The notes beneath the pieces were generated by a model that saw only the letters and a program-made list of their open reading frames with translations, ran no database searches and was not told the origin of the DNA. Positions 1 through 13,500 of a stretch of DNA of 13,500 nt are shown here, in pieces. Position 1 is the stretch's first letter; the number at the start of each line of letters is the position of its first letter. This stretch comes from Archangium sp. Lineage in GTDB: Bacteria; Myxococcota; Myxococcia; Myxococcales; Myxococcaceae. The stretch is taken from NCBI GenBank assembly GCA_031367385.1, contig JANLPS010000184.1, forward strand, positions 1-13,500. Reading direction: 5' to 3'. Both the position numbers and the translations under genes were made by a program.

Positions 1-11
1 TTTTTCAGGCC

Positions 12-602
12 CTACGGAGCGAACGCCATCGGAGGAATCGTCTCGAGCGCGCGCATGAACGCCGCCCCCGCCGACTTCACCTTCGGCTCGACGACTTCAA
101 TCCACCCCGTCAGCGTTCGAATCGCCGGCTCGGTGTACTCCGCCAGGCGCGGGTCGACGACCGTCACGCCTCCGCCGACCGAGAGACCCGGCACCACCGG
201 CACAGGCACCATCGCCGTGACGCCGATCGCGCCTTTGCTGCCAAGCAGCGCGCCGCCCACGCCGAACACCGAGACGTAAATCGTCTTGCCCGTGATCGGG
301 TCATTGCCGAAGCTCACGAAGGGCACCGACACGCCGCCGACGCCCGTAAACCCGTCTTTGGTGTGCGCCCCGCCCGCGTAGCCCACGACGGTGCCGACGC
401 CCGCCGATTCGTAGTCTGAAAGTTCGCGATGCCCCTTCGCGTCGACGGCCGAGAGCACTCCGCCGGCCGTGGCGTACACGCCCCCAACCCCGGGGATGCC
501 ATACGAGACGTTTGCCGTGGCCGCGACCTGCATCGGGTCGGTCAGCCGGTGCCACTTCTCAAGAAGTGACGTCGGAGCGGCGGGAGCAAGCGGCGGAGCC
601 AT
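12..602 (-). CDS. Hypothetical protein, 196 aa, Gly/Val-rich and probably beta-rich, with a Pro/Ala-rich N-terminus
   Basis: ATG at 602 is immediately preceded by an in-frame TGA; stop TAG at 12-14. Third codon positions are GC-biased and the composition is protein-like (GVGGVYATAGG, GFTGVGGVSVPF, GLSVGGGVTVVDP). No family recognised. Confidence 0.75.
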   Translation of the reverse strand: MAPPLAPAAPTSLLEKWHRLTDPMQVAATANVSYGIPGVGGVYATAGGVLSAVDAKGHRELSDYESAGVGTVVGYAGGAHTKDGFTGVGGVSVPFVSFGNDPITGKTIYVSVFGVGGALLGSKGAIGVTAMVPVPVVPGLSVGGGVTVVDPRLAEYTEPAIRTLTGWIEVVEPKVKSAGAAFMRALETIPPMAFAP

Positions 603-609
603 TCAAGGG

Positions 610-661
610 TATCGGCTCACGTCAGTGTGAGTTGTGTCGGCCTTCAGGGCTCTCACGTTGT
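610..661 (-). promoter_or_regulatory. Tandem putative alternative-sigma (sigma28-like) promoter motifs upstream of the 196-aa ORF
   Basis: Minus strand reads ACAACG-N15-CCGACA (661..635) and ACAACT-N14-CCGATA (635..610). The latter is followed by 7 nt and then the ATG at 602. The -10 parts (GCCGACAC, GCCGATAC) resemble the FliA/WhiG -10 consensus GCCGATAA. Confidence 0.4.
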
Positions 662-703
662 GAGAAACCCAGGGTGAAAGCGCCGGCCAACCGCCTGAAA
701 TGC

Positions 704-2002
704 CTAGCGAGTTCCCCAGCGCTCGTCGCGAACGGTGACCAGCGCCCACGGCAAAATCCACTGCAGGAGCACGAGGGAGAACGCTGCGTAGAGCACCCCG
801 TACATCCACCTGAAGCCGCGCTCGAAGCGCATGTAGTAGGCGGCCGAGAAGATCGCGCCGAGCAGCAAGGCGATCAGCGCGCGCCCGACTCCGCCCATGT
901 TGGTGTCGAAGAGCCGCGGCAGCTCCATCAGCGCCACCGCCACCAGTACGAAGCGCAAGTTCGAAACGAAGAACGTCACCACCGGCAGAATTCGGTTCTT
1001 CTCGCGGTACCGCGTGAACATGAACCTGGCGAACGAGAACCCTTCGACGATGTACGAGCGATCCCACCGCAAGAACATGCGCGAGAGCTGCTGGTACGAC
1101 GTGGGCACCAGCGTGTGCACCACCGCCGAGCGCTGGTACACCGTGTCGAAGCCCTGGCGCAGCACGATGTTGGTCAGCGCCTGATCTTCGCCGTGGTTCA
1201 CCGGCCGGCCCAAGAAGCGTTGGTTCTCCCACTCGTCGAGGTACGGCAGAATCGCGCCGCGCCGAAACGCCGAGAGCGCACCCGGGCAGCAGGCCACGGC
1301 CCGGTACACCGACTGCGCCGCGCGGCCGAAGTCGAACGCCAGGGCGAACTGCACCTCGAGCATGCGGCTGATCATCGTGTCGCGGTTGAGCACCGCCACC
1401 CGCCCCGCCACGCCGCCCACCTTCGGGTCGGCCAGAAACGGCGCCACCATCTCGTGAATCGTGGTCGGGCTGATCTCGCTGTCTGAATCGATGGTGATGA
1501 CGATGTCGCCGGTCGCGGCGCGAAACCCCGCCACCAACGCCGAGCGCTTGCCGCGGTTGCCGATGAAGCGAACCAACCGCACCAGGTCGGGGAACTCGCG
1601 ACGCAGGTGCTGCATGTGAAAGAACGTGTCATCGCGCGAGCCGTCATCGACGACGATCACCTCGAGCTTGTCTTTCGGGTACGCGCACGCCGCCACGGAG
1701 CGAATGCTCTGCCCGACCATCGGCCCCTCATTGAACGCGGGGATCACGACGGTCACCTTCGGCCACTGCGCACCTTCGGGAGCGACGAAGGTCTTGTACC
1801 GCATCCACAGCACGCTCAGCAGGCCGGTGTAGATGGCTTGAATCAGCGCGATCGCGCCAATCGGGTGCGTGACCATGCCGATCACCGCCGACGAGGGCGA
1901 GCCGTCTTCGGTCAGCTTGAGCCACAGCAAGCTCACCACCGCGCCAATCAGCGGAGACGCGCCGGCCACCTTGCCGCTGAACCTGCTCAGCTTGGTCGTC
2001 AT
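704..2002 (-). CDS. Membrane-embedded processive GT2 glycosyltransferase, hyaluronan synthase/NodC/chitin-synthase-like, 432 aa
   Basis: Motifs VVIPAFNE, VIVVDDGSRD, GNRGKRSAL, TIDSDS (DxD), CCPGALSAFR, GEDQALT (catalytic base motif), MFLRW (QxxRW position) and C-terminal WGTR. Two N-terminal and several C-terminal hydrophobic segments, as in class I HAS. Confidence 0.92.
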   Translation of the reverse strand: MTTKLSRFSGKVAGASPLIGAVVSLLWLKLTEDGSPSSAVIGMVTHPIGAIALIQAIYTGLLSVLWMRYKTFVAPEGAQWPKVTVVIPAFNEGPMVGQSIRSVAACAYPKDKLEVIVVDDGSRDDTFFHMQHLRREFPDLVRLVRFIGNRGKRSALVAGFRAATGDIVITIDSDSEISPTTIHEMVAPFLADPKVGGVAGRVAVLNRDTMISRMLEVQFALAFDFGRAAQSVYRAVACCPGALSAFRRGAILPYLDEWENQRFLGRPVNHGEDQALTNIVLRQGFDTVYQRSAVVHTLVPTSYQQLSRMFLRWDRSYIVEGFSFARFMFTRYREKNRILPVVTFFVSNLRFVLVAVALMELPRLFDTNMGGVGRALIALLLGAIFSAAYYMRFERGFRWMYGVLYAAFSLVLLQWILPWALVTVRDERWGTR

Positions 2003-5000
2003 GACTTGGCGCCTCCACCGAGAATGCGCCTCAGCACGCCATCGGGCAGCGAGTACGCCTCGGGGGCCGTCATGTCGCCGTGCGCGACGAGCAACTTGGT
2101 GTCGGCCAATAACCGCACCATCACGCTGGCCGCCTCCTGCGCGCGACGCTTGAGCTCTGCCGGTGCGAGATGCGCGTTCAACCCGGTGGCCGTGAAGCGC
2201 TCCATCACCTGAGCTTCGCCCAACTGGTGCAAGGTCGACACTGGCACCTTGTCGGCCTTCGCCAGCGCCCTCAGCAACACCCCCGCCGAGGTCTCGGCCT
2301 GGGCAATCTCAGACTCGACCCACACCCGCAGCGGAGACCCGCCCCGCTCTTCACGCGCGATCGCCTCAGTCGCTCCCTGAATGCCTACACGCACCGCGCC
2401 CAGCGCACCTTGCCGTGCACGGTCAGTGTCATAGAGCTCGAGCACCGAGGTGCCGAGGCGGCGAAGCAACAAGGGCACTCCGTGCGAGGCGCGAATCAAG
2501 GCCTGCAGCGCGTCGTCTTCGAAGCGAATGCCTTGGCGGGCGCCCAGCCCTCGCATCATCGCGAACGCGGCGTCGTCATCGAGCGCTGGCACGCAGATCG
2601 ACGAGAACGCCCCCATCAGTGACTGCCCACCCAGCGTGGTCAGGGGAGCCCACAGCAGCGGGTGTACCGCCGCGCAGAGCACCACGCCCACCGTGCTGCC
2701 TGAATGCGCTGAGGTCGGCTCGGCCAACGCGCTGCGCAGCCGGCCCACCAGCGTGGCCAGCACCTCGAGCGCCCGACCCAACTTCTCGGGCGAGGTCGAC
2801 AGCAGCTGCTCGACCTCGTCAATCACCAGCAGCATCGGCGGAGGCGCGGTGCCGCTCGACGTGCCGCACGCCGACGAGAGCGCGCGAACCCACCCCGCCA
2901 GGGTCGGCGCGTCGAGCACGCTCGGCACGATCGGCACCACGGCCGCGGGGTAGAGCAACGTCGTCGACTCGGCCAGGCGCATCACCAGCGTCTTCAGAAT
3001 GGCCTCGACCGCGACCGCTGGGGTTTCTCCGTAGAGCACCTCGTGCGAGAACCCGGCGAGGTCGACGTACGCCGAAGGCCCGGTGGTGCGCCGGGCCACC
3101 TCGAGCGCCAGCGACGACTTGCCGAAGCGCCGCAGCCCGGTGACGACCACCCAGTTGCCCGCGCGTGACTCGGTCAGCAGGCCCGCGACCAGGCGCTCCC
3201 GGTTCCAAAACTGGCTCGAGCTGCGAACTGGCCCGCGAACCTCGAAGGGGTTGCCGCGCAGGGTGGTGGCCTCGACCAGGTCGAGCAGATCTTCGTCGCG
3301 GGTCGCCCACGCCAACCGCGAGATGGCCAGAGGCAGCACCTGCACGGCCCGGGTGCCTCCGCGGGCGGCCCAGTCGAGGGTGGCTCGCACCGCCCCGAGA
3401 TCGGGCACGGCCGTATCGGCGTGCAGCAAGAACACCACGCGCGTGTCTTCTCGCAGCGCCACCGCCGCCGCGTGGTTCACGTCGGCTTCGCGCAGCGCCG
3501 TGGTGCCCGGAGCGAGCACCGCCACCGCGTTCGCGCCCCACCGCTCCCAGGCAGGCGTCGCCGGCAGCTCGAGCCGCAGCATGTCGTGCCGCGAGGGCAA
3601 CAAGAGCCGCCAGGTGCTGCGGGTGACGACCAGCTCGAGCCCCTCGAGGTGCTCGCGCACCGTTCTCATCGGGCCCGCGAACGTTCGCCGCGCGCGCCGC
3701 AAGCGCAGCAGCCACCCGAACACGACGACCGCCAGGCCGATCGCGATCAGCCCCGCGATGCTCAGCCGGCGGTGACGCACCCAGCTCTGCTGCAGCTCCG
3801 AGACGGCGTCGCAGTCATAGTGCGTACCCAGCTCGGTCTCGAGACAGGCCTGGCACCGGGCGATCGACAGCCCCGCCGCCTCGCAGGCCGAGGTCTGATT
3901 CAGCACATGCCCGAACCACGCGGGAAACGTCTCGCCGTGCCGCAGCTTGGCCAGCTCGGCCGGGCGCAGGCCACCCGCCTCGAGGCGCCATGGTGACGCG
4001 GTGATGGTTTCTCCCATGCCTTTGGCGATCGCGCCCAGGGCCACCAGCGATTGCTCGAAAGACGAGCCGGTACCGAAGCGCTCGTCGCACTGGGCCCGCA
4101 GCTTGGCCATCGCCGAGTCGCTCTCGCTGGCGTCGACGCGCACCATCTCAGCGGGCGTCGGCGGGTGGCTGAATTCGTCGGCGATGGTGATGGTGGCGCC
4201 GCTCCAGAGCAGCGAGGCGACCCGCTGGCACACCTCGAGCTCAGGCGCCGCCGTCGGCGAGGCCGGAGTGGTGCCCCAATTCGAAATCACCTTCAGCACC
4301 TCGGGTTGATCGATGCCGCATTCCTTGATGCGCAGGTGCTGCAGGGCCTTCGAAGCGCGGCCACAGCGGTCGATGGCGTCTCCGTCTTTGATGAAGTTGG
4401 CGAACGAATCGACCAGCGGCAACGTGCGGGCATCGAGCGCGGTGGGCGGAGGCAGGTGCGCGGCGGCCCACGCGCGGTACGACGCGGTGCTGTCGGCGTC
4501 AGCGAGGTAGCACAAAAACAATTTGCCCCGCGCCGCGGCCGAGAGCTCACCCAGCGGGCCCTGGCCCTTCTCCTTGCGACTGACGGGGAAGTCTTGCAGC
4601 CAGGCCCGCACGGTGTCTGCGTTCAGCGTGCCGCAGGGCGTGGCCCACATCTCTTCGATGCGACGGCGAATGATCAACGGCCCCGTCGTGTCGAGCAGCT
4701 CGACCAATTGCCGCGCGCGCCCGCATTCTTTGGGGCCGCTGCGCTCATCGCAGCCTGAGAACTCGAGGTACGAGAGGGTGAGCTTGAGCGCGGCCGACAA
4801 CGGCGGCCCGGCGGGGCCTGGCGGCTCTGGGTGCTCCGAATGCGCCTCGGCCATGAACGCCTCGGGCAGCGGGCCGCGGGAGTCGAAGAAGGCGTCGATG
4901 CCGGAGGTGCCCTGCGCCCGGTAGTGCTCCCAGGTATTGGGGGCGGTGAGCTTGAAGGCCTCGATCAGAATGCGCCGGTTCCACAACGGGGTGCCGCCGC

Positions 5001-5481
5001 GCAGCAGGTGCGCGAAGTGCCGCTCGGCCTCGGTCGAGCCGACCATTCGCGGCAAGGTGTCGCTGACGCCCGACGCGAAGTCATCGAGCTGGGCGAGGCC
5101 CTTCGAGACCGCCGACCACCCGTTGAGCACCGTCTGGAGCTGCTGCTGCACCTCGGGCGAGACGCAGCTGTTGGCGTTGCGCGCCGACCCTTTGAGCAGC
5201 GAGCTGGCGAAGGCCGCCGCCTCGTCGCATTGCTGTTCTTTGGCATTCACACACGCTTCGACTCGCGCCGAGGCGACCAGGCCCTTGTCTTTTGCATCAG
5301 TGAGCTCGGCTTCGCAGCGATCGCGGGTCGACGTCGCCGACCGGGCCGATTCTGCGCAGGTCGACAACATGCGCTGGCTGGTCGCTAAACGCTGCTCGAC
5401 CTCGACGCACGAAACGCCACCATCAGCAGCGGCGAAGGCGGCGCTCGACGCCAGAGAAATCACCAGAAAGACGAACTTCAT
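1999..5481 (-). CDS. Single-pass membrane protein with a Cys-rich ectodomain and a cytoplasmic STAND/AAA-type P-loop ATPase, 1160 aa
   Basis: Start placed at ATG 5481 (MKFVFLVISLASSAAFA, signal-peptide-like) rather than 5865, which overlaps the divergent gene. TM helix LSIAGLIAIGLAVVVFGWLL (~3765-3706) is followed by RLRRARR. NPFEVRGPV..FWNRE motif (~3252), Walker A VVVTGLRRFGKSS (~3138-3115), Walker B LLVIDE (~2832-2815) and the GxP motif SHGVPLLLRRLG. The stop overlaps the GT2 start (ATGA, 1999-2002). Confidence 0.88.
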   Translation of the reverse strand: MKFVFLVISLASSAAFAAADGGVSCVEVEQRLATSQRMLSTCAESARSATSTRDRCEAELTDAKDKGLVASARVEACVNAKEQQCDEAAAFASSLLKGSARNANSCVSPEVQQQLQTVLNGWSAVSKGLAQLDDFASGVSDTLPRMVGSTEAERHFAHLLRGGTPLWNRRILIEAFKLTAPNTWEHYRAQGTSGIDAFFDSRGPLPEAFMAEAHSEHPEPPGPAGPPLSAALKLTLSYLEFSGCDERSGPKECGRARQLVELLDTTGPLIIRRRIEEMWATPCGTLNADTVRAWLQDFPVSRKEKGQGPLGELSAAARGKLFLCYLADADSTASYRAWAAAHLPPPTALDARTLPLVDSFANFIKDGDAIDRCGRASKALQHLRIKECGIDQPEVLKVISNWGTTPASPTAAPELEVCQRVASLLWSGATITIADEFSHPPTPAEMVRVDASESDSAMAKLRAQCDERFGTGSSFEQSLVALGAIAKGMGETITASPWRLEAGGLRPAELAKLRHGETFPAWFGHVLNQTSACEAAGLSIARCQACLETELGTHYDCDAVSELQQSWVRHRRLSIAGLIAIGLAVVVFGWLLRLRRARRTFAGPMRTVREHLEGLELVVTRSTWRLLLPSRHDMLRLELPATPAWERWGANAVAVLAPGTTALREADVNHAAAVALREDTRVVFLLHADTAVPDLGAVRATLDWAARGGTRAVQVLPLAISRLAWATRDEDLLDLVEATTLRGNPFEVRGPVRSSSQFWNRERLVAGLLTESRAGNWVVVTGLRRFGKSSLALEVARRTTGPSAYVDLAGFSHEVLYGETPAVAVEAILKTLVMRLAESTTLLYPAAVVPIVPSVLDAPTLAGWVRALSSACGTSSGTAPPPMLLVIDEVEQLLSTSPEKLGRALEVLATLVGRLRSALAEPTSAHSGSTVGVVLCAAVHPLLWAPLTTLGGQSLMGAFSSICVPALDDDAAFAMMRGLGARQGIRFEDDALQALIRASHGVPLLLRRLGTSVLELYDTDRARQGALGAVRVGIQGATEAIAREERGGSPLRVWVESEIAQAETSAGVLLRALAKADKVPVSTLHQLGEAQVMERFTATGLNAHLAPAELKRRAQEAASVMVRLLADTKLLVAHGDMTAPEAYSLPDGVLRRILGGGAKS

Positions 5482-5562
5482 TGTCGGGGCGTGGTCATAC
5501 CAGGTGTCACCCTGCGAGGGAGCGGGCTTTCGTACGCGCTCAGAAGTGATAGGCCCCTGCCG

Positions 5563-7725
5563 GTGCGACGTGGTCTGGTCTCGGGGCTCTGGTGTGTGGC
5601 GTTGCTCGCGGTCTCGACGCTGCCCTCGCGGCTGGCGTCGGTGATGCACGGGCGCGCGGCACTGTGGGAAAAAGCCGTTCGCATCTTCGCGGGCGCGATT
5701 CTCGACCTCTCGGCGGTGATCGCGGTGCTGGTGCCGATCATCTGGCTTTTGGCGGTGCTGCCGGGGGTGTTGTTCAAGCCCCGCGCGAAGTGGCAACAGC
5801 TGGCGGCGCCTCTGTTGAGCCTGCCGATCTGCTTCGCGGTGTACCTGTTGGCGATCACCGCGCAAGAGGTCAAATCAGAGCGCGGCGCGTTTCCCACGAT
5901 GTTTGATTTGGCCGAGGGCGGAGGCAACGCCTCGTTCGTCGGCGGCGCGCTCGGGTTCATTCGGCTCGACCGCATCTGGGTGCCGCTGATCGTCTTTCTG
6001 GTGCTCACGGCGACGGTGCTGTTCTTCGCGGTTCGATGGGCTCGCCGAAGCGCTCAGCCTGAGCCGAAAGCCGCGTGGGTGTTCGGCCTGAGCGGTGGTC
6101 TGGGCCTGGGCATCGGAGCGCTCTTCGTGTTGGCGCAGCTCCAAGCAGCCGTCGCCAACCGCACCAGCCCCGCCGCGCTGGGAGACCCGTTGACCGGCAT
6201 CGTCGAGAGCTCGTTCGACATGCTCCAGCACCGGAGCGCGGCGACGCCTCGAGAGTTGACCTTGGAGGTCGAGCTGCCCGCGGGCTCTTCGGCGCTCGGC
6301 GCGACGCGAATCGGGTGGCCAAGAGCGAACGCGATGACGCCGATCGCTGGGGCGACCTGCTTTCACCCCCGGGCCCGCCCACTCGGAGCCGACCCGGGCG
6401 CCTCAGGCCACGCACTGATCACGGCCCTCGAAGCGGTCTCGAAGGCGCTCTTCACCAATGGCGACGGGCGAATCGCTATGTTCGAGCTCTCGCTCGAGAG
6501 CTTTCGGGCCGATGACGTGCACGCCTTGAACCCGCTGGCGCCGGTCGAGATCGACCCGTTCACCACCGGCCTCTACGACGCTGCCCACCGCGGCGGCGGC
6601 GAGGGTGTGCTGGCCAGCTCGAAGATGTACCAGGCGGGTGTTCGCACCGCGCAAGGCCTCGGCGCGCTGACCTGCGGCATCGGCACCCTGCCCTACAACC
6701 TCAGCATCATTCGCGACTTGCAGCCCTTCGCCCTGCGCTGCGCCGGAGACGTGCTGCACGACGCGGGCTTCGGCGCCTCGTTCTATTACGGCTCAGACGC
6801 CACCTTCGATCAGATGGATCAATTTCTGAAATCGCACGGAGTCACGAAGCTCGTCTCGCAGGTCGAGCTGCCCAAGAACCTGCCCAAAGGCGCGTGGGAT
6901 GGCGTGACAGACCTGGCGGTGTTTCACGAAGCCGTGCAGGCGATGGCGCAGTCGGTGGAGACCGGGCCGCAGTTCTCGTTCGTGATGTCGCTGTCGAACC
7001 ATTCGCCGTACACGCCGCCCGAAGACCTGCCAGCCGCAGTCACTGAGCGGGTCGACCGCGCGTTGAAGACCGCCTCGCACCGGGCCGAGTCAGACGATCG
7101 CCGCCGGTTGTTGACCCACTCGTACACCGACGCCGCGGTCGAGAAGTTCTTCGCCGAGCTTTCGACCACGAACCTGGCGGAGCGCTCGATCGTGCTGCTC
7201 TCGGCCGACCACTCGACGGGTGAGAACTACATCTGGGGCATGGGCGACCCCGAGACCGATGACGCGAAGGCGCGAATTCCGTTCGCGATTGTGATCCCTC
7301 CGGCGTTCATGGCGAGGGTCAGCGACCGTGTGGCGCTGGTGAAGGCGCTCGAGGAGGCGCAGCGGCAGCTCGAAGCGGCTCCGATTTCGCAGAATGACGT
7401 GCCGGCGATGATCTTGGCCCTGGTGTCGGCGAACCCCGCGATCACCGCGATGCCTGCTTCGGCGAAGTGGCACACGTTGGGCGGCCAGCGCACCAGCGCG
7501 ACCTTCGCCCCAGGGGGTGACGAGCGCTCGTTCATCATCGGCATCAACGGGGTCAGTGAGTTTTTCACCCTCGACCGCGAAGGCACGCGCGTGGGCGGGT
7601 ACGAAGACTCGGTGTTCTTGAAGACGCGGGCCGATCGCTACCGGGTCACGCCGCGGCTGATACCCGTGGCGGCGACCTTGGCTGAGACCCTTCGGTGGAG
7701 CTGTCAGCCTTCTTCAGCGCGGTAG
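5563..7725 (+). CDS. LTA-synthase/MdoB-like (alkaline phosphatase/sulfatase superfamily) membrane enzyme, probable phospho-substituent transferase
   Basis: About 5 N-terminal hydrophobic helices followed by a soluble domain with LSLESF (metal-binding Glu), GVRTAQG (Thr nucleophile position), SLSNHSPY, YTDAAVEKFF and LSADH. The start is uncertain: the ORF is open from GTG 5491, and GTG 5563 is preferred because it leaves room for divergent promoters and follows TGATAGGCC by 7 nt. Confidence 0.85.
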   Translation: MRRGLVSGLWCVALLAVSTLPSRLASVMHGRAALWEKAVRIFAGAILDLSAVIAVLVPIIWLLAVLPGVLFKPRAKWQQLAAPLLSLPICFAVYLLAITAQEVKSERGAFPTMFDLAEGGGNASFVGGALGFIRLDRIWVPLIVFLVLTATVLFFAVRWARRSAQPEPKAAWVFGLSGGLGLGIGALFVLAQLQAAVANRTSPAALGDPLTGIVESSFDMLQHRSAATPRELTLEVELPAGSSALGATRIGWPRANAMTPIAGATCFHPRARPLGADPGASGHALITALEAVSKALFTNGDGRIAMFELSLESFRADDVHALNPLAPVEIDPFTTGLYDAAHRGGGEGVLASSKMYQAGVRTAQGLGALTCGIGTLPYNLSIIRDLQPFALRCAGDVLHDAGFGASFYYGSDATFDQMDQFLKSHGVTKLVSQVELPKNLPKGAWDGVTDLAVFHEAVQAMAQSVETGPQFSFVMSLSNHSPYTPPEDLPAAVTERVDRALKTASHRAESDDRRRLLTHSYTDAAVEKFFAELSTTNLAERSIVLLSADHSTGENYIWGMGDPETDDAKARIPFAIVIPPAFMARVSDRVALVKALEEAQRQLEAAPISQNDVPAMILALVSANPAITAMPASAKWHTLGGQRTSATFAPGGDERSFIIGINGVSEFFTLDREGTRVGGYEDSVFLKTRADRYRVTPRLIPVAATLAETLRWSCQPSSAR

Positions 7726-8099
7726 CGGGCCATCACCTCGGCGTGGCTGACCGCGGCCTTCGAGGTACCGGCCATTTGGTAACGAACGGGCGTCAGGCGA
7801 CCAGGCGTCACCGTGTCGCTGACGATCTGCAAGAGCACCGGGTAGGTAGAGCCGTTGTAGTCGGCGTACGACGGCACCCGGCCGAGCTCTTCGAGTGACG
7901 CGCGGTCGAGCACGCGCACGATGAACTGGGAGTCGGCCTTCGCCGTCGCGCCCAGCTCACTGAGCATCTTGAAGGCCGTGCCGGTCGCGCCGAAAGACAC
8001 GCCGAAGGTCGACACTTTCTGGCTGCGCAAAGAGCCGATGAGATCGCCGATGGGGTCTCGGCGAAAGCTTCGCGCGGCTGCAGTCAGGGCTGGAATCAT
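7704..8099 (-). CDS. Hypothetical protein, 131 aa
   Basis: ATG start, GC3-biased codons and globular composition. It fills the gap between the LtaS-like and PIG-L genes, with a 22-bp convergent overlap with the LtaS-like gene end. No family recognised. Confidence 0.65.
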   Translation of the reverse strand: MIPALTAAARSFRRDPIGDLIGSLRSQKVSTFGVSFGATGTAFKMLSELGATAKADSQFIVRVLDRASLEELGRVPSYADYNGSTYPVLLQIVSDTVTPGRLTPVRYQMAGTSKAAVSHAEVMARYRAEEG

Positions 8100-8106
8100 G
8101 CGGAGT

Positions 8107-8133
8107 TGTCGGATGACCGGGCCGAAAAGGTGC
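8107..8133 (-). promoter_or_regulatory. Putative alternative-sigma promoter motif upstream of the 131-aa ORF
   Basis: Minus strand reads GCACCT-N15-CCGACA-N7-ATG(8099). Architecture and 7-nt spacing to the ATG match the motif upstream of the ORF starting at 602. Confidence 0.38.
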
Positions 8134-8171
8134 CTTGGCGCGTGAAAAAGCGAACGGTCTCGGTCACTTCG

Positions 8172-9431
8172 CTAGTCGACCCAGGTCGGCGGAGCCTTCA
8201 CTTCGACGCGCACCTCGGCGGGCGTCATCACCGCCTGCCCGATGAAGCCCTCGTCGCCCCAGATCGACCACTCGGCGACGTCACCATCGTCGGGCCGGGG
8301 GTCGACGCGGAGCCTCAAGGTCGTCGACTCGGTGTACGGGCGCGGCCACCGCCCGATTCGACGCCGGTTCCACCCTTCGACGCGGTTGAGGGTCACCCGG
8401 TCGTGCGACAAGAACAGCTCGAACTCGTCGAGCCCTTTGTCGCGCGAGGCCGTCAACCCAAGCAGGGGAAAATTTTTGAACTCCAGCTCGAGCTCATCGG
8501 CCGGTTGCTGCGAGCCTGGAGCGGGTGCCCGCAGCCACCGGCCCGAGTCGGTACGAACCAGCTCCTCTGGGTAAAACGTCTCTTCGCGCCGGGCGAACGA
8601 GGCCAGCCAATCGGTGCGCGGCGTCAGCCCGGTCTGGGAGTCGTACTGAGAAATCACCTCGAGCTTGAAGCTCGGCTCGACGGGCAAGCGCTCGCGCGGC
8701 AGGTATTTTTCCATCGGGGGCGGCAACGGGGGCATCGCCTCGCCGGGCCGAAAGGGCACCTCGCAGTCGCCTGGCCAGCAACGGCCCGCGTGAATGATGC
8801 CGCGGTGCACGCGCGGCGGAGCGATGTCGACGCGGTCGAGCGCTCGTCGAAAGTAGGCGTAGGTCGCGGCGTGATCGGGGTGATCGTCGATGCCGTGGGT
8901 AATGTAGACGTCGCGCGGCCGCAGCCGGGTCAGCAACGCGGCCAGGTCTCCGGTCAGCGCGTCGGCGGTGTACTCACCGGGGCGGCCGGTTCGGGCCGTG
9001 TGCTCGTCTGCGCCGTTCGCGCCGCGAGTCGCATAGGTCCACGCGGTCTTCACGCAGCGGCCGTCGGTGGCCCGGCGCTCGAGCAGCGGCAACGAGGTGG
9101 GCCCCATGATGCCCAGGTCGCCGTCGGGGTAGCCCAGAAAGTGCACATCGCCTTCGGGCACGCCGACTAGGCGCATCGCATCGATGGTCTCTGCCTCGCG
9201 AATGTAGCCGTTTCGCTCGCACGAGAGATCGCCGTTGGTCATCAAGATCACCGCGACGTGTTGGCCGCGGGCGACGGCGCGCCGCATCACACCGGCGGCG
9301 AGCAGGGCTTCGTCATCGGGGTGTGGGCCGATCACCAGCACGTCGACGTCGTACTTCGCGGTGCCGGGCGCCGATCGCTGCACCGCGCAGGCGCAGAGAA
9401 GCAGGCACAGCATTGAGACGCGGTGAATCAC
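8172..9431 (-). CDS. PIG-L/LmbE family de-N-acetylase, probable lipoprotein, with a C-terminal beta-rich extension (~419 aa)
   Basis: Motifs VLVIGPHPDDEAL, MTNGD, REAETIDAM, FLGYPDG and DDHPDH, matching the Zn-binding HxDD and HxDH motifs. The N-terminus MIHRVSMLCLLLCA-C is lipobox-like. Start is GTG 9431 (alternatives ATG 9413 or ATG 9479); the ORF-track extension to 9956 overlaps the divergent gene. Confidence 0.9.
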   Translation of the reverse strand: MIHRVSMLCLLLCACAVQRSAPGTAKYDVDVLVIGPHPDDEALLAAGVMRRAVARGQHVAVILMTNGDLSCERNGYIREAETIDAMRLVGVPEGDVHFLGYPDGDLGIMGPTSLPLLERRATDGRCVKTAWTYATRGANGADEHTARTGRPGEYTADALTGDLAALLTRLRPRDVYITHGIDDHPDHAATYAYFRRALDRVDIAPPRVHRGIIHAGRCWPGDCEVPFRPGEAMPPLPPPMEKYLPRERLPVEPSFKLEVISQYDSQTGLTPRTDWLASFARREETFYPEELVRTDSGRWLRAPAPGSQQPADELELEFKNFPLLGLTASRDKGLDEFELFLSHDRVTLNRVEGWNRRRIGRWPRPYTESTTLRLRVDPRPDDGDVAEWSIWGDEGFIGQAVMTPAEVRVEVKAPPTWVD

Positions 9432-9590
9432 GTATGCGGGGCGTAGACCATTCTCTGCGTGCTCGCGCAACGAGGTCATCAGGTCACCACCCCACCGCAG
9501 GCCCAGCGAGCGAATGAACGCGACTGTTTCTCGGCCGTGACGCACGGACGGCCTTCGAACTGGGGCGAGTGAGATTTCAGCGGCTTGCCT

Positions 9591-9607
9591 CTGGCACACG
9601 AGGTGAA
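9591..9607 (+). promoter_or_regulatory. Possible sigma54-type -24/-12 element with a non-canonical -12
   Basis: CTGGCAC-ACGAG-GTGAA: perfect -24 (TGGCAC), but GTGA replaces TTGC at -12. It ends ~14 nt before ATG 9621. Confidence 0.25.
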
Positions 9608-9620
9608 GGGCCGCGCCGCC

Positions 9621-10721
9621 ATGTTCACTCCAATCAATCGCAGCGTCGGCAGGCGGGTCGCAGTGAATGGGCTTGAAGCGAACGGGGCGCCGCCTCCTCC
9701 ACCGCCCGAAGACGTGACGTTTCGCCAGATGACGGCCCTCTGCCCCGAGCTCGAGTCGGCGATTCCTCCCGGCTGCAGCACGCCGGCATCGAAGGCCTTG
9801 TATGTGATGAGCCATCACCTGCTCGCAAAGCAGCTCAAGGGGGCGCCGATGACGCTGGCCCTCGGCAAGGGGGCCTCGATTTCGCTGCTCGCGACTGGAG
9901 CGCTCGAGCTCAGGCCAGGCCCCGGCGGCGCGGTGCTTCGATTGAATAACCGGCACGACGATTTGGGGCGCTTGCTCGACGGCGCGGCGAAGCAGTCGCC
10001 CGAGCAGCCGAGCCCGTACGTGGCGGCATCGAAGATTGGGCTCGAGGCGACCTTGAGCACGGCCGTCGCGAAGTACTACGCCAACCCTTCGTTCGATGGC
10101 GGAGCTGAGGCCAAGAACACCCGCGGGCAGAACACCTTCGCGTACGCGACCATTCAGCAGGTGCTGGTGTCAGATGACCCAACCCAGCGCGGGCTCGAGT
10201 GCCTCGGGTCGGCCGATTTTCACCTCTACAAATCGATGGGCCTCATACCCCCTGAGCTGAGCCGCGAAGAGGTCGAGCGCCGGTACACGTCGATTCACGG
10301 CGCCTCGACGCACCCCACGCCTCGGCTGGGGCCCGAGTTCGACCTGGCGCTCCGAGGCATACCCTCTGCCAAGGGGTTTGGGCCTCGCGACGCGGCGGAG
10401 TTCGCCAATGCTCTGCGCGCAGATGATTGGGCCAAGCTGACCTTGGCGTCACATGGTACGTATGCGTATCAATCGTTGCCGAGCATCGGTGCGGTGGCCG
10501 CGCACCTGGGTCGCGGCGGCTCGGCGGTGCACGCCGCCTGGGCCGACGGTGGGCATCACTTCGTCTTGAGCGGCGCGAGCGCGCAGAGTGGGCACATGAC
10601 CGTGAATCAAGACGACTCGCTGCGAAGCGAGCCGCCGCGGCGACCCGCCAACGGAGAATGGCCGAATCGGGTGGCGTACGACCCGAGCGAGCACACCCGG
10701 TTTTGGGCGATCGTGCGGTGA
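9621..10721 (+). CDS. Hypothetical protein, 366 aa, with a possible papain-like (C39-type) Cys-His-Asp domain in the C-terminal half
   Basis: ATG 9621, GC3-biased codons and a poly-Pro N-terminal region. Motifs QRGLECLGSA, GGHHFVLSG and VNQDDS appear in papain-fold order. The CDS is well supported; the function is inferred. Confidence 0.75.
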   Translation: MFTPINRSVGRRVAVNGLEANGAPPPPPPEDVTFRQMTALCPELESAIPPGCSTPASKALYVMSHHLLAKQLKGAPMTLALGKGASISLLATGALELRPGPGGAVLRLNNRHDDLGRLLDGAAKQSPEQPSPYVAASKIGLEATLSTAVAKYYANPSFDGGAEAKNTRGQNTFAYATIQQVLVSDDPTQRGLECLGSADFHLYKSMGLIPPELSREEVERRYTSIHGASTHPTPRLGPEFDLALRGIPSAKGFGPRDAAEFANALRADDWAKLTLASHGTYAYQSLPSIGAVAAHLGRGGSAVHAAWADGGHHFVLSGASAQSGHMTVNQDDSLRSEPPRRPANGEWPNRVAYDPSEHTRFWAIVR

Positions 10722-10743
10722 AGGTGCGCTAAGTCGCTTGCGC

Positions 10744-11433
10744 ATGGCAGCGTTGATTTTTTCACCGGGGCCCCACCCCTCCTCAGTTCGAGACGCTCGC
10801 GGGCAGGTGCACCCGGTGCCCGCAGGCTGGCAGTGCCTGCCGCCGGGAGACCCAGGGTTGACCCGGCGCGTGAAGGCCTTGGGCGAGACCTGGGCAGTCA
10901 TCGAGAAGCTGGGCCGAAAGACGTTTTCTCGAGGGGTTTGGGCGCCTGCGGAGGCGATCGCAGCCGCGCGGCAGAGGCTCGAGGCCGAGCGGCAGACGCC
11001 GGCTTACGCGAAGAAACGCGCCGCCGACGTGCAGCGCCGTGGAGTCGCGCAGCAGCGCTACGTGGCCGACTTCGAGGCCGAGGTGCTGGCCTTCTTGGCG
11101 TTCTCTACTGAATACGCCGCACTCGAGAAAGCCGTGGCCAAGGCCGTGACGGCGCACGCGACGCCCGTCGGCAGCGGCACGGTCGCGCGCACCAAGCGAA
11201 TCGGCATCGACGAACGGGCCGAGGCGGCGGTGATCGCCTGGCTGCGACATCAGACCACGGCGTACGACTCGATGACGGTGGCGCGGGTCAAAGGCGCGCG
11301 CAGAGAAGTACGGCGCCGGCTCGCCGAGATATCGCGAAAGCTCCTGTCGAGGCATCGCGATGGAGTGCACGAAGTCGCGTCGTGCCCGCTCTGCCGATTC
11401 GCCGATGGAGCCATCAAGAGCCGCTCGGCCTGA
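10744..11433 (+). CDS. DUF2293 domain-containing protein, 229 aa
   Basis: Characteristic segments LPPGDPGLTRRVK, GRKTFSRGVWAP, HATPVGSGTVART and AAVIAWLRHQTTAYD...GARREVRR. Confidence 0.85.
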   Translation: MAALIFSPGPHPSSVRDARGQVHPVPAGWQCLPPGDPGLTRRVKALGETWAVIEKLGRKTFSRGVWAPAEAIAAARQRLEAERQTPAYAKKRAADVQRRGVAQQRYVADFEAEVLAFLAFSTEYAALEKAVAKAVTAHATPVGSGTVARTKRIGIDERAEAAVIAWLRHQTTAYDSMTVARVKGARREVRRRLAEISRKLLSRHRDGVHEVASCPLCRFADGAIKSRSA

Positions 11434-11488
11434 AGCGCTCCAAGAATGACCGTGGGGCACGAACGGAGAGGTAACTTGATGCCGCCGC

Positions 11489-12022
11489 GTGTATGCCCCT
11501 GGCGTGACATCAAGCCCCTCCGGCGGCGAGCCCAAGGTCCTCGACACCGCCGAGTCGATCATCATCGATGGCGCCAACGGCGTGACCCCGGCCCCTCGCC
11601 ACGCCTTCCCCGACGCGGGAGTCTCGTTGGGGCTCGCGGTGCTTGTCGTGGTGGCGACCCTGGCGTTGCGTCGTCGGCCGTTCACCACATGGGCGCTGCC
11701 TGTGCTGCTGCTCCTCGCCGCCGTGCCTGGCCTGGTGCACGTGGTGGCGCTGAGGGCCGACGCGCCGCTCGAGCGCCCGGTGCTTGCCGCCAAAGTCGAT
11801 CAAACCCTCGACGCCATGCAGCACGCCGTGCCCTGGCCGCGCCCGGTGCATGTCGCTCGCGAAGAAGACGATGTGCTGTACCCCTTCGTGCGCTACGCGG
11901 TGCCAAGCCGCTCCGATTCGGCCCCTGGGGTCATCGAGCTCGAGGTCGCGGGTGAGCACCTCCCCGCCAAATGCCGCGTCGAGGCGCCATCGGGTCGCGT
12001 CTTCTGTGGTGACGCCCCGTGA
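11489..12022 (+). CDS. Hypothetical membrane protein, ~177 aa, with two TM helices and a small C-terminal extracytoplasmic domain
   Basis: Hydrophobic segments GVSLGLAVLVVVATLAL and WALPVLLLLAAVPGLVHVVAL flank RRRP. The stop overlaps the next start (GTGA, 12019-12022). Start uncertain (GTG 11489 or 11504). Confidence 0.7.
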   Translation: MYAPGVTSSPSGGEPKVLDTAESIIIDGANGVTPAPRHAFPDAGVSLGLAVLVVVATLALRRRPFTTWALPVLLLLAAVPGLVHVVALRADAPLERPVLAAKVDQTLDAMQHAVPWPRPVHVAREEDDVLYPFVRYAVPSRSDSAPGVIELEVAGEHLPAKCRVEAPSGRVFCGDAP

Positions 12023-13221
12023 TCAGCCTGCTCGGTCTGGCCCTCATTCACCTGGCCGGCGCCGCGCTGCGAGCGGCCCTCACCAGCCGCGCGTTCACCC
12101 AAGTCGTCCGCTCCCCCGCCTCGGGCTGGTACGCGGTGGTGCTGCTCTACGGCCTCTCGCTCGGAGCGCCGGGCCTGGTCTGCATCGCCGCACTTCTCGC
12201 CTGGCTGCGTTTCAGCCGCCCCCGCCCCGCCCCCAGCGCCCCGGTCTTGCCCCTCTCGTTTTGGCTCACCCTGGGCACGCTGGCGGCCTTGATGCTTGCG
12301 CGCCCCTGGGTCCCCACCCAGTGGGACGAGTTCGTCTGGCTCGCCAAAGCGCGAATCGAATCAACGGGCTTCGCGACCGCGGCCACCGCATCGCTCGACC
12401 CGGCCCAAGACCTCGTGCCCTCGGGCTACCCACCCCTGTGGCCCTCGCTCGTGGCCTGGCTGTCACTGGGCGTCGACTCCGTTAGCGCACACGTCGGCGC
12501 GGCGAGCCTGTTGCTCGTGCTCTGCGTCGCGACCGCCCTCGAGACCTGGTGGTCGCGGCTTCGCTCCGGCCACCCACTGTTGCTGATCGCGGTGCTCGCG
12601 ACGCCCTTCGTCTGGGTGCATGCCCGCTCGACCTACCTCGACCTCCCGGTCGGTTTGCTGGCCGTGGCGCTGTTGGGCCTCGCCCTGGCCGAAGACCTGG
12701 TCACCGCCACGGTGCTCGCGGTGGTGCTCTGCGCCCTCAAAGACGAGGGCATGGTGCATGTCTTCGCGGCCACCGCCGCGATCTGGGTCACGGCACCGGT
12801 TCGTTCATTCAAGCTCCTCTCTCTGCTGCTCGTCGGCGGGCTGACGGCAGTGCTCTGGCGCGCGTTGCTCCACGTTCACGGCATCGCCAATGTCGATCAC
12901 GCCCCGACGACGCCCCTGTGGCACTGGCTGCCGCAGGCGCTGACCCTCACGGCCTTTCACGCGAGCGATCTCTGGTCATGGGGCGTCTTCTGGAGCATCG
13001 CGCTCGCGCTCTCGCTGCTCCCCACCGAAGACCGAACCCTGCGCGCTCTGCGCTGGGCGCTGGCGGTGAACCTGGTGCTCTCGACCGGGGCGTTGCTCGC
13101 TGGCCCCGAGCAGGTGCGGGTCTTCGCCCAGAACGGCACCCTGCTCAATCGCCTGCTGATGCAGTGGTGGCCGGTGGCGGCGGTGCTCGTGCTCGAGAGC
13201 CGGCGCCAGGCACCGAAATGA
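12019..13221 (+). CDS. Polytopic membrane protein, probable GT-C-fold (lipid-linked-donor) glycosyltransferase, 400 aa
   Basis: About 11-12 hydrophobic segments. Loop motifs PTQWDEFVWLAKAR (acidic pair after a TM helix), GYPPLWP, YLDLP and LKDEG are typical of uncharacterised ArnT/PMT-like GT-C proteins. Confidence 0.75.
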   Translation: MISLLGLALIHLAGAALRAALTSRAFTQVVRSPASGWYAVVLLYGLSLGAPGLVCIAALLAWLRFSRPRPAPSAPVLPLSFWLTLGTLAALMLARPWVPTQWDEFVWLAKARIESTGFATAATASLDPAQDLVPSGYPPLWPSLVAWLSLGVDSVSAHVGAASLLLVLCVATALETWWSRLRSGHPLLLIAVLATPFVWVHARSTYLDLPVGLLAVALLGLALAEDLVTATVLAVVLCALKDEGMVHVFAATAAIWVTAPVRSFKLLSLLLVGGLTAVLWRALLHVHGIANVDHAPTTPLWHWLPQALTLTAFHASDLWSWGVFWSIALALSLLPTEDRTLRALRWALAVNLVLSTGALLAGPEQVRVFAQNGTLLNRLLMQWWPVAAVLVLESRRQAPK

Positions 13222-13408
13222 CCCAGCTGACGGGCCGACGGCGCGATCCACACCCGGTCGTCATTCGCTTCGACGATGAACAGCGCGACTCTCGTTGGTT
13301 CCATCGTTCAGAGAGGTACCACGCGGGTCTGACATGTCCTCCTGAGGGGTGAGCGACCGGCAGGGCAATCGCATCATCCGTTTTCAGTCATCTCGGTAGT
13401 TTGGCGGC

Positions 13409-13500
13409 ATGCAAGCGAGAGAGACGTGCCTTCGGGTCGCTGTGAATTCATCGAGCGTGAAGTCGGTGGGCTACGACGCGGCGCTTTCGACGTTGGACAT
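13409..13500 (+). CDS. KTSC domain-containing protein (5' part, truncated by the window end)
   Basis: Not in the ORF track. ATG 13409 translates to MQARETCLRVAVNSSSVKSVGYDAALSTLD..., matching the KTSC N-terminal pattern R-x-x-V-x-SS-x-[IV]-x-S-[IV]-GYD-x4-TL. Confidence 0.85.
   Translation, partial: MQARETCLRVAVNSSSVKSVGYDAALSTLD

Follow-up and report, generated by a model that had tools for sequence, protein, structure and literature searches.

The window analysed here is the whole stretch of 13,500 nucleotides at positions 1 to 13,500 of contig JANLPS010000184.1 of Archangium sp. (GCA_031367385.1). It contains, on the minus strand, the gene of a large predicted membrane ATPase of the STAND class overlapping that of a processive glycosyltransferase (GT2), and the following features were delineated.

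704..2002, minus strand: NodC/hyaluronan-synthase-like processive GT2, 432 amino acids (DDGS, DSDS, GEDQ, MxxRW, terminal WGTR)
1999..2016, minus strand: ATGA stop/start overlap with GGAGG upstream (tcat at 1999-2002 of the plus strand)
1999..5481, minus strand: predicted single-pass membrane STAND ATPase, whole gene (open reading frame of 1160 amino acids)
2002..2586, minus strand: predicted GxP helical domain and winged-helix-like end, residues 966-1160 (sequence and model)
2587..3252, minus strand: predicted STAND-class P-loop NTPase, residues 744-965, Walker A and B intact (motifs, predicted fold)
3256..3648, minus strand: predicted restriction-endonuclease-fold domain, residues 612-742, lacking a conserved catalytic motif (VIA, Foldseek, column counts)
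3709..3765, minus strand: predicted transmembrane helix, residues 573-591, followed by the arginine-rich stretch RLRRARR (hydropathy)
3766..5193, minus strand: predicted all-helical Cys-rich ectodomain, residues 97-572 (no family match)
5194..5406, minus strand: predicted 71-residue helix, residues 26-96, with heptad pattern and core cysteines (model, heptad count, Cys conservation)
5425..5481, minus strand: hydrophobic N-terminus, residues 1-19, probably a signal peptide (hydropathy; poorly conserved N-termini ending before DGG-VSC)
5491..7725, plus strand: LTA-synthase/phosphoglycerol-transferase-like membrane protein, its gene transcribed away from that of the STAND (Pfam Sulfatase 3e-21; LtaS 1.7e-8, under cut-off)
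8172..9479, minus strand: PIG-L family de-N-acetylase with lipoprotein-like N-terminus (Pfam PIG-L 1.9e-22)
11489..12022, plus strand: small membrane protein that matches no family, its gene overlapping the one that follows (its cluster recurs in 16 of 126 stretches)
12019..13221, plus strand: 400-residue polytopic membrane protein, GT-C-like lead (PMT_2; ESM Atlas score 0.98)

The initial annotation had described a 1160-residue protein whose gene overlaps that of a HAS/NodC-like GT2 by ATGA, and indeed the open reading frames, the overlap, the hydropathy, and the motifs were all retrieved. Its reading of the large protein as signal peptide, Cys-rich ectodomain, membrane helix, and P-loop ATPase holds too, but it had missed a domain of restriction-endonuclease fold that separates the membrane helix from the ATPase. 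From N- to C-terminus, the layout comprises a signal peptide, a Cys-bearing coiled coil, a helical ectodomain, a transmembrane helix, the restriction-endonuclease-fold domain, the STAND NTPase, and a winged helix, with STAND class, endonuclease fold, coiled coil, and membrane topology all being predicted. This family is not due to chance, because 273 homologues of the protein were found at E ≤ 0.001 (8000 candidates scored); the own genome contains a single copy. Hydropathy revealed two hydrophobic stretches only (residues 1-19 and 573-591), and 18 of the 21 cysteines lie within residues 20-570. C25, C42, C56, C77, and C85 occupy core positions of the helix at residues 26-96, which, according to the model, is likely a disulfide-linked coiled coil. 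The ectodomain keeps eight cysteines in 95 of 95 homologues, among which its mean identity is 40%, its length and cysteines being conserved rather than diversified. It had no Pfam match, no usable ESM Atlas match, and no Foldseek match at E ≤ 0.001, and its sole match among PDB sequences was a tropomyosin-like coiled coil (E 0.2). All ectodomain rows in VIA had Z values below 7, in a 724-residue model by which the ectodomain is barely tested; for residues ~120-270, weak TPR-like matches such as BamD (Z 5.9-6.8) fall within the noise for helical bundles. The domain at residues 612-742 gave VIA Z values of 8.0-9.6 (best eight rows) and a best Foldseek E of 0.022, to RPB5, and a Pfam scan of this domain from eight members returned no match. 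D633 is present in 60 of 94 sequences and the following strand is devoid of D/E-x-K, this motif being placed by strand order and not by residue-level superposition; as modelled, the nuclease-fold domain is likely inactive.

The ATPase region starts with NPFEVRGPV at residue 744, followed by the Walker A motif GLRRFGKSS at residue 782 (identical in 91 of 95 homologues), the Walker B DE at residues 888-889, and GVP at residue 1001. As in STAND proteins, a P-loop NTPase with Walker A and B motifs precedes a GxP helical domain and a winged helix, after which the protein stops, with no repeat domain (TPR, WD40, or LRR) behind and no tyrosine cluster at the C-terminus. The predicted fold of residues 755-1160 matches 2qen, 2fna, and NLR NB-ARC; the best match was 2qen, an archaeal STAND-type ATPase (Z 17.6, rmsd 4.1, 303 aligned), followed by 2fna (Z 15.2) and by plant NLR resistosomes (Z 15.0 and 14.6). 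Motifs and fold hence agree with the STAND class assigned initially, but the Pfam scores lie under the curated cut-offs (AAA_16, 22.7 of 32.6; nSTAND1, 19.2 of 27.1), so that the label rests on motifs and fold; homologue P0122 had an AAA_16 score of 32.7. PAB2304 (2qen) and SSO1545 (2fna) have the NTPase, helical, and winged-helix module in common with the present protein, as well as a GxRRxGK Walker A motif. Compared with these two proteins and with the MNS clade and nSTAND1, STAND groups named in the accessible text of PMC8195603, the large protein additionally possesses a signal peptide, a 550-residue ectodomain, a membrane helix, and an N-terminal nuclease-fold domain, and it is tied to a synthase. 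Among its distant relatives, 15 of 57 have a predicted membrane helix ahead of the ATPase, and several carry BNR/Vps10, Reg_prop, or WD40 propellers where the ectodomain would sit. The domain preceding the ATPase is common to the family and these relatives (hhalign, 92%; three controls, at most 4.5%). The extracytoplasmic receptor shape put forward initially thus gains support, because distant relatives have beta-propellers in place of the ectodomain.

The best solved relatives of the GT2 are the hyaluronan synthases of Xenopus (E 1.4e-28) and of a Chlorella virus (E 5.4e-26), and its top NCBIfam model is NodC (TIGR04242; 196 bits versus a cut-off of 550). The D, DxD, catalytic D, xxRW, and membrane helices of processive GT2s are present, the first Q being Met in 75 of 76 sequences. 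With class I hyaluronan synthases and NodC, the enzyme has in common the DxD motif, the catalytic Asp of G(E/D)D, RW, the WGT gating loop, and the priming-loop Cys, but it displays MxxRW for QxxRW, GEDQ (76 of 76) for GDDR, and Gln for R287. In Xenopus HAS1, the arginines concerned are R287 and R343 (accessible text of PMC11750622); their equivalents here are Gln in 73 of 76 (Q218) and 76 of 76 sequences, respectively. Hence, among the class I features GDDR, QxxRW, and channel residues R287 and R296, the R296 equivalent alone is kept (76 of 76). Furthermore, K177 and R341 of the Chlorella-virus enzyme, which hold the glucuronate carboxylate according to the accessible text of PMC12987647, are retained as K152 and R312. 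With these residues and the R296 equivalent kept, the polymer may yet be acidic or mixed; from its sequence, the product is likely a GlcNAc chain, chitin-like, or an oligomer. Synthases that export polymers have a gating loop and channel-side motifs, which the GT2 retains; the protein ends at WGTR without further helices. Neither the GT2 nor the STAND protein had a Pfam match to PilZ or GGDEF, domains of which degenerate sites may escape such a scan.

At the window locus, GGAGG ends 9 bases ahead of the ATG of the GT2 gene. The ATGA overlap found here agrees with the translational coupling proposed initially, but this could not be upheld as a general feature: among 125 STAND loci, 93 contain a GT2 orthologue, which is co-directional in 45 (with ATGA in 29) and on the opposite strand in 48, while 14 do not contain it despite at least 2 kb of downstream DNA and 18 are truncated. 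Translational coupling is therefore lineage-specific. A promoter scan retrieved 0 sigma-70-like sites, and terminators were at shuffle level.

The expectation that homologues of the ATPase mostly adjoin a GT2 was borne out by these loci and, beyond adjacency, by whole genomes. In the phylum of the window (355 genomes), the STAND gene occurs in 37 genomes, and a GT2 of at least 60% identity in the same 37, versus at most 48% in 11 other genomes with a GT2 match. Similarly, in a second class (251 genomes), the STAND gene occurs in seven genomes, the same seven possess a GT2 of at least 55% identity, and 16 others reach 50% at most; both thresholds were taken from the gap seen after the search. 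The 37 genomes represent 9 of 137 genera, a scattered set of myxobacteria, and the gene, which is single-copy, is present in 17 of 17 genomes of one genus. In 7 of the 37 genomes, both genes are 162 kb apart or on separate contigs, and four of four tested loci lacking an adjacent GT2 carry it elsewhere in the genome. The STAND-GT2 link thus survives rearrangement, including separation of the genes. In a quick tree, 59 STAND-linked GT2 rows split from 16 paralogues (SH-aLRT 99), and comparison of the GT2 and STAND trees (74 pairs) showed conflict for 1 of 27 well-supported GT2 splits. Carrier genomes are kin, which inflates the counts, and congruence of the trees is expected from vertical descent alone. 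It is very unlikely that both genes are merely co-inherited by descent or transfer with separate jobs, a reading with which this kinship and the 14 of 107 informative loci without a nearby GT2 would agree, but which is at odds with the absence of any exception in 355 plus 251 genomes and with a linkage held across opposite orientations and two classes, both genes being kept even after separation. Literature searches brought up no paper that describes the STAND-GT2 pairing; the source-data tables of PMC8195603 and PMC7159879, which lie outside what these searches cover, could list this architecture.

The idea of a two-gene module had to be given up, as GT-C-like, LTA-synthase-like, and lipoprotein de-N-acetylase genes recur near the pair, all three being present in the window and two having the genome distribution of the STAND gene within the family. 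Of 171 family genomes, 35 contain the STAND gene, and the LTA-synthase-like gene is found in just these; outside the family, it occurs in 2 of 11 STAND genomes. Its true start is probably located some codons later. The PIG-L gene was found in 34 of 126 stretches, with a lipobox pattern in 24 of 31 members, so that an extracytoplasmic polymer-modifying enzyme, as in synthase-dependent exopolysaccharide systems, is present. The 400-residue protein (ESM Atlas score 0.98; 11-30% of the members of the matched clusters are PMT_2) is distributed over the same 35 of 171 family genomes and over 4 of 11 STAND genomes outside the family, 10 of which possess a second GT-C-like family; in genome G437, neither family was found. 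These proteins have invariant WDE and W-D motifs, weak GT87 and DUF2079 matches in 2 and 3 of 25, respectively, and no PDB sequence match, their GT-C assignment being a lead only, drawn from sequence. Homology of the two GT-C-like families was considered too, but profile comparison gave a probability of 2% and showed none. Among the 45 largest neighbour clusters, inspected by eye on 80 residues, no outer-membrane or TPR exporter was recognised, nor were nodA or nodB neighbours, the deacetylase there belonging to the PIG-L family. Genes that we take to be flagellin-like from their sequence adjoin the cluster in eight loci; a flagellin link was dismissed, since no such gene was found in the own genome.

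Taken together, the genes of the STAND protein and the GT2 form the invariant core of a set of myxobacterial genes that probably builds a modified surface glycan. Since the genomes searched contain either both the STAND gene and this GT2 clade or neither, the ATPase likely starts the synthesis of a chitin-like glycan rather than the killing of infected cells. STAND switches act through ADP-to-ATP exchange and oligomerisation, and they are mostly known as cytoplasmic immune and transcriptional switches. That the large ATPase is a switch that senses at the surface and governs the making of a modified GlcNAc glycan has, in our estimation, about an even chance of being right. The disulfide-braced periplasmic ectodomain and coiled coil would hold or receive a signal from outside the inner membrane, which would pass via the single transmembrane helix to the STAND module, causing ADP/ATP exchange and oligomerisation. 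The predicted nuclease fold is in effector position without a conserved catalytic motif, so that the output is likely protein contact and not DNA cutting, and the sole constant genetic partner is the GT2; we infer that the ATPase switches this synthase on. When a complex of the GT2 and residues 520-1060 of the STAND protein was predicted, the score was 0.25 for a mark of 0.32 and the controls were not folded, so that this speaks neither for nor against contact. The GT2 would then build a chitin-like chain or an oligomer from GlcNAc and send it across via its own membrane part; outside, the PIG-L lipoprotein may deacetylate the chain, which the LTA-synthase-like and GT-C-like proteins may decorate or anchor.

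Bacterial polysaccharide synthases are mostly known as enzymes under c-di-GMP control. The Pga/Ica, Bcs, Alg, and Pel systems combine a processive membrane GT2 with an inner-membrane partner, a lipoprotein de-N-acetylase, and decorating transferases, the latter being comparable to BcsG-type enzymes that transfer phosphoethanolamine. The present gene set resembles such synthase-dependent systems (PgaABCD/IcaADBC, Bcs, Alg, Pel) in its membrane GT2, partner, and extracytoplasmic de-N-acetylase and decorating genes. It differs from them in that the partner is a STAND ATPase, without a c-di-GMP-binding domain found by Pfam, that the synthase is nearer to NodC/HAS than to PgaC (196 versus 121 bits), and that no outer-membrane exporter was recognised among the recurring neighbours; the PIG-L family is also different from that of PgaB/IcaB. 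The ATPase may thus take the place of the c-di-GMP-binding partners of the cellulose, alginate, Pel, and PNAG systems. Tentatively, and with somewhat less confidence than an even chance, it may be specified as an NLR-type receptor in which the nuclease is disarmed and the outside domain is braced by disulfides, and which switches on a chitin-like synthase directly, without c-di-GMP; it would then be the first tractable member of a wider and so far unstudied group of single-pass receptor STANDs whose ectodomains are interchangeable.

As the main alternative, the large protein may act constitutively as a co-polymerase or as a scaffold for export: it would assemble with ATP into a ring, and its 10-nm coiled coil and the helical part in the periplasm would lead the glycan through this compartment or set its length, like Wzc or BcsB plus a TPR scaffold. 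This is possible but rather unlikely. The same STAND-GT2 co-occurrence data fit it, and Wzc likewise has a periplasmic coiled coil, a membrane helix, and a cytoplasmic P-loop. The heptad pattern with core cysteines, the weak TPR-like matches, and the conservation of an ectodomain that matched no known sensor agree with a scaffold too, and the lack of a recognised exporter among the 45 largest neighbour clusters leaves the export role vacant. However, the fold is STAND-like and not that of a BY-kinase, with neither a tyrosine tail nor a Wzc-type Pfam match, fold matches being to STAND/AAA+ proteins; the exchange of the ectodomain for propellers in distant relatives that keep the cytoplasmic module is a receptor pattern; and paralogous synthases manage without the large protein. 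Indeed, 27 genomes without the STAND gene possess paralogous GT2s, which weighs against the switch reading as well and implies that this enzyme type in general does not need the ATPase. In 5 of these 27, the GT2 lies directly beside the same GT-C-like family, and a search of 16 paralogue regions with the family profile found no distant STAND beside a paralogous GT2.

An inducible defence, in which phage, a predator, or envelope damage is sensed and answered with a glycan coat or with cell killing via the nuclease-fold domain, is improbable. NLR-like anti-phage STANDs (Avs and kin) have a nuclease fold N-terminal to the STAND core, as is the case here, and NLR resistosomes are among the best fold matches; the patchy distribution (9 of 137 genera) would fit as well. 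Unlike Avs-type STANDs and plant resistosomes, however, the large protein has no C-terminal repeat sensor, the catalytic motif of its nuclease fold is not conserved, and it possesses a membrane anchor and an outside domain. In addition, fusions of STAND NTPases with GT4 glycosyltransferases are counted among predicted conflict systems in the accessible text of PMC8195603, and these fusions, as well as the nSTAND2 two-gene conflict systems treated there, are alike in tying a STAND NTPase to a glycosyltransferase. Yet, the GT4 of the former is fused to the NTPase and, in that text, read as an intracellular effector, whereas the GT2 described here is a separate processive membrane enzyme, found with a conserved membrane protein of single copy and with tailoring enzymes outside the cytoplasm. 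Furthermore, PADLOC gave best E values of 0.012 for the window protein and 0.0056 for a homologue, over short stretches only, no mobile or defence genes were recognised among the recurring neighbours, and the ectodomain keeps its length and cysteines in a single-copy gene that all 17 genomes of one genus contain. The anti-phage shield suggested initially therefore finds no backing in these data.

Quite improbable, finally, is a reversed direction. In that reading, a short glycan, possibly lipid-linked, would be made by the GT2 and transferred by a GT-C-like protein to a target at the surface; the STAND protein would either be this target itself or sense the product so as to control something else. 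NodC-type enzymes make short oligomers, the GT2 stops at WGTR, and the pair has GT-C-like genes beside it in all 35 STAND genomes of the family and in 10 of 11 outside it; against this, no other output gene co-occurs, and the GT2 resembles polymer exporters in its gating loop and channel-side motifs.

If control of a surface glycan by the ATPase holds, this would be a new job for a STAND-class switch and a new route controlling polysaccharide synthesis from outside the cell; the scaffold alternative would instead be a new ATP-driven export device. It would also give a named output to a broad set of receptor-shaped STANDs so far without one, and it suggests that myxobacteria make a surface glycan not described before, possibly one like chitin or chitosan. 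Cultured strains that carry the pair comprise Labilithrix luteola DSM 27648 and Pendulispora species.

Both ORFs claimed in the initial annotation, namely that of a receptor-like STAND ATPase and that of a GT2 overlapping it by ATGA, were present on the minus strand of the window, as retrieved by ORF translation:

1999-5481, minus strand, large protein (STAND ATPase), 1160 aa
704-2002, minus strand, GT2 synthase, 432 aa

A GGAGG motif precedes the GT2 gene, ending 9 bases 5' of its start. Each gene occurs as a single copy in the own genome (7.97 Mb, 98% complete), in which the window is the beginning of contig C14; the nearest named records to the locus were from Myxococcaceae. The window's first 141 bases overlap, in reverse orientation, with the beginning of contig C341 (G000:C341:1-141), indicating that the genome continues into the latter contig.

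The STAND-GT2 pairing is real and conserved. A GT2 (50% identity or more) accompanied the STAND gene in 93 of 125 loci, which stemmed from two collection scans, of genomes (80 of 81) and metagenomes (45), and included some near-duplicates; a further 14 loci lacked a GT2 despite 2 kb or more downstream, and 18 were truncated. For loci without GT2 that were tested, the gene was found elsewhere in the genome (4/4). Both genes were co-directional in 45 loci, 29 of these with the ATGA overlap, and on opposite strands in 48, nearly all among more divergent members. Among 355 genomes of the phylum, each 90% complete or more, STAND occurred in 37 and a GT2 at 60% or more in exactly the same 37, which represent nine of 137 genera (one genus 17/17), a kinship that limits all linkage counts; 11 other genomes carried paralogous GT2s at 48% or less. 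Similarly, in the class of Labilithrix, STAND was present in 7/251 genomes and a GT2 at 55% or more in exactly those seven, with matches of 50% at most in 16 others, both thresholds (60% and 55%) having been chosen from gaps seen after the search. In seven of the 37 phylum genomes, both genes were 162 kb apart (genome G316) or on different contigs. A quick tree search, which gave long-branch warnings, separated 59 STAND-linked GT2 rows from 16 paralogues (SH-aLRT 99). The STAND and GT2 trees had 37 of 70 splits in common, and one of 27 well-supported GT2 splits was in conflict.

The large protein is hydrophobic at residues 1-19 and 573-591, with 18 of its 21 cysteines in between, and contains the ATPase motifs NPFEVRGPV (at 744), GLRRFGKSS (at 782), DE (at 888-889), and GVP (at 1001). 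Scoring of 8000 candidates gave a family of 273 members; where organism names were shown, they were myxobacterial. Residues 755-1160 of a first AlphaFold model (41 alignment rows, pLDDT 79.7, pTM 0.42) matched archaeal ATPases (2qen, Z 17.6, rmsd 4.1, 303 aligned; 2fna, Z 15.2), two plant NLR resistosomes (Z 15.0 and 14.6), and Orc/Cdc6 proteins (14.7 and lower). These fold matches and the GxP motif place the protein, as modelled, in the STAND class, despite Pfam nSTAND1 and AAA_16 scores below cut-off. A repeat domain C-terminal of the STAND module was found neither in the protein's own sequence nor in its model. A second model (residues 22-745, 94 alignment rows, pLDDT 88.7) displayed a helix of 71 residues, an ectodomain built entirely from helices, a long membrane-crossing helix, and an alpha/beta domain. 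The heptad pattern of the N-terminal helix, with cysteines in core positions, suggests a disulfide-linked coiled coil. The alpha/beta domain accounted for the top eight rows among 48,161 chains (Z 8.0-9.6, rmsd 2.6-3.9, 98-136 aligned), seven of which were proteins named as endonucleases or restriction enzymes, while the eighth had no known function; Foldseek gave no match at E<=0.001 (best RPB5, E 0.022). Position 633 is Asp in 60/94 members and the following strand carries no D/E-x-K, so that this nuclease fold is presumably inactive, the catalytic motif having been located by strand order. Mean pairwise identity was 32% for the coil, 40% for the ectodomain, 55% for the nuclease fold, and 64% for the NTPase. 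Eight ectodomain cysteines were kept in 95/95 homologues; the modelled ectodomain had no recognised fold, the weak TPR-like rows (Z about 6) being within noise. In three genomes, the STAND gene was in two pieces on one contig (G001:C191:1853-5289, G322:C105:7453-10880, and G496:C11:1143405-1146876), reflecting assembly error or a broken gene.

A membrane helix ahead of Walker A was also predicted in 15 of 57 distant relatives, all of which exceed 400 aa and have a Walker A that could be read. Several scanned relatives with such a helix bear BNR/Vps10, Reg_prop or WD40 propellers, and one has TPR and CHAT domains. The profile match of the relatives' pre-ATPase domain with that of the window STAND was 92%, versus 4.5% or less for three ectodomain controls. 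Exchanged front domains joined to a homologous pre-ATPase domain suggest that the cytoplasmic module is a unit accepting different front ends, as expected of receptors. One set of large proteins (P0204, P0205, P0210, P0215, P0223, P0233, P0235, P0245, P0253, P0255, and P0264), in which a predicted membrane helix and a propeller or TPR precede the nuclease-fold and STAND module, appears to represent a hitherto unstudied class of receptor ATPases with a single membrane pass.

The GT2 had hyaluronan synthases as its best relatives of solved structure and NodC as best family model (196 of 550 bits). Its catalytic set (K152, D273, R312-W313, and the terminal WGTR) was invariant or nearly so in 76 aligned members. 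Comparison with Xenopus HAS1 was based, by pairwise alignment, on R287, R296, and R343 of GDDR, as numbered in the source (PMC11750622): R296 is retained in STAND-linked GT2s, whereas R287 is replaced by Gln in 73/76 and R343 by Gln in 76/76. The first Q of QxxRW in HAS1 is Met in 75/76. As 14 of 16 paralogues have GEDR, GEDQ marks the STAND-linked clade. According to PMC12987647, K177 and R341 of a viral hyaluronan synthase hold the glucuronate carboxylate; both equivalents are retained in the GT2, which speaks against dismissing hyaluronan outright. The NodC likeness and a de-N-acetylase gene suggest a product containing GlcNAc. The first hydrophobic helix (residues 14-27; window 1922-1963, minus strand), with G14, P17, and G20 invariant in 76/76 STAND-linked members, might be a surface at which a partner helix makes contact. 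Most paralogue alignments begin after this helix.

In synthase-dependent polysaccharide systems, c-di-GMP partners usually stand beside the synthase; the present system would resemble these in its working, with STAND in the partner's usual place. From the observed parts and linkage, we infer a route in which a cue from outside would reach the large protein and be relayed conformationally via the single membrane helix, upon which STAND would exchange nucleotide and oligomerise, its disarmed nuclease fold offering a contact surface for synthase activation. To such a receptor switch, the favoured reading, an even chance may be given. A large protein acting as scaffold or export ring is possible, if rather unlikely; it accounts for the linkage equally well, and the coiled coil fits. 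A defence system is improbable, as the ectodomain is conserved and single-copy, the nuclease-fold catalytic motif is missing, and PADLOC gave no matches. A reversed relation between STAND and GT2 is very doubtful, and mere co-inheritance scarcely credible. The nearest STAND-glycosyltransferase link found in print is that of fused GT4 effectors of conflict systems, described in PMC8195603. No description of the STAND-GT2 pairing was found in searches of openly available full texts, and the receptor mechanism is a proposal.

Around this likely fixed core of STAND and synthase, exchangeable tailoring enzymes probably act outside the inner membrane. Clustering of neighbour ORFs across 126 stretches (the 125 loci and the window) yielded a 606-aa membrane protein (43 stretches) and, present in the window too, an LTA-synthase-like protein (35), a PIG-L de-N-acetylase (34), a 400-aa membrane protein (28), and a 170-aa protein (16). 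Within the family (171 genomes), the genes for the 400-aa protein and the LTA-synthase-like protein occurred in the same 35 as STAND; in the 11 STAND genomes outside the family, the counts were 4/11 and 2/11, respectively, and 10/11 for the 606-aa family. No member of the latter was found in the own genome; 12 of the 35 STAND-bearing family genomes have close copies, and distant ones occur in many genomes that lack STAND. In five STAND-less genomes, the 606-aa gene directly adjoins a paralogous GT2, of GEDR type and immediately upstream (loci L157:7661-10997 and L158:7587-10923; genomes G576, G597, and G600); this pair may represent an ancestral state in which the pathway had no ATPase. Both membrane families may be GT-C-like, as leads only; their comparison showed no homology between them. 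Database protein P0152 (927 aa) joins the 606-aa family to the N-terminal third of STAND, probably a frameshift artefact, since its linker looks like sequence translated in the wrong frame. A lipobox pattern occurred in 24/31 PIG-L members; the window's copy was not flagged, yet has a Cys at the end of a hydrophobic segment.

In several genomes of one genus (G218, G220, G223, G224, G053, G230, G006, G225, and G226), the LTA-synthase-like gene has a second copy at another site. One or two cluster-adjoining genes in eight loci (L025, L026, L027, L049, L053, L062, L066, and L107), which we take to be flagellin-like, had no counterpart that could be found in the own genome. The same holds for a second, small stand-alone ATPase whose gene comes after that of STAND at three loci (L081:13533-14597, with an AAA_16 match at E 1.6e-6; L086:13465-14562; L132:8435-9376). 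Four window ORFs were without match in the 125 loci:

12-602, minus strand, unmatched ORF
7704-8099, minus strand, unmatched ORF
9585-10721, plus strand, unmatched ORF
10738-11433, plus strand, unmatched ORF

One of these encodes a DUF2293 protein and three belong to no family; three of the four break up the order that the cluster's genes usually have.
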